Shown piece after piece: positions 1-64,000 of a stretch of DNA of 64,000 nucleotides (position 1 is its first letter; each line of letters begins with the position of its first letter). The translations under genes were made by a program, and so were the position numbers. The stretch covers positions 342,735 through 406,734 of the IMG/VR virus record IMGVR_UViG_3300044680_000280, one strand, 5' to 3'. The notes below the pieces were generated by a model. The model searched no databases. It worked only from the letters and a program-made list of their open reading frames with translations, and was not told the DNA's origin.

Positions 1-30
1 GACGTTGTGCGCGTTTGCGGCGCGTCAGGT

Positions 31-52
31 TGAGCCCCCGTAAGGGGGCTCA
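31..52. terminator. GC-rich hairpin, probable terminator of the minus-strand 54-1422 unit
   Basis: TGAGCCCCC-GTAA-GGGGGCTCA perfect 9-bp stem just past the stop of ORF 54..488. Confidence 0.55.
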
Positions 53-53
53 G

Positions 54-488
54 TCATTTTGTCACCATCGGGTTCTCTTTGTAGACCGGTGTGATGACGA
101 CGTTGGGGTTTGGTAGGTCGTCGCCGTCGTCGTCGTAGCACTCGTAATTCCAAATAGACCATCGGGCGAACTGCATTGAGTTGATGGCGGCGGCTAGTTC
201 GCTCGGGTAGATGATCGACGCGATGTCCGCCGAATTAATGGCAACACCTTTGATCAAGTCGATTTGACCGAAGGTGTCCGTACTTGGGTCATCATTCTTT
301 CGAAACAGGATGGTGCACAGCCCTGGGTATCGAATCTTCCCACTGATGCGGCCTTCCACGATTTGCCAGCCATTTCCCAGGGGAATGTCCGAGAGTTGGA
401 CACGGTAGTACACCACCTCAAGAGATGGCCTCACCCCTTCGTGTGGGATAGTAGCTCCGCAATTCGGACATTCGATGGGTGTGGTCAT
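54..488 (-). CDS. hypothetical protein, N-terminal CPNC knuckle
   Basis: 144-aa ORF, co-directional with upstream genes. Confidence 0.65.
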   Translation of the reverse strand: MTTPIECPNCGATIPHEGVRPSLEVVYYRVQLSDIPLGNGWQIVEGRISGKIRYPGLCTILFRKNDDPSTDTFGQIDLIKGVAINSADIASIIYPSELAAAINSMQFARWSIWNYECYDDDGDDLPNPNVVITPVYKENPMVTK

Positions 489-501
489 GACTCGTGATCC
501 C

Positions 502-831
502 TTACGCGACTAGGGTTCCGCACCAGTAACAGTTTCGTCCGACGTCGTTGACTCGTTGGCAACTGGAGTTTGGGCACGGGGCCTCCCTCGGCGGGATGAG
601 CTTCCACTGTCCAGTAACCCTGGCCGTATGGTGCATGTACAAAACCCTACCACGGTGTCTTGGAGCGACATACTCCACCGGGGCCATCACCCACGAGTCC
701 TCCCCGGCATCGTTCTCTTCGTTCGGGCGGATCACGTAGCAATGGGCTCCGACGAGCATGTCCTTGATCGAAGCGGATGTGTTGTCGCTTCCAACGAATT
801 CCCAAACCTGCCCCACCCTCACGTCGGTCAT
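502..831 (-). CDS. hypothetical protein with C-terminal CPNxxCxxxNDxGxNCYWCG zinc ribbon
   Basis: C-terminal module shared with 19045..19578 and 25057..25521. Confidence 0.8.
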   Translation of the reverse strand: MTDVRVGQVWEFVGSDNTSASIKDMLVGAHCYVIRPNEENDAGEDSWVMAPVEYVAPRHRGRVLYMHHTARVTGQWKLIPPREAPCPNSSCQRVNDVGRNCYWCGTLVA

Positions 832-834
832 GGG

Positions 835-1422
835 TCAATATCCGCCACGAATGTGTTTCTGAAGGTCCAGGTCAAGAGCAATGCGAGTGAGGGCATCCGC
901 GTGGTGGAGAAACTCGTTTCTTCGGTCGAGCCTTCGCGCGGTTTCCTGATCCTCTTTATCAAAGTCATCGGCAACGTGCCGAGCCGCACTCCTCAGTTCT
1001 TCTGCTCGAGATCGAATGTATCGTACGACCGGATCTCCGAGACGAATCTCGATCTCTTCAGGTGATAGTCCCCCCGCGAGCATGGCAGCAATACGAGCTC
1101 GTCCATCGAGTCTGTTAAACGCCACACGAATGTTCGGGTGATCGGAGGCGAATCTCCGCATGTCTTGCACTTCGATACAAAAGCGCCAGCCTTTTTCCTC
1201 CTCATGGGTGGATGCCCGGGCACTCAGGTAGAAACCCAGGGCGGGCGGGAACACCGTTGGGTCGTCGGATGCGAGCACATTCACCGGGGTGTGCTCGTTG
1301 TTCGTGCTCAACAGAATGACACCCACGTGTATCGCCCCCATAAGGTCGAGTACGTTCGAGTACGTGGTGATGGTTTCTGGTTCGGGCATCGAGAGGTACT
1401 TCAGACACTCGCGGGTCAACAT
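835..1422 (-). CDS. hypothetical protein
   Basis: 195 aa; CGGTGTA motif 10 nt upstream of ATG. Confidence 0.75.
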   Translation of the reverse strand: MLTRECLKYLSMPEPETITTYSNVLDLMGAIHVGVILLSTNNEHTPVNVLASDDPTVFPPALGFYLSARASTHEEEKGWRFCIEVQDMRRFASDHPNIRVAFNRLDGRARIAAMLAGGLSPEEIEIRLGDPVVRYIRSRAEELRSAARHVADDFDKEDQETARRLDRRNEFLHHADALTRIALDLDLQKHIRGGY

Positions 1423-1633
1423 GCTCTGTTAATACACCGGGAGCCGTCGCTTCAGATGGTGTAAGAATGGGGTATGCGCATCATCGGGCGGATCGGATAC
1501 GCTGACCATCAAGATGCGAGAACCTCTCGGGGAGCTCTCGGACGAGCAGGTTGCGGCTCTTATGGCTCCGCGTACCGGTCAAGTGGGCGTTTCTGATTGA
1601 ACCTTGATCCCTTCCGTGCTCTATTGACCTCCC

Positions 1634-2002
1634 ATGAGCAGCACACCCATTGAGATACCCGTTGCCATTCGTAGGGTACGTTTCAATCCGTTACCCGGGG
1701 TATCTTTTCGCCTCACCATGTGGGAGACTCGCGAAAAGTCCCTCCTGGGGGGCAACACGATCAGTTACCGTCTCATGATGCACGTGACGGGGCATCCGGC
1801 CGTTGAGCTCTTCAATGGAACCCAGTTCTCCGTACTCAAACACACTACGGAGTCGGATGAGGCTCTGAGCCTTCTAATGTTTTACCTTGTGTTCGCGAAA
1901 GAGGCGAACCCCGCTACTGCGAAACATCACCAGGAATTCGTCGAAAAATACGCCGTCACCCTTTGGTCCGAGGTAGAGGACCGATTTGGAGGACTCCCGT
2001 GA
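1634..2002 (+). CDS. hypothetical phage protein
   Basis: TTGAAC-class motif upstream; first gene of an overlapping + strand run. Confidence 0.75.
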   Translation: MSSTPIEIPVAIRRVRFNPLPGVSFRLTMWETREKSLLGGNTISYRLMMHVTGHPAVELFNGTQFSVLKHTTESDEALSLLMFYLVFAKEANPATAKHHQEFVEKYAVTLWSEVEDRFGGLP

Positions 2003-2346
2003 TTGAGAGAGCTGTGGAACGAGTGCGTGTAGGGGCGGCCATTGGGACAGCGTACCTGTCCACCGGGGTTGCGTATCTGTCGTCCGGTCTGGCCAAGCTG
2101 GGGGTCGTTTCCCACGGGTACGCTTGCGGTAGGCACATGGACGCTATCGATGCCCACGAGCTGTGCCACGACTGGAATGGGACCACGCGGCACATCGAAC
2201 AGATGGCGCTGGAAGTCGAGCTTCAGAAGGCATGGGAACTCACCGAGGAGCTCCGCCTTCGGGAACGACGGTTCGGCCCCCTACCTGCTGACGAAGTCAA
2301 CCAGATGAAGGCTGAGTCCACCGTGCGGCTTTCGGGGTCCAAGTGA
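1999..2346 (+). CDS. hypothetical protein
   Basis: GTGA start/stop overlaps with both neighbours. Confidence 0.6.
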   Translation: MIERAVERVRVGAAIGTAYLSTGVAYLSSGLAKLGVVSHGYACGRHMDAIDAHELCHDWNGTTRHIEQMALEVELQKAWELTEELRLRERRFGPLPADEVNQMKAESTVRLSGSK

Positions 2347-2777
2347 GCGCGGCGCCCGGCTACTACGTGTCGGCTATAAGAGGAGAACTCGTTGCATTGC
2401 CCGCCGGACCGTTTGCAACTCATGCCGAGGCCATCGCATCCGTCGACAGTGTTCGAACGCGATGGGCGGATTTGGACCCGTCAACACACTTTGCGGCCTG
2501 GGGCACGTGCCGGGTTCGCGCGGATGGAGAGGCTGCTCCCGAGAAGCCGAAGCGCCGTGTGCGCCTGCCGCTGTTTGATCCGTTGCCGAGCAAAGGTCGA
2601 TTTCGCGTGTACGTGAACTCTATCGGCTCACTCTGTTGGCGCCCCGCTGGCGCCCCGATCCCCGATAACGGACGATGGGAAGAACTTGCACGCGTGAACA
2701 TGCCGCGTGGACGAGAAACCGACCTCAACGGCGTGTTTGCTGCATATGACGCGTTGCTTAGGGTGTACGCGTTATGA
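2343..2777 (+). CDS. hypothetical phage protein
   Basis: 144 aa, GTGA overlap; YYVS..GPF.TH.EA pattern. Confidence 0.7.
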   Translation: MSAAPGYYVSAIRGELVALPAGPFATHAEAIASVDSVRTRWADLDPSTHFAAWGTCRVRADGEAAPEKPKRRVRLPLFDPLPSKGRFRVYVNSIGSLCWRPAGAPIPDNGRWEELARVNMPRGRETDLNGVFAAYDALLRVYAL

Positions 2778-2837
2778 GTACGGATCTCTACTCTGGTGAG
2801 TGCAAGCATTCTTGTGCGTCAACCGGATAAGCATGGC

Positions 2838-2865
2838 TTGAACTTCTCGCTGGCCGGGCTGTACT
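2838..2865 (+). promoter_or_regulatory. class II promoter motif TTGAAC-N17/18-GTACT (representative copy; about 16 in window)
   Basis: recurs upstream of starts at 1634, 2888, 3435, 5060(-), 7264(-), 7787, 9446, 16873(-), 18351, 21930, 28968, 29777, 30259, 38487, 47372, 63299. Confidence 0.7.
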
Positions 2866-2887
2866 CCCCCCAAGGAAGAAAAAACGA

Positions 2888-3118
2888 ATGATTACATTTG
2901 CAGCCGTGATGTCGTGCGACCATCCTGAATGTGAAACGAAGGTTGAAGTTAAACTTTACCTCAGGATGAAGACTGGACGAGTCGGGTATGACGGAGGAGT
3001 GGGACGAGAAGTCCCAGAGCTGGGTTTTAATCACCCCTTAGGTTGGAGCGAGGAGCAGGACTGTTCCGGTCGGATGCGAAACTTTTGTAAGGAGCACGTC
3101 CAGGGGGAACGACGATGA
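2888..3118 (+). CDS. small Cys-containing hypothetical protein
   Basis: class II promoter and AAGGA upstream; CDHPEC...FCKEH. Confidence 0.7.
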   Translation: MITFAAVMSCDHPECETKVEVKLYLRMKTGRVGYDGGVGREVPELGFNHPLGWSEEQDCSGRMRNFCKEHVQGERR

Positions 3119-3396
3119 AGGCCGCCGACAAGATTTGGATCTACTACCAGTTTTTCACGAAGGAGCCCGCGTTCAAGGAGATCCTTCGTGATGATCCGAG
3201 GCTCGAATGGGACGCTCCGGGCACCCCTCCGGGCACAGTCCGTTACTCCCATCGAAAAGGGGGGAAGTGGACCTACGCCAACTTCGGCAACACCAAGCAG
3301 GAAGCCGCGGACAGCGCCAATCGTTACGATTTCGAAAAGATCGCGAAACTCGAAGCCGAGATCACTAGGATCAAGGCGAGACTCGTCAAGCCGTAA
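3115..3396 (+). CDS. hypothetical protein
   Basis: ATGA overlap with the previous gene. Confidence 0.7.
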   Translation: MKAADKIWIYYQFFTKEPAFKEILRDDPRLEWDAPGTPPGTVRYSHRKGGKWTYANFGNTKQEAADSANRYDFEKIAKLEAEITRIKARLVKP

Positions 3397-3434
3397 AGGT
3401 TGAACTTCCCTCACTCCAGCGCTGTACTACTCCC

Positions 3435-3794
3435 ATGCTCACCAACTTTTCGATCGGTCGCCGCTACCTTTGCACTCCAAAGGGTCGCGCCCACTTCTAC
3501 TTCACGATCCTCGGTCCCGGGCCGAACTACGCGGACAAGCCGTCGAAGACGCACAAACTGTGCCGCATCGACGTTCTCCCCGACCATCTCAACATGCCCG
3601 GCGGATCGTCCAACGGTTCCGTGGCGACCTACTCCCACTCACATTTGAAGAAATACGGGAAGCTCGTCGAGGTCAAGTCGCTCGAGGTGAAGCCTGGGGC
3701 CTTCTGTATGTACGCGGAGTATGTTACGCTCGAGGGTGAGACCGTCTCGATCAGTCTGGAGGGCGAGAACCGAGCCCCCGCGAGCCTCACATGA
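3435..3794 (+). CDS. hypothetical protein
   Basis: class II promoter directly upstream. Confidence 0.7.
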   Translation: MLTNFSIGRRYLCTPKGRAHFYFTILGPGPNYADKPSKTHKLCRIDVLPDHLNMPGGSSNGSVATYSHSHLKKYGKLVEVKSLEVKPGAFCMYAEYVTLEGETVSISLEGENRAPASLT

Positions 3795-3991
3795 AAACTC
3801 GAATGACCAAGGTCGACCGTACTGCCGCGTGGTCCAGGCTCGGTAAAGAGATCTCGCGCTGGCAGAAGCTCAGTGAAACGGACCTCTTTGAGGAGGTCAA
3901 AAGGGAATGGCCCAGCGTCGTCAGCGCGACGCGCGATGAGTGCCTACGATTTCTCGTGCTCAACTTTGTGTCGCGTCACTTCGACGCGTAG
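3791..3991 (+). CDS. hypothetical protein
   Basis: ATGA overlap. Confidence 0.6.
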   Translation: MKTRMTKVDRTAAWSRLGKEISRWQKLSETDLFEEVKREWPSVVSATRDECLRFLVLNFVSRHFDA

Positions 3992-4007
3992 TAGTCGGAG
4001 TCGGAGT

Positions 4008-4014
4008 CGGTGTA
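4008..4014 (+). promoter_or_regulatory. class I promoter motif YGGTGTA, 9-11 nt before the start codon (representative copy; about 60 in window)
   Basis: CGGTGTA-ctgataaggc-ATG; same spacing before dozens of genes on both strands. Confidence 0.8.
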
Positions 4015-4024
4015 CTGATAAGGC

Positions 4025-4273
4025 ATGGACGATCCTCACGTTGAGGTTTGGGTAAAGTGTCTCCCGTGCAACGGAACGGGTGACGAGCCCCATTTGCCTT
4101 TCGAGCAGTACAAGCCCTGGGAAGTACCGCTGGACATCATTGCGACCGGTCATCCACGTCCGTGCCTCCAGTGCAATGCTCATCACACTGGGAAGCATCC
4201 TGGACGAGTTATGATTCTGGTGCCGGTGTCTGAGCTCAAGCCCGCCGTGGACCGTGGGGTGGTCGAGGCATGA
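4025..4273 (+). CDS. small zinc-binding protein (CxxCxGxG...CxxC)
   Basis: class I motif; CLPCNGTG and CLQC. Confidence 0.7.
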   Translation: MDDPHVEVWVKCLPCNGTGDEPHLPFEQYKPWEVPLDIIATGHPRPCLQCNAHHTGKHPGRVMILVPVSELKPAVDRGVVEA

Positions 4274-4569
4274 AGCCCTGCCCCAACTGCGGCTCGACGA
4301 GCCCACGGCGCTTGCACGACCCGGACACGGGGGTCTGCAAGAACGAGTACGGTTGTCTCTCCCGCTGCTGCCGACGCCGCAAGGAAGAGGACGACAAGCG
4401 ATTCGGGGGCAAGCGGCGGGTGCAGTGCACCGCAACGACCGGACATCTGAGCATCACCTTCTGTGAGCTGGGAGAAGGGCACACGGGACTCCACCAACGC
4501 AATACGAAGCAGTGGGGAGGTAACTGCACGCACCCTCTGGCCGCCGCTCTCCACGCGGGGCTCGCGTAA
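4270..4569 (+). CDS. Cys/His-rich hypothetical protein
   Basis: ATGA overlap; several Cys/His clusters. Confidence 0.65.
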   Translation: MKPCPNCGSTSPRRLHDPDTGVCKNEYGCLSRCCRRRKEEDDKRFGGKRRVQCTATTGHLSITFCELGEGHTGLHQRNTKQWGGNCTHPLAAALHAGLA

Positions 4570-4577
4570 ACCCATAC

Positions 4578-5060
4578 CTACTTCCGAAGGGCTAGCTTCG
4601 TTCCCGTGGCGACCGAGTTAACGAAGATCAAGTACCCGAGAGCGACGTACGGCATCGCGTGAAGAATCTCGGGCATCGGGGTGATCAGGACGAGCTCGAT
4701 GAGTGCGACGAAACCGAGCGCCTTTCGCTTGCAGAAAAACGCACGAGCCGTCCACTCGTAGACCGTCGGGGCGCTGAAAAGCAGGGCTCCCGCGACGATG
4801 ACGAGGTAGGAGGCGAGGAGCGGCATCGGGGTCGTCGCCGTGATCGCCAGGTGGCTGATGCAGTAGGCAAACGACGGGACGACTGCTCCGAACGCCCCAC
4901 CCATTAGGGTAGCAAGGCAGTTCTCCGGGCGGCACGCAACCTGAATCTGCTCGACCACACCCATCGCATTGATTTCGGTCTTCGACCGCTTCGCGCTGAC
5001 CTTGCGGGCCGACTTCGGTGACTCTTCCTCGGGTCCAATGAGCTTCAGATTCGGGTTCAT
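4578..5060 (-). CDS. multi-pass membrane protein
   Basis: class II promoter plus AAGGAG RBS; about 4 hydrophobic segments. Confidence 0.75.
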   Translation of the reverse strand: MNPNLKLIGPEEESPKSARKVSAKRSKTEINAMGVVEQIQVACRPENCLATLMGGAFGAVVPSFAYCISHLAITATTPMPLLASYLVIVAGALLFSAPTVYEWTARAFFCKRKALGFVALIELVLITPMPEILHAMPYVALGYLIFVNSVATGTKLALRK

Positions 5061-5144
5061 CGTTGTCTCCTTGGGAATGAGTACAACGCGACAAGTGGGA
5101 AGGTTCAAACCCCAAATGGAGTGAATCGGTGTATACGCCTATTC

Positions 5145-5606
5145 ATGACGAAGGACGAACGAATTCAAGCTCTTTGCATCAGCCTCGCCAGCTTCATTGC
5201 TGAGATTGACACCAGTAGCATCAAGGTCGCGACCTATTTGGAACAGAGGTTGCGTCCGATTCTCTCCGAAGTAAGCAATGACCTGCTTGACCAAGTCGGG
5301 AACGACGGTCGGAAGTTGCTCGAGCCATCAGCGCTACCACCGGGCGACGTGGTGAACCCCGTGGACTGTCGCCATGGGAATTCCGAATCCGAATGTTGGG
5401 TGTGTGCTGACAGCCGTGCCGATGAGACCATTCAAAAACTCCGAGATTCTCTTATCTCTTCAAGGGAAACTCTGCTCGACTGCCATCGAGCCCTGAGAAG
5501 TCTGAAACCGTATCAAGCGATGCTCGTCGCCGAGCTCGAAGAGGCCTTCAAGAAGATCGATGAGATTCTCAGTGGGACTTGCGGAGGTCCACGCTCCGAG
5601 ATATAA
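5145..5606 (+). CDS. hypothetical protein
   Basis: class I motif 11 nt upstream. Confidence 0.7.
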   Translation: MTKDERIQALCISLASFIAEIDTSSIKVATYLEQRLRPILSEVSNDLLDQVGNDGRKLLEPSALPPGDVVNPVDCRHGNSESECWVCADSRADETIQKLRDSLISSRETLLDCHRALRSLKPYQAMLVAELEEAFKKIDEILSGTCGGPRSEI

Positions 5607-5734
5607 TCATGGGGATCCTCGGAAGATATTGGCGCCTTAGATCCGAAGGGGTTGTGCTGGGGCTGCGACCAAGCTTACTGGCACCCCGTGGGGTTGACCG
5701 ACCGTAACAAGTCGGCGGCCCCACGTTCTTTCCA

Positions 5735-6505
5735 TCAGAATTGCAGTTTCGGACTGTCGCCCGGGTCGTCGCCCGCTATCGGCTCATCGTTCAATATGCC
5801 TCTGGCGATGCATATATCCCAGAAGGCATACCAAACAGTTCGAGTCTCCGCGCGGACTGCATTCAAGGCGCGGAGAACAATGTTTTTGTCGTCCTCGTTT
5901 TCTGCCTTCTCGTAGATGTCTCGTAGATGTTGGATACTGGTATGGAGGACACCCAATCCTGACACCCAATCCACGTCCTGTTTGATATTTGAGTCGTCGG
6001 GTATCAACTTCGTCAGGGCCCAAAGGACACGGTAGATGTCCCCCGTTGAGAGGACGAATCGGTCAGGATCAGAAGAGTTCCACCGTTTCTCGAACTCGGT
6101 TTTCCATTCAGGAGGGGGGTAGAGAGGTGCTTCTGGCGCCCCTCGGAGAAGGAACTTCTTGAGGCTCGGGAACTCTTGAGCGAGCTTGCATACGCTTGCC
6201 CACTGTCGGCTCGTCGGAGCCCTCAGAACGCCATCGAGCGCCTCATTCAAGTGCTCAACCGGGATTCCGTGCTCAGTGGCGAAGTGAGCACACTGTCGGT
6301 CATTTGGATCACAATCCCAACGACGGCCTCGGATAATACGCTTGAGCTCAGTGGCAAGCGAGACGTTCGTGTAGGCGGCGATGTCGGTCGGAAGCGGGGG
6401 CTCGACGTAGACGTACGGTCTCTCTTCTTCCTCGAGAATGTGTTCCCACACCGACTTTTTCGGCTCCCGCATGGGAGCCTTTGCACGGCGCAAGCTGATT
6501 GCCAT
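5735..6505 (-). CDS. hypothetical protein with N-terminal KKSVWEHILEEE tag
   Basis: 256 aa; class I motif. Confidence 0.75.
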   Translation of the reverse strand: MAISLRRAKAPMREPKKSVWEHILEEEERPYVYVEPPLPTDIAAYTNVSLATELKRIIRGRRWDCDPNDRQCAHFATEHGIPVEHLNEALDGVLRAPTSRQWASVCKLAQEFPSLKKFLLRGAPEAPLYPPPEWKTEFEKRWNSSDPDRFVLSTGDIYRVLWALTKLIPDDSNIKQDVDWVSGLGVLHTSIQHLRDIYEKAENEDDKNIVLRALNAVRAETRTVWYAFWDICIARGILNDEPIAGDDPGDSPKLQF

Positions 6506-6527
6506 GCACCTATACGTACACCGATCC

Positions 6528-6923
6528 TCACGAGACGACTAGAACGGTTTTTGGGGCTAGTTTCCTGTCAACCGACACGTGCACGGCGCTGGGTGAACCG
6601 TCATCCATGAGCGATAAACACCCTAGGATGCCCCGACGGTTCAAGGCCGAGTCGACGACCATCTTGATCCGATGCCACGCGTACTGGCGGATGGCGGCGA
6701 AGTCCTCCGGGTACAGGGCGATTTGTATGGCCTCCGTAGGGATTCGGTTGATCAAATCGAGGACTTCGGGCGGGCACCTATTGTCCAGCTCTTTTTCCAG
6801 CTCTTGTATTCGATTCCACAAGAGAACTTCCTCTCGAGTGGCTTCGTGTTCTTCACAAGGTGAGCGGAAACCGACTCTTTCAATCCACCCCGTCGAGTCT
6901 TTGTAGTTGAAATCGAAACCCAC
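6528..6923 (-). CDS. hypothetical protein
   Basis: class I motif before GTG. Confidence 0.65.
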   Translation of the reverse strand: MGFDFNYKDSTGWIERVGFRSPCEEHEATREEVLLWNRIQELEKELDNRCPPEVLDLINRIPTEAIQIALYPEDFAAIRQYAWHRIKMVVDSALNRRGILGCLSLMDDGSPSAVHVSVDRKLAPKTVLVVS

Positions 6924-7060
6924 ACCGTATCAGTACACCGACGCCCGTAAAATCCTAGGTAGACCGTTCCCACAAATAAAACGCTTGTACACCCACCCTA
7001 AGCTTCAAACGCCGAAGACATTGTCAGGCAAAGCCCGACGCAACGACGGAATGCGTGTCC

Positions 7061-7612
7061 TTACATCAAATCGGCGGGGTCGCCCGGCTCGGCGTCCGCC
7101 GGACCATCGAACTCAACCGAACCCTTGACGAGGTCCTTTTTGAACTGTCGCTTGAGGAACTTCTCGAGCGCGACCAGGAACTCGGGCGAGTTGGCGACAT
7201 CCGAGACGTCCGCCGTCGCTGTAAATAGGACGTTCATCTTGTGGTAAAAAGGCTGCTTGTTCATGGTGTCAGTACGGCGTGGCGAGTGTGGGGGTTCAAG
7301 TGCTTCGTCCATGAGGTGGCTCCAAATGGTGCGACGCGGTCCGTTTGGAGCCACCTTGGGCTCCTCCTTCAGCTCTTCGACCAAAGACTGACGCTCATCC
7401 CGCTCTCGAATGATTCGTCGTAAGACGTCGACGGCGCCCCCATCCGGCCCATGTTCACCGACGTGTTGGACGAGTATTTGTAGCAGCTCCCCGTACGTGC
7501 CTGGAACCGCCATTGCTTCCCCATCCTGAAGCTGAGACAGGAGATCGGAAACGGCATCGAGCTCCCCTGGGAGCAGGTCACCGAGCAAGTCTCGTTGGAG
7601 GGTAAAAGGCAT
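7061..7612 (-). CDS. hypothetical protein; likely in-frame join of a tagged gene (..RRTIWSHLMDE) and a second gene starting at 7264
   Basis: class I motif upstream; internal class II promoter before ATG 7264. Confidence 0.65.
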   Translation of the reverse strand: MPFTLQRDLLGDLLPGELDAVSDLLSQLQDGEAMAVPGTYGELLQILVQHVGEHGPDGGAVDVLRRIIRERDERQSLVEELKEEPKVAPNGPRRTIWSHLMDEALEPPHSPRRTDTMNKQPFYHKMNVLFTATADVSDVANSPEFLVALEKFLKRQFKKDLVKGSVEFDGPADAEPGDPADLM

Positions 7613-7786
7613 CGTCAGATTTACCTACACCGGATCTGGACTTACGGCCCGACGGGGGTTTCATCTTCCACTTGTCGATCGCGTTAGGGTATGATCCCCC
7701 TCGTGGCTCGCGTTGTGAGACGTGGTCGGAACTTTTAGGAACTGTTTTAAGTTGAACCCTAGGGGAGACCGCGCTGTACTCCCCCC

Positions 7787-8146
7787 ATGGAAGACCGGCT
7801 CATTCTAATCTCAGCCTTTTGGCGGAACGATTGCCCCGACGGAGTCGGCTGCACGTTCGAGTTCCAAGGGAACGATGGGGAAACGATGGCGAAGTTGATC
7901 GAGGATACCGTCAAGGTGTACGATCAGCACCCTGAGGTTCCCGTCGAGGAGTACGTTGAACAGTTGCGAGCGATTGGGCTGACCCCGATAGATCTCCGAG
8001 ACGAGCAGATGCTGATGCTCGCGATGATCAACATCGCCTGGCTCGAGCGTCGCGGCCACATTCCGACGGATGAGTTCAACGGAATGCTCTACGTGCGGTT
8101 GATCAAAGGTGAACCCACTCCGTCGAAGGTGCCCTTCACCAACTGA
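7787..8146 (+). CDS. hypothetical protein
   Basis: class II promoter, ATG follows without an RBS. Confidence 0.75.
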   Translation: MEDRLILISAFWRNDCPDGVGCTFEFQGNDGETMAKLIEDTVKVYDQHPEVPVEEYVEQLRAIGLTPIDLRDEQMLMLAMINIAWLERRGHIPTDEFNGMLYVRLIKGEPTPSKVPFTN

Positions 8147-8149
8147 GTC

Positions 8150-8824
8150 TCAGAGGTGGTGGAAGTCGATTTCGATGTGGCTGATTTCGTTGCGATCGAT
8201 TCGGCGAGGTAGGTAGTCCAGTGGGTACTTGCCGTTTGTTTTGTAAACTTGCCGCCGATGGTCGGCTCTTTCAATGTTGATGATCGCATCGGTGACCCGC
8301 GTCCAACCACCACGAAACACACGGACAGCATCCAAGGACAGTGGGTTGGCGGTGTAGAAGGGCGGTATCTGTGGGTGAATGCTCGAGCCGTCGTGGAAGT
8401 ACATCACTGGGGGTGTGGAGAAAAGCAACCCCTCTTTCTCTCCCCAGAGCTTCCCATCTTGCGTGAAGACTCGCAGCTCCATTGATGTGTCGATCCTCGG
8501 GACGTCCGTAATGGAAAGAACCGCCTCTTTGAAGGTTCTTACGATGCGGGACCCTCTTCTGGCGGCGCACTGCTCCTCGTACATCTGACGTATGCGGCCC
8601 GGTTCTAAATTGCTGAATGGATCGTTCTCTCGTCGCGGCCACAGGCGATTGAGCTCGTTGAGGTCGACGGGTAGGGAAATCCGACTGAACCTCGTTCCAG
8701 GGAGTTTATCCTCGGGAGTTCTCTCGACAGCCTCTTTGGTCGCTGCGTTGGCACGGGAACCCGCAAAGAGAGCGGTGGGAATGGCGGCAAGGCCGGATAG
8801 AAGGGATCTTCTGGTGGTGTGCAT
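8150..8824 (-). CDS. putative Tat-exported protein
   Basis: N-terminal TRRSLL twin-arginine motif, hydrophobic stretch, ANA cleavage site; class I motif. Confidence 0.65.
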   Translation of the reverse strand: MHTTRRSLLSGLAAIPTALFAGSRANAATKEAVERTPEDKLPGTRFSRISLPVDLNELNRLWPRRENDPFSNLEPGRIRQMYEEQCAARRGSRIVRTFKEAVLSITDVPRIDTSMELRVFTQDGKLWGEKEGLLFSTPPVMYFHDGSSIHPQIPPFYTANPLSLDAVRVFRGGWTRVTDAIINIERADHRRQVYKTNGKYPLDYLPRRIDRNEISHIEIDFHHL

Positions 8825-8899
8825 GGAGAAAGGTTACACCAACGCCTGGGCGTTTTGGGATTCTTCGGCAATTTCTCCCAACGGTGTAATCTTTCTCCC

Positions 8900-9247
8900 A
8901 TGAGCACCCAATTGCAAATGAATGCTCGGTATGCCGAGACCCGCATCGAAAACGCGAAGGGTCAGACCATGGACGAGGTGGTCGAGGAGATGCGACAGAA
9001 GCACTGGGTGCCACTTCGCCGGGCTCTACTGCTGGAAGGTGTGACCCTAAGTCGCTACTGCGACTTTCTCAACGCTTGGCGAAAAGGGATCACGCGTTAC
9101 ATAACCCACGGTTGGCCGGAATTTTGCTACATTCGTCTGCAACCGGGGTCGATTTCGTCGCTGGCGCACCCGGATCAAGGTCGCGGGCTGACCGAGGTAG
9201 GGGTTGTAGACGAGGTTCATGCAGGAAATACAGCGAATGAGCTCTAG
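8900..9247 (+). CDS. hypothetical protein
   Basis: class I motif. Confidence 0.7.
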   Translation: MSTQLQMNARYAETRIENAKGQTMDEVVEEMRQKHWVPLRRALLLEGVTLSRYCDFLNAWRKGITRYITHGWPEFCYIRLQPGSISSLAHPDQGRGLTEVGVVDEVHAGNTANEL

Positions 9248-9445
9248 AAGTTCAAGAGTTGCGGGAAGCTAAAGTTTTCCGGAAACCCTACCCAATCACC
9301 CCTCAATGGGGACGAGTCCTGGAAGGCCCCGAGACGGGTCGAGTCGTGACGGGACTCACTCGAGGTACGCTGAGAACGGAGCGTTGAATTTTTCACTTGA
9401 ACCCGGGTCGGGTTGTGGCTTTACTGTCAACACAAGGAGACAACG

Positions 9446-9709
9446 ATGAAGACTTTTCAGGTGGCAGATCGTGAACACATGGGCGGACACGTTGCGGTTC
9501 TCAAGCGGGTGGACAACGCCGAAGTTCAAGTGCCCCCGTCGAAGGGGTTCTACGTCCGGGCCATCCGAGCCGATGGTTCCCCCAGCACGATCGGCTTCTA
9601 CTCCGACGAGCATACGGCCAACACCGAAATCTCGTTCCTGAAAGGGAACCGTATCCCGGACCCCAAGCTGGCGGACGCCGTCGACTTCGACATCGTTCCC
9701 GGCCGCTGA
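9446..9709 (+). CDS. hypothetical protein
   Basis: class II-like promoter plus AAGGAG RBS. Confidence 0.75.
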   Translation: MKTFQVADREHMGGHVAVLKRVDNAEVQVPPSKGFYVRAIRADGSPSTIGFYSDEHTANTEISFLKGNRIPDPKLADAVDFDIVPGR

Positions 9710-9752
9710 TTCCGACACACAGAAGACCTCTCACCCACACGCAAGAAAGACC

Positions 9753-9890
9753 ATGGAGACCGACAACCAGACCAACGAACAGAACGAGCAGACCAACGAA
9801 CAGGAGATGCCTGACGCCGAACCGGAGTTCAAACTCACGGTACGGAAGCTCGAAATGCCCGTGCGACCGCGCGGCGTCCTGGCCGAGTAA
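9753..9890 (+). CDS. 45-aa peptide METDNQTNEQNEQTNEQEMPDAEPEFKLTVRKLEMPVRPRGVLAE
   Basis: below the ORF-track cutoff; translated by hand; followed by a terminator. Confidence 0.65.
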   Translation: METDNQTNEQNEQTNEQEMPDAEPEFKLTVRKLEMPVRPRGVLAE

Positions 9891-9905
9891 CCGACAACCA
9901 AAAAC

Positions 9906-9943
9906 AAACGGGGTGTGGGCCTTAAAAGGTTCACACCCCGTTT
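9906..9943. terminator. bidirectional intrinsic terminator
   Basis: AAACGGGGTGTG...CACACCCCGTTT stem between convergent genes. Confidence 0.75.
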
Positions 9944-9961
9944 CTATTCCATACCGTGGAA

Positions 9962-10312
9962 TCACTCGTCTTCCACGAGGCGTTGCCATAAGGTCGTTCG
10001 TGGCTCGGAAGGGGGCTCCTCAGGGCACGGTTCTTTCGTGAGGGTTAGGAGGTACTTCCAGACAGGACAGTCGTTGTCGTGTCGCCTCTCGTTGGGCATG
10101 ATGCTTTCAGAGTCGAATCCGCAGAACAGACATTCCCCTGCCTGTTCTGCGTACTCAACGGCATCCTGACCGATTTCGGCTCGGGCGATGAGCTCCTCAA
10201 GAACGCTTTCAAATTCATCCCACACCTTCTTGGCGTATTCGGGCGAACTGAGCGCCTGGGTCCTCCTGGCTTTTTTCAGGAGCGCAAGGGCCTCTTCCCC
10301 GGAACAGGGCAT
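9962..10312 (-). CDS. hypothetical protein, CxxC/H-C zinc motif, C-terminal RTTLWQRLVEDE tag
   Basis: TGATG coupling with the upstream gene. Confidence 0.7.
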   Translation of the reverse strand: MPCSGEEALALLKKARRTQALSSPEYAKKVWDEFESVLEELIARAEIGQDAVEYAEQAGECLFCGFDSESIMPNERRHDNDCPVWKYLLTLTKEPCPEEPPSEPRTTLWQRLVEDE

Positions 10313-10599
10313 CAGTTCGCGGCCGTGTTCCGCGGAGAAGCCTCGGGAGTCGGCATGGCGTCGTTGTGTCCCCTGTCCCAAGCTTCAACCTGCTCCATAG
10401 TAGGCTCGCACCCGACCCAAATTCGTTGTGCGTTGTAGGCCGACATGTCGTAGGAGATGGGGTCGACGAGGGCCGCCGTCTCCGCGGCGGCTTCCGTGAG
10501 GGTCTCGAGGATTTCGTCGAGATCGAACTGCTCCTTCTTAAGTTCAGCCTCCACGAGGGCCTTGATGGATCGCTGAAAGTCCGAGAGCTCTCTGGTCAT
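10312..10599 (-). CDS. hypothetical protein
   Basis: class I motif. Confidence 0.7.
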   Translation of the reverse strand: MTRELSDFQRSIKALVEAELKKEQFDLDEILETLTEAAAETAALVDPISYDMSAYNAQRIWVGCEPTMEQVEAWDRGHNDAMPTPEASPRNTAAN

Positions 10600-10679
10600 G
10601 CTCTAAGCGTTACACCGCCCGGAGCCCCGGGGACGAATCTTTTTCGATCTTCCGCTTCCCGTCGGTGTAATGCTAGAGC

Positions 10680-11690
10680 ATGGAGATCACCGAGGTGGAC
10701 GCCATTCGGCTTACTCACTGTGGCCCTATCGCGAAACGGCCCTGTTTCGAATGTGACTTGCCTTGGATCGAACGGACCTGTAAAAAGATCGAGGAAACTG
10801 AGGTCGTAAGTCTTGCTCCGTGGATCGGTCAGACCCTGCAAACGGCCGTCGAGGCAATTATTGCCGACACCTCGAAGAAAAAGGAGTACCTATCCTCCTT
10901 CAATTTGTTGGTTCGGAACGATCGTCATATCGATCGTTCCCCGGACCCGGAGTTTCCCGAACTCGCGGTCAATAAGTATGGGTGGTCGTATAATGTGTCA
11001 CGGGACTATGTCGTCCAAAAAGGAGACGATATTTTACTCTGGGTCAACACTTACTACCACCATTTGTGCAGCAAAAGGCGCGTGGAACGGCTCTATCGCG
11101 AGCAGTTTGAGGGCATTTTCAAGTCGGCTGGAGTAGAAGCAACCCTCACCAGCATTCCCAACGAATACTGCCCATGCGATAATTGCGGACCCTGGTTCAC
11201 GGCTCAAATGCCGTTCGGAACGCTGAAGCTTGGGTGGCGGAAAAGGGTCATCAACATCGATTGGTCTGACACGGGTTTGGACCTACAAGACCTCTTTATC
11301 AATGAGAGCACGACCAAAGGCGCGCATTTCATTCACGCTTGGGGTGTCAAGAAGGCGGTCGAGTACCTACAGTTGATAGTGAAACATATGCCTGCGAACA
11401 ACGACCTCGAAGTGAAGAGACGAGAGATCCTCGCGATCCACTACCACAACGCTTTGCTCCACACGGTCAAGTTGCAAGACGCTTTAAAAAAGGTCGTCAG
11501 TTTACTCGGTAGCCCCGAGGCTACCGCTCAACTATCAGCCTTCTCCGTGGCCAAAGCCGCTCTCGAGAGCACCGTCTCCCCTCCCAACCCTCTTGCCAAC
11601 CTTTATGATCAGGGGTTCCATACGGGTCACTTGTTTCCCGAGTACATGCATCTGCCTATGAGACCGGAAGACCCGTACATCGAGCCTTGA
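10680..11690 (+). CDS. hypothetical phage protein (IPNEYC..PWF..GWRKRVINIDW motif)
   Basis: 336 aa; class I motif. Confidence 0.8.
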   Translation: MEITEVDAIRLTHCGPIAKRPCFECDLPWIERTCKKIEETEVVSLAPWIGQTLQTAVEAIIADTSKKKEYLSSFNLLVRNDRHIDRSPDPEFPELAVNKYGWSYNVSRDYVVQKGDDILLWVNTYYHHLCSKRRVERLYREQFEGIFKSAGVEATLTSIPNEYCPCDNCGPWFTAQMPFGTLKLGWRKRVINIDWSDTGLDLQDLFINESTTKGAHFIHAWGVKKAVEYLQLIVKHMPANNDLEVKRREILAIHYHNALLHTVKLQDALKKVVSLLGSPEATAQLSAFSVAKAALESTVSPPNPLANLYDQGFHTGHLFPEYMHLPMRPEDPYIEP

Positions 11691-11879
11691 CAGTTACGGT
11701 GGGGTGACTTACTCATGTGGTGGGCCCTACCATCGTAGGCCTCATCTCGCTCTGTTCGACCTACCCTCGAACTCACTGCGGGACAAAGAGGGAGATCCTC
11801 GGCGGGGTGCATTTTTCTCTAGTGCGCTGGTCGGTTTCGGGGTGGGCGGGAGCGACCAGTTGCTCGCTGGAGAACGACG

Positions 11880-12878
11880 ATGCCCACCAACAAGAAGAAG
11901 CGAATCCGTGCCCGCATGGCCAAAACGGGTGAGTCCTACGTGACCGCCAAACGCCACGTCGATCCGCCGCCGACCGAAGAGAAACCCCTCGTTGAGGAGC
12001 GGCCCGTTGCCCACTTCAGAGATGAAAAAACTGGGTTGTACTTGGATTCGTATCCGCCCGAAATCACATATGACAACCTGAACGACAAAATGGCCCGAGC
12101 CCCAACCTATGCAACGATAGGTGAGGGTCACGCCCACTACATTTATCAGAAGCACAATGCCCCATTGAGAGTTCGCGAAGATGCCACAAGCTTCGTCGTC
12201 ACTATGTACTATGACTTTGATGAGGCGGCAGCCATTCGAGATCTTTGCAATGTTGGTTGTAATGAAATCCTCATCGTTCGGGACGAAATAGGATCTATCG
12301 GGGGAGCCACGGGAAGCCGCCCCATCATAGCATCTTGGCTCGGTTCGACCGTACAAAGTACAAGTGGTAAGTACTACGACTCCATCGGTGAACTGCAACA
12401 GGTTATCCTGTACTATAAGAGACTCAAGGGAAGCCTCCCCATCGTCGCGATCACGCATCCTAAAGAGCTGCGATGGGAATTCAAAGCTGGAAACCTGTCG
12501 TGGTTTATTAGAGTCTCGACTTTGGTGAAGCACGGCAACAAGGAATCGGTTCTCAGCTCCTACTTCAAGACGGATGAGGGACTGAAGGCTCTCACGTCCT
12601 TGTGGAACAAAGGCTTCGAGCCTGTTACGCCCTTCGTTGAGACTGTGCTTCGCACGAAGGCCCCTACTCCCGAGGTTAACGAACAGGCGGTCGAAATCCT
12701 TGCAAAGTCCGAAGTAGCACGGCTACGGCGTGTTGAAGCTGCGGCTAGGACGTGTCTCGAACAACTTCGAACCCCGAGCTCCACGTACACCCTCAGGGAA
12801 ACCTCACTTGAGTGCATACTCCTTCAGGCGTTCGACGTTCAGGTTCCCCTTCAGAATCAACCGCCACCGACTTCTTGA
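11880..12878 (+). CDS. hypothetical protein with N-terminal KKRIRARMAKTGESY module
   Basis: 332 aa; GGAG RBS; long structured leader. Confidence 0.75.
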   Translation: MPTNKKKRIRARMAKTGESYVTAKRHVDPPPTEEKPLVEERPVAHFRDEKTGLYLDSYPPEITYDNLNDKMARAPTYATIGEGHAHYIYQKHNAPLRVREDATSFVVTMYYDFDEAAAIRDLCNVGCNEILIVRDEIGSIGGATGSRPIIASWLGSTVQSTSGKYYDSIGELQQVILYYKRLKGSLPIVAITHPKELRWEFKAGNLSWFIRVSTLVKHGNKESVLSSYFKTDEGLKALTSLWNKGFEPVTPFVETVLRTKAPTPEVNEQAVEILAKSEVARLRRVEAAARTCLEQLRTPSSTYTLRETSLECILLQAFDVQVPLQNQPPPTS

Positions 12879-12907
12879 ATTTTAGGCCTTTTGGTGTAAG
12901 GTAGAGG

Positions 12908-13564
12908 ATGACCGCGTACTTCGACAAGAAGGGCATCGACCTGGCGAACATGGAGAGGTCGCTGAAAAACGGCGTCCTCTCTCTGACAGCCTTCGGGACG
13001 CAGATCGACGAACTCGAGCAGGAACTCGTCTGGGATGTCACGATCGCAACAGAGTTCCCTGGGTTCCCGCCAGACCTAGCAACCGAGGTCAATGAGGCCA
13101 TCCTCAAACGTGGCACGGTGACTCAACCCCTCAACGCCTCTCGCCCGTCGTTCGAGACAGTGGAAGATCACGTGTACAACTTGTCGTCTCTTGTCGGAGA
13201 CTTCCACTCAATCTTCCACAAAGTCTCACAGCGCAAGATTGTCGGGTTCTCCGACGATCCTCGGAGCCCGCTCCGAGTCCTCTACGCGAAGTCCGAGGAA
13301 AAACGGGAAATGATGGTCGAGAGGAAAAACAGGGACGCCAAAATCAAGGAGCTTTACGTCCAACGCCGCCCCTTGACTCGAAAGAAGCGCCTCAAGGGTC
13401 ATTTGTCCGAAAAAGACGCTGCTGACCTCGCTCGAATTGAGAGAGAGATCAATGACCTACAGATGTTGGAGGCGGCGGCCCAACCTCCGTTCGCGAACGT
13501 TCTCATAGAGGCGCTGGAAGACTTGAACAAGACGATGGAGCTTCACTTTCGGGTCAAATCTTGA
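12908..13564 (+). CDS. hypothetical coiled-coil protein
   Basis: class I motif. Confidence 0.75.
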   Translation: MTAYFDKKGIDLANMERSLKNGVLSLTAFGTQIDELEQELVWDVTIATEFPGFPPDLATEVNEAILKRGTVTQPLNASRPSFETVEDHVYNLSSLVGDFHSIFHKVSQRKIVGFSDDPRSPLRVLYAKSEEKREMMVERKNRDAKIKELYVQRRPLTRKKRLKGHLSEKDAADLARIEREINDLQMLEAAAQPPFANVLIEALEDLNKTMELHFRVKS

Positions 13565-13610
13565 GTCGATTTTTTCTTGCATCCGGGTTCCGATGGTGTA
13601 TAACTTTGAT

Positions 13611-13748
13611 GTGCGCCTGGAGCCGGGACACTGATGGCCCGACTCAGCCGCAGTTACGTGAGTAAGGAGAGCCCTCGAGCCTAGTCCAACAGGGGGTGTT
13701 GTGGGGTCGGGTTAGCTACCCGAATGATTCGGATTCCCCAGTCCGCAC
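13611..13748 (+). ncRNA. candidate rod-shaped small RNA of unknown family
   Basis: TTGCAT-N16-TATAAC/GGTGTA promoter; 5'/3' ends pair (GUGCG/CGCAC, CUGG/CCAG, CCCGACUC/GGGUCGGG); terminator follows. Confidence 0.6.
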
Positions 13749-13789
13749 GGCCGCCGCCCTTGGATCCAGGACGGCGGCCGTTTCTTTTT
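13748..13789 (+). terminator. intrinsic terminator
   Basis: CGGCCGCCG...CGGCGGCCG stem followed by TTTCTTTTT. Confidence 0.8.
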
Positions 13790-13825
13790 GGTTCCTCTCA
13801 CGTCTCTTCGGTGTAGCTACTCAGA

Positions 13826-14356
13826 ATGCCCTCAGAGATCAGCAAGAAGTACACGCCCAAAACCACTCCGGAGAAACTGGGCTACCTCGTAGAGGAGTGT
13901 GGAGAAACCCTCGCGGCAGTGGGCAAAACTCTTCGGTGGGGGTTGGAGAGCTACAATCCCGAGCTCCCCGTCGCTGAGCGGGAAACAAACCGTGATTGGA
14001 TCCTGCGGGAGATTCACGACCTCGAGCGGGCGATCACCCTCGTCCGAGAGGCCCTTACAAAAGTCCGGGTCACCTACGACCACAAGAGTGACGTCCTCTA
14101 CGTGAAGAATACGGAGACGGACATCTACAGCAGTCAGGAGCTCCCGGACGACACCTTCGTCATTGTGAACCGAGACTACCACGGGAATCCCGTTGGTCTC
14201 CAAGTCCTCGAAGCGAGCAAGACGACCACGGCTTGGCACCTCTACGAGAAGGCTATTCCCAAATACTTGTTTGTCGCGGTCTCCGATTGGATCAGTCGGC
14301 TCGGTACTCGAGCCGAACTCATCGGTCATTTAGTACAAGGAGAGGAAAAGTCATGA
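13826..14356 (+). CDS. MazG-like NTP-pyrophosphatase domain fused to DUF2283-like domain
   Basis: LVEECGE..AVGK..RWG..REIHDL, then VTYDHKSDVLYV..GNPVGLQVL. Confidence 0.55.
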   Translation: MPSEISKKYTPKTTPEKLGYLVEECGETLAAVGKTLRWGLESYNPELPVAERETNRDWILREIHDLERAITLVREALTKVRVTYDHKSDVLYVKNTETDIYSSQELPDDTFVIVNRDYHGNPVGLQVLEASKTTTAWHLYEKAIPKYLFVAVSDWISRLGTRAELIGHLVQGEEKS

Positions 14357-15309
14357 ACATGGCCGAACTAGAGTTACGGTTGCGCCGCCAATTTTCCATC
14401 GACGCTGGGGAAGCCCTTGTCGACTACATGAACGCCACCGTGGTGAGTAAACTTCAAGCGCTCAATGTCATCTGTCGGCACAGCATCTGTCCGCCCGGGG
14501 CTTGCGGCCCCTGTTACGACGATAGAGAGTGGCAGGATGAAGTCGCACGAGCCTCTTACGGTAACTTCTGTCCCCAATGTGGGGCAAAAATGCCCGGTCA
14601 GCACGAACTGTCCTGCATGTATGTGTTACCGGCCGATGAGTGTGTTGACGCACTGGTCGATGAGGGCGTTAACGTGCCCACGCCACCTTCTTCCGAGTCT
14701 GAAGATTCGCGCGACCACCTCATCGACGATCTCAGTCGCCAACTCACCGAAATGACCGAACGTTACTCGATGGCAATGGGGCCCGGTTCATCGTTTGCCG
14801 TCGTCAACCACTTTGAGCGGGCTAAAGAGCTCCTCGGCGCCGGTCAGGAATTCATCGACGAAGCCGTCGAACGGGTTCTCAAGGCTCGACAAGAACGGGA
14901 AGCTGCCCTCGAAGCCGAACTCGCTGAGGCAAAGAAGGACCGCGACACCCTACGAGACCGTGCGGTCGAAGCTCTACAGCAAAGGGATCGAGCCCGGGAT
15001 GAAACGGACGCTATTCGAAAGGAGCTGAACGCCCTTAAAGACCAGGGACCATTTGTGCGTTCCGTCAAAAAATCGCCCAAATCTGACACGTACCGCGTCC
15101 CCCGAGCAAAGTGCATCACGTGTGATACGGAATTGAGTTTCCGCCAACACCTTCCCGCCGTACCCGAGTCTCCTGAAGACCCACCCGGGCCGGCTTTCAA
15201 TGTTTTCGTTCACACCGACCCCTGTTCGCAAGGATGGGTGTGTCCAGCCGGGGGAAAGATCATCGGGGCGAATGGATTGGTGCGTTTAAACGAAGCGCCG
15301 ATGCCCTAG
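14353..15309 (+). CDS. zinc-motif plus coiled-coil hypothetical protein
   Basis: ATGA overlap; CPQCG and heptad region. Confidence 0.7.
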   Translation: MNMAELELRLRRQFSIDAGEALVDYMNATVVSKLQALNVICRHSICPPGACGPCYDDREWQDEVARASYGNFCPQCGAKMPGQHELSCMYVLPADECVDALVDEGVNVPTPPSSESEDSRDHLIDDLSRQLTEMTERYSMAMGPGSSFAVVNHFERAKELLGAGQEFIDEAVERVLKARQEREAALEAELAEAKKDRDTLRDRAVEALQQRDRARDETDAIRKELNALKDQGPFVRSVKKSPKSDTYRVPRAKCITCDTELSFRQHLPAVPESPEDPPGPAFNVFVHTDPCSQGWVCPAGGKIIGANGLVRLNEAPMP

Positions 15310-15563
15310 CCGTTCCATGTTGTCCGCTTTAGCCATTGCTCGCGCTGCCAATCGGGACCCGTGGTGACGGTAGCTTGGCGATCCCGTAGAGTCTTCTCCC
15401 CAAGAGCGGCGACCTCGAGCTTGTCCGCAATGCGATCTAGCTCGATGGCGGCCTGCCTAGGATTGAACCCTAAGGGCTTGGTCAAAAGGCGGTGTCTCAG
15501 GCTGTCAAGTTCCCGAAGAACCGTGTTCACGTCCGTCACTTTGAAATTCTGCTGAAAAGGCAT
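15306..15563 (-). CDS. hypothetical protein
   Basis: GAGGG upstream of ATG 15563. Confidence 0.55.
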   Translation of the reverse strand: MPFQQNFKVTDVNTVLRELDSLRHRLLTKPLGFNPRQAAIELDRIADKLEVAALGEKTLRDRQATVTTGPDWQREQWLKRTTWNG

Positions 15564-15599
15564 AGCGCGACCCTCATTCGTCCGGTGTACTACTGTAGG

Positions 15600-15815
15600 A
15601 TGAGAGTTCTCTGGTGCTCGTGCCAATGGCAGGTACAACTTTTCAGTAGGGTGTGGACAATTCGTAGCCCTCTCTGTCAGGCTCACGGGTGGAAGTCCCT
15701 TCACCGCTGGCACCGACTGGGGCCCAAGAAGCGGTCTGTCCTGGCTCCAAAGAGCATCCTTCGGAGCCTCGGAACGGAGCGTCTCAAAAAGGCATTGGAT
15801 CCGACGAAGCCCTGA
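15600..15815 (+). CDS. small basic hypothetical protein
   Basis: class I motif 10 nt upstream. Confidence 0.5.
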   Translation: MRVLWCSCQWQVQLFSRVWTIRSPLCQAHGWKSLHRWHRLGPKKRSVLAPKSILRSLGTERLKKALDPTKP

Positions 15816-16296
15816 CCCGGAGGCGAACCTCGTTTGCCTCTTTCAGCGAAAAAAGCCTCAGATCGGTGATGTTCTGTGGGCGTTCGGTCGCCAAACGCGA
15901 CACGAACGCCCGTACCGCCATCCCGATCTTTTTGTCCTGCTCCTCGAGTGACGGATCCAAGTGCACCCACGGGCCGTCGAACAGGTAAACATGCCCAAAG
16001 ATTTTGGGCGGCTCATCCGAATTCCACGCACGGTACTCGACGAAAGCGTCCGGCTCCTTACCGCGGCAATACTCCTCTTGGGCTTCCGTCAGAATCCGTT
16101 CGGTCTCCTCCTCGGTGTCCATGTAGTTACGCCAAGCGCCCGTGAGGATCGACTGGATCTCTCCGTCAACGTAACGGACGAGTTGGTCTCGGTTGGGTCC
16201 GTTCCACTGTCGTCCGCCGTTAGCCACGTTGCCGATCCCAGCGGCGAGGTAGTTCGTGATGGCGACAACGATCTGGTCGATTTTTTTGGGTTCCAT
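15784..16296 (-). CDS. hypothetical protein
   Basis: class I motif. Confidence 0.7.
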   Translation of the reverse strand: MEPKKIDQIVVAITNYLAAGIGNVANGGRQWNGPNRDQLVRYVDGEIQSILTGAWRNYMDTEEETERILTEAQEEYCRGKEPDAFVEYRAWNSDEPPKIFGHVYLFDGPWVHLDPSLEEQDKKIGMAVRAFVSRLATERPQNITDLRLFSLKEANEVRLRVRASSDPMPF

Positions 16297-16340
16297 TTGA
16301 CCATAGTACACCGGTCGTGAGTGGTGTAATCCTAGAAGGT

Positions 16341-16658
16341 ATGGCTTACGATGCGGACACCGTCACGGCTCAGGTGGCTCCTCAGTTGGACCGTCTGTTC
16401 GCCCCCTGGCGGGTAGGTCGACCCGATGGGTGGATTCCCGACCCACGAACGAAGGAACTCGTCTGCATCGGTCTGTGGCTCCGTGAGGAACTCACCCGTC
16501 TAGGACTATCCGATACGGACCGTAAGACGCAGGAAGGCTACTATCATCGGCACAGCCGTAGCGACGAGAACCTTTACGAGCTTGCTGCCAAGGTTCTCAA
16601 TGATGCGGTCGCTGGGGATATTCCTCAGAATCGCAAACCTCATCGACGGTGGGGCTGA
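16341..16658 (+). CDS. hypothetical protein
   Basis: class I motif. Confidence 0.7.
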   Translation: MAYDADTVTAQVAPQLDRLFAPWRVGRPDGWIPDPRTKELVCIGLWLREELTRLGLSDTDRKTQEGYYHRHSRSDENLYELAAKVLNDAVAGDIPQNRKPHRRWG

Positions 16659-16660
16659 CC

Positions 16661-16873
16661 TCAGTCCTTGTCGTTGATGCGATAGAGGTTGATGTAGACG
16701 TTGTCCTTCCACGAGATCACGGCGCAAGGATCGAGTTGAATCGAGATTCCTTGCTCGTCTTCCCAAGCCGCACCGATTCGGTGAAAACGTTTCGCTTCTT
16801 TATCCCCTTTGTCTCCCGTCGGCTTGACCTTTACGGTCATGATGTAGTCCGGTTTTCTCGACGCGTTTGCCAT
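16661..16873 (-). CDS. small beta-rich protein (RIGAAW motif, DUF736-like)
   Basis: class II promoter; RIGAAWEDEQGISIQLD. Confidence 0.6.
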   Translation of the reverse strand: MANASRKPDYIMTVKVKPTGDKGDKEAKRFHRIGAAWEDEQGISIQLDPCAVISWKDNVYINLYRINDKD

Positions 16874-17054
16874 GAGTCGAATACAACGCAGGTAGTCGAA
16901 AGGTTCAAGAGTACGTGGCTAGGAGATTTTGCACAGGAGCTTGTTGGCTCCGTACAAGCCAGAGTAGGTCTGTCTCGGCGTACCGAGCATTCGTTTGAAG
17001 TGTAAGGTCGATGCTTACACGAGCACTTCCCCGCCACACCCCGCGCAACGTTTG

Positions 17055-17360
17055 TCAGGCATCCGGATTAGATACCTCAGACTTGAGTTTCGTCAAGAGT
17101 CGCTCGATTCCGAGGGCGATGTTGTCGTAAATGGGGCGCCTCATCGCTGGGTGCGGGGCGGTCCGACCGTTTTTCCAACGTTCGAAACTCGACACGCTCA
17201 AACCGAACCGTACTCTGAGGACCTTCTCCTCGTCAAATACCCTCAGTTCTACCATCCGGTTGATAAGTTCTCGAAAAGTATCAGAGCTGTGCGTGGGGGC
17301 CGCCTTCAGATCCTCCATGAGTTTCGTGAGTTCTGCGATACGGTTGGACACGGTAAACAT
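17055..17360 (-). CDS. XRE-like helix-turn-helix protein
   Basis: FGLSVSSFERWKNGRTAPHP. Confidence 0.6.
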   Translation of the reverse strand: MFTVSNRIAELTKLMEDLKAAPTHSSDTFRELINRMVELRVFDEEKVLRVRFGLSVSSFERWKNGRTAPHPAMRRPIYDNIALGIERLLTKLKSEVSNPDA

Positions 17361-17417
17361 TCTACTACACCAAGATTCTCGATGAGTCAAGACCTCAGCC
17401 GGTGTAACCTGGGAACT

Positions 17418-18152
17418 ATGGGCAACCCGCAAGACCGCATCATTTTCGCTTTGGACCTTCCCACCTACAAGGAAGCCGCCGGTTACGTTTCCGCTCTGCG
17501 GGAACACGTCGGCTGCTTCAAGGTGGGGCTCGAGCTTTTTATGGTTGATGGCCCTTTAATGGTTCACCATATTCAACACGTACACAAAAGGTCGGTCATG
17601 CTCGACCTGAAGTTTCACGATATCCCTGAAACCGTTGCGCGAGCCCTCGTCCAGGCGGGGGATATGGGCGTGCGGTTCGCCACGATTCACGTGCAGCAAA
17701 GAGCAACGATGAAGAAGGCTGTCACGGTGGCAAAGCAGTACGGCATCCAACTCCTCGCCGTGACAGTTCTGACGTCGATGACGGACGATGACCTTTTCGA
17801 CCTGGATATGTCGCCGCCGTTCCTTGGTTTTTTCCCCGGTGGAGTATCGAACCGTGTCGAACGTCTGGCAAAGCTTGCCTGGTCGGAGGGTGTCACGGGC
17901 TTCGTTTGCTCTCCCATGGAGGTGAAGCGGCTCCGTAACAGTTTGCCCAATGCTGTCCTCGTGACCCCAGGAGTGCGTCCCGCGGGTAGTGATGTCGGAG
18001 ACCAAAAACGAATCGGGACGCCGTCTCAAGCTATTTCTGACGGAGCAAACTACATCGTCGTAGGTCGTCCGATTCGAGATGCCGCCGATCCTGTCGCCGC
18101 CGCGGCTCTGATCGCAAAAGAGATCGACTTCGACTTGGTGGACTCCCCTTGA
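17418..18152 (+). CDS. pyrF: orotidine-5'-phosphate decarboxylase
   Basis: IFALD, FKVGLELF, LDLKFHDIPETV, VTVLTS, VTPGVRP, DQKR, VVGRPI; class I motif sets the start. Confidence 0.96.
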   Translation: MGNPQDRIIFALDLPTYKEAAGYVSALREHVGCFKVGLELFMVDGPLMVHHIQHVHKRSVMLDLKFHDIPETVARALVQAGDMGVRFATIHVQQRATMKKAVTVAKQYGIQLLAVTVLTSMTDDDLFDLDMSPPFLGFFPGGVSNRVERLAKLAWSEGVTGFVCSPMEVKRLRNSLPNAVLVTPGVRPAGSDVGDQKRIGTPSQAISDGANYIVVGRPIRDAADPVAAAALIAKEIDFDLVDSP

Positions 18153-18186
18153 CGTGTTCCCCGGACGGGGTAGGATTCGAGCCACC

Positions 18187-18297
18187 ATGAAACAAGAAAG
18201 CTCCGAAACCGTTCTAAACATCGTCATTACGACCGCCCTTCTCGCCCTCGGGGTGGCGTTCATCATCGGTTCTTACCAAGGGTGGCTCACGCAGTAA
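18187..18297 (+). CDS. 36-aa single-pass membrane peptide
   Basis: TTGACG...TAGGAT sigma70-like promoter; MKQESSETVLNIVITTALLALGVAFIIGSYQGWLTQ. Confidence 0.5.
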   Translation: MKQESSETVLNIVITTALLALGVAFIIGSYQGWLTQ

Positions 18298-18350
18298 GGT
18301 TGAACCGACCGCCCTTCCGTGTTGTACTCCCGTTAAAGGACGAGCGAACC

Positions 18351-18695
18351 GTGGCGAACAAGATCAAATGGGCGTGCCCCAGGTGCGGCGCTCCGGCAAA
18401 CGAACACGGTAAGGGTGGTCACGACACATGCCACTCTCATAAGCGCGGTGCGGATCCCAACAACGCATGCATGGGGTTCATCTGCGATTGCGACTGGGAG
18501 ACCGGACCTGAGCACGGAGAATCCTACCAGGATCCGTGCGAGGAAGCTTACTGCTACCATTGCGGATGGGGTGGCACGTTTCCCGAGAAGCCGAAGGGTC
18601 TCCAGTCGTGGGAAAAGAAAGCCCTTGATGCAGGGTGGACGATGCCCGAAGCTCGTATGGCAGAACTCGGGCTCGCCACGGAAAAGAAGAAGTAA
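18351..18695 (+). CDS. Cys/His-rich zinc-binding protein
   Basis: class II promoter; multiple CxxC. Confidence 0.7.
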   Translation: MANKIKWACPRCGAPANEHGKGGHDTCHSHKRGADPNNACMGFICDCDWETGPEHGESYQDPCEEAYCYHCGWGGTFPEKPKGLQSWEKKALDAGWTMPEARMAELGLATEKKK

Positions 18696-18699
18696 CCCC

Positions 18700-18987
18700 A
18701 TGTCCGTCTTTGTCACGAAAGGCATGCGAATTCGAGCCAAGTGGTTCGAGGCTCGCCTGGAGTCCCTCTCTGGAGGAGTGCCCAAGGTCGGAGCCGTCGA
18801 AAAGGTGGTGACGGGCGTCGTCCGTCACGTTCGTGGAGATCATCCGACGGATCCGAAGACGGTTCGGGTCTACGTGGAGTCGGAGGACGGACTTGGCGTT
18901 CCGTGTGGCCGCTGTCAGGTTCGCGAGATGGAGATTCACCCAGAACACATCGTCGAGGTACTCAATTCCCGGACTGTCGTCGGCTAA
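18700..18987 (+). CDS. SH3-like small protein
   Basis: follows the previous gene; VTKGMRIRAK..IHPEHIVEVL. Confidence 0.6.
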   Translation: MSVFVTKGMRIRAKWFEARLESLSGGVPKVGAVEKVVTGVVRHVRGDHPTDPKTVRVYVESEDGLGVPCGRCQVREMEIHPEHIVEVLNSRTVVG

Positions 18988-19044
18988 GTACCCGCCAAAC
19001 GAACGCGGCGCCGAGGATCGCTCCGATGATTGTCGCTGCTTTGA

Positions 19045-19578
19045 TCATGGTCCTACCACCTTCGTCCCGCACCAGTAGCAGTTCTTTCCGATGTCGTTTT
19101 TCCGTTGACAGCTAGAGTTCGGACAAAGAGCCTCCTTCGGGGCTCCTGTCGTTGCTGTCGAGTCGCCAGCCTGAACGGTGAGTTGCCACCAATTGTAGAA
19201 GTCGAATCGTTCGATCTGCGTTGTGCCGACGGGCTCTACTTCAATGGTCGGTTCCCCCAGCCGATTACCTAAGGTCACTAAGTGCCTACGAAAGGTGAAC
19301 TTCTGACCTTGTGACCAAATCCTTGACCCCGTGCTCACTACGATGGTGTCCCCATCCTTGATGGGTGTGAGGTCCTTCTCGTGAAAGGTGTGCATGGACG
19401 TGTTCGTTGGATCCACACTGAACCGTATAGACCATAGTCCCGACGGGGGAGTACCTCCGATCTGGTCGTACACGACTCCAAGCCAGGACGAGGTTGGTAC
19501 CCGGACGGGATCCCCTATTTTGGGGACGTAAGAAGCAGCGGCTACGGGATACATCCCGCCAAACGGGTACCCGAACAA
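19045..19578 (-). CDS. KOW/SH3-like protein with C-terminal zinc-ribbon module
   Basis: ends ALCPNSSCQRKNDIGKNCYWCGTKVVGP. Confidence 0.75.
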   Translation of the reverse strand: MFGYPFGGMYPVAAASYVPKIGDPVRVPTSSWLGVVYDQIGGTPPSGLWSIRFSVDPTNTSMHTFHEKDLTPIKDGDTIVVSTGSRIWSQGQKFTFRRHLVTLGNRLGEPTIEVEPVGTTQIERFDFYNWWQLTVQAGDSTATTGAPKEALCPNSSCQRKNDIGKNCYWCGTKVVGP

Positions 19579-19579
19579 C

Positions 19580-19828
19580 TCAGCCCTCTTTGGTCTTCAG
19601 TTTCGAAGCGTTGTCGTCGAGGAAGCCGCGAATCTCGTCGGCCATGTCGAGCACCTTCTCCCACTGCTCCTTGTAGAGCGTGACGGGGAAGCGCCCGAGG
19701 CCGTAGAGCGAGACGCCGCCCTTCTCGGAAACCTTGAGGCTGATTGCTCGCTTCGGTTGAGCCTTGAGCTTCTCGTTCTCAGCTCGGAGTCGATTGAGTT
19801 CGGCTTGGACTTCGGGATCGAGGGTCAT
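19580..19828 (-). CDS. conserved hypothetical protein (KVSEKGGVSLYGLGRFPVTLY family)
   Basis: class I motif; pattern I recognise from bacterial hypothetical proteins. Confidence 0.8.
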   Translation of the reverse strand: MTLDPEVQAELNRLRAENEKLKAQPKRAISLKVSEKGGVSLYGLGRFPVTLYKEQWEKVLDMADEIRGFLDDNASKLKTKEG

Positions 19829-19893
19829 GCCTTTTTATTACACCGTTTTTTTACACTCGCCGCAGGTTTTTGGCTCGGTGTACGCTATTGGGT

Positions 19894-20385
19894 ATGCCGG
19901 AGTGGCTTTCTAGCCTGCTCAGATTATTCACCGATAATGGGGTCAGGAACGGGATCGTCTCGGATCTAGCCAGTCGGTGGGGCGTTCTGTCTGACGAACA
20001 GTGGGTGAGACTGGACTACCGAGTCCGGTCGGTTTGCATCCGTGAAGCGGTGAGTCACACGAACGGTATTACGATTCTCGCTGTTTGTGAGACCGCGGCA
20101 ACTCTATGTGACCGTAGAGGTCGAGGTGAGCCCGTCACTGATGCCGAATGGTTGGACGCCCGCCGCAAGGCGTCGGCGGTGACAGGGAGTCCGGCGGTGG
20201 TGGCGTTGGCGTCGACGTTGGCAGCATCGAATTCGATGCCATGTGCATGGTTGGCGGCGAGTTCGGCATCGTCGTTGACCCGCATTGCCCAAGCCACCTA
20301 CGACCTCATCGACCAAGAAATCGATTTGACGCGAGCCGCCAGACCCAAAGCCATGACGATCTGGGAGCACATAATGGAGAATTGA
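19894..20385 (+). CDS. Ala-rich helical protein with C-terminal MTIWEHIMEN tag
   Basis: class I motif. Confidence 0.7.
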   Translation: MPEWLSSLLRLFTDNGVRNGIVSDLASRWGVLSDEQWVRLDYRVRSVCIREAVSHTNGITILAVCETAATLCDRRGRGEPVTDAEWLDARRKASAVTGSPAVVALASTLAASNSMPCAWLAASSASSLTRIAQATYDLIDQEIDLTRAARPKAMTIWEHIMEN

Positions 20386-20407
20386 CCCTAGAACCTGCGG
20401 TCGCAGT

Positions 20408-20632
20408 CTAGAAGCAGTCCTCGTTGCTGTACTCGATGCTGTCGGTTCCCATATCGTCGGCGGAGACGGGGGCGCGCCTTGAGGTGTGGCGAACGTGGGC
20501 CGCGGCGGGGGGTGCCGCCTCGCAAACCGCGTGACGGACGGGGTTGCCCTTCACCCATTCGATTTTTTCGCCGACACGGACGCGGCGGTTGCAGACCTTG
20601 CAGAACGAAGCGAACTTTGCTGTGAGGACCAT
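20408..20632 (-). CDS. small zinc-finger protein (CxxC...HxxC)
   Basis: GAGGGAG RBS; AKFASFCKVC..GEKI..HAVC. Confidence 0.7.
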   Translation of the reverse strand: MVLTAKFASFCKVCNRRVRVGEKIEWVKGNPVRHAVCEAAPPAAAHVRHTSRRAPVSADDMGTDSIEYSNEDCF

Positions 20633-20717
20633 TTTTCTGTTCTCCCTCTCACTCATATAGAACGGACCGTTCCGGAGGAACTTGAGAAAAATTCGGCGTT
20701 GCGGTGTAAGGGACCGC

Positions 20718-21290
20718 ATGCTCTCGGATCAAACGAAGGAAGCCATTCTCACCGAGTATCTCAAAAATGGTGGGCGTCACCAAAAGCCGCCTGAGACCTC
20801 ATTTGGACCGAAAACTGGGTTCCGTTGTACGTGCGGCGGCCCCCTTTACCAAAGGTACGACCTCTTCGAGTCGCGACTTCCCCCGCGCAAAGGTCCTCGT
20901 CGTAGCAAAAACCGTCGGATCGCCAAAAAGCAACTCAAGAGGTGGCTCGAGGAAGAATGCATGCTTTATCGGTTCGAGTTCGCGTTGAACCTTCTACGAG
21001 GCCCCCGCGGGTATATCTGCGGCTCTTGTTACAGAAACGTTGGATTTTACGAGGCCATCGGCCGCAACACCTTCATTGTTGAGCAACTCCCGGACGGCGC
21101 TCTGCCGATTTACGACCGAGATCCTGATGTTACGGCGTTCGATCCCGCCTCAGGACAAGCTCTTACGGTAGAGAACGTCCTCCCCGGCTCCCAAACCGTA
21201 GAGGTCCTCGATCGTTTGGATCCGATACCCCTCCCCAAAGAGGAAGGTACGGATCTCCAGGTTCCCAACCTTGGCGTCGACGAGGACTGA
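20718..21290 (+). CDS. zinc-motif protein with a segment resembling a large-phage major capsid protein
   Basis: class I motif; GRNTFIVEQLPDGALPIYDRDPDVTA. Confidence 0.6.
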   Translation: MLSDQTKEAILTEYLKNGGRHQKPPETSFGPKTGFRCTCGGPLYQRYDLFESRLPPRKGPRRSKNRRIAKKQLKRWLEEECMLYRFEFALNLLRGPRGYICGSCYRNVGFYEAIGRNTFIVEQLPDGALPIYDRDPDVTAFDPASGQALTVENVLPGSQTVEVLDRLDPIPLPKEEGTDLQVPNLGVDED

Positions 21291-21632
21291 ACGGACGCCG
21301 AACTCACGGGCGCCCTCAACCTCGACGTTCCGGACGAGGAAGGAAGCGATGTGCCGACCCCGCATGTCGGGACGGACCGTGATGTTTTTAATCTCGAGCG
21401 CGGTCGGTTCTGCCATGTGCCGCTGGTAGATTACGGCTCCGATGACATTCCCTCTTGAAAGAGCCACGAGAGCCCGTTTGGTCTCATCCTTGAGCTGGGA
21501 GTGGACCTTTTGGAGCCATCCGTCGAAGTCTGGGTAGTCCTCGTGTGGGATCCAGAGTCGCGGTCCCCGCAGGTAGTTCAAGATCTCATCCGCCCGCCGG
21601 TCCATCCCGTCGCTGGTGAACAGGAATTCCAT
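21150..21632 (-). CDS. GNAT family N-acetyltransferase
   Basis: EIKNITVRPDMRGRHIASFLV acetyl-CoA motif A; N..IRTFL..EGY. Confidence 0.85.
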   Translation of the reverse strand: MEFLFTSDGMDRRADEILNYLRGPRLWIPHEDYPDFDGWLQKVHSQLKDETKRALVALSRGNVIGAVIYQRHMAEPTALEIKNITVRPDMRGRHIASFLVRNVEVEGAREFGVRSVLVDAKVGNLEIRTFLFGEGYRIQTIEDLYGLGAGEDVLYRKSLS

Positions 21633-21635
21633 GGC

Positions 21636-21869
21636 TCAGACCTTCCGCTTTTTTGCCGTCTTTTTCTTCGCCTGCTTCTTTGGCGCCGGGGCCTTGATCT
21701 CGGTAGCCGCAATCAACCAGTCGAGATGTGACAACTCGGCGTTGTTCACGAGCATATTGTAGGCAATATGCTCGGCGAGCTCCGTAGGTGTGTAGAGCTT
21801 GTAAAAAATGCTCCTCCACTGGAGCTCGACTTCGCACTCGAAGTTTACGAGAAACGTTCGCATCCCCAT
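21636..21869 (-). CDS. small protein with Lys/Ala-rich tail
   Basis: class I motif. Confidence 0.55.
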   Translation of the reverse strand: MGMRTFLVNFECEVELQWRSIFYKLYTPTELAEHIAYNMLVNNAELSHLDWLIAATEIKAPAPKKQAKKKTAKKRKV

Positions 21870-21929
21870 GCTCCTTCTATTACACCGTTTGAACTTCGGG
21901 CAACCCCGGGTCGTACTGGAGAGGAACAC

Positions 21930-22127
21930 ATGGCCACCAAACCCGTCTTCCCGATTGGCGCCGCCGTCTACATCGATGGTCGCGATGCCGCGATCGTTCG
22001 AGCCGCCTTTCCCGAGGGCTCGTCATCTTTTCTGTTCCCGCACTACAAGGTGCACGTCATCGGCGGCGACAGAAACATGGCCGTTTCGATGTCCCGCGTT
22101 GGGGTGAAACGGAAGGAATCGGTGTAA
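21930..22127 (+). CDS. small KOW/SH3-like protein
   Basis: class II promoter plus GAGG RBS. Confidence 0.7.
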   Translation: MATKPVFPIGAAVYIDGRDAAIVRAAFPEGSSSFLFPHYKVHVIGGDRNMAVSMSRVGVKRKESV

Positions 22128-22136
22128 CTGTACAGA

Positions 22137-22445
22137 ATGGCCCACGTGTGGACTACAACGCTGCCCGACAAGACTACAGTGTGGGTGTATTCGCGCTTCT
22201 ACCATCAGGGTGTCCACTACAACGGGACCTGCTGTCAATACTGCGGAGCCCAAAAGTGCACCGTTCCGGGGAGCCGTGCGGGTCTTGTTCGCACCCTCTA
22301 CATCACATTCAAATACGGCAAACCGTATCGTTTTAGTCCCAAAGCCCCGATCTGCATTCGAGAGGACGAGACCTTTGCCGTTGAGGTACCCAAACCTCTC
22401 CCGAACAGGATGACGGTCTATGACCATCTGCTGAGCCCGAGCTAA
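22137..22445 (+). CDS. hypothetical protein with C-terminal RMTVYDHLLSPS tag
   Basis: class I motif. Confidence 0.7.
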   Translation: MAHVWTTTLPDKTTVWVYSRFYHQGVHYNGTCCQYCGAQKCTVPGSRAGLVRTLYITFKYGKPYRFSPKAPICIREDETFAVEVPKPLPNRMTVYDHLLSPS

Positions 22446-22491
22446 AGTTTCTCAGGGGACTTCCGTTCCATTGAGTAAGAGGGTACGAACG

Positions 22492-22704
22492 ATGCGAGAC
22501 TTCACCAACATCTCCCTGCACAGCCCCCGCATGATGGAGCACCACGAGACGGATCCTCGGTTCGAGCGGTTCGTCAAGCTCGCCAGCAGCATGACCGCCT
22601 TTCGGGTCTCGGTGCACGAGGTGTCCAGCGCCCTCAGGTCGATGGGCGCCAACGAGGGCGAGATTTTCATCGTCATCCACGCTGTGAAAATACTGGAGTC
22701 TTAG
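22492..22704 (+). CDS. hypothetical protein
   Basis: GAGGG RBS. Confidence 0.6.
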   Translation: MRDFTNISLHSPRMMEHHETDPRFERFVKLASSMTAFRVSVHEVSSALRSMGANEGEIFIVIHAVKILES

Positions 22705-22731
22705 CCTGCTCATCCGGTGTAAGGTTCTCTT

Positions 22732-23004
22732 ATGAACCGCACCGTTGTCGCTGCCATCCTCTGCGCCCTTTCCGTCGCCGCCTGCGAGGGTCCCCAGACG
22801 CAGCACATTTTTCGCATCCGAGCTCCGTCCGACGTCGTCTACGTTCCCATCGTCGACCACTCGAGGGAGCACGACAAGGCACTGCAAGAAGCCATCGATA
22901 AGGCCGTTCGGGCACAGGAAGTGCAAGATCTCCGGCAAGAAGTTCGTTCCGAGTTGCTCGATATCCCGAACGGCCCGTCGACCCGCTCGCTCACTCAGCA
23001 ATAA
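22732..23004 (+). CDS. putative lipoprotein
   Basis: signal peptide with lipobox VAAC; class I motif. Confidence 0.65.
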   Translation: MNRTVVAAILCALSVAACEGPQTQHIFRIRAPSDVVYVPIVDHSREHDKALQEAIDKAVRAQEVQDLRQEVRSELLDIPNGPSTRSLTQQ

Positions 23005-23213
23005 CCGTGTAGGCTTACGTGTGCCTAAATTCACCATCCAAGTCCGTCAGTCTCCCCTCATACCTGACATCCGGTGCAGGGGCTGCAACGTTCGGCCACC
23101 TCGAGACGTGACAGGATGGTTTATCGCAGCCGTCCATCTGATTCTCTGCCCCGATTGTCGTAAGAAACCGCTCAAACGTCATCATACGTAGCATTCTGGT
23201 GTACGGATAAAAC

Positions 23214-24575
23214 ATGCGAACCTCCTTCTGTGGGCGACTTCGAGACCGTGCTGAGGCCTTTTGGCAAAAGCACAAGAACTGGGAAGCCCCGCCGATCCCG
23301 AAGAACGTTCGACGAGTCGTGGGTGCGGTTCAAACTTTGCTCCCATTCCTGGCGGACAGGGAGGACACCCTTATCCAAAAGACGCTGAAGGGCATCTCTC
23401 TCGCTGAAGCCGTATACCGCATAGTGGAGGGGAACCGCCTGATTTCCGAGTATTCGGCGTACCTAGAACAGTGGGATTTGGTCCAGTCGTCAAACCGTAA
23501 CCTTGCCCAACTGCTCTCTCAGTCGAAGATCTTGGAGATGCTTCCCTGCAATGAGATCCCGCTTTCCCACGGTGAGGCCAAATTCTGGGAGATTAATTCC
23601 GAGCAGGGGAAGTTTCTACTTGGAATTGGCGAGTACAACTCCAGCCTCGCTTATCCGGAGAATTTCGACGTACCAGGACTCCTGAACAGCCTCTGGAGCT
23701 GGTACGGGAACTGTATAACGATAAGTGTCCCTAAAAGGGGACACGGTAATCTGAGTTTGGAGTCCTTCCAAGAGCACCACGGGGAAATCCTCGGGAGCGC
23801 AAAGGCCACGTACGAACACTTCCTCTCGCAGCATCGCCGCTTTAAGGCGAATGGTAAGTCACGAACTTACCTCTTCTACGGACCCCCCGGCACCGGAAAG
23901 AGCACCTTTTCTCGTAGACTGGCCTTGGAAACGAGCTCCCGCGTGCTCATCATCGACGCAACCTCCATCTCTTTTTGGGGGTGCGACGAACTTCTCTACC
24001 TGCTATCAGCTCTTCAACCGGAGTTTGTTCTGCTGGACGACATTGATCGTGCTTCGAGTTCCATGTTTCTGCCGCTCCTCGAAAGGGTCAAACAAGAGGT
24101 GCCGGAAACGTCGTTCGTAATCACGGTCAACGATGTCTCGAAGCTCGACAAGGCACTGTTTCGACCCGGTCGGATCGATACCGTGCATGAATTTCTTTCT
24201 CCGGTGGAGGACGACCGCCGTGAAGTCATCTTGGGTTATCTCAAGCAGAGTCTTCAAATCGTGGACAAGGAGACCCTGGAATTCCTAGTCAAAAGTACGG
24301 AAGGAATGTCTCAAGACTACCTCAGAGAGCTCGTTCTACGCCTCGACTACGAGGATGTGCCGAGCGCCCTCCTTTCTGTCATGAATCTGTGGAATCTTTC
24401 AGGCGGGAAATCTTCGAACAGCGCACCGGTTCCGGTCGGGTCTTCGTCAGAGCCAGAAGAGTCAGAGTCGGAGCCAAAGTCGGATAGACAACCACCGGTA
24501 AATATGACCAAAAGCACCGTTTCCTGGCGGTCTGTAAAAGATGGCTCAGTTTCGTCATACCCGATTGCCCGTTGA
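23214..24575 (+). CDS. AAA+ family ATPase
   Basis: Walker A GPPGTGKS, Walker B LLDDID, SRH LDKALFRPGRID; class I motif. Confidence 0.9.
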   Translation: MRTSFCGRLRDRAEAFWQKHKNWEAPPIPKNVRRVVGAVQTLLPFLADREDTLIQKTLKGISLAEAVYRIVEGNRLISEYSAYLEQWDLVQSSNRNLAQLLSQSKILEMLPCNEIPLSHGEAKFWEINSEQGKFLLGIGEYNSSLAYPENFDVPGLLNSLWSWYGNCITISVPKRGHGNLSLESFQEHHGEILGSAKATYEHFLSQHRRFKANGKSRTYLFYGPPGTGKSTFSRRLALETSSRVLIIDATSISFWGCDELLYLLSALQPEFVLLDDIDRASSSMFLPLLERVKQEVPETSFVITVNDVSKLDKALFRPGRIDTVHEFLSPVEDDRREVILGYLKQSLQIVDKETLEFLVKSTEGMSQDYLRELVLRLDYEDVPSALLSVMNLWNLSGGKSSNSAPVPVGSSSEPEESESEPKSDRQPPVNMTKSTVSWRSVKDGSVSSYPIAR

Positions 24576-24584
24576 GTCTCAATT

Positions 24585-25037
24585 ATGAGTAAACTTCACC
24601 ACATTTCCCGCAGGTTCGGTTCCCAAGACTCAGCGCGAAGAGCCGTAAGCGCCCTCGTTTCCTCCCTCCTGGATTACGTTGAGGTTCATGCAACGGGGGA
24701 CGTTCGCAACGGTCGTCTAGCACCATTTACGGTCTCTGTGACCGTCGATAACCTGGACGATAAAGTCCTTGCCGTGTCCCTTATGGGAGCGTTCGGCGCT
24801 CTTTCTCCGACGATGGCGGAGGACTCGGCGATCGGGTTCGAGGATTCGAACTGGCACCCCCGAGTCCTGACCTGGGGAGATGAGAAATGGGGAAGCGTGG
24901 ACCCGACAGTCATGATTCCCTCGTCCATTCGGGTCTACAGCGACGGTTCAGCTCTGGCGGTCCATGACGGGGAGGTGAGTAAACCGTTCCCGTCCCTGTC
25001 CGAACTCTCAACAACATATCGCATCGACGTCCATTAG
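24585..25037 (+). CDS. hypothetical protein
   Basis: 150 aa directly after the ATPase. Confidence 0.6.
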   Translation: MSKLHHISRRFGSQDSARRAVSALVSSLLDYVEVHATGDVRNGRLAPFTVSVTVDNLDDKVLAVSLMGAFGALSPTMAEDSAIGFEDSNWHPRVLTWGDEKWGSVDPTVMIPSSIRVYSDGSALAVHDGEVSKPFPSLSELSTTYRIDVH

Positions 25038-25056
25038 CTCGGTGTATACTAAGGGG

Positions 25057-25521
25057 ATGGTGTATCAGCCTAGGTCGGGAGATATTGTTCGGAGTGTCAT
25101 ACCCGATTGCCCGTTGAGCGCTCGAATTGGTGTGGTGCGGTCGCTGACTCCGGGTGGGTCGTACAACGTTGCCTTTTCGAATACCTCCGTGGCCGTGTAT
25201 ACAGCCGATGAGATCGTCCCGCTCGTGGAAGGGGTAAATCGAGTCGAGCTGATCGGCGGTGTAAGCGCCATGGGTACTTATGCTGGGAAGTACCTACATA
25301 GTCCGGTGCACGGAATCTCCATCGACTGGGACCAGCACGGACGTGGAACTTTTCTGTTCGTCAACTCCGTACAAGCGTGTGATTGGGATCGTCTCAGACT
25401 CGTTGACAAAGTTGGTATGTCGATGACAGCCCCGAGGGAGATCCCGTGCCCAAACAAGAGCTGCCAACGGAAGAACGATATCGGACGAAACTGCTACTGG
25501 TGCGGAACCCTCGTAGTATAA
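25057..25521 (+). CDS. KOW/SH3-like protein with C-terminal zinc-ribbon module
   Basis: class I motif; ends IPCPNKSCQRKNDIGRNCYWCGTLVV. Confidence 0.8.
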   Translation: MVYQPRSGDIVRSVIPDCPLSARIGVVRSLTPGGSYNVAFSNTSVAVYTADEIVPLVEGVNRVELIGGVSAMGTYAGKYLHSPVHGISIDWDQHGRGTFLFVNSVQACDWDRLRLVDKVGMSMTAPREIPCPNKSCQRKNDIGRNCYWCGTLVV

Positions 25522-25530
25522 TCAAGGCTC

Positions 25531-25917
25531 ATGCCGTATAGCGAAAAAGTCATCAATCACTTCGAGAATCCTCGCAACGTTGGCTCCCTCGATAAGAACG
25601 ATCCGAACGTCGGAACGGGCGTCGTCGGCGCCCCGGCCTGTGGAGACGTGATGAAGCTCCAGATCCTCGTCAACGACGACGGGGTCATCGAGGATGCTAA
25701 ATTCAAAACCTTTGGGTGTGGAAGCGCGATTGCCAGTTCGTCCCTCGCGACCGAGTGGATCAAAGGCAAAACGCTCGACGAGGCGCAAGCCCTCAAGAAC
25801 ACGTCCATCGTCGAGGAACTCTGTTTGCCTCCCGTCAAAATTCACTGCTCTGTCCTGGCCGAGGATGCCATCAAGAGCGCCATCGCTGATTACAGGAAAA
25901 AGAAGGGTTTGACTTGA
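25531..25917 (+). CDS. iscU: Fe-S cluster assembly scaffold IscU
   Basis: YSEKV.HFENPRNVG, GAPACGDVMKLQI, KTFGCGSAIASSS, LPPVKIHCS. Confidence 0.97.
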   Translation: MPYSEKVINHFENPRNVGSLDKNDPNVGTGVVGAPACGDVMKLQILVNDDGVIEDAKFKTFGCGSAIASSSLATEWIKGKTLDEAQALKNTSIVEELCLPPVKIHCSVLAEDAIKSAIADYRKKKGLT

Positions 25918-26282
25918 CTGGCTGGGGTGCATACGTTGTTGTCATGAATCGTACACTGTTGGTCAAGTTTCCGTTTTTCCACGCTTTCAAATTACTGTTT
26001 GGGTATGGCGCAGTGGTCTGTCTGGACGATGGTCTGGAGGGCCACGAACCAGATTTGTACGTTACGGTGTCTGTCCGACCAGAAGTTGGAGACGGTAAAT
26101 CTAGATCCACCATCCAAGGTAAGCTGACTCGCGAGGGCTTCTTTCCACGGGGAACTTGGGGAGGCGGTGGAACGTGGGGTGAATCAGGTTTAAGGTGGGG
26201 TAAGAAAGCCTGAAGGCTCACTCCCTCTTTAATTCGTGATACCGCTCTGTCTCTTTCAATTCGGCTTGACAGAGCCTAACAC

Positions 26283-27356
26283 TTAAACAGGATGACTCTC
26301 AATCCAATCCAACACTCGACGAACAATAAGGTTGACTGACTCCAGAGCCTCTCGGGCCTCCTCCGGTCGGACACCGGGTAACGGTCCAGAGGGATTGTCC
26401 GCCAAGAGTCGCCCAGGGTGGATCCACTGGCGAGTTTGACAGAGGCGATCTGCTCTGTCCCGAGCCTTCGGATCTAGGATCGCGTTCGGTCCCCCTTTTG
26501 ACGCGCTACTCAAAAGCTCATCAAATGACCACCTTGTAGGTGATTCATTGAAGGTCTTAGACGCTAGTGTGCCAGAGCCTGTATCTCTAGCCCGCTTGAC
26601 GACGAACGTTAAAGCCCCCTCCGATAGCGCTGCCGCAAGAACACATATTGTGATGGACGATGTGGACGGATTCGCCCTTTGTAGCTCGTCGCATGTGGCG
26701 GTCCACCACACTCGAAATCTTCCGTGTCCCAGCGACTCCAATACAGATCCAAAAGCTATTAGGGGTTCAACAGAGACAGGGCGACCGCTCGTACGTTTTT
26801 GAATTACATCTTTGACAATACCGTGGATTTCCGCCATACCGGAACGAGGCTGCTTGTGGAATTGGTGCGGGACAGTATGACTCGGAAGCCACTGACTATA
26901 ACTTCGCCCCCGTGGAAACGTAATCATACCGTCGTCTCGCAAAGTGAGCGCCCGGTCATGCAGGTAGAGGGTGATGGCCACCTCCACATCGTTTTCCGGA
27001 ATACCATCTTTAATCGCGTTTGCTACAATTACATTGCGAGGCGCCATCGCATTAGCCATCGTCTCCAAGCGCCCGATATCCTGTAGATAACTGATAACGA
27101 AATCAAACGCAAGTGCGTTCCTGTATTCAGGTTCGTAGCCTATGGAAAAATTGGTCAGCATTCCATTTTGTGGAAGTTGGTGGCGGCCTTTTTGCGCAGG
27201 AAACCCCCGTAACCCGTCGATGATTTCTCCTCGCCGAAAATTCAACCGACTGGCCACCTCAATCAACTCATCACACGTCAATCCAGGTTCACGCGGACTA
27301 TGGTAAACACTGCACTCCAAAGCCCACATAATAACATGCTCAACCGACAAACTCAT
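26283..27356 (-). CDS. hypothetical protein with putative C-terminal HEPN-like domain
   Basis: GGAGGAG RBS; AALSEGAL helix and RQWIHP (Rx4H-like); lower GC than flanks. Confidence 0.6.
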   Translation of the reverse strand: MSLSVEHVIMWALECSVYHSPREPGLTCDELIEVASRLNFRRGEIIDGLRGFPAQKGRHQLPQNGMLTNFSIGYEPEYRNALAFDFVISYLQDIGRLETMANAMAPRNVIVANAIKDGIPENDVEVAITLYLHDRALTLRDDGMITFPRGRSYSQWLPSHTVPHQFHKQPRSGMAEIHGIVKDVIQKRTSGRPVSVEPLIAFGSVLESLGHGRFRVWWTATCDELQRANPSTSSITICVLAAALSEGALTFVVKRARDTGSGTLASKTFNESPTRWSFDELLSSASKGGPNAILDPKARDRADRLCQTRQWIHPGRLLADNPSGPLPGVRPEEAREALESVNLIVRRVLDWIESHPV

Positions 27357-27387
27357 ACTCTCCTCCATACACCAACGGTTCTCCCGT

Positions 27388-27567
27388 TTATCGAAACATC
27401 GGGTCGTCCGAATCCGTCTCGATGATAAGGTCACCGTTCCTTACATCGTCGATCTCGAGAAACTCGTAAAGCCCAGCCTCTTTGCCGTTGATCTCGAGAC
27501 ATGCCCATCTCCCCTTCGGGAGCACGGCTCCGTCCGGGTGATGTCTCAGGTACACTAAAATGTTCAT
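27388..27567 (-). CDS. small hypothetical protein
   Basis: ATGA coupling with 27564..27818. Confidence 0.5.
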   Translation of the reverse strand: MNILVYLRHHPDGAVLPKGRWACLEINGKEAGLYEFLEIDDVRNGDLIIETDSDDPMFR

Positions 27568-27818
27568 TGGACGTCGTCCTCGACTCCGCCGCCGCCCATG
27601 AGCTGGGCCTCCAGGCAATCGTACACGCTCTCGGTGATGAGCATGCACCGCATCATTGCTCGATTGGACAGGGCCTGGGAGTGATACTTGCACGACGCGA
27701 TCAGTCCTCCGGTAGAGGAGTAGAATACCGTCGGCTTGTTTACGCATACGAAGGGGTTATCGTTGTCAAGATTCGCCAGGAATAGTGAGGCGAACCCCAT
27801 GCAGCAGATCCTAGCCAT
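27564..27818 (-). CDS. small Cys-containing protein
   Basis: TAATG coupling with pyrE. Confidence 0.55.
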   Translation of the reverse strand: MARICCMGFASLFLANLDNDNPFVCVNKPTVFYSSTGGLIASCKYHSQALSNRAMMRCMLITESVYDCLEAQLMGGGGVEDDVQ

Positions 27819-28429
27819 TAGCGAGAAAGGTCCGTGATGTGAAACAGACTTAGAACTCGGTAAATTCGGCCCCTCTCGGTGTCCTTCAATGGGACATCGA
27901 GGTTTGGGTATCTGCGCTCGACAACGGTCACGATTCCGACGACCAAGTATTGGTTGGAGTCCTCGAGTGCTCGGATGGCTTTAATGGAGGACCCGCCCGT
28001 TGTGACAACGTCCTCAACCAAAACGACTCTGTTTAGCCTACCCTCGACCGGAGCGGGACCCTCGATGAGATTCTTCGTTCCGTGGTCTTTTGCTTCCTTG
28101 CGAACGTGAAGGACGTCCAGGGGGAGGTCCTCGAGTGCGGCTTGGAAGCCCACGAGGCTTGCCAGGTGGCACCCGCCGAGGGCAACGCCCGCCACGGCAT
28201 CGAATTGACTAACACCGACGAGCTGAAGCACGTGTTGGTGTAGGACGTAGGCGAGGGTCCGTTGAATCGAATGGTGCATCGACGACTTTTTGACGTCGAT
28301 GTAAACGTCCGACTTCTCTCCAGAGGCGAGGGTGAAGGGCTCCCCCTCCGGTGCGATTCGAACGGATCGCTCTTTCATGACATCTCTGATTCGATTCAAA
28401 TGAGGACGGAGATTCTCTCGGATGCTCAT
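27818..28429 (-). CDS. pyrE: orotate phosphoribosyltransferase
   Basis: FTLASGEKSDVYID, VRKEAKDHGT, PRPP motif VVLVEDVVTTGGS. Confidence 0.95.
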   Translation of the reverse strand: MSIRENLRPHLNRIRDVMKERSVRIAPEGEPFTLASGEKSDVYIDVKKSSMHHSIQRTLAYVLHQHVLQLVGVSQFDAVAGVALGGCHLASLVGFQAALEDLPLDVLHVRKEAKDHGTKNLIEGPAPVEGRLNRVVLVEDVVTTGGSSIKAIRALEDSNQYLVVGIVTVVERRYPNLDVPLKDTERGRIYRVLSLFHITDLSR

Positions 28430-28899
28430 GTGTTCTCCTTCGCCATGCGGGTGCGGTAGCCCGGGATGTAATCGTCGAGAATGATGGTGATGCCATCAAC
28501 GTAGACGTCCCACTCCACTTTCTCGTCGCCCCAGCTCTCGCAGAGAGTGAGCTCATGCGTAACGGGGTAAGAGGTGTAGATCGAGTTCTTCCATGTGACG
28601 GCGAGGTAGTTGTATCTAAGTTGCTGGTTTTCCCCGACTCGAACTTCCGGTCGGTCGATTGCGTACAGGTGAATCCCGACGCTTTCGAGAGTCACGTCAT
28701 TCTGACCTTTTCCGACGTCCTCGGTTGGAGTCAGACGCTTCTGCCTTTTTCCTTCTTCGCTCGAGTGAAACCCATTGTGTCGACCCGCAAACACCCCGCA
28801 CTCTTTGCGGCCCTGATCCGAATCGATCAGGACGGCGAGGGTCGTCTGGTACTGGTGGGGGTCGATGACGAGCCGTCCCTGGGAGAAGTCGATGAGCAT
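28426..28899 (-). CDS. hypothetical protein
   Basis: class I motif; coupled to pyrE. Confidence 0.7.
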   Translation of the reverse strand: MLIDFSQGRLVIDPHQYQTTLAVLIDSDQGRKECGVFAGRHNGFHSSEEGKRQKRLTPTEDVGKGQNDVTLESVGIHLYAIDRPEVRVGENQQLRYNYLAVTWKNSIYTSYPVTHELTLCESWGDEKVEWDVYVDGITIILDDYIPGYRTRMAKENT

Positions 28900-28967
28900 G
28901 GGTGATTCTTACACCAGGTTCCGCGAAGGATGGTTGAACTTTCGGGCGGGTGTGTTGTATCTATTCC

Positions 28968-29162
28968 ATGTCTAAGCGCGGGTTTCGATTCTTCGATGAT
29001 AGGGAATACATGCTCGTTCAGAAGCACACGGGAGAACTCTCTAAGGAAGCGGCCGATGAGCAGGCCGATCGTCTCCGTAAGGAGGGCTTCTTGGTGCGGG
29101 TCGTCAAGAGTGGCCGCTTTTCACACTCTGTCTACTCGCACCTACCGGACGACTCCCCGTAA
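28968..29162 (+). CDS. small hypothetical protein
   Basis: class II promoter. Confidence 0.6.
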   Translation: MSKRGFRFFDDREYMLVQKHTGELSKEAADEQADRLRKEGFLVRVVKSGRFSHSVYSHLPDDSP

Positions 29163-29423
29163 TTTCGCCACGGACGCGAGCAGGTCGGATGCGTCCTTGG
29201 TCTGCCTCGTCGGCGGACGGTCATCCTCATCGTCGTCCTCTGGTGGAGTCGGTTGAGCTTCGGGAGGTTTGGGGGTTACGGGTTGGACGGTGTGCTTGAT
29301 GGGCTTTCCGACGATGAGCTTGGCGATGAAGTCGTCCCAGCTCATGTTGCCCTTCAGTTGACGGGCGGTCTCGTAGACCTCGTCGCTGAGCTGGGCTTTA
29401 ATCCATCGGTAACCAGCGGCCAT
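29142..29423 (-). CDS. ribbon-helix-helix-like DNA-binding protein
   Basis: WIKAQLSDEVYETARQLKGNMSWDDFIAKL. Confidence 0.6.
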   Translation of the reverse strand: MAAGYRWIKAQLSDEVYETARQLKGNMSWDDFIAKLIVGKPIKHTVQPVTPKPPEAQPTPPEDDDEDDRPPTRQTKDASDLLASVAKLRGVVR

Positions 29424-29776
29424 GACTCATTCTGTTACTACACCGATCCTGGAAGACTCGGGCATTTAATCCCGGTGTAACTGGAAGTTCACTCTCCGAT
29501 CCCGTCCTCGTCAAACTGACCAAGTAACGTAATGGGTGCGGCGCCGTCGACATCCACTTCGTCTCGTGTGGTTGTTGATTGTGCTTTGGTTTCGGAGCTG
29601 GCGGCTTCTCTGGAGGTGCCCCATCTGCTCGAAGGTCAGGCGCTGGGGAACCGAACACCCGCTCGACACGTATCCGATGTTATGCGACATGTGGAACCAG
29701 CCGGAGTGCTGTCGTCGAGAGTTTCCTAAATGGGCGTACGCTTGAACTTTCCGATGCTCCGCGCCGTACTCCCGCC

Positions 29777-30199
29777 ATGGGTCTCATCGAACGTTTAATG
29801 CGGGAATTCCAGGATCGAAAAGCTCGTTGGCAACCAATTCGAGCAGCCATCCTCGCCCTTTCTGCCGAAGAACGCCTACAGTTCCTCGCGGAAATGATCA
29901 CTGAAATCGAGGACAAAACCCCTAAAGGCAGACAGCTTAACAGCCACGATCACCTGTTAGCCGGGCCCGGTGAGTACACGTTTGGAGCGTCCAGGTTCCG
30001 CCTCAGTCGCAAAGTTGCAAAGAGGGTGGATCGCATCGCCAATGCGCACGGCTTTTGTCTGATTGAGGTCTCGAACTTTCCTGGTGGCGTGGAGTACCAG
30101 CGGTGGTTTTCTGGTCCGAGTCGTGGCAGCCCCATCGATGAAGAGACTGAGGTTGCCATTCTATCCGACATCGAGAAGGATGGGATCCCCTTGTGGTGA
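29777..30199 (+). CDS. hypothetical protein
   Basis: class II promoter directly upstream of ATG. Confidence 0.7.
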   Translation: MGLIERLMREFQDRKARWQPIRAAILALSAEERLQFLAEMITEIEDKTPKGRQLNSHDHLLAGPGEYTFGASRFRLSRKVAKRVDRIANAHGFCLIEVSNFPGGVEYQRWFSGPSRGSPIDEETEVAILSDIEKDGIPLW

Positions 30200-30258
30200 C
30201 ACTCGACGTTTGAACTTTCGGCTACACCACGCCGTACTTTCATGAGACAGGAACTTCA

Positions 30259-30441
30259 ATGTCACGCCCTACCAAAGCATCGCAATTCGTAGAAAGCCTT
30301 ACAACGACTCAACGTCTCGCACTGATCGAGCTCATTGCTGGTACTGACGAGCTTGTCGGGCAGAAGAAGGCGACGTGCATACGTGACGCCCGGGCGCTCC
30401 TAGTGGGTGCCCTCGATCGCCTCTGCAAAGAATCTTGGTAA
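30259..30441 (+). CDS. small hypothetical protein
   Basis: class II promoter, AGGA RBS. Confidence 0.55.
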   Translation: MSRPTKASQFVESLTTTQRLALIELIAGTDELVGQKKATCIRDARALLVGALDRLCKESW

Positions 30442-30443
30442 CC

Positions 30444-30737
30444 TCAGTCGTCTCCCATCATCTGCTCAAAAATACTCTTCCGGGGCGGCGGTTCAGGAGG
30501 CGCGGGCGGGGGAGACGACGGTGTTCTCGGACGGTTCCCATGCCACGCCTCGATGTTCTCCAGGCTCCGCCTAGTCGTCGACGGACACGGTAGCTTCTCA
30601 GGATCGGTCTCGCCCGTAAAGTTGATTCCCCACGCCTCCCGCAACTCCTGCCATTCTGGGTGGCTATCACAGTACTCACATTTTGCGGGGGCATGAAGTA
30701 CGGATGAGTCGCAGTGGGGGAATTGCTCGATGGGCAT
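30444..30737 (-). CDS. zinc-binding protein with Pro linker and C-terminal RKSIFEQMMGDD tag
   Basis: class I motif; PHCD..LHAP..CEYCD. Confidence 0.75.
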   Translation of the reverse strand: MPIEQFPHCDSSVLHAPAKCEYCDSHPEWQELREAWGINFTGETDPEKLPCPSTTRRSLENIEAWHGNRPRTPSSPPPAPPEPPPRKSIFEQMMGDD

Positions 30738-30787
30738 TCCCTTCCATACACCACGCACCGTGCCGACGGGCGGTGAGTCCGATGTTC

Positions 30788-31138
30788 CTACCCCAGGTCC
30801 CCGTCCCGATAGGGCCCGTGATCGTCGCCCAGGCTCGGGCGCGCAAGCACGGACATCGCTCCATGCTTGGGACCCAAGCATCGGCAGGAATGGCCTTCCT
30901 TAGATGGCGCCTTCTCCAGCTCGGGAAGGAGCTTCTCAATGGCGGCCTGGACCTTCTTGAAGTCGCCTACATAGAGCACGTTCGCGCGCCCTCCCGAGTA
31001 GTGCCAGTCCACGGCCTGACCGCTCTCCTTGGCGACGGCCTTGACCCACTTCTCGACCCGGTGCGAACAGCCGTCGAGAATGATGGCCGAGTGGCCTTTC
31101 TTGAACACCTTGTCGTTGCAGGGCGGCGGCGAGGGCAT
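30788..31138 (-). CDS. hypothetical protein (VDWHYSGGRANVL)
   Basis: class I motif. Confidence 0.7.
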   Translation of the reverse strand: MPSPPPCNDKVFKKGHSAIILDGCSHRVEKWVKAVAKESGQAVDWHYSGGRANVLYVGDFKKVQAAIEKLLPELEKAPSKEGHSCRCLGPKHGAMSVLARPSLGDDHGPYRDGDLG

Positions 31139-31235
31139 ACCATATCTATACACCGGCGACGCGTCTGCCGAGCTTCTTGTTCGCCATGAACGGAACGACA
31201 CCCACAGGACTCGGGAACTTCACGGGTTTCCCGGT

Positions 31236-31574
31236 TCACTTTCGTCGATGTCTGGCATCGATGACCTCTATGACGACGGAGTTTCCCAGGACTTCTTTAC
31301 ACCAGGAGGCGCCGTACCCTGGACGAGCCTCGAGTTGGGCTGACGGGGTGACGCCGAGCCCAGGAAAGGTGCTCGGAGCATCAAAGGTGATAAGAATGCG
31401 ATCCACATCATAACTTGTCACAACCATTACCTTTTTGACTTTAAGCATCGAGGTCTTGTCGTGGGCGCCGGGTTGAGCTCTTCTTGCAGCCTGCGGTAAC
31501 ATCCCAACATTTAAGCTCGGTAGTGTTTCGGGCACATGCTGTTGCAGTATTTTGGTCATCTCTTTTTCGGGCAC
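31236..31574 (-). CDS. hypothetical protein
   Basis: 112-aa ORF; TTGAAC upstream. Confidence 0.5.
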   Translation of the reverse strand: MPEKEMTKILQQHVPETLPSLNVGMLPQAARRAQPGAHDKTSMLKVKKVMVVTSYDVDRILITFDAPSTFPGLGVTPSAQLEARPGYGASWCKEVLGNSVVIEVIDARHRRK

Positions 31575-31662
31575 CTGCGTGGAAGACCTCTCTAGTCGCG
31601 GCCGCCTCCCGGTTCAAGAGAAATCGCGGGTCGCAATCCCCATCCGGTGTATCACTAGGGTT

Positions 31663-32013
31663 ATGAGGCGATTTCTGTCCGTCGTTTTCCTCTCGCTCCC
31701 CATTCTGCTCGGCGTCCGCACGGTTTCCGCGAGCGAGGAGAATTTTCCACAGGGTCCCCGTCAGTTCGGTTGCGCTCTCGCCGTCGACCCATTCGGCGAG
31801 CGGGAGGTGTCGAACGTCTACTTCTACCCCACTGTCGGCGGTATCGTTTACTGGGACGAGCATTTCCGGGCATGGATCGGCCCCTACGGCTGGTGGACGC
31901 CCTCCGGGTCATATCACCCTGGCTTTTTCCTACACGGGTACCGTGACCTCTATCGGGCTTCTTACCGCCCGTACCGCTTGAGCCACAGTCACGGCGGACG
32001 TCCCTGCAAGTGA
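31663..32013 (+). CDS. putative secreted protein
   Basis: class I motif; Sec-type signal MRRFLSVVFLSLPILLGVRTVSA. Confidence 0.65.
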   Translation: MRRFLSVVFLSLPILLGVRTVSASEENFPQGPRQFGCALAVDPFGEREVSNVYFYPTVGGIVYWDEHFRAWIGPYGWWTPSGSYHPGFFLHGYRDLYRASYRPYRLSHSHGGRPCK

Positions 32014-32227
32014 CCACGCCGTATCGAGCCATGCCGGAGGTTCCCGTCGTCGACCCGAAGCCTCTTCGATGTCGTCTCGGTTGGCACGTATGGTGCTACG
32101 TCCTCGGTGATGTCCTTCTCGGCTACACGACGTGCGCCCTCTGTGACCATCGTCGCCCATTTTTCGTCTTCTAACGTTCAAGCTTTATCGTAAGCCGACC
32201 GTTCTCTCCTGGACAAGGAGATGAAGT

Positions 32228-32494
32228 ATGGCAGTACAAAATACGATGCTTCTGAAGGCGCACCACCTCGGCAGTACGATCATGGTCAAAGGGTGCGGCG
32301 AGCCTGGAACCATCTTAGGTACGTCCTTCGAGTACGAGGGGCACTACATTGTGGGTTTCGACAGTAAAGATGGTCACACCGTGAAGTGGATCCGCCCCGA
32401 CGAGATCCTCGAACTCTCGGACATTACCGAAAAACTCAAAGATCCCACTTACCTTCGTTCACTCGCTTCGAAAATTGTTGAGAACGGAATTTGA
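32228..32494 (+). CDS. small SH3-like protein
   Basis: AAGGAG RBS. Confidence 0.65.
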   Translation: MAVQNTMLLKAHHLGSTIMVKGCGEPGTILGTSFEYEGHYIVGFDSKDGHTVKWIRPDEILELSDITEKLKDPTYLRSLASKIVENGI

Positions 32495-32497
32495 GCC

Positions 32498-32707
32498 ATG
32501 CGCCTCCCATTCGACCGCATTGAATCTCTCGCCTCCATGCCGGGTGTCCACAGACTCTCTGTTGAGAACTTTCTCGCCACGTTAGATGGGTTGACTCAAG
32601 CAGAGGCTCTTGCTAATCTCGAGCAAGACGTGCGAGCCAACGGTTGGAACACCCAAACGGGTCGAGCCATTCAACAGGGCATCGCAGAAGCTTCCGAGGA
32701 CACATGA
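32498..32707 (+). CDS. small hypothetical protein
   Basis: operonic, ATGA overlap with the next gene. Confidence 0.6.
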   Translation: MRLPFDRIESLASMPGVHRLSVENFLATLDGLTQAEALANLEQDVRANGWNTQTGRAIQQGIAEASEDT

Positions 32708-33318
32708 TCTCCTTCGTTGATCTCGTGCGGGTTGGACGGTCTGAGGCGAATCTCGATGTCCGGAAAACCATCGGCACTCTGGCGTCCGCCGCCCTGCCTC
32801 AACTCAGTTTTCAACGACTGAGGACATCGCTACTTCGGGCGACGGGGGTTCGTATCGGCGCTCGTTCGACCTTTCTGGGCACCCTTCGGATGACCGGGTC
32901 GGGTGACCCTTCTCTCCTATCTATCGGTGACGATACAACCATTACGGGTCCTCTTCATGTGGACCTGAGCGCTCCCATCTCAATCGGGAACCACGTTCAG
33001 ATAGGGCACGATGTCGCTCTTCTGACGGTGAATCACGAGATCGGGCCACCCAAACACCGGTGTGGGAAAATGACGACCTCGCCCATCTTCATTCAAGACG
33101 GGGTTTGGTTGGCCTCCAGGGTGGTCATTCTGCCAGGTGTCATCGTGGGCATGGGTTCGGTTGTCGCGGCGGGCGCCGTTGTGACCAAGGACGTCCCCGC
33201 AAACACGCTGGTCGGTGGTGCCCCAGCTCGTGTGATACGAAGCCTCACGGAGACTGCAAGAAGCATCGAGTATCACACCTGGATGAAAGATCTGGACGTC
33301 GAGACCCTTCCTGCCTAA
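32704..33318 (+). CDS. hexapeptide-repeat (LbH) O-acetyltransferase, MAT/GAT-like
   Basis: ISIGNHVQIG, PIFIQDGVWL, ILPGVIVG.GSVVAAGAVVTKDVP, GGAPARVIR. Confidence 0.92.
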   Translation: MISFVDLVRVGRSEANLDVRKTIGTLASAALPQLSFQRLRTSLLRATGVRIGARSTFLGTLRMTGSGDPSLLSIGDDTTITGPLHVDLSAPISIGNHVQIGHDVALLTVNHEIGPPKHRCGKMTTSPIFIQDGVWLASRVVILPGVIVGMGSVVAAGAVVTKDVPANTLVGGAPARVIRSLTETARSIEYHTWMKDLDVETLPA

Positions 33319-33522
33319 CGTAATTTACGGTCGGCTGCACCCTCCCCCTCTCGCGGCCGACCATCGAAGCCCCTGAGCCTAAAACTCGGGGGCTTCGACC
33401 TTTACTGGTCAGAATGAGGACGCTGCGAAACCTCGGCGTGGTTCGCACTTCGGCCTGTCCAGCTTGCGGGAACCCCGAGAATAGCTAAACTTCTTGTGGA
33501 TTTGGATCAGGTGGAGATAAGC

Positions 33523-33723
33523 ATGGCAACCCCTGCCCTCATGGATGGAGACCGACAACTTGTCGGCACATATCGCAGGTTTGGAGAATCTGGGCCGGTT
33601 TACGAGATCCTCGCCATAAGGACAGAGGGTAAAGCGAAGCTAGTTGAAGTTGAGCTCCCTGAGAGCGGCGAGAAAGCGATCGTCAAACTCGAAGACGTGC
33701 TCTCGGATCCCAAGGCCGAGTAG
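33523..33723 (+). CDS. DUF5397-like protein
   Basis: LVGTYRRFGESGPVYEIL..ESGE....L.DP; GGAG RBS. Confidence 0.65.
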   Translation: MATPALMDGDRQLVGTYRRFGESGPVYEILAIRTEGKAKLVEVELPESGEKAIVKLEDVLSDPKAE

Positions 33724-33780
33724 TGTACGCGCGCGTGACTCCCGGTTAAGGTAAGCCGTCAGAATGGTGTATGCTCACTC

Positions 33781-34149
33781 GTGGTAGACAACCTTCGAAA
33801 GTATGACCGACCGACTGGGTACGCCGCCAAAGCCCACGACTTCGTCAAAAAGCGTACCATCCACCCGTGGCGTCCACGCCGACCATCGGAGAAACTCCTG
33901 AACCGAGTCGTCTGGGGCACGGAGGACATTCTCTTCACTGCGATGCAGGTGGTGTACGGATTAGACCCGCTCGTTGCCGTGAACCTCACGAAGGATCCCC
34001 TCTTCGGTTTCGACGTTGACCTCCAAACCGAGTTAGAGGAGTGGCAACGTAAGCCAGTGACGTCCAAAGGGTCTGCCGACGTCCTTGAGGAACTGAAGGA
34101 GCACATCGAGCTCGCTCGTAAGTACTGCTACGAGTCCATCGTTATTTGA
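33781..34149 (+). CDS. hypothetical protein
   Basis: class I motif. Confidence 0.7.
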   Translation: MVDNLRKYDRPTGYAAKAHDFVKKRTIHPWRPRRPSEKLLNRVVWGTEDILFTAMQVVYGLDPLVAVNLTKDPLFGFDVDLQTELEEWQRKPVTSKGSADVLEELKEHIELARKYCYESIVI

Positions 34150-34280
34150 CCACACTCTCGTCACAACTTCGACCGTGAGGACACTTCGAACGGTCACGTT
34201 GCCATTTCATCCACCACCGAGAGTGGAGTGACGCACCTTTCGGTGTGGTGCCAGACGGTGCCGCTAACCCTCCCCAAGAA

Positions 34281-34577
34281 CTAGTACGAGGAGAGGCGCT
34301 CGATGGTGACGTCCTCTTCCACCGGAGGCAGAGGAAGCAGTTTCCCCTTGGCCGCGAGAACGTTCTCCCCGAAGGTGGTCGGGACCCAGGCGACCTCGAC
34401 GTCGGATCGTGTGAGATCGAGAGATCGGCTGACGCAGTTTTTGCGGTAAAGAGCTTCGATCGTGCCCGTGTGGTATCGGCTGACCGGAGCGAAAAGCCCG
34501 CGCTTCAAGCGTTGGAGGAGTCGAAACTGGGCGACGGTCAGACTCGTGTAGCGAGGCTCTCCGGATTGAGTGGTCAT
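34281..34577 (-). CDS. winged-helix-like hypothetical protein
   Basis: class I motif; LTVAQFRLL..TIEALYRK..PTTFG. Confidence 0.55.
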   Translation of the reverse strand: MTTQSGEPRYTSLTVAQFRLLQRLKRGLFAPVSRYHTGTIEALYRKNCVSRSLDLTRSDVEVAWVPTTFGENVLAAKGKLLPLPPVEEDVTIERLSSY

Positions 34578-34607
34578 GTTCCTACCAATACACCGAACGG
34601 AAGGGGT

Positions 34608-34770
34608 GAACCGTACGAAAATGACCGAGCTGTTTACAGGCACATGGCCCCAGTTTGGCCTTACTCGGTCCTGACGGTATCGCCCGTCCGCTTTTTCCCG
34701 TGATGTGCTGCGGAGCACGGCGGGGCGCTACGGACCCGAATCAGGAGCGTGGGCCATTTTCGTACGGTTC
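34608..34770. repeat. 163-bp element bounded by a 16-bp perfect inverted repeat, internally structured
   Basis: GAACCGTACGAAAATG (34608-34623) / CATTTTCGTACGGTTC (34755-34770). Confidence 0.85.
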
Positions 34771-34826
34771 GGGAAGACGACGTTTTACCGCTCGCTTTCT
34801 GACTCATCCGGTGTAAGGATAGTTTC

Positions 34827-35246
34827 ATGGAGATCTACGACAACCCGGACTTCCAGGGTTTGGGGTACAGCGGCGCGGAACTCTTTCATTTTCAGTTGGA
34901 GCCGTCCACGACTGTTGAAGTCAGTATGGTTCGGACAAATGATCCCCGACACATACTGGGGGAAAACTACCGTCAGTACGTCATCTACGTTGAAATGATC
35001 GGCGGCACTCGCTTCCTAGAATTTCACGCCTGCGAGGGCGGGGCCGTCTACCGTTACCTCAGCGGCAAAACCGACAAGGATTTCGTAGATTGTGAACCCC
35101 GTTACACTTTGCTGGACATGATCCTCGGACAGTCAAAGAATCTCATGGAATTGATCCAAAAGGCCGTGTCATATGCCTACACTAGGGGTTTCCAAGACGG
35201 GAAAGAAGACATTCAAGGCGATCTGAGAAACCTACTCGGTCTCTAG
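34827..35246 (+). CDS. hypothetical protein
   Basis: class I motif. Confidence 0.7.
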   Translation: MEIYDNPDFQGLGYSGAELFHFQLEPSTTVEVSMVRTNDPRHILGENYRQYVIYVEMIGGTRFLEFHACEGGAVYRYLSGKTDKDFVDCEPRYTLLDMILGQSKNLMELIQKAVSYAYTRGFQDGKEDIQGDLRNLLGL

Positions 35247-35266
35247 GGCGGTGTAATGGGCGGGGC

Positions 35267-36118
35267 ATGACAGCCGTCCATACTGCCTTGGCAAAGAGGT
35301 TCCCGAACCCCGAGTGGGCGACGTTCTTCGAGGTTCGCAATGACGCCGGCTTTCGGGCGTCGCGTTCCGCCGACTTAGTTGCGATGAACACGTGGCCGTC
35401 CCGGGGACTCGCCGTTCATGGGGTTGAAGTGAAGGTCTCTCGGTCGGACTGGCTTCGAGAACTCGCTGATCCCGAAAAGAGCACGGCCGTGCAACGCTTC
35501 TGCGACCGATGGTGGCTTGCTACATTGGACGACAAGATTGCGAAGCTGGAGGAAATACCCGAACTATGGGGACTGCTCGTCCTTCGGGGTAAGAGTCTCG
35601 TCGCGGTGAAGGAAGCTCCCGAGCTCAAGCCTGAACCGTTTACCCGCGGATTCGTGGCGGTTCTGCTACGCTCGGCGAACAAGGGGATGGTGCCGGCCTC
35701 GACGATCGACGAAGCGGTCAACAAACTGGTCGACGAACGCACCAAGTATCTCGACAAAAACCATGAATCGGAAAGGGCACGCATGCGGGACGAACTCAAC
35801 ACGCTCCGTAAGCGTGTGCAAGACTTCGAACGCGCCAGCGGCATCAACCTCGACAACCGCTACGGCCGCTTCAACGGCCTTGCGGACCCGACGGTGTTGG
35901 GCGCTACGGTTGAAGCCATCCTGTCCAGGTCTAGGGGGTTAAATACGGAAACCCTCCGACCGCTCAGAAATCAGCTCGAAGGTGTGCTATCGAGCCTCGA
36001 CACCGTTCTAGAGACCGTGCGGTCTCTAGAGTGCACTGTGGAACTCAGCACTCCTCCAGCAAGTGCTCCCACGCCGACTTCCTCGGAAGCTTCACAGGGA
36101 GACCGTGCGGACATTTGA
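35267..36118 (+). CDS. PD-(D/E)xK nuclease, MmcB-like, with C-terminal coiled coil
   Basis: FEV...RSAD.VAM..WPSRG..VHGVEVKVSRSDWLREL.DP.K. Confidence 0.8.
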   Translation: MTAVHTALAKRFPNPEWATFFEVRNDAGFRASRSADLVAMNTWPSRGLAVHGVEVKVSRSDWLRELADPEKSTAVQRFCDRWWLATLDDKIAKLEEIPELWGLLVLRGKSLVAVKEAPELKPEPFTRGFVAVLLRSANKGMVPASTIDEAVNKLVDERTKYLDKNHESERARMRDELNTLRKRVQDFERASGINLDNRYGRFNGLADPTVLGATVEAILSRSRGLNTETLRPLRNQLEGVLSSLDTVLETVRSLECTVELSTPPASAPTPTSSEASQGDRADI

Positions 36119-36512
36119 TGCCCCCTTGTCCCATGTGGTATTGGTTGCAAGAGGAGCACCAAAACTCTACGCCCTGAGGAACGGAGCTACCCGGGGTGAT
36201 GATCGCCACGGACTCTTCTAGGGTCATGCCGTCGGTGATCTCTAGTCTTCCGTCATAAGAATTGGGAACCGTTTCCCAGCCGGGTCGATCCAACGTTTTT
36301 GGGTAAAATGTCACACGGTATTCAAGAAAAACGCTATCATTCTCGATCTCGATGTGCAGGGGTAAGATTACTCCCATGTCCCGATGCATAGGTAGAGTTT
36401 GCCCCATCAGAACGAGCCTTCTCCAGCAGCTCGCGGTCATCAGATCTCTTCCGTCGACCGTCGTCAGATGTGGGGCGCCGCCGAGCCATTTTTCTAGGGT
36501 TTCTGAAGGCAC
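36045..36512 (-). CDS. hypothetical protein with C-terminal RKSAWEHLLEEC tag
   Basis: start uncertain (GTG 36512 avoids overlap with the divergent gene); zinc motif, then tag. Confidence 0.55.
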   Translation of the reverse strand: MPSETLEKWLGGAPHLTTVDGRDLMTASCWRRLVLMGQTLPMHRDMGVILPLHIEIENDSVFLEYRVTFYPKTLDRPGWETVPNSYDGRLEITDGMTLEESVAIITPGSSVPQGVEFWCSSCNQYHMGQGGIKCPHGLPVKLPRKSAWEHLLEEC

Positions 36513-36533
36513 GGTTCGGTGTACTCTCCTAGC

Positions 36534-37232
36534 ATGGCCGTGTCGGTTGAGTTCGCGCAGAAGGTTTTGACCTCTGTAGAATATACCATATTTTACCTTG
36601 GGGTTGATGAGATAGAGGCCGAACGACGACGAACTGAGATTCGGCAGTGGCTTGATGAGCTTCAAGAGCCAGTAGGTTTTGGGAATTGGACTCGAATGTT
36701 CAGGGCTGATATTTCTGAGGAAGCCCAAAAAAAGGCGAGGCGCATCCTACTGGAGCACTTGAGTCCCGAACAGCTCGAGGAGTACACGAAAGACAACTTA
36801 TTCCATGTGACGGCGCAAAATGGTCGTCGTTTTCGCATTAAAGAGAAGGGGGTTACGGAGCTCAATGAGGCGGGAGAGGAGGCCTTTTTCATTTGCTCTC
36901 ATCCAAAGGGGAAGCTTCCCTCGGCTGACGTCATGTTGGCCCAAAAGCTTGCACTCGAGATCAATTCTGAGGTCATGCTGTCTATCGCCAATCGGCGTTC
37001 TATGAAAGAGGAACAGGCTTCAAATGAGCTCACGAACGAACTTGCTCGGGTCATCGCGCCCCTTCTGAACGAGGAAGAGGATCGTATTCGAATGGAAGAC
37101 TTCCGTCGAAGAGTTGCTGAAGCGCTCGAGGACGGGGCGCGTCGTTACGGTGGAGGACAGGCTCTCGTTGCGATCGAGGAGGCAAACGGAGAAATTAAGG
37201 TGGTCCAAGATCCAGTCGTCGGTGTAGGGTAG
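36534..37232 (+). CDS. hypothetical protein with ICSHP..LP..DVMLAQKLAL motif
   Basis: class I motif; partner of the downstream GG-ending protein. Confidence 0.7.
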   Translation: MAVSVEFAQKVLTSVEYTIFYLGVDEIEAERRRTEIRQWLDELQEPVGFGNWTRMFRADISEEAQKKARRILLEHLSPEQLEEYTKDNLFHVTAQNGRRFRIKEKGVTELNEAGEEAFFICSHPKGKLPSADVMLAQKLALEINSEVMLSIANRRSMKEEQASNELTNELARVIAPLLNEEEDRIRMEDFRRRVAEALEDGARRYGGGQALVAIEEANGEIKVVQDPVVGVG

Positions 37233-37237
37233 TGGCT

Positions 37238-37540
37238 ATGACGACGGACATTGACACCCACGGGCTCGAGACCGTGGATTCGGATTTTGAGAACATCTCC
37301 GAGGAACTCGGCGCGGCCTCCATTATGGGCTCGAACGGGGATACCAAGATCATCTGGGACCCGAAGAAGGAATCGGACGTTAAGTCCGCCGAAGCGATTT
37401 TCAAAGACATGCGAGCGAAGAACTATCTGGCGTTCCGCGTCAAGGGGCGAAAGTCTGAACAGGGGGAGCAACTCAATGAGTTCGACCCCAAAGCTGGACG
37501 GATGCTTCTCATTTTCGTTCCTCCGTTTCAGGGGGGCTGA
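37238..37540 (+). CDS. small protein ending in LIFVPPFQGG (ubiquitin/MoaD-like tail)
   Basis: class I motif 11 nt upstream; C-terminal di-glycine. Confidence 0.7.
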   Translation: MTTDIDTHGLETVDSDFENISEELGAASIMGSNGDTKIIWDPKKESDVKSAEAIFKDMRAKNYLAFRVKGRKSEQGEQLNEFDPKAGRMLLIFVPPFQGG

Positions 37541-37543
37541 CCG

Positions 37544-37855
37544 ATGTTAACCGACACACGCACCTTCCAAACGACAGATGGTGATGGAAATTTCTCTGAG
37601 TGGGTGACGATTGGTAAGTGTAGTAGTGGTAGGGTGGTCGTCGGAATCGGCGTGACAGACGAAGAGTCGAAGCGTAACGCCGCCAAAAGTGTCGAAAAGT
37701 ACGAGAAGTTCATCGCTCAGAATCCAAGGGATCGTCTTAGAGAGTTGCTGGCTGGCGCCCCACGGCCGGAATACCTCCTCGCTGCCGACGTGACAGAGGC
37801 GATTAGGTCCATCGCGGAAATTCTACTCGAGGAGCCCTACGCGGTTTGCGGGTAA
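37544..37855 (+). CDS. hypothetical protein
   Basis: operonic. Confidence 0.6.
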   Translation: MLTDTRTFQTTDGDGNFSEWVTIGKCSSGRVVVGIGVTDEESKRNAAKSVEKYEKFIAQNPRDRLRELLAGAPRPEYLLAADVTEAIRSIAEILLEEPYAVCG

Positions 37856-37898
37856 AAATTCTTGACCCGGCCACCTCTTCCGGTGTATTAGTCAGAGC

Positions 37899-38237
37899 AT
37901 GGATCCGGAAGAGTCGTTCTATCTCGTCGTATTCCTGTTCCTCGTTGCGGCCGCCCTCTTTTGGCTCTTGACGACTCTTGTCCGAGAGCGGAGAGATTCG
38001 GAAGGTTCAGTCACCCCTTCGTGGCGACAGTGGTGGGAAGAGGGGGACCGTGATGTGTCCCTTCCGCCCGTAAAGCTGGTGGGGGACTTCAGGAGGGAGC
38101 CGATCGAGTGGGCTCTGGGACCCGTGGCAACGTTTGGGGATCCTGATGAAGCTGACGGCGTCGCAGAACTGCTGTCTCAACTGCAATCCGGGGACCTTCC
38201 CGTCGAAGAGGAGTGGTTCATCGATGTTGCTGAGTGA
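37899..38237 (+). CDS. membrane-anchored hypothetical protein
   Basis: class I motif; N-terminal TM helix. Confidence 0.65.
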   Translation: MDPEESFYLVVFLFLVAAALFWLLTTLVRERRDSEGSVTPSWRQWWEEGDRDVSLPPVKLVGDFRREPIEWALGPVATFGDPDEADGVAELLSQLQSGDLPVEEEWFIDVAE

Positions 38238-38445
38238 CATCCAACCTGGTCTCCTGGTGTGGTACTGGGCCACACCAAGAAGTTCCCCGCCGTGGTCGAC
38301 GGTCCGCTACGAAAGCGCGGCGAGTCCTACGTCGTTCGTCTGATCGATCTTCCACCCGAGTACGGGACTTACCGAGGTTGTCCGGGAAAGACCCACGTCA
38401 ATGACGCGGCCGTTCACTGTTTGGACCCTCGTTTGGACTTGAACC
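38224..38445 (+). pseudogene. frameshifted Tudor/SH3-like gene
   Basis: MLLSDIQPGLLVWY continues plausibly as GHTKKFPAVVDGP only after a frame change near 38265. Confidence 0.4.
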
Positions 38446-38486
38446 CGGTCTACTTCGAAGCTGTACTGCTACGCAAGGAGAGCTAC

Positions 38487-38864
38487 ATGCCCAAAAAGAA
38501 CAAGACAGAATCCCCCGTGCCCGTCAAGAACGCGTCGTCCATCGAAGGCACGTTCACCTTGCTCATCTACGAGGAGGTGCCCGAAAACACGAACCTCTAC
38601 CTCATTCCCAACGAGGTCGCAAACTCGTACCGGGGCCACCTGCGAGAAGCGCACGGGAGGTACATCAATGCGGACCAATCGAACGACGGAATGCAGTTCC
38701 TCAGCAACGCGCTCGGGGAGCCGCGGGACTCGGACGAGCACTGGAAAGACATCGCCGGCGTCCTTCGCGAGTACAAGGTGGCCAAACAAGACAAGGACGG
38801 CAACATGCCCCAGATCACGGGCGTTGTCGTGACGGACGTCTGCATCTCGGGATTCATCCTCTAA
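38487..38864 (+). CDS. hypothetical protein
   Basis: class II promoter plus AAGGAG RBS. Confidence 0.75.
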   Translation: MPKKNKTESPVPVKNASSIEGTFTLLIYEEVPENTNLYLIPNEVANSYRGHLREAHGRYINADQSNDGMQFLSNALGEPRDSDEHWKDIAGVLREYKVAKQDKDGNMPQITGVVVTDVCISGFIL

Positions 38865-39136
38865 CGAGGACCCGCCGACTCGCACTCGTTAGTGGGGGTA
38901 CACACTGCGGTGGGTGCCCCCGCCGCCTTTTTGACGACCTTGTGCGGGTGCGTGATCCCTTTGAGCTTCTTCAGCCAGTCCGCCTCGATTCGAACGTCCC
39001 GACCGTTGGAACGGACCACGATGTCGGCGAAATGGCAGCCACGAAGGGGCGCCCCCTCCAGGGTACGACACATATAGTTGTATGTGCGTTTCCCAAACAC
39101 GAGACGTAGAAGAAACCTTCGGACGGCGTTCAACAT
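38861..39136 (-). CDS. hypothetical protein
   Basis: class I motif. Confidence 0.65.
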   Translation of the reverse strand: MLNAVRRFLLRLVFGKRTYNYMCRTLEGAPLRGCHFADIVVRSNGRDVRIEADWLKKLKGITHPHKVVKKAAGAPTAVCTPTNECESAGPR

Positions 39137-39160
39137 TCCGTCCTGATTACACCGATGGGG

Positions 39161-39424
39161 TTACTCGAGTCCGTCTAAAAGTTCACCGACCCGACTCGGG
39201 TGCACCTCTTCGAGGTGCTTTCGTACTTTGGCGAGAAAAGGCTTCCTAGAGGGAAGGTGCTGGTCGGCCGACCGGGTGATTGAGGCGAAAGCCAGGACGT
39301 GCTCTATGGGTAGGGCGGTGACAGGAAGATCTTGAAGGAGTTCGTCGACCTCGGTGAAAGCCCCGTCGAGAAGAAGAATGTTCACGTCCGCATAAATCAG
39401 GTCGAGCGCATCCTCAAGTTCCAT
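39161..39424 (-). CDS. hypothetical protein
   Basis: follows the lipoprotein gene; ALDLIY..LLLDGAF.EVD. Confidence 0.65.
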   Translation of the reverse strand: MELEDALDLIYADVNILLLDGAFTEVDELLQDLPVTALPIEHVLAFASITRSADQHLPSRKPFLAKVRKHLEEVHPSRVGELLDGLE

Positions 39425-39428
39425 GGCC

Positions 39429-39791
39429 TTACTCGGTTGGTTTCTTGACCCCAGAGGGTAGTGGTCCGAGAAGATTGGCGCAGCCATCGGCGCTGTAGGT
39501 CTGTCCCTCGATGACCGTCAATACCGTCGTTATGACCGATAGAGACGCCGCACTGACGATGCCCACGGCGAGCGCGTTCTTCGTGGCCGTGTTGGGGAAT
39601 TGGGTTTCCGCTGAGGCCATCGCCCCCTCCGACCCCGTCAGGACGAGTCCCGTGATTAAGGAGGTGTTGTGAACCCCCGCCAGGGTTTGGCATGAGGACA
39701 ACTGAGCCGGGGATGCGGTCGTCGGTCCCTTGGGGACGGCGGCCAAACAGCCCGACAGGAGGAGGAAACCAAGAGCCAGGATCTGTCGCAT
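39429..39791 (-). CDS. putative lipoprotein with hydrophobic hairpin
   Basis: MRQILALGFLLLSGC lipobox; GGAG RBS. Confidence 0.7.
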   Translation of the reverse strand: MRQILALGFLLLSGCLAAVPKGPTTASPAQLSSCQTLAGVHNTSLITGLVLTGSEGAMASAETQFPNTATKNALAVGIVSAASLSVITTVLTVIEGQTYSADGCANLLGPLPSGVKKPTE

Positions 39792-39834
39792 GCCTAGGGC
39801 TCCATATAAGTGAAATTTGGTGTAGACTAAAGTA

Positions 39835-40386
39835 GTGCCGACTTTCATCGTTCGCATTCCTGTGTCGGTTCATGATCCGTCCGTACAGGATCTGGAGGAA
39901 CGAGACCCGATGGGGAGGATAATACGAGACCCCGGGTACCACACTCGATTGGAAGTGGCGGTTGAGTGCGCGAACGAAAGGGAAGCGGTCGCCGTCCTAG
40001 CCTCGGAGCTGTCCAACGCAGGAATAGGGGCATTTCGTCGTCAAGAACAACCGATGGGATGCGCTTTTCGATTGAGGGTACAGAGAGATCTCGCTCCGTA
40101 CTTGAATGTGCCGAGTGAAGGCGAGTACCTAGGTCGTCGGCACATCATGCATGCGGGTACCATCGGTCAACTGGTGAGGCTTCACGACGGCTATTTCACC
40201 ATTCGAATCCATTTCAGCGAAGGCACTCTACTTTGGAAGGATTTCGAATTCAGTTTGAGCGAAATGGCCACACTCTGGGAACAAGTCAGTCCCCCGACAT
40301 TTCAGAATCAACAGGGATCGGAAGGGGCAAAGCCTTCGAAGGATAGACGGACCCTGTACCAACACATCATGGAAGAGGGTGATTAG
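39835..40386 (+). CDS. hypothetical protein with C-terminal RRTLYQHIMEEGD tag
   Basis: class I motif. Confidence 0.7.
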   Translation: MPTFIVRIPVSVHDPSVQDLEERDPMGRIIRDPGYHTRLEVAVECANEREAVAVLASELSNAGIGAFRRQEQPMGCAFRLRVQRDLAPYLNVPSEGEYLGRRHIMHAGTIGQLVRLHDGYFTIRIHFSEGTLLWKDFEFSLSEMATLWEQVSPPTFQNQQGSEGAKPSKDRRTLYQHIMEEGD

Positions 40387-40622
40387 TCCAGTCGGTCCCG
40401 ATAAACAGGATCCGTGTGGGTGGGTTGTCGCAACTTGAGGGGCCACGCCTCCATCTCGTCGCACTCGTCACATATCCAAGTGCCGTTCGACCGCTTTTTG
40501 AAGCCCATGTTGATCGCGTTTTGTTCGGCTCCTAAAGGTTCGTTCCAATCGTCGGCCGTTGACGTGTTGCAGCTAGGGGCGTCACAGCTAATCCACCAAT
40601 GCGTACGGTCGTGCAGTCCCAT
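40383..40622 (-). CDS. small zinc-binding protein (CDxxxC..CxxC)
   Basis: GAGGAG RBS. Confidence 0.65.
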   Translation of the reverse strand: MGLHDRTHWWISCDAPSCNTSTADDWNEPLGAEQNAINMGFKKRSNGTWICDECDEMEAWPLKLRQPTHTDPVYRDRLD

Positions 40623-40623
40623 A

Positions 40624-41217
40624 TCAGTCCTCCTCAAGCATGAGTCGTTCGTAAGAGCTCGTTCTGGGGGCGGTTGAGACCGGGTACTCGTCATCAAATT
40701 CTGGGGGTACGGATGTCCAAATCAAGTCCCCGCGGCCCACGGAACCAAGGGATTCGGCAATTTCTGAGTCGGTTGAGGGTCGAAAGTTACTGACAAGAGC
40801 CAGGACGTTGACCTCAAGGAACTCCGACGGCACCCCTAAGTCGTCAATCTCATTCATCGGGGCGGGGTTCAGATGGGCAAGATGACCGTTGTAGTGGTCG
40901 ATTCTCCATGCAAGAGGGTTAGGGAGTTGGATATTACTAACCCAACTGAACAGTTCAATCCACCGTAATGCTTCAGCTCTACCTAGGTAATGGAAAGCCG
41001 AGTATTCCGCTGTCAGGGCCGCAATAGGAATCCACCAATGATCGAATGGTTCCGAGTGTAACGTCACAAGGTGAGCCTGACCGTTCCGAACTTCCACGAC
41101 CTGAACCGTGTGCCCAGTACCCGCGAAGTTTTCCTCAATGGTCGCCAGGGTGAAATACATCCACCGAGTTCCGTTGAAGTCGCAGTCTGCCGTATTTGGA
41201 AGAGCAGGTCTGGGCAT
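40624..41217 (-). CDS. hypothetical protein with C-terminal RTSSYERLMLEED tag
   Basis: class I motif. Confidence 0.7.
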   Translation of the reverse strand: MPRPALPNTADCDFNGTRWMYFTLATIEENFAGTGHTVQVVEVRNGQAHLVTLHSEPFDHWWIPIAALTAEYSAFHYLGRAEALRWIELFSWVSNIQLPNPLAWRIDHYNGHLAHLNPAPMNEIDDLGVPSEFLEVNVLALVSNFRPSTDSEIAESLGSVGRGDLIWTSVPPEFDDEYPVSTAPRTSSYERLMLEED

Positions 41218-41227
41218 GGTGTTAAGT

Positions 41228-42043
41228 CTACACCGGACGCTTCGGCGGGACTTCTTTCAAAGCGGTTAGAACGCCATACCGCTCGAGGTCCTTCAACTCT
41301 CGATCCTCCGGTTTCCGAAAAACCCATAGATAGCTGTGTCGTTTGCGGGCATGCTGCTGAACCACGTGTTGGACCACCGGGTCCTTGTTCTGGACGAGCA
41401 CAAATAAGTCCTTCGCGTAAAGTCCCATATTGAGGGCGTCCCTCATGACTTCTACATGCGACCAGCGATTAAAAGAACTCTCCACCTCATCCTGACACTT
41501 GACCCATATTAGCCCCCCTTTTTTGACGAACCGCTTAGCCTCAAGCATTCCGTCTCGATAGAGCTCGATGATATCGTTGTGGTACATACCTCGAGTTGTT
41601 TCGCTGTTCTGGTAGTTTGCGTTGACGATCATCTGCCCCGGGTTGTGGGCGTACGGGGGGTCCAAGACGGCGACGTCGAAGGAGTCATCCGGATACTTGT
41701 CCCGGGGAAGGCTACGGAAGTCGTACGGGGCATCGGGGCACGTGATGATGTCCGATTTGTGAAAATCGTACCGTCGAAGGTGTATGCCTCTCCAGAAGAC
41801 ACCCTTGCCCCAGGTCACGTCAGCGACCTTGCTCCCATTGGGCAAGTACATACGGCAAACCTCTTTGACCAAGGCGCTATTGTTTTGGGCGACGTACGCA
41901 CTGTAGACGGGACGGTTGAAGTCGAGGGGCTCGTCCTCCGCACCGCCTAAATTGGCATCGTCAAGGCGCTCACACTCTTCGGCTTCGTTGAGGGTCCCGA
42001 ATGTCTCACCGCAAATATCACAAGCGAAGAAGGGGGTGGGCAT
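41228..42043 (-). CDS. amino (N6A/N4C) DNA methyltransferase-like protein
   Basis: SAM motif VADVTWGKGVFW, catalytic VLDPPY, GGLIWVKCQD; class I motif. Confidence 0.8.
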   Translation of the reverse strand: MPTPFFACDICGETFGTLNEAEECERLDDANLGGAEDEPLDFNRPVYSAYVAQNNSALVKEVCRMYLPNGSKVADVTWGKGVFWRGIHLRRYDFHKSDIITCPDAPYDFRSLPRDKYPDDSFDVAVLDPPYAHNPGQMIVNANYQNSETTRGMYHNDIIELYRDGMLEAKRFVKKGGLIWVKCQDEVESSFNRWSHVEVMRDALNMGLYAKDLFVLVQNKDPVVQHVVQQHARKRHSYLWVFRKPEDRELKDLERYGVLTALKEVPPKRPV

Positions 42044-42063
42044 AGCCGCCCCCTTACACCTAT

Positions 42064-43224
42064 TTAGAGTTGGATCTCGGTCAAAATGGTTGAAAGATTC
42101 TTACAACCCCTGATGCATAGCGCGTAGTCAAGGAAGAGTCCCTCCCTCTCGTTGCCATCGCCCTCGTGGATGTAACCAAAATCGTTCCGATCCCGGCTAG
42201 GGGTATCGAACACGGACCACTTTCTTATTAGGTTGGCCCACCAGAGATCATTTACGTCCTCGTACAGCGTAAATGGGTGCTGGTGACACTTCAGTGACGG
42301 ATCGAAAAGAATCATACCCATGACGGTCGTCATGCCGACATGTTCCTCGGGAACCCATAGACTGGTCGGAGAGGAATACAAGAAGCAGTTTTTGACATAA
42401 CGGTGTAAACCGCTAAAGTCCCTAACTCCAGTTTCCTCGGTATACGTAGAGGCAAGCTTTTCTAAGGAGTTTTCGTTCCCACGTAGAAAGAGCAGGCATA
42501 AGCAAGCAAGCTCCTGGAAGAAGCTATTCGTCGCTTCTCGAAACCCCTTGTGCTTTGCAAAGGGTTTACCTAAGGTGTACCCTCTTTGATACAGCTCCTG
42601 TACGAACCATTTCAGACCGTGGTCTTGCAGAACCCGGTTCTGCAAATTTCCGTATTGGTCAAGGAGCATCCTGTACTCCTCGGATACTCCAATAGAGCTT
42701 CCGTCTTTTAGCACTTCGAATGTGACACGAGTGAGGCTAGAGGCATTGACTAGGGACGGAGGTGAGCCGCCTAAGCCCTTGAGGGAGTACCCGTGTTTGA
42801 CATCCTTTCTCACTTCTATTTTCAGGTCTACTTTGGTTGTGTTTGGGGCAGCCCCATGGGGTATTCTGAGTTTTGAGGACACTTCGATTGCATCTTTGTT
42901 TGGGCGCCGGGCCGCTGCCTTTATCGAGCGTATGTGCGACTCGAGGAGCTCGTTTAGGCTTAGTTGAGCGTACTTCGGAGTCCCAGGATATCGGTCAAAT
43001 CTCGGGAACTCTTTATTGCCGACCCACAGAGCCTCATATTCGATGTTCATCTTTTTTGTGGCACTGTAGATGGGCTGACCCAACGCAATGTGATTGCGGG
43101 CGATCATTTCCGCCATCTCCCCAAGGTTGGGCCCATTTCGATGGACTTCTGGCGGATCCGACGGGAGTTTAAGCCCTAGAGCTTGCTGGTAATCCTCGTC
43201 GTCGCACTCGTACTCTTCAAACAT
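42064..43224 (-). CDS. hypothetical protein
   Basis: about 386 aa; class I motif. Confidence 0.7.
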   Translation of the reverse strand: MFEEYECDDEDYQQALGLKLPSDPPEVHRNGPNLGEMAEMIARNHIALGQPIYSATKKMNIEYEALWVGNKEFPRFDRYPGTPKYAQLSLNELLESHIRSIKAAARRPNKDAIEVSSKLRIPHGAAPNTTKVDLKIEVRKDVKHGYSLKGLGGSPPSLVNASSLTRVTFEVLKDGSSIGVSEEYRMLLDQYGNLQNRVLQDHGLKWFVQELYQRGYTLGKPFAKHKGFREATNSFFQELACLCLLFLRGNENSLEKLASTYTEETGVRDFSGLHRYVKNCFLYSSPTSLWVPEEHVGMTTVMGMILFDPSLKCHQHPFTLYEDVNDLWWANLIRKWSVFDTPSRDRNDFGYIHEGDGNEREGLFLDYALCIRGCKNLSTILTEIQL

Positions 43225-43243
43225 ACGATGGGTTACACCGACG

Positions 43244-43564
43244 TCAGAAGCCACTTCCCGGGCAAATGTCTGGGGGGAACCCGTGCTCGAAAAGCCATTC
43301 GACGTCGACGCCCTTTTGGTACGGGCTGTCGAGCGAGGAGAACTGTCCTGACCAAGAGAACCGTCTCAGGGTTCCCGTGTATCGGTCGAACCCCGGTTGA
43401 TGGATCGAGGCAAGGCCGAGGACTTTGGAGCCCCACGCGCGCGCCGTGGGTTGGCTACATGCCGTACAGATGAACACCCAAGCGCTCCCGTTCGCTCGAG
43501 ACTCGAGGCAGGGCGACATTTTGGGGTGGAGAGAACAACGCGGAACGTTTCTGACGGGGGTCAT
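43244..43564 (-). CDS. zinc-motif hypothetical protein
   Basis: class I motif. Confidence 0.6.
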   Translation of the reverse strand: MTPVRNVPRCSLHPKMSPCLESRANGSAWVFICTACSQPTARAWGSKVLGLASIHQPGFDRYTGTLRRFSWSGQFSSLDSPYQKGVDVEWLFEHGFPPDICPGSGF

Positions 43565-43569
43565 TCCCC

Positions 43570-44184
43570 CTACTTTACACCAGATTCACCTTCCGTACCG
43601 TCCGACTGAAGGAAGTTTTGAGCAACGTAGTACCCGTCAGGCAGTTCGCTCCAAACGTCATCGGTTTTGACCCGCAGGATCCGCCACACGGGGCGACCCC
43701 CGGGCGTGAAATGAACTCGACCCTCGAGCTCTAATTGAACTCCGGGCATAAATGGTCGGTTCAGAATGCGCACGGGGCGGAGCAGCACGCGAGTGGTTGT
43801 CGGCACGGGACTCCTTGATGCCGACTGAATTTGAATCGCGATTCCCGCAACGTACGCCGCCTTGGTGATGGTTTCGAACGGCTGCACGGGGTCACCCTTA
43901 TCATTGCGGTACCACGTGCCGTTCAGGGAAATCCTGAACATGCGCTTTTGCTGGTGGTGGACGGGCAGGATTTCCCAAATGTTATCCCCGCATTCGTACC
44001 TCCATTTGTCTACACCTGTGCTCCGCCAAGGGCGGTCGCCGCGGTGTCCCCCTGTGTTGTTGCTCATGACCGAAGTACAACCGGCCCCCCAACATGGTTC
44101 AAGTATTTCACGCAATTTTTTCAATTCGACGGGCTGGCCGGGGCTTTTTGTCAAAACCCGGTGAATAACCCTTGACGTCCCCAT
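43570..44184 (-). CDS. hypothetical protein
   Basis: about 200-aa ORF in a minus-strand run. Confidence 0.6.
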   Translation of the reverse strand: MGTSRVIHRVLTKSPGQPVELKKLREILEPCWGAGCTSVMSNNTGGHRGDRPWRSTGVDKWRYECGDNIWEILPVHHQQKRMFRISLNGTWYRNDKGDPVQPFETITKAAYVAGIAIQIQSASRSPVPTTTRVLLRPVRILNRPFMPGVQLELEGRVHFTPGGRPVWRILRVKTDDVWSELPDGYYVAQNFLQSDGTEGESGVK

Positions 44185-44213
44185 TGAGGGGTGATTGAAG
44201 AACGCATACACCC

Positions 44214-44480
44214 ATGAACCAATTCGACCCGACCCTGATTCTCACCTGGAAAACCATGATCAACGTCGCAAAGAACGTGCCGGGGATACCATTGAGGCTC
44301 GTACGGGATATGTCCGACCGAATCGACGAACTCCTAGCGGTTCCAGACTCGGAGTTCCTCGAACAAGTCCGAGCTTTCGAGGCTGTCGTCGACGCTCGAA
44401 GAAACTTGAGCCGCGCGCTTTTTTGCTCGTACGACGCCGTTCCCGTTCCCGTTCCCGTTCGCCCGGCTACGCTGGGCTAG
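44214..44480 (+). CDS. hypothetical protein
   Basis: 88-aa helical ORF. Confidence 0.5.
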   Translation: MNQFDPTLILTWKTMINVAKNVPGIPLRLVRDMSDRIDELLAVPDSEFLEQVRAFEAVVDARRNLSRALFCSYDAVPVPVPVRPATLG

Positions 44481-45491
44481 ATCAAACGGGACGAGGCGTG
44501 AGCATCGGTAATGGACGAGGTCACCCGTTGCAGTCTGAGACACGTCCTTCACGACCGGTTTCCTGCATACCACACATGTTGACATCTCCCCCACCTCGGA
44601 GCTGAAGCTTTGGCATGATCTAGCCCAGCAGTCAACAATCGTTTTCACTGGGCTTGTCAAGGAGTTGGCGCCGATGCTAATCAGTTCGGGCTAATGCCAG
44701 TGCTGACGGTCGCAGACTTCCCCAGGTTCCGTTCTCGCTCGATCTCAATGGAGAATAGCGCCGCCCATTGTGCGGGCGTCAGGTGGTCGAGGACCTGAGT
44801 GACATTTCGGACAACGAGGTAGTACCCGTCCTCAACCTGCTCGTCGGACAGATCAACACTCTGACCGTCGGCAATGAGATACGTGGCCACAATCGCATAC
44901 GAACCGTTCTTCCTCAAAATGACGACTTGCACATTGCTCCTTGCAGATGTTGCAGATGGACGGACTGCACCACGAAAGATTGAAAGTTGGGGTGGGGGGT
45001 AAATACTCCCACTGTGGAATAGTACACCGAGCCGAAACAATTCAGTCAGGTATTTGGAAGTTATTTGGATGTATGCACCGGCTTACCAGCCGGTCAAACC
45101 CGTCGAACTGTAGCCTTTCGCCACTATGCATGAGTTTACGTGACACATTTGATCCCACCTTCTGAAAATTCCAGCCGTACGGGTGAGTTACGGCGGAGCT
45201 GGATAAAAATGGGCTCGGGGAGACCATGGTCAAGGGGTGCACGCCTTGTGGGAAAACCGTGTGAAACAAAACTCCTTCAAGATACACCGATTCGTAACAA
45301 AACCAGCCATTTTATTTCGCAAAATGCAGAGGCCGTCTGCAAAAAACCCCCTCTGAACACCGTGGCAGTAGTGTAATGGTTTCCGATACTTGCGACCATC
45401 CGTACCGAACGGTACAGGTGGCCCCGGTCTTGCACCTCTTACGCGGCGACACGGGAAACCACCCAATCAAACAAGTAGAGAGACATTCCAA

Positions 45492-46058
45492 ATGAGCATC
45501 AACGATCAGACTGCGGTTCACGAGATTTCCGAGCACGAGGCCACCTTCACGAAGATTTTGGCTCGCCAACGTCGAAGTCATGGTCGGGCACGGTCGAAAA
45601 ACTGGGCGAACTCTTCTTTGCCCGACTCACAACCGTACATCCTCGTAGGCAGCCCCGTCAATAATATCGTCGCCCTCAAGAAAGCGACGTGGGGCTGCAA
45701 CCGCGAAATGACTTACAAAAACGGTGACCCATTTCTCTGGTACGAGTCGGCCGAACGAGCCGAAAACGGCGATCACAAGGGCGGCGGACGCGGCATCTTC
45801 GCCGTGGGCGAGTTTACCAGTGATGTCTTCGAGAGCCGCGCGAAGCTCTGGCCAGACGGCCTCTACCCGTACCGCGTTGGGATCCGCATCGTCCGCCTCC
45901 TCGAGAGCACCGTGGACATGGCAGCCTTGAAGGAGACCCTGGCCCCCGACGCGGGCGTCAACTGGCGGTTCGTTCGCCGCGACCGTCAACTGAGCGACGA
46001 GGAGTGGACCGCCCTCAAGCCGATCCTTGCCCGTATGGTCAACAGCTCGAAGAACTGA
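45492..46058 (+). CDS. EVE (PUA-like) domain protein
   Basis: YILVGSP.N....WG, GDPFLWYES, GIFAVGEFTSDVF..LW.D..YPYRV.I, LSDEEW. Confidence 0.75.
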   Translation: MSINDQTAVHEISEHEATFTKILARQRRSHGRARSKNWANSSLPDSQPYILVGSPVNNIVALKKATWGCNREMTYKNGDPFLWYESAERAENGDHKGGGRGIFAVGEFTSDVFESRAKLWPDGLYPYRVGIRIVRLLESTVDMAALKETLAPDAGVNWRFVRRDRQLSDEEWTALKPILARMVNSSKN

Positions 46059-46074
46059 GCCATTATTACCGGGC

Positions 46075-46776
46075 TTAGCGCTTCACCATCTTGTCGAGCT
46101 CTGCAAGAACCTCGTCGCTGGTAGCGAGAGCATCGCCGCTACCTCTGAGGATCTCGGTCATGCGAGCGTACAGCTTGGGACACGAGCCGGACGGAAGCTC
46201 CTCCTCATATAGCTTCTCGAGCTCGTCCCACGCCTCGGCCAATCCCGCCCACTCCGAGTTCGACCTCATCTCTCCGATGCGATCACGCCAGCCGGGAATC
46301 GCCTCCAACAAGCGGTGACACCGCCCGAAGTCGTCGGGATCCCTCGGAACCGTGTTCTTCTCTGTTGGCGCTATCCCCTCCCTTAGTTGTCGCCAAATCG
46401 CCTTCGATGAGCGACCCGTGTCGGGTCCGTTCCACCACCGCTCGGGATCCCCCTTGTAGTCAAGTCTCGGACACGCTTTGGGCTCGTGCCCGAACCTTAG
46501 GCAGTGAAAGCACGAGAGTCCCAACGCCTTGATCAGGCGGCACTTCTTGTGCTCCTTGTCGAATGCCTTACTAATCGCGGTGAAGACGTTCATTGAGACG
46601 GGCAGTGTCGGCTGGTAAGTCTCCCCGCACCTTCGGCAGAAAAGTGTGCCATTTGCGAGAAATCGCACATGACTTTCCTTCTTTTTCGGGCTCGGTTTGC
46701 TGGAGTTCGGAATCATGACCACTTGCACACTTTGAGCGATGCCCGGTATTGAGCTCACCTGCATTAGCATACCCAT
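46075..46776 (-). CDS. hypothetical phage protein (DTG.SS..IW / P.DPDDFGRC..LL)
   Basis: class I motif. Confidence 0.75.
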   Translation of the reverse strand: MGMLMQVSSIPGIAQSVQVVMIPNSSKPSPKKKESHVRFLANGTLFCRRCGETYQPTLPVSMNVFTAISKAFDKEHKKCRLIKALGLSCFHCLRFGHEPKACPRLDYKGDPERWWNGPDTGRSSKAIWRQLREGIAPTEKNTVPRDPDDFGRCHRLLEAIPGWRDRIGEMRSNSEWAGLAEAWDELEKLYEEELPSGSCPKLYARMTEILRGSGDALATSDEVLAELDKMVKR

Positions 46777-46801
46777 AGGGTACTCATACACCGACTAGGG
46801 G

Positions 46802-47341
46802 GTGAGTCTTACCTCTCGCGTCGTTGCTCGGTATCTGAACCGTCAGGCGGACCTATCCCCACCGATCGGTCACCCAGGTGGACCGTGCCAAGTCGTCGAC
46901 CGAGTCGAAAAGAACATTCGAACTCCACATCTTCGCCAGCACCTCATAGAAGAGGTGGAAATGGGCGGCACCCTCTCGAACCCCGACGCCGCCAAGGTCT
47001 ACCGTACCGAAATTGAGCACGGAAAAGGCCTGTTCAAGACCTTGGTCTTCGGACCTCATGCGCAATACCGCATGGACCTACGAAGCGTGACGATTCCCCA
47101 AGTACGGGCCGCGCTCGAGGTTCTGTCCCGCAAGTATTTTGACCTCAAGTCCAGGGGAGGGCCCGATTTTCAAGAGCTCGATCGTGCCCTCCAGAGGGAA
47201 CGGTTCGTTTGGACGGCGCCGAAGTTGGGTCTGACCGTCGTCTTTGTCCTCAAGGACCAAGGATCGGCCCACCTCATCACGGCGTACTGGGAGGGGGAGC
47301 CAGACCCAAAAGCGACGCCCGGGGAGTGCGAGCCAGGTTGA
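46802..47341 (+). CDS. hypothetical protein; N-terminal RVVARYL, C-terminal DUF4258/RelE-like pattern
   Basis: HAQYRMDLRSVT..LTVVF..LITAYW. Confidence 0.55.
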   Translation: MSLTSRVVARYLNRQADLSPPIGHPGGPCQVVDRVEKNIRTPHLRQHLIEEVEMGGTLSNPDAAKVYRTEIEHGKGLFKTLVFGPHAQYRMDLRSVTIPQVRAALEVLSRKYFDLKSRGGPDFQELDRALQRERFVWTAPKLGLTVVFVLKDQGSAHLITAYWEGEPDPKATPGECEPG

Positions 47342-47371
47342 ACTCCGGTCTCCCCGGGCTGTATTGCCCCC

Positions 47372-48205
47372 ATGGAACGGACGGATTTCTCGGGCGTAAC
47401 GACGGACGCTGAACTCGTTCACCTCTGGCTGTCGAGCCGACCCGAGTCGACCGTTCGGGTGTACCGACCCGTCGCTGAGATCTTCCTCGCACGGATTGCT
47501 CCGAAGGGGCTACGAGACTTGACCGTATCGGACATCACCGATTGGCGGGAGTCTCTCGTTGGCGCGGACACGACGAAAGCTCGTTTCGTCAGCACCGTGA
47601 AGTCCCTCCTCAGCTTCGCCTGGCGGACGGGCTACTGCTCCGTCAACGTCGGTCGAATTCTCCGATGCGTCAAAATTGTGTCGCGACTCCATGAGAAGCT
47701 TCTGGAAGAGGATCAGGTTCGGGACCTCATCGGTGCGGCGAGCTCGAAGCGAGACGGGATTCTCATTCGTCTACTCTACATTGGTGGTTTGCGAATCAGT
47801 GAAGCGATCAAGCTACGCTTCGTTGACATCGGCAAGGGCCGCGTGACGGTTGTCGGTAAAGGTGCGAAGGTTCGTACCATCGTCGTCCCTGACAGCATCG
47901 TGGACGGACTAAAGTCCCTTCGTCAACCTTCGGACCGTCCTGAGTCCCTCGTTTTTACCTCGTACCGAGGGCGACCCCTCGGAGTCCGCGACGCAAGGGA
48001 AGCGGTGTACAAAGCCGCCCGCGAAGCAGGGCTGAAATTATCGCCCCATCATCTGAGGCACACGCACGCGACCCATGCTCTCGAACGTGGGGCGAATCTC
48101 GCGCTCATTCAGCGATCCCTCGGTCATGCGAACCTGGCAACGACCAGCGTTTATCTTCATGTCCGTCCGACCGCCGGGTCAAGCCAGTTCCTGCCAGAGG
48201 TCTAG
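47372..48205 (+). CDS. tyrosine recombinase, XerC/D-like
   Basis: GLRISE (R), GKGAK (K), PHHLRH (HxxR), LGH, TTSVYLH (Y); class II promoter. Confidence 0.95.
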   Translation: MERTDFSGVTTDAELVHLWLSSRPESTVRVYRPVAEIFLARIAPKGLRDLTVSDITDWRESLVGADTTKARFVSTVKSLLSFAWRTGYCSVNVGRILRCVKIVSRLHEKLLEEDQVRDLIGAASSKRDGILIRLLYIGGLRISEAIKLRFVDIGKGRVTVVGKGAKVRTIVVPDSIVDGLKSLRQPSDRPESLVFTSYRGRPLGVRDAREAVYKAAREAGLKLSPHHLRHTHATHALERGANLALIQRSLGHANLATTSVYLHVRPTAGSSQFLPEV

Positions 48206-48459
48206 TGGACGATCTTCTCCGGGTCCGGGTGAATGTATACTCCATGCCGGGTGTCGTAAAAGTTGCATTCGAAGAAGACCCCGTACACCCCGAGGTTGAA
48301 TCGTACGCCTGGATGGTCACCACGGGTCTTGACCCTAAAGTCATAGTAGACCCCGCGGGACTCCCCGAGTTGGAACCCAGTCTCGATGCACTTATTGAAT
48401 AAGGGCCCCAAAACGAGGTAGGCGTTCTTTTCCCAGAGGATGGTCCGAACTCCGAACAT
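48202..48459 (-). CDS. hypothetical protein
   Basis: class I motif. Confidence 0.65.
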   Translation of the reverse strand: MFGVRTILWEKNAYLVLGPLFNKCIETGFQLGESRGVYYDFRVKTRGDHPGVRFNLGVYGVFFECNFYDTRHGVYIHPDPEKIVH

Positions 48460-48468
48460 ACCCTTTGC

Positions 48469-48909
48469 TTACACCGAGGGATCGACAACTACGCCCGCGT
48501 CCTTCAGGAAATCAACGTCGTCCAGCTCAAACGGAACTCTCGTGACTGACGGCTCCGCCTTGACCATCGAACCCGCCTCGATGGCCGCCTCTTCAGGTTC
48601 TTCGAATTTGACCTCTTCGATCTCCTCTTCGACCTCGACCTCGACGGGCTCTTTTCTAGGGGCCTTTCGAGCTTTTCGCATGGCGGCGGTTACGGCCTTG
48701 CGGTTGTAGGCCATGGCGGCCGCGACGTCCGATTGGTCACCGATCACGAGAAGTCCCTCTTGCTCCTGCAAAAGGAAACCCATTTCGAGTATGAGTTTTG
48801 TATACGTGCTCACATGTAGCCCGTACGCTCCAGCACCCTCAGCCAGACGCTTCAAAAGCGACTCAGGCATACGGATTGACCACATTTTGGAGCGCGGGGC
48901 TTTAGCCAT
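48469..48909 (-). CDS. ribbon-helix-helix protein with acidic tail
   Basis: SIRMPESLLKRLAEGAGAYGLHVSTYTKLIL; class I motif. Confidence 0.7.
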   Translation of the reverse strand: MAKAPRSKMWSIRMPESLLKRLAEGAGAYGLHVSTYTKLILEMGFLLQEQEGLLVIGDQSDVAAAMAYNRKAVTAAMRKARKAPRKEPVEVEVEEEIEEVKFEEPEEAAIEAGSMVKAEPSVTRVPFELDDVDFLKDAGVVVDPSV

Positions 48910-48920
48910 GAGTTTCTAAT

Positions 48921-49505
48921 TTACACCGATTTTTGGGCCCTGTAGTGAGGGCATTCCTCGATCGCGTGTTTAAGTGGACATGCACAAGGTTCGCAAGGTC
49001 CAACGTGTGCATATCCCCCCGATAGATCGCAGTCATCGTCGATGCAAACTGAAACGAGGGGTTGGCTTCGCAGGGCAATGACGTCGGGGGTGCAGTAGGG
49101 ATCCGAAACCCTCTTGAGTGGCTTATCCGGGCCGGCAACAACGACAGAGAGGTAAGACTCCGTCCAATTCAAAGAAGCCATCTCGAAGTATCGAACGGCG
49201 TCCTCATACGATGAGAACTCCGTGACTTCGGGAACGCCCTCTCGAGCGACCGCGACAAGGTGAGTGGTCGGCTTTTTGATCATCCGGGTTGACTTTTTAT
49301 CTTGGTAGGTGCGTGGACAGTTTCTAGGAATCTTCTCCTGTCCGAGCTCCTTCATCGTCGGGGGAGTCCCCAGTTTGGTGCGGAATCCCCTTTCCTTGTC
49401 GTCCAAAATGATCCGTTTGTCACAGCACCGGCATCGCCAGGTTGTTCGCGTTTCGGAGCGAAATTCAACGCTCCAAAAATGCATTCGAATCAGTTCGGCG
49501 ACCAT
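48921..49505 (-). CDS. Cys-rich hypothetical protein
   Basis: 194 aa. Confidence 0.6.
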   Translation of the reverse strand: MVAELIRMHFWSVEFRSETRTTWRCRCCDKRIILDDKERGFRTKLGTPPTMKELGQEKIPRNCPRTYQDKKSTRMIKKPTTHLVAVAREGVPEVTEFSSYEDAVRYFEMASLNWTESYLSVVVAGPDKPLKRVSDPYCTPDVIALRSQPLVSVCIDDDCDLSGGYAHVGPCEPCACPLKHAIEECPHYRAQKSV

Positions 49506-49580
49506 AACCTACACTGTAACATGTAGGAGGGTACTCTACACGTCTCATTTTAGATCCCATTCCGAGTGAACAGGATCTTC

Positions 49581-49915
49581 TCACCAGGTGCCGTCTTTGA
49601 CTCCGAAGGACGGCGTCTTGATGTTGACGACATGGGCTGGTTTGACGTCGACGCTTTCGTTGTCGGGTAGGAGGGGGAGCCCGCCTTTTTCCGCCTGGAG
49701 CTGAGCGGCGCTCTTGATCTTTTTCGTTTCCTCGGTGGCCTTGAAGCTGCCAAGCTCGCTGTAGAACTCGAACCAGGGAAGGCCGTAGTTCGCATAGTCC
49801 TTGGCATTTCGGGGGGTCGAGGGCGGCTCCTTGCCTGTAACCAACTTCCATGACATCGAGTTCAGCAGGTGGACGAACACGCGGCTCGAGTGCGTGCGGT
49901 CCCACACGTCGAATC
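49581..49915 (-). pseudogene. 3' remnant of a conserved gene (GFDVWD..RVFVHLLNS..GLPWF)
   Basis: begins abruptly at the junction with the GIY-YIG fragment; no own start signal. Confidence 0.55.
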
Positions 49916-50155
49916 CAGCTCTGACGGACTGTCATGACTTTCCAGCACAATAATCTCGGGTTTGAACCCATTTGAAACGATGCCCCGGATCCAATGGTTT
50001 TTGTGAGATTTTTGCAGGAGGCTGGAGGGGTGGGAGTGGCTTTTAGGTCGTGTCATACCCGTGGAAGTTTGTCCTATATAGCGAAGCTCCCCGTTCCTTG
50101 GATCAATCAATCCGTAGATGAAGTTTTTGAGACTGGGGTCGTGGGTTGTAGACAA
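49910..50155 (-). pseudogene. truncated GIY-YIG homing endonuclease
   Basis: FIYGLIDPRNGELRYIGQT...R..H..K..WI; breaks off at ELDS. Confidence 0.75.
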
Positions 50156-50332
50156 GCTGCCCCGTAACCTATGTCGTTTTTCTCTCTGGCCAGACGGTCG
50201 CGCCAGAAATGGGCTCCCCGTCATGCGTCTTGAGGGCCTCCCAGGCTTCGATCTCCGTGTCGAAGGGACCCATTCGTTTGATGTTCCCGCCGCGGGCGAA
50301 GTACTGGACTCTGGTCCTCATTTGTTTCGTCT

Positions 50333-50596
50333 TCATTTTGCGCCACCGCACGGGCAGGTGAAGTCTCCCGGACCGGGGATGATCGTCTTCTGGTCACACG
50401 CGTTGCACCTGAAAATGACATGCACCCCGGCGTCGTCGACCCAGATAGTCCCCATCTTTTTGTAAGGCCCCACGTTTGGGAAGTGTACAGACTTATCGCC
50501 CCACCCGTCGAAAAAGAAGTAGTCGTCTCCCCAAATGTGCTTGACAACCGGCCCGACGGGTTTGCCTAGGATCGTAATTTTCGGGTCGCCACTCAT
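50333..50596 (-). CDS. zinc-ribbon hypothetical protein
   Basis: class I motif. Confidence 0.6.
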   Translation of the reverse strand: MSGDPKITILGKPVGPVVKHIWGDDYFFFDGWGDKSVHFPNVGPYKKMGTIWVDDAGVHVIFRCNACDQKTIIPGPGDFTCPCGGAK

Positions 50597-50605
50597 GAGC
50601 TATTC

Positions 50606-51010
50606 TTACACCACCTCAAATAATCCAAGGCGGCCTTTCAGCGGTCTAAACGGTAGTTCCTGAGCATCCTTCAGGAGCCACCCGTACTGAGGTTGTCCCT
50701 TGTTGTTGTACGGCATGTACCATTTGCCGTATGGGCCTCGGTTCGGTACTACAAAACCCCAGATGTTTGCCTTTCCGACAATTCCACCGCGAGGCAGGTC
50801 CGAGATGGAAGGCACGTCCGTCCTGGCACGTATGAGCTCATGCTCGAGCATCCAGTCGACCGCCTCGTCGTACTCCTTCTTCGAACAACCCGCTCCCGCG
50901 TGTATAAGAATGTCGCCTAGATGGCTAGTTCTCCACGAACGATTCTCCAGGTTTTTTCCCAGGTGGAGGATCGCAAAGGCCCACGGTTGGCGTATCGAGA
51001 GAGTTTTCAT
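50606..51010 (-). CDS. ASCH domain protein
   Basis: MKTLSIRQPWAFAIL..GKNLENRSW..G.ILIHAG..GGIVG..KGRLGLF. Confidence 0.9.
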   Translation of the reverse strand: MKTLSIRQPWAFAILHLGKNLENRSWRTSHLGDILIHAGAGCSKKEYDEAVDWMLEHELIRARTDVPSISDLPRGGIVGKANIWGFVVPNRGPYGKWYMPYNNKGQPQYGWLLKDAQELPFRPLKGRLGLFEVV

Positions 51011-51093
51011 TCTTCTGCGGAGAACTTCTAGGGTAGCTTCGCCTTGTCCAGCACCAGAACGAGAGTGTTCTCTTCCTTGGTAGGTTCCATGGA

Positions 51094-51327
51094 TCAGTCC
51101 GTACAGGGGAGAGCGTAGTATGTATCGTCCGTTACGACGGGCTTCGACTCGCAGAAGATTCGAGCTTCCGTCACCCGGAGAGCGAGTTCCCTGGAGAGCT
51201 TGTCGTACGGGTGACGTCTGACGAGAGACCGAAGGGTCTCGAGGGGCCAGCCTCTCTGGTCGAGGTAGTGGCCCTCTGCCATCCAACGGTCAATTTCTCC
51301 GAGGGCGACATCTTTTGTGAGAGGCAT
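51094..51327 (-). CDS. hypothetical protein
   Basis: class I motif. Confidence 0.6.
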   Translation of the reverse strand: MPLTKDVALGEIDRWMAEGHYLDQRGWPLETLRSLVRRHPYDKLSRELALRVTEARIFCESKPVVTDDTYYALPCTD

Positions 51328-51386
51328 AGGATAACCATACACCGTTTGGACGGTTCAGCCACCGGTAATGACCCGATGGCTGACTG

Positions 51387-52019
51387 TCACTTGTTGAGGA
51401 GGGGTCGAACGCTGACCCCGATCGATTTCACCGTTTGAATGAGGAGCATGGTGCTCTTGCGCCGGTCCTCGTCCAATTTCAGGGTGTCGGGGTTTCCGAT
51501 GACGCTGCTCAGAACCTCTGCGGTAGCCGTTGCCCGCGTGATTCGATCCGTGACCCTGGACAGGTCAGTGATGTGGTCCTCGCGAGTGGTGTACCCTTGA
51601 ATGGTACCCGCCTTGATGAGAAAGGAGTAATTGTACTTGCTGAGCATCAAGGATCGGGCTCGACCGACCTTTTTGATGAACTTGCAGACGTCGTCCGAAT
51701 CCGCGCTCTTGAGCGTCTTGCCGCCGTAGCACATCCAGTAGAGAACCGGACCAGGAATCGAAATGCCGGGGTACTCGTGCGTCAGCCAGTGGATGGCGTT
51801 GACGATCCGCTCCTTTTCGTCCAGCGAGATATCGATCAACTTCGCGTAGTGTTGCTGGATCGTCTTGGCGATCTTCGAGTCTGCGACGTTGTCAAGTGTG
51901 ACGACCTTGACCCCCGTCTTTTTGGACCTGGATTTGGACGCCGAGCCCCTTCCGCCCACTACGGTGTGAATGAGAGCAATGTCGGGGTCGTTCGTGCGTT
52001 TGTTGTCTTGAAGTGCCAT
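51387..52019 (-). CDS. hypothetical protein
   Basis: GGAG RBS; third gene of the 54149-51387 unit. Confidence 0.7.
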   Translation of the reverse strand: MALQDNKRTNDPDIALIHTVVGGRGSASKSRSKKTGVKVVTLDNVADSKIAKTIQQHYAKLIDISLDEKERIVNAIHWLTHEYPGISIPGPVLYWMCYGGKTLKSADSDDVCKFIKKVGRARSLMLSKYNYSFLIKAGTIQGYTTREDHITDLSRVTDRITRATATAEVLSSVIGNPDTLKLDEDRRKSTMLLIQTVKSIGVSVRPLLNK

Positions 52020-52036
52020 GATGCAAATCTCCGTGA

Positions 52037-53101
52037 TTAACCGTTGGGATACGTTTCGTGGTAGGTCGTGACGATCGAATAGGCTTGAGAGTGCGGGTTG
52101 AAGATACTGGCGGATTCTGGGCTCGAGTTGATGTCTGGGTGGTGCAACTTGGCAACTTCTCGCCAGAGCTTCTTGACCTTTGACAAATCTCCCAGGGTTC
52201 CAGTGGGGGGCAGAGCGCCTGTTAGACGCTGATAGGCGTCCTCGTACTCAGAACGCTTCTCCGCATGAGAGGCGACTATTCCAGTACGTTGAGCCTCTTT
52301 CTCACGTTCGAGAAGGCGGACGCTCGTAACCCGAACATAGTCCAAGGCTTCCTGAAGAATGTTCTTAGCCGACGATTGCATTCGGAATCGGGCTTCATGG
52401 TTGAGCATCGTTTCGGTGTATCCCTCGATGTACCTTTCGAAGGAGGTTTGAATTTCCCGTACCAGAGCTTTTCGCGCTTCGACAGGGAAAGGCGAAACCT
52501 TTTCGTCTTTAGGAGGTTCTACACTAGCGGGGACCCTTTTCACTCGGACCTTCCCACCATTGCCCTTGCTCTTCGGAGGGGGCAGTTCGAAAGCTTCTCG
52601 AACCTTCTGGGGTACCCTTTTGGTCATTACACCGTTTAGCCCGCGCTTCCCGCTAGAATCGAACTCTTTGAACTTTTTAATGACGTCTTTGAACGCCTGT
52701 CGTAGGCTCATCCCACACTTTTCGTGCACCTCGATGGCGATGCGAAGCACCTTCTCGACGGGCTCCGCATGGACTTTCAGTGCGTCCATAAGCTCGAAGG
52801 ACAGGTCGGCGGTTTCAGGTTCCCGACCGAGTTTCAGAAGCTCGTAAAACGTGTGGACGGTGTAGTAGTACTCTCCCCGCTTGCCACGTCGATTCGGCAC
52901 AATCTGCTTGAAGAGCTCCAAGAGCTCTTTGGCTGATCCCGTGGGAGTGCGGCTACTTGAGCCCAAGAGGAGAAGTATCTCCTCCATGGCGTAGTACTTC
53001 TCCTTGGCGCCCAACGACTCTATCTTTGAGTCCAGGGCAAGGACGGCTTCAGACAGTTGCTTGGTCGATCGCGTCGCTGCTGCTTCCATCGTAGTTCTCA
53101 T
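52037..53101 (-). CDS. protein with C-terminal J-domain (DnaJ-like)
   Basis: VKKLWREVAKLHHPDIN..AYSIV with HPD motif. Confidence 0.75.
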   Translation of the reverse strand: MRTTMEAAATRSTKQLSEAVLALDSKIESLGAKEKYYAMEEILLLLGSSSRTPTGSAKELLELFKQIVPNRRGKRGEYYYTVHTFYELLKLGREPETADLSFELMDALKVHAEPVEKVLRIAIEVHEKCGMSLRQAFKDVIKKFKEFDSSGKRGLNGVMTKRVPQKVREAFELPPPKSKGNGGKVRVKRVPASVEPPKDEKVSPFPVEARKALVREIQTSFERYIEGYTETMLNHEARFRMQSSAKNILQEALDYVRVTSVRLLEREKEAQRTGIVASHAEKRSEYEDAYQRLTGALPPTGTLGDLSKVKKLWREVAKLHHPDINSSPESASIFNPHSQAYSIVTTYHETYPNG

Positions 53102-54149
53102 TGGTGGTCGTCTGATCCCCTGGCATATTTCGCATAAAACCGATCCGCTCTTTGGCACGAGCGATCAGGTAGCTGATGCCAGCCTGGGTCATGCCCAGTT
53201 TGGTTGCGATTTCTGCTTGAGTCATGTCGTCGAGTAGGTACATCCGCAGAGCGTCCGCCTCTCGGGGTGGTATACGCTTCAAATACTCCAGAAAGCTGCT
53301 GTCAAAGTCTGGGGAGACCGCCATGCATTCCAACGCCTTCTCGTAGTCCTCTGCCTTTCCGTCGCGACTCACTTGAGACAGAATGTCTTTTGCCCGTTGA
53401 GCCCCGAGTCCTCGGTCCAAGGCGTTCCACAGGGGCGCCGCTTCTTCCCCCCGTTTGAGAAGTCGGTCTCGAAGGGTAAAGTGGTATACGTCTCGGCAGT
53501 CCAAGTACTCCCCTAGCCAATCCATGGGGTTTCGGCCCGCAAAGTCCCGCTGTTCCTTCGTGGAAAGATTTGAGATCGATCGCTCCATGAGGGCCTTGTG
53601 CCTCCACGAAAGAGACGAACAGAACTCATTGTATTGTTCCACCAGGTCCTCGAACTTCACTTCTCTCGGCTTGTCACCCGAGAGGTGTTCGAGATGGGGA
53701 GACGTCGGTACCGGCACGAATTCAACGGTGGGCTCAGGCTCCTGTTCAGGTGGCGCTGGTTCAATAACTGGAGAAGGCTCTGGTTCGGACGGCGTTAACC
53801 CCAACATACGGATTAACTTCAAAGCCAAACTCGCCCCGTCCGGCTGTACAAGACGATTGATCAGAATGTTGAAGTTTGGGGAATCGACGCCCACGCTGTA
53901 ACGCGAAAGCTCATCCAGGATTTGAATACGCGTGCTTTGGAGTTCGTGGTACGCGGTAGCGAGGGCGACCAAATGTTCGGGCTCGCCCAATTTTGGAACG
54001 TGCGGTTCCTCTTTCGTCCCCTCGTGAACGTATCCGTCGACAAGGCCTTGAATTAAGGCGTCCACTCCCACCGAATAAGACTCGGCTTGCTTTTTCAACC
54101 ACTCCCACGCTGGAGCGGGAAGCAGAATCGATAGCGTGAGAGACTCCAT
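53049..54149 (-). CDS. regulator: N-terminal RHH-like domain plus C-terminal sigma70 region-4 HTH
   Basis: LSILLPAPAWEWLKKQA; IPPREADALRMYLLDDMTQAEIATKLGMTQAGISYLIARAKERI. Confidence 0.7.
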   Translation of the reverse strand: MESLTLSILLPAPAWEWLKKQAESYSVGVDALIQGLVDGYVHEGTKEEPHVPKLGEPEHLVALATAYHELQSTRIQILDELSRYSVGVDSPNFNILINRLVQPDGASLALKLIRMLGLTPSEPEPSPVIEPAPPEQEPEPTVEFVPVPTSPHLEHLSGDKPREVKFEDLVEQYNEFCSSLSWRHKALMERSISNLSTKEQRDFAGRNPMDWLGEYLDCRDVYHFTLRDRLLKRGEEAAPLWNALDRGLGAQRAKDILSQVSRDGKAEDYEKALECMAVSPDFDSSFLEYLKRIPPREADALRMYLLDDMTQAEIATKLGMTQAGISYLIARAKERIGFMRNMPGDQTTTNENYDGSSSDAIDQATV

Positions 54150-54198
54150 GGACCTATTCGTACCCCATCCGGAGTGAAGGTCAAGCAAAAGTTCACCG

Positions 54199-54570
54199 TC
54201 ACGGTGTATGGATCTTGTACCCCAGCGCGGCCGCTCTCCCGGGGTACTCGTTGAAGAAGGACTTCAGCGAGTCTTCCGACTCCCCGTACGTCGGCCATCG
54301 GCGACCCATGATCTTTTGGCTCAAGAAGTCAGCGATCATCGATCGGACTTCCGTGTCACTGGCGCCGAAGGCCTTGACATTGCTCAGGACGGAGGGATCC
54401 GCTAAAACCTCGTCGAGTTGCTCGTCTGTCAGCGAAAGACCTGTCTCGTCACGGACCCCATTTCTGACTTCCTCCCGGAGCTTTGCCAGGTCCTTGTCCA
54501 ACACTTTGTCCAGACAGTCAGCACAAATCACGGCAGAAGTAGGGCTCTCGCAGAGGGGGCACGGCGTCAT
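54199..54570 (-). CDS. hypothetical protein
   Basis: ATGA coupling. Confidence 0.65.
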   Translation of the reverse strand: MTPCPLCESPTSAVICADCLDKVLDKDLAKLREEVRNGVRDETGLSLTDEQLDEVLADPSVLSNVKAFGASDTEVRSMIADFLSQKIMGRRWPTYGESEDSLKSFFNEYPGRAAALGYKIHTP

Positions 54571-54959
54571 TCTTTGACCTCGTTAGTAAGGGCATCCTCG
54601 ACTTTTCCGAGGAGATTGTTCCATCGTTTTCTCCACTGCACTCCGGCGAGAGGTTCCATGGTTAGCACGTACCCTCTATCCAACTCCTCCGTGATGCCCT
54701 TCTTACAGTCCTCGAGCGTCTTGCGGGCCTTTTCGAGTTCGCTTTTAAGGTCACGGATTTCTTCCTCGGCTTTCGCCCAGCGTTCCCTCGTCTCCAGAGC
54801 GGCTGTGATGGCTTCGCGCAATCGCCACGGGCGGGGTTCTTGCAGGACTCGTCCGAAGTAGACACCACCCGATTGCGCCGCCGCAACCCACTCGTGGAGC
54901 AGGTCCTCGAGTCGCTGCACGTGACGCTTGAGAAGTTCCGTCTGCTCCGCAATGTTCAT
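54567..54959 (-). CDS. coiled-coil hypothetical protein
   Basis: 130 aa, operonic. Confidence 0.65.
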   Translation of the reverse strand: MNIAEQTELLKRHVQRLEDLLHEWVAAAQSGGVYFGRVLQEPRPWRLREAITAALETRERWAKAEEEIRDLKSELEKARKTLEDCKKGITEELDRGYVLTMEPLAGVQWRKRWNNLLGKVEDALTNEVKE

Positions 54960-55043
54960 CGGGTTCCCGGGTACAAGCGAAAGGCGATCAACACGAGGAT
55001 CATAAGGATCCCGAAACCGACGATGTTGATGATCTGTTGAATT

Positions 55044-55331
55044 TCAGACGGGCTCGGGTCCTGGCGACTCATGTTGGCTCACAGGGGTGAGGGAGAGGGT
55101 GAAGAATTTTCGGAACACCCCTTCGAGGGTGATGGCTTCGAGCTCGGTAACGGGCACCCCGTCAATTTCGATGAAGACCTCGAATCCTACGTCGAGGGAC
55201 TCCGTGCGCACATGCACCCTTTCCGGGTCCACTTTGAACACATGCGCCGTGACTTTCTGAAAGCCTAGGGCGACGTCAGAGGGGTTTCCGCCTTGTTCGA
55301 CCCAAGAAAAGCGCTCTCGATTTCCAAGCAT
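55044..55331 (-). CDS. hypothetical protein
   Basis: class I motif. Confidence 0.55.
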
Positions 55332-55398
55332 GTCTACCCATCTGTACACCGGGTTTTATCCCTTGAATAGAGCTGATCGCTGGTGTAAGGTCAAATTT

Positions 55399-56343
55399 AT
55401 GGACGCTGACATCGAAGGGGCGATCATTCGTTTGAAGCGCGAACGGAACGCTGTTCTCTTGGCTCACTACTACCAGGACAGTGAGATTCAGGATGTCGCG
55501 GATGTCATCGGCGATTCTCTTCAGCTTGCGCGAACGGCGGCGGAGACGACAGCGGACGTCATCTGCTTTGCCGGAGTTCACTTCATGGCGGAGACCGCAA
55601 AAATCTTGAACCCGACGAGAACGGTCATCCTACCCGACCTCAACGCTGGGTGCTCCCTCGCCAACGGGTGCCCCGCGGATCGATTCGCCCAATGGGTGGA
55701 TAACTGTAGGAAGCACGCTCCAAACAACGACGTGACGGTTGTCAGCTATATCAACTGTACGGCCGAGGTCAAGGCGCTCTCGGACATCATCTGCACGTCG
55801 TCCAACGCGGTGAGGGTCATCGAGAGCATCCCCGAGAGCAGCACGATTCTCTTCGCGCCCGACAAGAACCTTGGCATGTGGGTCCGCAAAAAGACCGGAC
55901 GACCTATGGTCTTTTGGCAGGGTACTTGCATCGTCCATGAAACATTCAGCCAGCGAAAGCTCATCGGACTCAAGACGCAGTATCCTGGAGCTCAGGTCAT
56001 CGCCCACCCCGAATGTGAACCCGCGGTTTTGGACATGGCCGACTTCGTGGGGTCAACGACGGCCCTTCTGAGCTATGCGGTCGCCAGCTCCTGGGACCAG
56101 TTCATCGTCGTCACCGAGTCTGGCATCCTGCACCAGATGCAGAAAGAGGCGCCAGAAAAGACGTTCATCCCCGCGCCTCCCGACGGCAACTGCGCCTGCA
56201 ACGAGTGCCCGTACATGAAAATGAACACACTCGAGAAGGTGTACGCCTGTCTCCGAGACTTGTCGCCTCGCATCGAGATGGACCCCGCCCTGCTTGCGCG
56301 GGCTCGGGTTCCGATCGATCGGATGATGGCAATCTCAGTCTAA
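55399..56343 (+). CDS. nadA: quinolinate synthase
   Basis: [67 protein letters not shown]. Confidence 0.97.
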
Positions 56344-56453
56344 TCCGAGTAGGTAACGGATAATTCGTCCAAACTCATACATGTAGACCGTAGGCCAATA
56401 CCGCCAGCCGAGCCGCTCTTTCGAGGCGTTACCCGTGGTCAGGTGGGTGTAGG

Positions 56454-56702
56454 TCATGATGCGGCGACGGGCTCGGGGACAGGCATCCAGTGGGTGACCT
56501 GTTCGCCGATCTGGAGTTTGCCGTGAGAACCGATCATGTCCGACTCGAAGCCCTGCGGGATTCTCTTTGGGCCCAGTTCCCACTCGAGGAGCGGCACGAG
56601 ACGCCCGATGCTGACGGAGAACCCCCTCGACGTTCTGTGTTGGAGGAGGACGGTTTCGTAAAGGAGCGGTAGACGTTCGTCAACTTTTACCCAAGCGACC
56701 AT
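56454..56702 (-). CDS. DUF551-like phage protein
   Basis: WVKVDERLP...VTHWMPVPEP; AGGAGG RBS. Confidence 0.75.
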   Translation of the reverse strand: MVAWVKVDERLPLLYETVLLQHRTSRGFSVSIGRLVPLLEWELGPKRIPQGFESDMIGSHGKLQIGEQVTHWMPVPEPVAAS

Positions 56703-56868
56703 AGTTGTCCTCCTTGATTACGTTTCAGTCTTCCGTTTCAGTCTTCTTGTCTCGGTGTAAGTCCCACTTCTTCCAAGTGGCAACTCCGGCCACGAGCACG
56801 AACGTCATGATTACGGGTCCCCAGAGAACGAGGGATAGTGTTAGGTTGGGATCAAACATGGCTTGCAC

Positions 56869-57177
56869 CTACACCACCCAATCGGGCGGTTTCTGCTCTG
56901 GATACCCTGAGATTTTCATAGGGTAATAGTAGTCTAAGTCTTTTCCGCACTCGGAGCAGACGAGAATCCTCCAGGTATCGGAAATCGACAGTGTGGATCG
57001 GAACTCCGTTTTCTTAACTTCCACGAATTTCCTACACACGGGCTGATGCGGAATACCGACCTTCCCCTTGCACCACTTCTTCTTGTTCTTCGAGGCGCGG
57101 TGGGGGGTTGTCTGGTCGGGCACCTTTTGTGACCGCTCGTCTCGCCGCTTTGCGGATGAGATTTTCCGGTCGCTCAT
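56869..57177 (-). CDS. basic zinc-motif protein
   Basis: KKWCKGK.G.PH...CSECGK. Confidence 0.65.
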   Translation of the reverse strand: MSDRKISSAKRRDERSQKVPDQTTPHRASKNKKKWCKGKVGIPHQPVCRKFVEVKKTEFRSTLSISDTWRILVCSECGKDLDYYYPMKISGYPEQKPPDWVV

Positions 57178-57193
57178 GGTGAAAGTGTAGCAC

Positions 57194-57514
57194 TCAGTGG
57201 AGGGTGTTCAGGGCGGCATCCAAGCCGAATGTGAACGACACATGCCTAGATACGACTTGGGCGTGATCCGCTTCCGATTTACGGTAGAGCTCGGTCAACC
57301 TCTTCACGAGGGATTCTCGAAGATTCTCGGCCGCCTCCTCGAGAACAGTTCCGGAGCCCATCGCTGAAAGACCCCGAGCCGTGTCGGGTTCACACAAGAA
57401 GAGTTGGAGAGTCTTGTCCTGAAAGACCTTAGTCGTAATGGTAGGTTTCGAACCCGGGTACACGGTCTTATACGCCTCTATGGAGAGTCGAATGTTTTCT
57501 TCAGGGGACCGCAT
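57194..57514 (-). CDS. hypothetical protein
   Basis: operonic. Confidence 0.6.
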   Translation of the reverse strand: MRSPEENIRLSIEAYKTVYPGSKPTITTKVFQDKTLQLFLCEPDTARGLSAMGSGTVLEEAAENLRESLVKRLTELYRKSEADHAQVVSRHVSFTFGLDAALNTLH

Positions 57515-57848
57515 AGCCGCCAGCTCCTTGTATGAACTCTTGCATGGTCATTGATGCTCGTTCGTACTTCAACCAGACTTGTCCGAGGGGGTCCTCTGGG
57601 ACACACTTCTCAGACGGCAGTATTCTTACGAGGGACTCCTTTTTACGGAGCTGATTCATGATCAGAACAACTCCGTCAAGGCAGTTCACAACGAACGGTT
57701 GAAGTCCTTGCTTCCTTTTGTACACCGTTCTGTAGCTCGTCAGATCCAGCAGTGCGTAACCAACGATCTTTGCGCCCGGACCTAGGATCGGCAAGACGGC
57801 TCGGGGGCTTTTGCCTTTTTCCAAAACTTGTAGGAACGGGGTGGTCAT
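57501..57848 (-). CDS. hypothetical protein
   Basis: class I motif. Confidence 0.65.
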   Translation of the reverse strand: MTTPFLQVLEKGKSPRAVLPILGPGAKIVGYALLDLTSYRTVYKRKQGLQPFVVNCLDGVVLIMNQLRKKESLVRILPSEKCVPEDPLGQVWLKYERASMTMQEFIQGAGGYAVP

Positions 57849-57875
57849 AGCCTATTCCTACACCGGAGGCGCCCG

Positions 57876-58193
57876 CTAACTGGACGAAATCGTGAACGTA
57901 TCCTTCAACCCGTGATTGAACATGAGGAGCTGATACTCTCCCGCTTCACCGGGTTTCGTGTGCACGACGCATGAGTTGTTCCCGCCGTCGTCTCGAGAGA
58001 CGAACTTCTTGTCCGGACCGTAAAGGTAGCAGTCGATGTCTCCGCCCCCTTGTCCCGTCACTCTCAAGGTCCTGACGTCAGTCTCGACACCGGTGATGTG
58101 GACTCGCATCCACCCCTCAGACTTGATCTCGAAGGATGGGGCAACCCCGAGGGTAAGGGCCGAGAACAGTAGAGCGTGGATAAAGGGGTGCAT
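57876..58193 (-). CDS. secreted protein, PPC-like beta-sandwich
   Basis: signal peptide; GGGDIDCYLY..VSRDD..C..AGEYQLLMFN. Confidence 0.65.
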   Translation of the reverse strand: MHPFIHALLFSALTLGVAPSFEIKSEGWMRVHITGVETDVRTLRVTGQGGGDIDCYLYGPDKKFVSRDDGGNNSCVVHTKPGEAGEYQLLMFNHGLKDTFTISSS

Positions 58194-58195
58194 GT

Positions 58196-58627
58196 TCAGT
58201 TGGGCCTTTTCGATGGGGGAGCTTTGCAAGTCAAAACCGTGGCTCCGGGTTCACCGTTCTCCGTATCCTGAATGACCAGAACACGGACGTGATTGAGCTG
58301 GGGAGGCGTGGTCAACGCTTCGGTTGCCTTCACCATTGTTCTTTCGATGGCCGCTTTCGTGGCGGCGAGCGGAAGGACCATGATGTACGGAGCGCCGATG
58401 AGAGCCATGAGCTCGAGGTCCGCATTCGGCTTCGGGGCGGCGTCTTCTTCCCGTAGTGCCGCGCAATAGCTGGCCTTCACGAGGTGAACCCCGAACTCAT
58501 CGTTGGGGTCCACGACGATGATGATGTGTTTCGACGGGTCCCCATTCACTCGAGCGAATTGCTGTAGAGCTTGGGTCCTGATCCCTTCCCAGAGAGCGAC
58601 GCGAGGAGCTGATTCGGTGGTTGCCAT
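58196..58627 (-). CDS. hypothetical protein
   Basis: class I motif. Confidence 0.7.
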   Translation of the reverse strand: MATTESAPRVALWEGIRTQALQQFARVNGDPSKHIIIVVDPNDEFGVHLVKASYCAALREEDAAPKPNADLELMALIGAPYIMVLPLAATKAAIERTMVKATEALTTPPQLNHVRVLVIQDTENGEPGATVLTCKAPPSKRPN

Positions 58628-58652
58628 ACGTGTATTTCTACACCGATCGAAT

Positions 58653-58982
58653 TCACCGAATGCCAACTAAAATGGTCTCGGGAAGAACTTCGTTTGAACT
58701 TCGGATTTCCCAGTCACGGCACCCAACAGGTCTCACGCCTTCCCACGGTTCAGCACGGTCGTACACCTGCTGATATGTTTCGGAAATGGGGGGTGTGTCC
58801 GAAAAAGGGCGCTTGTCGTCGAGTCGATCCCAGAGCGCCTGCGCGGTCATTGCCCGTCGCAAACGAACCAGAGCCACCTGTGGTGTGCTCCCCTGGGACA
58901 TGATGTCGTATTCCATGAGACAGGCAACGATGATTCCTTCTTCGTTCAACAGTAGAACTCTCATGGCGCACCTTCTTTTCAT
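58653..58982 (-). CDS. HicB-like antitoxin-domain protein
   Basis: IVACLMEYDIMSQGSTPQVALVRLRRA. Confidence 0.55.
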   Translation of the reverse strand: MKRRCAMRVLLLNEEGIIVACLMEYDIMSQGSTPQVALVRLRRAMTAQALWDRLDDKRPFSDTPPISETYQQVYDRAEPWEGVRPVGCRDWEIRSSNEVLPETILVGIR

Positions 58983-59524
58983 AGTCGGCCGTTTTGGCGC
59001 AACCTACAACAGGCGGCACAATGGTGTATTATTTCCCCTTTCACTTCGAAGAGGTACACGGCATTTGGAGCTCCGCAATTGGTGCAGTTTCGCCCTGGAT
59101 TGCCGAGTCGAGGCGTTCGATCAGGTGGAAGGTCTCCCCGCAGCGTTGGACCCGTGTCGTAAGAATAGTTGGGTCGACCGAAGGCCGTCTGTTCTGTCCA
59201 CCTCGGCTTTGTGGGGATCCCGCACGAGTGAACCGGATCCCCGCCGTAGCATCCGTAACAGAGCGCGCGAGGCGGCGGCGTCACAAGGGCGGGCTCCTCG
59301 ATTTTGGCCGAGGCAACAGGTTCTGTCGTGTCTGTGAAAAAGTAGGACTTGGTAATTCGAGCGATTCGCCCTACAAACTTGAGATCGTCGAAGCCAGCCT
59401 CGTGCGCGATTGTGTCCGTCACCATCGTAACGGTAACCTGGGCGCTTTCGACCGTTATACAGTAGGCGTACCCCACCACGAGTCTTTGCTTTTCTGAGTA
59501 CCACCCAAATTTCGTGTTTTCCAT
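58979..59524 (-). CDS. Cys-rich hypothetical protein
   Basis: AGGA RBS; several CxxC. Confidence 0.6.
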   Translation of the reverse strand: MENTKFGWYSEKQRLVVGYAYCITVESAQVTVTMVTDTIAHEAGFDDLKFVGRIARITKSYFFTDTTEPVASAKIEEPALVTPPPRALCYGCYGGDPVHSCGIPTKPRWTEQTAFGRPNYSYDTGPTLRGDLPPDRTPRLGNPGRNCTNCGAPNAVYLFEVKGEIIHHCAACCRLRQNGRL

Positions 59525-59531
59525 GGTCCTA

Positions 59532-60014
59532 CTATCCCGGTAATACGCCAACGGTTGGATACTCGTACGGTCTCCAAAGGTTTCCGCATCCCTTTCGTTT
59601 ACCGTAATCCACGCAAAGGTGCGTCTTGTGCGGTCGAATTGCGAACTCCCCCTCGTCGACGTGTTGGAGTCCACACTTAGGACACCATAGCTCCATCGAC
59701 ACGGGGACGTCCTTACTCTGAGCCGCAATTTGCTTACGCTGGTACTCAGCCTCAAGAGAATTCAAATGCCCGGCCAAGGAGGAATGTTTGAGGCAGTGCG
59801 AAAGGGAAATTGGAGAAATGGTGGCTCCGCTCATTGGACGGGGACAGTCCGGATAGAAGCAACGCATCGCCCAACGATGCTTCAACCTCTTGACCTGATT
59901 CCTACGCGTGACGAGCTCGAGGAGGTAGGGGAGAGCATCTTTGAGCAGCAACCCCTCAGAGGCAAGCTCGCCCATCTCAATCAGATGCTTCAGACTCGAT
60001 TTGAATTCGGTCAT
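59532..60014 (-). CDS. zinc-binding phage protein (CPKCGLQHVD..PHKTHLC..CGNLW)
   Basis: ATGA coupling. Confidence 0.7.
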   Translation of the reverse strand: MTEFKSSLKHLIEMGELASEGLLLKDALPYLLELVTRRNQVKRLKHRWAMRCFYPDCPRPMSGATISPISLSHCLKHSSLAGHLNSLEAEYQRKQIAAQSKDVPVSMELWCPKCGLQHVDEGEFAIRPHKTHLCVDYGKRKGCGNLWRPYEYPTVGVLPG

Positions 60015-60259
60015 CGTGCCGTCCTCAAATACATCCAAGCCGCTCGACCCGTGGCATCCCTTTGATCGAACCAGGCATCTTTCCACGCATCCCGTTCTGC
60101 CTTCAGGTTGCTGACTTGACGACGTAAGCAAAACTCAACCGTGTGGGGTTCCGTCATCATCGCAATGTCGACCTTACAGTCCAGACAGATCAGCGGGCCC
60201 CCCGCAATGAGACACGGGTGCGGGTCGAATGTTCTTCCACAGTCGGGGCAAGGGTTCAC
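60011..60259 (-). CDS. small zinc-motif protein
   Basis: class I motif before GTG. Confidence 0.65.
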   Translation of the reverse strand: MNPCPDCGRTFDPHPCLIAGGPLICLDCKVDIAMMTEPHTVEFCLRRQVSNLKAERDAWKDAWFDQRDATGRAAWMYLRTAR

Positions 60260-60305
60260 GGATTATTGTTACACCGGAAGTCTCGAATTCGGTGTAACCT
60301 AATGC

Positions 60306-60512
60306 ATGGCTCAATTTTTCAACGCCGATTTCGAGAAGGGTCGGCTCTACAGCCTACGGGTTTCCCCGGTTCAATCGACCTCCTTCCGATGGTCAAACTC
60401 CAAGGAGTGCCGAGATTTCCCTGACGGAGGGCACACTTGCATCGTTTTGGCAGAGTCGTTTGATGAAGCCTACCGTGCGGTAAAACAGAAGCACGAGACT
60501 ACGGCGACGTAA
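60306..60512 (+). CDS. small hypothetical protein
   Basis: class I motif. Confidence 0.6.
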   Translation: MAQFFNADFEKGRLYSLRVSPVQSTSFRWSNSKECRDFPDGGHTCIVLAESFDEAYRAVKQKHETTAT

Positions 60513-61038
60513 CAGGGGTCGTCGTGAACTTGCACCCGCACGTGGACATCATGATGACCCCGGGCTTGAGCGGATGACCAACGTGCTCGTACTTTTGCTT
60601 ACACGTAGGGCAAGTGTCTAGCGGACGGTCCACGACCGTGACGTCTGGCCTCCTGGAGATTCCCTCGGTCGGACGGATGTCCTTGGCCATTCCGTCTAAT
60701 TGAGCCATGAGATCGGCTGGGAGGTAGCGGTACTCAAGGGGTATCCCGTTTTTCATATGAAGTTCGATCCCCATCTTCATGCCGCTTGAGATCCCCAGAT
60801 CTTCGTAGACAACAGCGGCCTCCCCACAGGCGCCCCAGATGAAACCGACCTGCATGCCGAGCTTTCGCTCCTCGGGCGACGCGTCATCGAGGAATTGAGT
60901 CATGAGGAGGTGACTCGCGTATGGGGCTTCTTTTCTTCGAAGGCAATCCACGGCACAAAGTCGAGCGTACTTGATGTTCTCCTCGAAGGTTCGGCCATTG
61001 GAAGGAGACAAGGGGGATTCAATGACGACTTTTCGCAT
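60499..61038 (-). CDS. nucleoside 2-deoxyribosyltransferase-fold protein (DUF4406/DUF7768-like)
   Basis: VVIESP..NIKYAR..EAPYASHLL.TQ.LDD..ER.LG..GISSGM..GI. Confidence 0.75.
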   Translation of the reverse strand: MRKVVIESPLSPSNGRTFEENIKYARLCAVDCLRRKEAPYASHLLMTQFLDDASPEERKLGMQVGFIWGACGEAAVVYEDLGISSGMKMGIELHMKNGIPLEYRYLPADLMAQLDGMAKDIRPTEGISRRPDVTVVDRPLDTCPTCKQKYEHVGHPLKPGVIMMSTCGCKFTTTPVTSP

Positions 61039-61090
61039 GGGAACCTCTTTCGAGGCTCCCCTACACCACGGACCGGTGTAAAGATGGGAA

Positions 61091-61510
61091 ATGGAACTCT
61101 CCTCTTCTGACCGCCGACTCTCCCTCTGGGAAAAGTACGGTCCGGGTACAGTAAAAAAGTTTCAACACATCCGTTCGGCCGAGACTCACGTCATCCTCAT
61201 GATCGACATTCGGTCTCCGGACGGCCCCGACATCATACGGTCTCTTTATACCATATCCGGAAGCAATACGGAGAGGCACGGTAAAGTCGAGGACAACGCG
61301 GAAGCGGAAATCGCTCGCCTGCAAAAGAGCGGGGAGCCGTTCATCATGGCTCTCGCGTTGGAACCCACGATCGCCATTTTCAAAAGCGTCAGGTCGAAGA
61401 TCGCCGAAGGACTCAGCGCCGAATTGACTCCGAACCATGTTCGAGCCGTCATTCTGGCAGAGAAGGGCGCTATCCTCGTTCAAGAACCCATCCGGGTCGG
61501 CACGAACTAG
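61091..61510 (+). CDS. hypothetical protein
   Basis: class I motif. Confidence 0.7.
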   Translation: MELSSSDRRLSLWEKYGPGTVKKFQHIRSAETHVILMIDIRSPDGPDIIRSLYTISGSNTERHGKVEDNAEAEIARLQKSGEPFIMALALEPTIAIFKSVRSKIAEGLSAELTPNHVRAVILAEKGAILVQEPIRVGTN

Positions 61511-61701
61511 AGGAGTTTTCCGGCCACGAGTCGCGGTTGGAAAATCGCCGCTCGAAAGGCCTCTCCTGGCGGGAGTTCGATGCGTCGGTACTCCCTTATA
61601 GGCCTCTTGTCCTCTCCAAATGTTCGTTTGATAAAGTCGGATTCGTCCTCTGCGGACACGACGAGAACCTCGTCCTCAGTGCAATATGCAACGACGCCCA
61701 T
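61507..61701 (-). CDS. small hypothetical protein
   Basis: GGAGG RBS. Confidence 0.5.
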   Translation of the reverse strand: MGVVAYCTEDEVLVVSAEDESDFIKRTFGEDKRPIREYRRIELPPGEAFRAAIFQPRLVAGKLL

Positions 61702-61758
61702 TCCTCCATCTTACCACTTTTCTTCTATCGGGGAAGGGTTCGGTGTAAAGAGGAGTCC

Positions 61759-62055
61759 ATGTCGAAACGCGCTGATGACCTTCTCATGCTCGAGGAAGTC
61801 CTGGATGATGACGAGCTGTCGGACGACGAACGAGAAATCTTCGAGAGTATGCTCGAGAGCCTCAATGAGACCACGACTCGCATTCTCTCGGAGAAACAAC
61901 GGAACATGCTTCTGAAGGTTCATGACCGATCCCACCCAGCGTACGCAAACCTGTACAGCTCGGGAAAGGTTCCGGAAGGAAATCCCGTTCCGACGCCGCC
62001 CGTTCTCCAGAACCTTCCCAAATTTCCCCCGGGACGGAAACCGAAATCGGTGTAG
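61759..62055 (+). CDS. hypothetical protein
   Basis: class I motif plus GAGGAG. Confidence 0.7.
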   Translation: MSKRADDLLMLEEVLDDDELSDDEREIFESMLESLNETTTRILSEKQRNMLLKVHDRSHPAYANLYSSGKVPEGNPVPTPPVLQNLPKFPPGRKPKSV

Positions 62056-62064
62056 ATAGAAACA

Positions 62065-62331
62065 ATGGCGACTCAAAGGCTGCTCACCGCCACAAAGCGT
62101 GAGGACACGACGCAAAGCTGGGAAGTCTTCCGCTTCGAGGGTCTCCGAAGAGATGTCATCGGCTGTGTATTCGCCTCGTCCGTGGAAGACGCACTTCGAA
62201 TCGCTCGTCGAAACTATCCCGATCACCGGGACTTGATCGTCAAACAGGACGAGGATCCCTATTTCTTGGGGGACGAGTCAATCACCAAAAATGAGGGAGA
62301 CTATGGACCAAGAACAGACCGAAGCAACTGA
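62065..62331 (+). CDS. hypothetical protein
   Basis: class I motif. Confidence 0.65.
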   Translation: MATQRLLTATKREDTTQSWEVFRFEGLRRDVIGCVFASSVEDALRIARRNYPDHRDLIVKQDEDPYFLGDESITKNEGDYGPRTDRSN

Positions 62332-62560
62332 AGCGGAATCGACTGAAGCCGTCTACGACACGAGGACCCACTTTGAGCGGCACCCGAACGATTCGCCAGC
62401 TCACTTAGGTATGATCCGAGTTCGTATCGACGGCGGGGACAGCACAACGAAGCGTGAGGACCGTCAGTACTTCTTCGTCAAAGCGGGATACGGAGAGAAG
62501 CAGAGAATCAAAGCTGCTCGGGCCTTCTTTGCATCAAAGATGGGACAAGACCTCGAGTAA
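62303..62560 (+). CDS. hypothetical protein
   Basis: GAGGGAG RBS. Confidence 0.6.
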   Translation: MDQEQTEATEAESTEAVYDTRTHFERHPNDSPAHLGMIRVRIDGGDSTTKREDRQYFFVKAGYGEKQRIKAARAFFASKMGQDLE

Positions 62561-62604
62561 GGATGAGCTGTTCAACGACTTTCTTTTTGTCGACCGTGTA
62601 GTCG

Positions 62605-62958
62605 ATGGCTTGGAAGTCGGATGAGAGAGAAGACTACGTCCAATCGCTCCTGACGGATGAGGTTCTCGAGGCCTACAACGAGGCGTCTGAGAAGTTCAAA
62701 ACGGGAGATCTCGTCATCCTATTCCGTGAGGAACAGATTTCGGTCTATCCGAGACAGAAGCTATTTGAGCATTTGAAGTCGGTTGAGGCTTCCATCCACC
62801 TCATTGACAAGCTCTCGGCGCCCGCCAGTGAGTCTTTGGTTCTCTTCCGAGGTTTGGGTATGCCCTCATTTTGGTTCGTCACAGACCTACCTAACTCGGA
62901 CGAGACGGTATGCTGCGCCATCGCAGCGGCGAGAACCCTGGGCGGGGGTCTATCCTAA
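62605..62958 (+). CDS. hypothetical protein
   Basis: 117 aa, operonic. Confidence 0.65.
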   Translation: MAWKSDEREDYVQSLLTDEVLEAYNEASEKFKTGDLVILFREEQISVYPRQKLFEHLKSVEASIHLIDKLSAPASESLVLFRGLGMPSFWFVTDLPNSDETVCCAIAAARTLGGGLS

Positions 62959-62978
62959 AATCGGTGTAATAACCGTTC

Positions 62979-63227
62979 ATGGCTAAGAAGTCGAAGCCTA
63001 AGAAGCTCAAGAAGGTCCCGAGGTCAACGAAAGAGTTCAGTGGGATCCGAGTCCAGCTCGATTTTACGATCTCGTTTGACTCGGATCAGAAGGTCAACTC
63101 TCTCCCCCACCTCGATGACGTCAACGATCTCATCTTGAACGGCATCGTGGCCAGCGCATTTTTTGCGGAAGGTAAAGAAGGCTACATCGAGCCGGGGGCC
63201 ATACTGAACATGCGACTCATAAAGTAG
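62979..63227 (+). CDS. hypothetical protein
   Basis: class I motif. Confidence 0.65.
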   Translation: MAKKSKPKKLKKVPRSTKEFSGIRVQLDFTISFDSDQKVNSLPHLDDVNDLILNGIVASAFFAEGKEGYIEPGAILNMRLIK

Positions 63228-63298
63228 GTCTTGAACTATCCGGACCTCCGTGTTGTACTACTTCAAAAGGGGTGCTCGGTACGCCGAGACCTAAAACC

Positions 63299-64000
63299 AT
63301 GCCGAAGTTCAGAGACATTCCGCAGTTTACCCGCAACGCCACGTACGCTGTAGATGTGAGCTGGCAGTATCTGCCCACTTTCTATGTCAATCACGTGACG
63401 GAGTATGGGCTGAATGTATCCCCGGACTTCCAACGTGGGTACGTGTGGACGCTATCCCAAAAAGTGCGTTTCATCGAGTACATTCTCCGGGGCGGCGCAA
63501 CAGGCAAGAATATCTACTGCAACAGCCCCAGTTGGAACACCCTTACGGACATGAAGGACTACGTGCTCGTTGACGGCAAGCAGCGCCTTGACGCCGTGCT
63601 CGGGTTCCTGTCTAACGAGTTCCCCATCTTCGGTGAAAATTACTGCCGGGACTACGAGGATACTCCGTCCATGCTTCGCTCATCGTTCCGCTGGCACGTT
63701 AACGACCTCCAGACGCGAGATGAAGTACTGACGTGGTACTGCGACCTCAACAGCGGGGGCACCATCCACTCCGAAGAGGAGCTTGATCGGGTCCGTGCTC
63801 TGAAGGGACAGCCGACGGAAATCATCACCTCAGAACAAATTCTCGAAAGCGCCAACTTGAACCGTGGCCCCCTCAAGGTGGCTTACATGAAAGCCCTCGA
63901 AGAGAAGAGCGAGATGGAAGCCGCGCGCACTCTCCAAGCATCGTTGCCCCAGTCTCCATCCAAAGTCAAACGTGGGAAAGGGAAACATGGTGTGCGCTAA
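63299..64000 (+). CDS. DUF262 (ParB-like/GmrSD N-terminal) domain protein
   Basis: PDFQRGYVW, LVDGKQRL, LNSGG; class II promoter. Confidence 0.85.
   Translation: MPKFRDIPQFTRNATYAVDVSWQYLPTFYVNHVTEYGLNVSPDFQRGYVWTLSQKVRFIEYILRGGATGKNIYCNSPSWNTLTDMKDYVLVDGKQRLDAVLGFLSNEFPIFGENYCRDYEDTPSMLRSSFRWHVNDLQTRDEVLTWYCDLNSGGTIHSEEELDRVRALKGQPTEIITSEQILESANLNRGPLKVAYMKALEEKSEMEAARTLQASLPQSPSKVKRGKGKHGVR

Follow-up and report, generated by a model that had tools for sequence, protein, structure and literature searches.

In this study we show that two adjacent genes in a roughly 400-kb phage genome, here called gene A and gene B, belong to a two-gene cassette that recurs in many large phages and a few bacteria without an activating enzyme beside it. 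Gene B encodes a small protein that is predicted to adopt a ubiquitin-like beta-grasp fold and ends in Gly-Gly, while gene A encodes a partner with one invariant cysteine, at which the Gly-Gly tail is predicted to dock. The analysed stretch of DNA, referred to as the window, is the last 64 kb (342735-406734) of a 406,734-bp IMG/VR virus record, which is classed as a provirus with 85% estimated completeness. The region around the pair is a run of short, same-strand ORFs, most of which have no family match. The relevant features, in window positions, are as follows.

36534..37232 (+): gene A, 232 aa from the ATG, with an alternative in-frame GTG start at 36519; residues 1-60 form an N-terminal helical part with two conserved Trp, residues 61-156 the core, and the C-terminus a helix plus hairpin
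36714..37001 (+): conserved core domain of A (residues 61-156), consisting of a helix, the LSPEQ helix, a four-strand antiparallel meander, a loop and a long helix (D-x-MLAQKLALE ... AN)
36894..36896 (+): Cys121 codon (TGC), at the end of strand 4, the candidate catalytic or acceptor residue
36927..36929 (+): Asp132 codon, at the start of the long helix
37238..37540 (+): gene B, 100 aa, a predicted ubiquitin-like beta-grasp protein; residues 1-22 are variable and poorly modelled, residues 23-92 form the beta-grasp and residues 93-100 are the tail FVPPFQGG
37532..37537 (+): terminal Gly99-Gly100 codons, directly followed by the TGA stop
37544..37855 (+): downstream ORF of 103 aa without a family hit, probably co-transcribed but not conserved next to the pair at other loci

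Gene A contains ...FFICSHPKGKLPSADVMLAQKLALE..., which includes Cys121, and gene B ends LLIFVPPFQGG. The stop codon of A (TAG, 37230-37232) lies 5 nt before the ATG of B, and the next ORF starts 3 nt after the stop of B, so the genes look like one operon. The preliminary description of this region had reported a 100-aa protein with a Gly-Gly end directly following a Cys-bearing protein, and this observation is confirmed; its coordinates and both of its sequence strings are exact. Its interpretation, a phage-borne ubiquitin-like protein (Ubl) plus a cognate Cys ligase or protease used for protein tagging, sulfur transfer or as a decoy, is partly supported by our results. Conservation of the terminal GG, the fold of B and the co-occurrence of the two genes had been named beforehand as points on which this idea could fail, and it survived all three, so that a Ubl with a cognate Cys protein is well supported. 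However, the label E2 remains unproven and the label protease is unlikely.

A family of GG-ended proteins and its constant neighbour

A word-indexed search with B found only one relative, which is 54% identical and also ends in GG. An exhaustive HMMER search with that pair, however, matched 1293 clusters at 50% identity with E<=1e-3, and 325 with E<=1e-10. Of the 150 best hits, 131 end exactly in GG, and almost all matches run to the last residue of the protein. By adding the hits of a profile search we collected 265 family members, of which 238 (90%) end in GG, 9 in AG and 4 in another residue plus Gly, so that the last residue is Gly in 251. The remaining 14 (about 5%) have GG followed by 1-45 non-conserved residues, a pattern that is also shown by Ubl precursors. 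In an alignment of 119 sequences, whose rows were chosen to end in GG, the invariant columns are G34, G99 and G100, and D35, W40, E47, A51, F55, A65 and F82 are nearly invariant. None of these 119 members hits any Pfam family, including ThiS, MoaD and ubiquitin, and the B protein of the window hits nothing in PHROGs, NCBIfam or PADLOC. No data source names the family beyond "hypothetical". Profile searches against PDB sequences gave only noise, such as troponin and cresol dehydrogenase, and nothing for B.

Gene A has few close relatives in the word-indexed search, and it likewise has no Pfam, PHROG, NCBIfam or PADLOC hit. These relatives share a core, LSPEQ ... F-V ... YRI ... NV ... C-x-x-P ... 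D-x-MLAQKLALE ... AN, and the A protein of the window contains ...ICSHPKGKLPSADVMLAQKLALE... We ran HMMs of this core and of B over every fetched locus. The first nine loci, which are large metagenomic phage contigs of 130-530 kb, smaller fragments and GenBank Virus Rctr197k, all carry both genes 0-4 genes apart. Ten of ten IMG/VR loci found from the B side have B directly followed by A. Of thirteen IMG/VR loci found from the A side, twelve have B, and the thirteenth is a second A copy in a genome whose other copy has B. Of nineteen bacterial loci, mostly from Alphaproteobacteria and including the complete Bradyrhizobium sp. BWA-3-5 chromosome, sixteen have B directly upstream of A, and at least two of the remaining three lie at contig edges. 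The second B copy in that Bradyrhizobium genome also has an A. The usual order is B then A, whereas the window has the rarer order, A then B. Several A paralogues can accompany one B, with three at each of two loci (L002 and L030) and two at a third (L009), where an A lies on both sides of B. In contrast, clustering of all neighbouring ORFs revealed no third conserved family in 27 phage loci or in 19 bacterial loci. Such conservation of the terminal GG, of the Cys and of the adjacency of the two genes in nearly every locus examined is far beyond chance.

In one phage lineage, represented by a complete 435-kb phage genome with terminal repeats (L037) and a related 231-kb record (L039), B and A are one open frame, in which ...FVPPMQGG-LMVM... 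is followed by about 190 Thr/Ser-rich residues and then the A core. Such a gene fusion is classical evidence of a functional link. Upstream of the core, most phage copies of A carry two to four W-x-x-W(N) motifs in Thr/Ser-rich sequence followed by an Arg/Glu-rich coiled coil, while most bacterial copies are little more than the core. We also considered that bacterial A copies are membrane-anchored, but only 2 of about 18 have a hydrophobic helix.

The pair sits in accessory or replication-type regions of large phages, where neighbours include PrimPol, VapE, RuvC, ribonucleotide reductase, NAMPT, PTH2 and a kinase. In bacteria the contexts vary and include Ku and topoisomerase IB, STAND NTPases and a DDE transposase. 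The distribution is sporadic, since none of 300 other sampled genomes of the same class has B, and tblastn of B members and of an A member against 50,697 GenBank phage records found only the uncultured Virus Rctr197k.

Predicted structures of A, B and their complex

The AF2 model of B (pLDDT 78) has the order b-b-a-b-b-b followed by an 8-residue tail. The best structural matches in PDB and Swiss-Prot are individually weak but nearly uniform in kind, as nearly all of them are beta-grasp domains: NEDD8, SUMO, PB1, Raf-RBD, UBX, DIX, MOCS2A/MoaD, TtuB and the Ubl of a bacterial E1-E2-Ubl complex. The ESM Atlas gives viral hypothetical families at TM 0.84-0.86, followed by ThiS/MoaD-type and UBX clusters. 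We therefore accept a beta-grasp fold for B, although this does not demonstrate homology to any particular Ubl family.

With an alignment of 13 sequences, AF2 models residues 61-160 of A at pLDDT 91-98, as a long helix, the LSPEQ helix, four antiparallel strands (89-93, 99-103, 106-110 and 116-121), an 8-residue loop and a long helix (130-151). Over 36 distinct cores of this roughly 95-residue domain, which are otherwise only 20-40% identical, only Cys121 and Asp132 are invariant, while Asn153 is present in 35 of 36 and Gln137 in 34 of 36. The residue at position 123, two after the Cys, is often His but also Gln, Gly or Tyr. A Cys-His dyad is therefore not conserved, and for this reason we rejected the possibility that A is a Cys-His protease; neither was a peptidase fold found. 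There is no HPN motif upstream of the Cys, the local motif being C-x-[HQGY]-P downstream of it, and neither the A protein of the window nor five A homologues have a Pfam hit such as UQ_con or Prok-E2. Foldseek searches with A against PDB structures were dominated by helix-hairpin and propeller-blade matches, with no E2, DUB, rhodanese or MoaE, and by the calibration of the search itself the score may reflect only a common arrangement. A structure search of the Atlas with the core gave no E2 either. AlphaFold DB holds about 15 clusters of uncharacterised bacterial proteins with the same core at E 1e-8 to 8e-3. Thus, A is a new, unnamed domain whose predicted topology is compatible with a minimal E2, but its membership in the E2 superfamily is unproven.

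Co-folding of A (residues 50-165) with B (residues 20-100) gave an ipSAE of 0.86 in all three runs, against 0.00 for the best of three controls. That mark was reached by 58 of 80 solved complexes and by 2 of 110 mismatched pairs, although these counts hold only roughly here because the alignments were our own. The runs share at least 92% of contacts, and the pLDDT of the partner is at least 86. In the predicted interface, A residues 121-129 and 132-153 face B residues 64-78, 92 and 94-100. The sheet of B (64-78 and 92) and its b1-b2 loop (28-35) pack on the conserved helix (132-153) and the first helix (60-77) of A, with Asp132 contacting B residue 30, while the tail of B (94-100) lies on the loop 121-129 that begins with Cys121. 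This geometry resembles a closed E2~Ub arrangement, but it resembles equally a MoaD tail inserted in MoaE, and it is a prediction rather than a measurement.

A possible Ubl and Cys-carrier module and its alternatives

That A and B form a conserved, interacting two-gene Ubl module appears very likely to us. How such a module would work is much less certain. Our favoured but tentative proposal, which we do not hold to be more likely than not, is that A acts as an E2-like carrier. In this view, the C-terminal glycine of B would be activated in trans, either by a host ThiF/MoeB-type adenylating enzyme or, where present, by a phage E1, and then passed to Cys121 as a thioester. From there it would go to targets chosen by the variable N-terminal part of A, that is, the Trp-rich repeats plus coiled coil in most phage copies and a membrane helix in some bacterial copies, and tandem A paralogues sharing one B would then address different targets. 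The family, the conserved GG, the beta-grasp model, the invariant Cys and Asp, the gene linkage and the in-frame fusion are results of our analysis, and the heterodimer with its tail at the Cys loop is predicted, whereas activation and adenylation of B, catalysis at Cys121, the thioester and the transfer to targets are inferred. Several findings do not favour this proposal. No activating enzyme belongs to the module, although a protein that ends in GG-COOH cannot form a thioester without an ATP-dependent step; there is no HPN motif or match to an E2 family; the fusion shows that a free carboxylate is not always encoded; all structural evidence comes from predictions; and the invariant Cys could be structural. 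A bolder form of this reading, which we consider unlikely, is a two-protein tagging system consisting of a Ubl and a single Cys carrier of a new fold, with no E1, E3 or peptidase of its own, by which giant phages and a few bacteria would tag host or phage proteins, either by hijacking the ThiF/MoeB sulfur-carrier E1 of the host or through an unknown activation chemistry.

The main alternative, which we consider unlikely but the strongest of the rivals, is that A and B form an obligate non-covalent heterodimer without conjugation. B would then be a beta-grasp adaptor subunit whose small Gly-Gly tail is conserved only because it must fit a narrow pocket on A, as the MoaD tail fits MoaE, and the complex would act by binding something, possibly as a decoy or sponge for host Ubl-based immunity enzymes (Bil E1/E2, CBASS Cap2) or as a regulator of a host or phage process. 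The strongly predicted heterodimer with a buried tail, the absence of an E1 from the module and the lack of a recognisable enzyme family on either side agree with this view, and the natural B-A fusion could still dock in cis without a free carboxylate. However, packing alone does not easily explain an invariant Cys and an invariant Asp placed at the tail site in such divergent sequences. In addition, the short extensions after GG in about 5% of B proteins suggest processing to a free GG, and several A paralogues per B fit a shared modifier better than a fixed complex.

These extensions, together with the predicted position of the tail and the B-A fusion in a complete genome that lacks JAB, also raise the possibility that A is an E1-independent Cys transpeptidase or peptidase that cleaves after GG in B precursors or B-A fusions, forms an acyl-enzyme on Cys121 and either releases mature B or transfers it to a lysine. 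The stand-alone E2 of E2-CBASS acts in this manner, as it processes the C-terminus of cGAS, links cGAS to a cysteine and then ligates it to a lysine, and its operon type encodes no E1 (10.1101/2022.05.25.493364). We regard this as improbable, because about 90% of B genes, including the one in the window, stop right after GG and have no peptide bond to cleave, and hence provide no energy for transfer, and because no His is conserved near the Cys.

A sulfur relay appears slightly less probable still. B would be thiocarboxylated at its GG end like ThiS, MoaD or TtuB, and Cys121 would carry or receive the sulfur, as a persulfide or acyl-disulfide, for a nucleic-acid or cofactor modification. The weak structural neighbours of B include MoaD/MOCS2A, TtuB and ThiS-family clusters, a single invariant Cys faces the tail in the predicted complex, and host ThiF/MoeB could supply activation. 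However, A matches no rhodanese, TusA, MoaE, ThiG or PP-loop family, no sulfur-metabolism gene is linked to the pair, and the variable N-terminal targeting-type regions and tandem paralogues of A are unlike metabolic enzymes. The least probable of these readings is a toxin-antitoxin-like or enzyme-inhibitor pair, in which A would be a small Cys/Asp enzyme and B its cognate inhibitor, with its tail plugging the active site. The two small, tightly spaced or overlapping genes, their variable island-like contexts in bacteria next to a transposase, STAND NTPases or Ku, their sporadic distribution and the tail predicted to cover the Cys loop would agree with it. Antitoxins, however, are rarely this conserved, as B keeps its fold and end across 1293 clusters; one B with two or three A paralogues and an in-frame fusion are unusual for toxin-antitoxin pairs; and no known toxin fold was found for A.

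Relation to described Ubl systems and the E1 cassette of this genome

Ubiquitin-like conjugation in the phage-bacterium conflict has so far been described on the bacterial side (Bil, Bub, type II CBASS), and always with an E1. Here, a large, unnamed family of mostly phage-encoded Ubls is paired in nearly every locus examined with one Cys protein and no E1. If the pair conjugates, it would be the smallest Ubl system known and a case of viruses bringing their own modifier, and it would raise the question of whether the sulfur-carrier E1s of the host can be hijacked. Even if the pair only binds, it defines two new protein families and a conserved complex in giant phages. The pair appears to be undescribed: our literature searches found Bil, Bub, CBASS-Cap2 and E2-CBASS but no phage Ubl plus Cys-partner pair, which is an absence within one library and not proof of novelty, and a comparative review of jumbo phages does not mention Ubl, JAB or ThiF systems (PMC7824862).

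Among known systems, the Bub (bacterial ubiquitination-like, 6E/DUF6527) operons also encode a beta-grasp Ubl with a conserved C-terminal Gly next to, or fused to, a small carrier protein, and the fusion in L037 and L039 parallels the Ubl-E2 fusion BubAB of type I Bub operons, which a JAB domain cleaves after the conserved Gly (PMC11601596). However, Bub always has an E1 (BubCD or BubBD), its operons encode a DUF6527 protease (BubE), type I also has a JAB peptidase, and Bub works through oxyesters, whereas here no E1, JAB or third gene is linked, the conserved residue is Cys, and there is no sequence match to PADLOC or NCBIfam models. Bil (bacterial ISG15-like) systems also have a Ubl (BilA) and an E2-type Cys protein (BilB) that is thought to pick targets itself without an E3, but Bil is a four-gene bacterial defence operon with its own JAB (BilC) and E1 (BilD), while our pair is mostly phage-encoded, has two genes and shows no detectable homology to Bil. 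In E2-CBASS a lone Cys enzyme without an E1 in its operon likewise binds the C-terminal tail of its partner, but that partner is a CD-NTase whose C-terminus is cleaved; here the partner is a dedicated beta-grasp protein that usually already ends in GG, and no CD-NTase or effector is nearby. ThiS, MoaD, TtuB, SAMP and Urm1 are also small beta-grasp proteins that end in GG, their tail inserts into a partner protein (ThiG, MoaE), and they are activated by ThiF/MoeB-type E1s, which most bacterial hosts have. In contrast, A resembles neither MoaE nor ThiG, and the genomic context is phage accessory regions rather than cofactor operons.

The preliminary description had stated that no E1 or JAB gene is visible in the window, and this is true. 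The genome (G000) nevertheless carries both 143 kb upstream, at ~236.7-240.8 kb on the minus strand, where we found a minimal ThiF-family protein (73 bits), a JAB with the H-S-H ... S-x-x-D motif (24.7 bits, just under the Pfam cut-off of 25), a 305-aa protein and a vWA protein. We considered that this cassette serves B, but rejected it as the general answer because the cassette has its own Ubl and is missing from most B-A genomes. Of 11 B-A-carrying records searched in full, only 4 have it, and five of the six phage genomes that are at least 90% complete, including the one with the B-A fusion, have neither ThiF nor JAB. JAB is found only together with this separate cassette. Activation of B, if it occurs, must usually come from outside the phage genome, and host ThiF/MoeB, which adenylate GG-ended ThiS and MoaD, are the obvious candidates; this is established biochemistry for those families but pure inference for B. 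The Ubl of the cassette is a 95-aa ORF between the JAB and the E1 that ends ...RPKTPFG-SV. Its orthologue in another B-A genome (G007) stops right after ...RPKTPFG, while in Rctr197k it continues into another domain. The cassette is therefore a separate JAB-Ubl-E1 triad with its own modifier, a type of phage-borne Ubl system described from phages and mobile elements (Iyer, Burroughs and Aravind 2006, PMC1779556), and where the positions were compared (G000, G007 and a further record, W01) it lies far from the B-A pair.

A second, separate Ubl system in the same genome

In addition to the B-A pair, we found that the same phage genome (G000) encodes a second, separate Ubl system, which lies outside the window at G000:C1 ~236,700-240,840 on the minus strand and corresponds to positions 8719-12835 of locus L008, the stretch of this genome that carries it. 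The cassette comprises the following genes, given in gene order.

vWA protein, 621 aa (L008 10970-12835)
305-aa protein
JAB peptidase, 129 aa
95-aa protein ending RPKTPFG-SV
minimal ThiF-type E1, about 191 aa

This cassette is conserved at 50-60% identity in G007, another phage genome carrying the B-A pair, and in GenBank Virus Rctr197k, and in G007 the small protein stops right after ...PFG. A vWA protein is also found near the B-A pair itself in another locus, L014, where a TROVE/Ro60-type vWA protein (L014 8486-10210) lies about 2 kb from the pair, while in G000 the vWA protein sits beside the E1-JAB cassette.

Fused, extended and probably membrane-anchored forms of A and B

In two related phage loci, L037 (positions 3131-4294) and L039 (same coordinates), from records IMGVR_UViG_3300037313_001869 and IMGVR_UViG_3300037420_001874, B and A are fused in frame with no stop after GG, and about 190 Thr/Ser-rich residues link them. 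The 435-kb genome is complete and has neither ThiF nor JAB. Another form of B is found in Virus Rctr197k (KX853510.1, locus L005), in which B is a tandem double domain of 142 aa ending in TIPG. This virus also carries annotated CRISPR arrays and transposase-like genes within a few kb of its B-A pair (L005 4312-4566 and 11530-12213).

The N-terminal halves of the longer A proteins, which are encoded in the five loci listed here, carry 2-4 repeats of a W-x-x-W(N) motif embedded in Thr/Ser-rich sequence, followed by an Arg/Glu-rich coiled coil.

L010 8282-9076, longer A protein
L009 8350-9204, longer A protein
L012 9103-10098, longer A protein
L014 6256-6960, longer A protein
L015 6279-7109, longer A protein

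We speculate that these repeats may bind targets, or may bind B in the way LIR or SIM motifs bind Ubls. Unlike the other copies, two bacterial or metagenomic A copies, those of locus L064 (G010:C1:5820085-5823303) and of protein P0004, have a strongly hydrophobic N-terminal helix and are probably membrane-anchored.

Genes surrounding the pair in the window and in other loci

Within the window, matches to known families were obtained for the gene just upstream of A, for a 75-aa ORF and for four other genes.

33496-33723, 75-aa ORF matching DUF5397
35267-36118, gene just upstream of A, matching phrog_14517 (E 1e-46) and phrog_5429, the latter annotated 'DNA repair protein'
16995-18152, OMP decarboxylase with a 147-aa N-terminal extension
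23214-24575, AAA ATPase
41228-42043 (-), N6/N4 DNA methylase
55330-56343, quinolinate synthase NadA (E 3.5e-118)

The OMP decarboxylase, NadA, the AAA ATPase and the DNA methylase are either auxiliary metabolic genes or signs that the end of the record, which is classed as a 'provirus', approaches host DNA. In L013, a locus on a 143-kb phage contig, a gene with a Pfam AcrVA2-like hit, an anti-CRISPR family, lies about 3.4 kb downstream of the B-A region (L013 9650-10726), while in L002, a locus on a phage-like contig, a ribosomal protein L7/L12-like gene (Pfam Ribosomal_L12; L002 6418-6825) lies directly after three tandem A paralogues.
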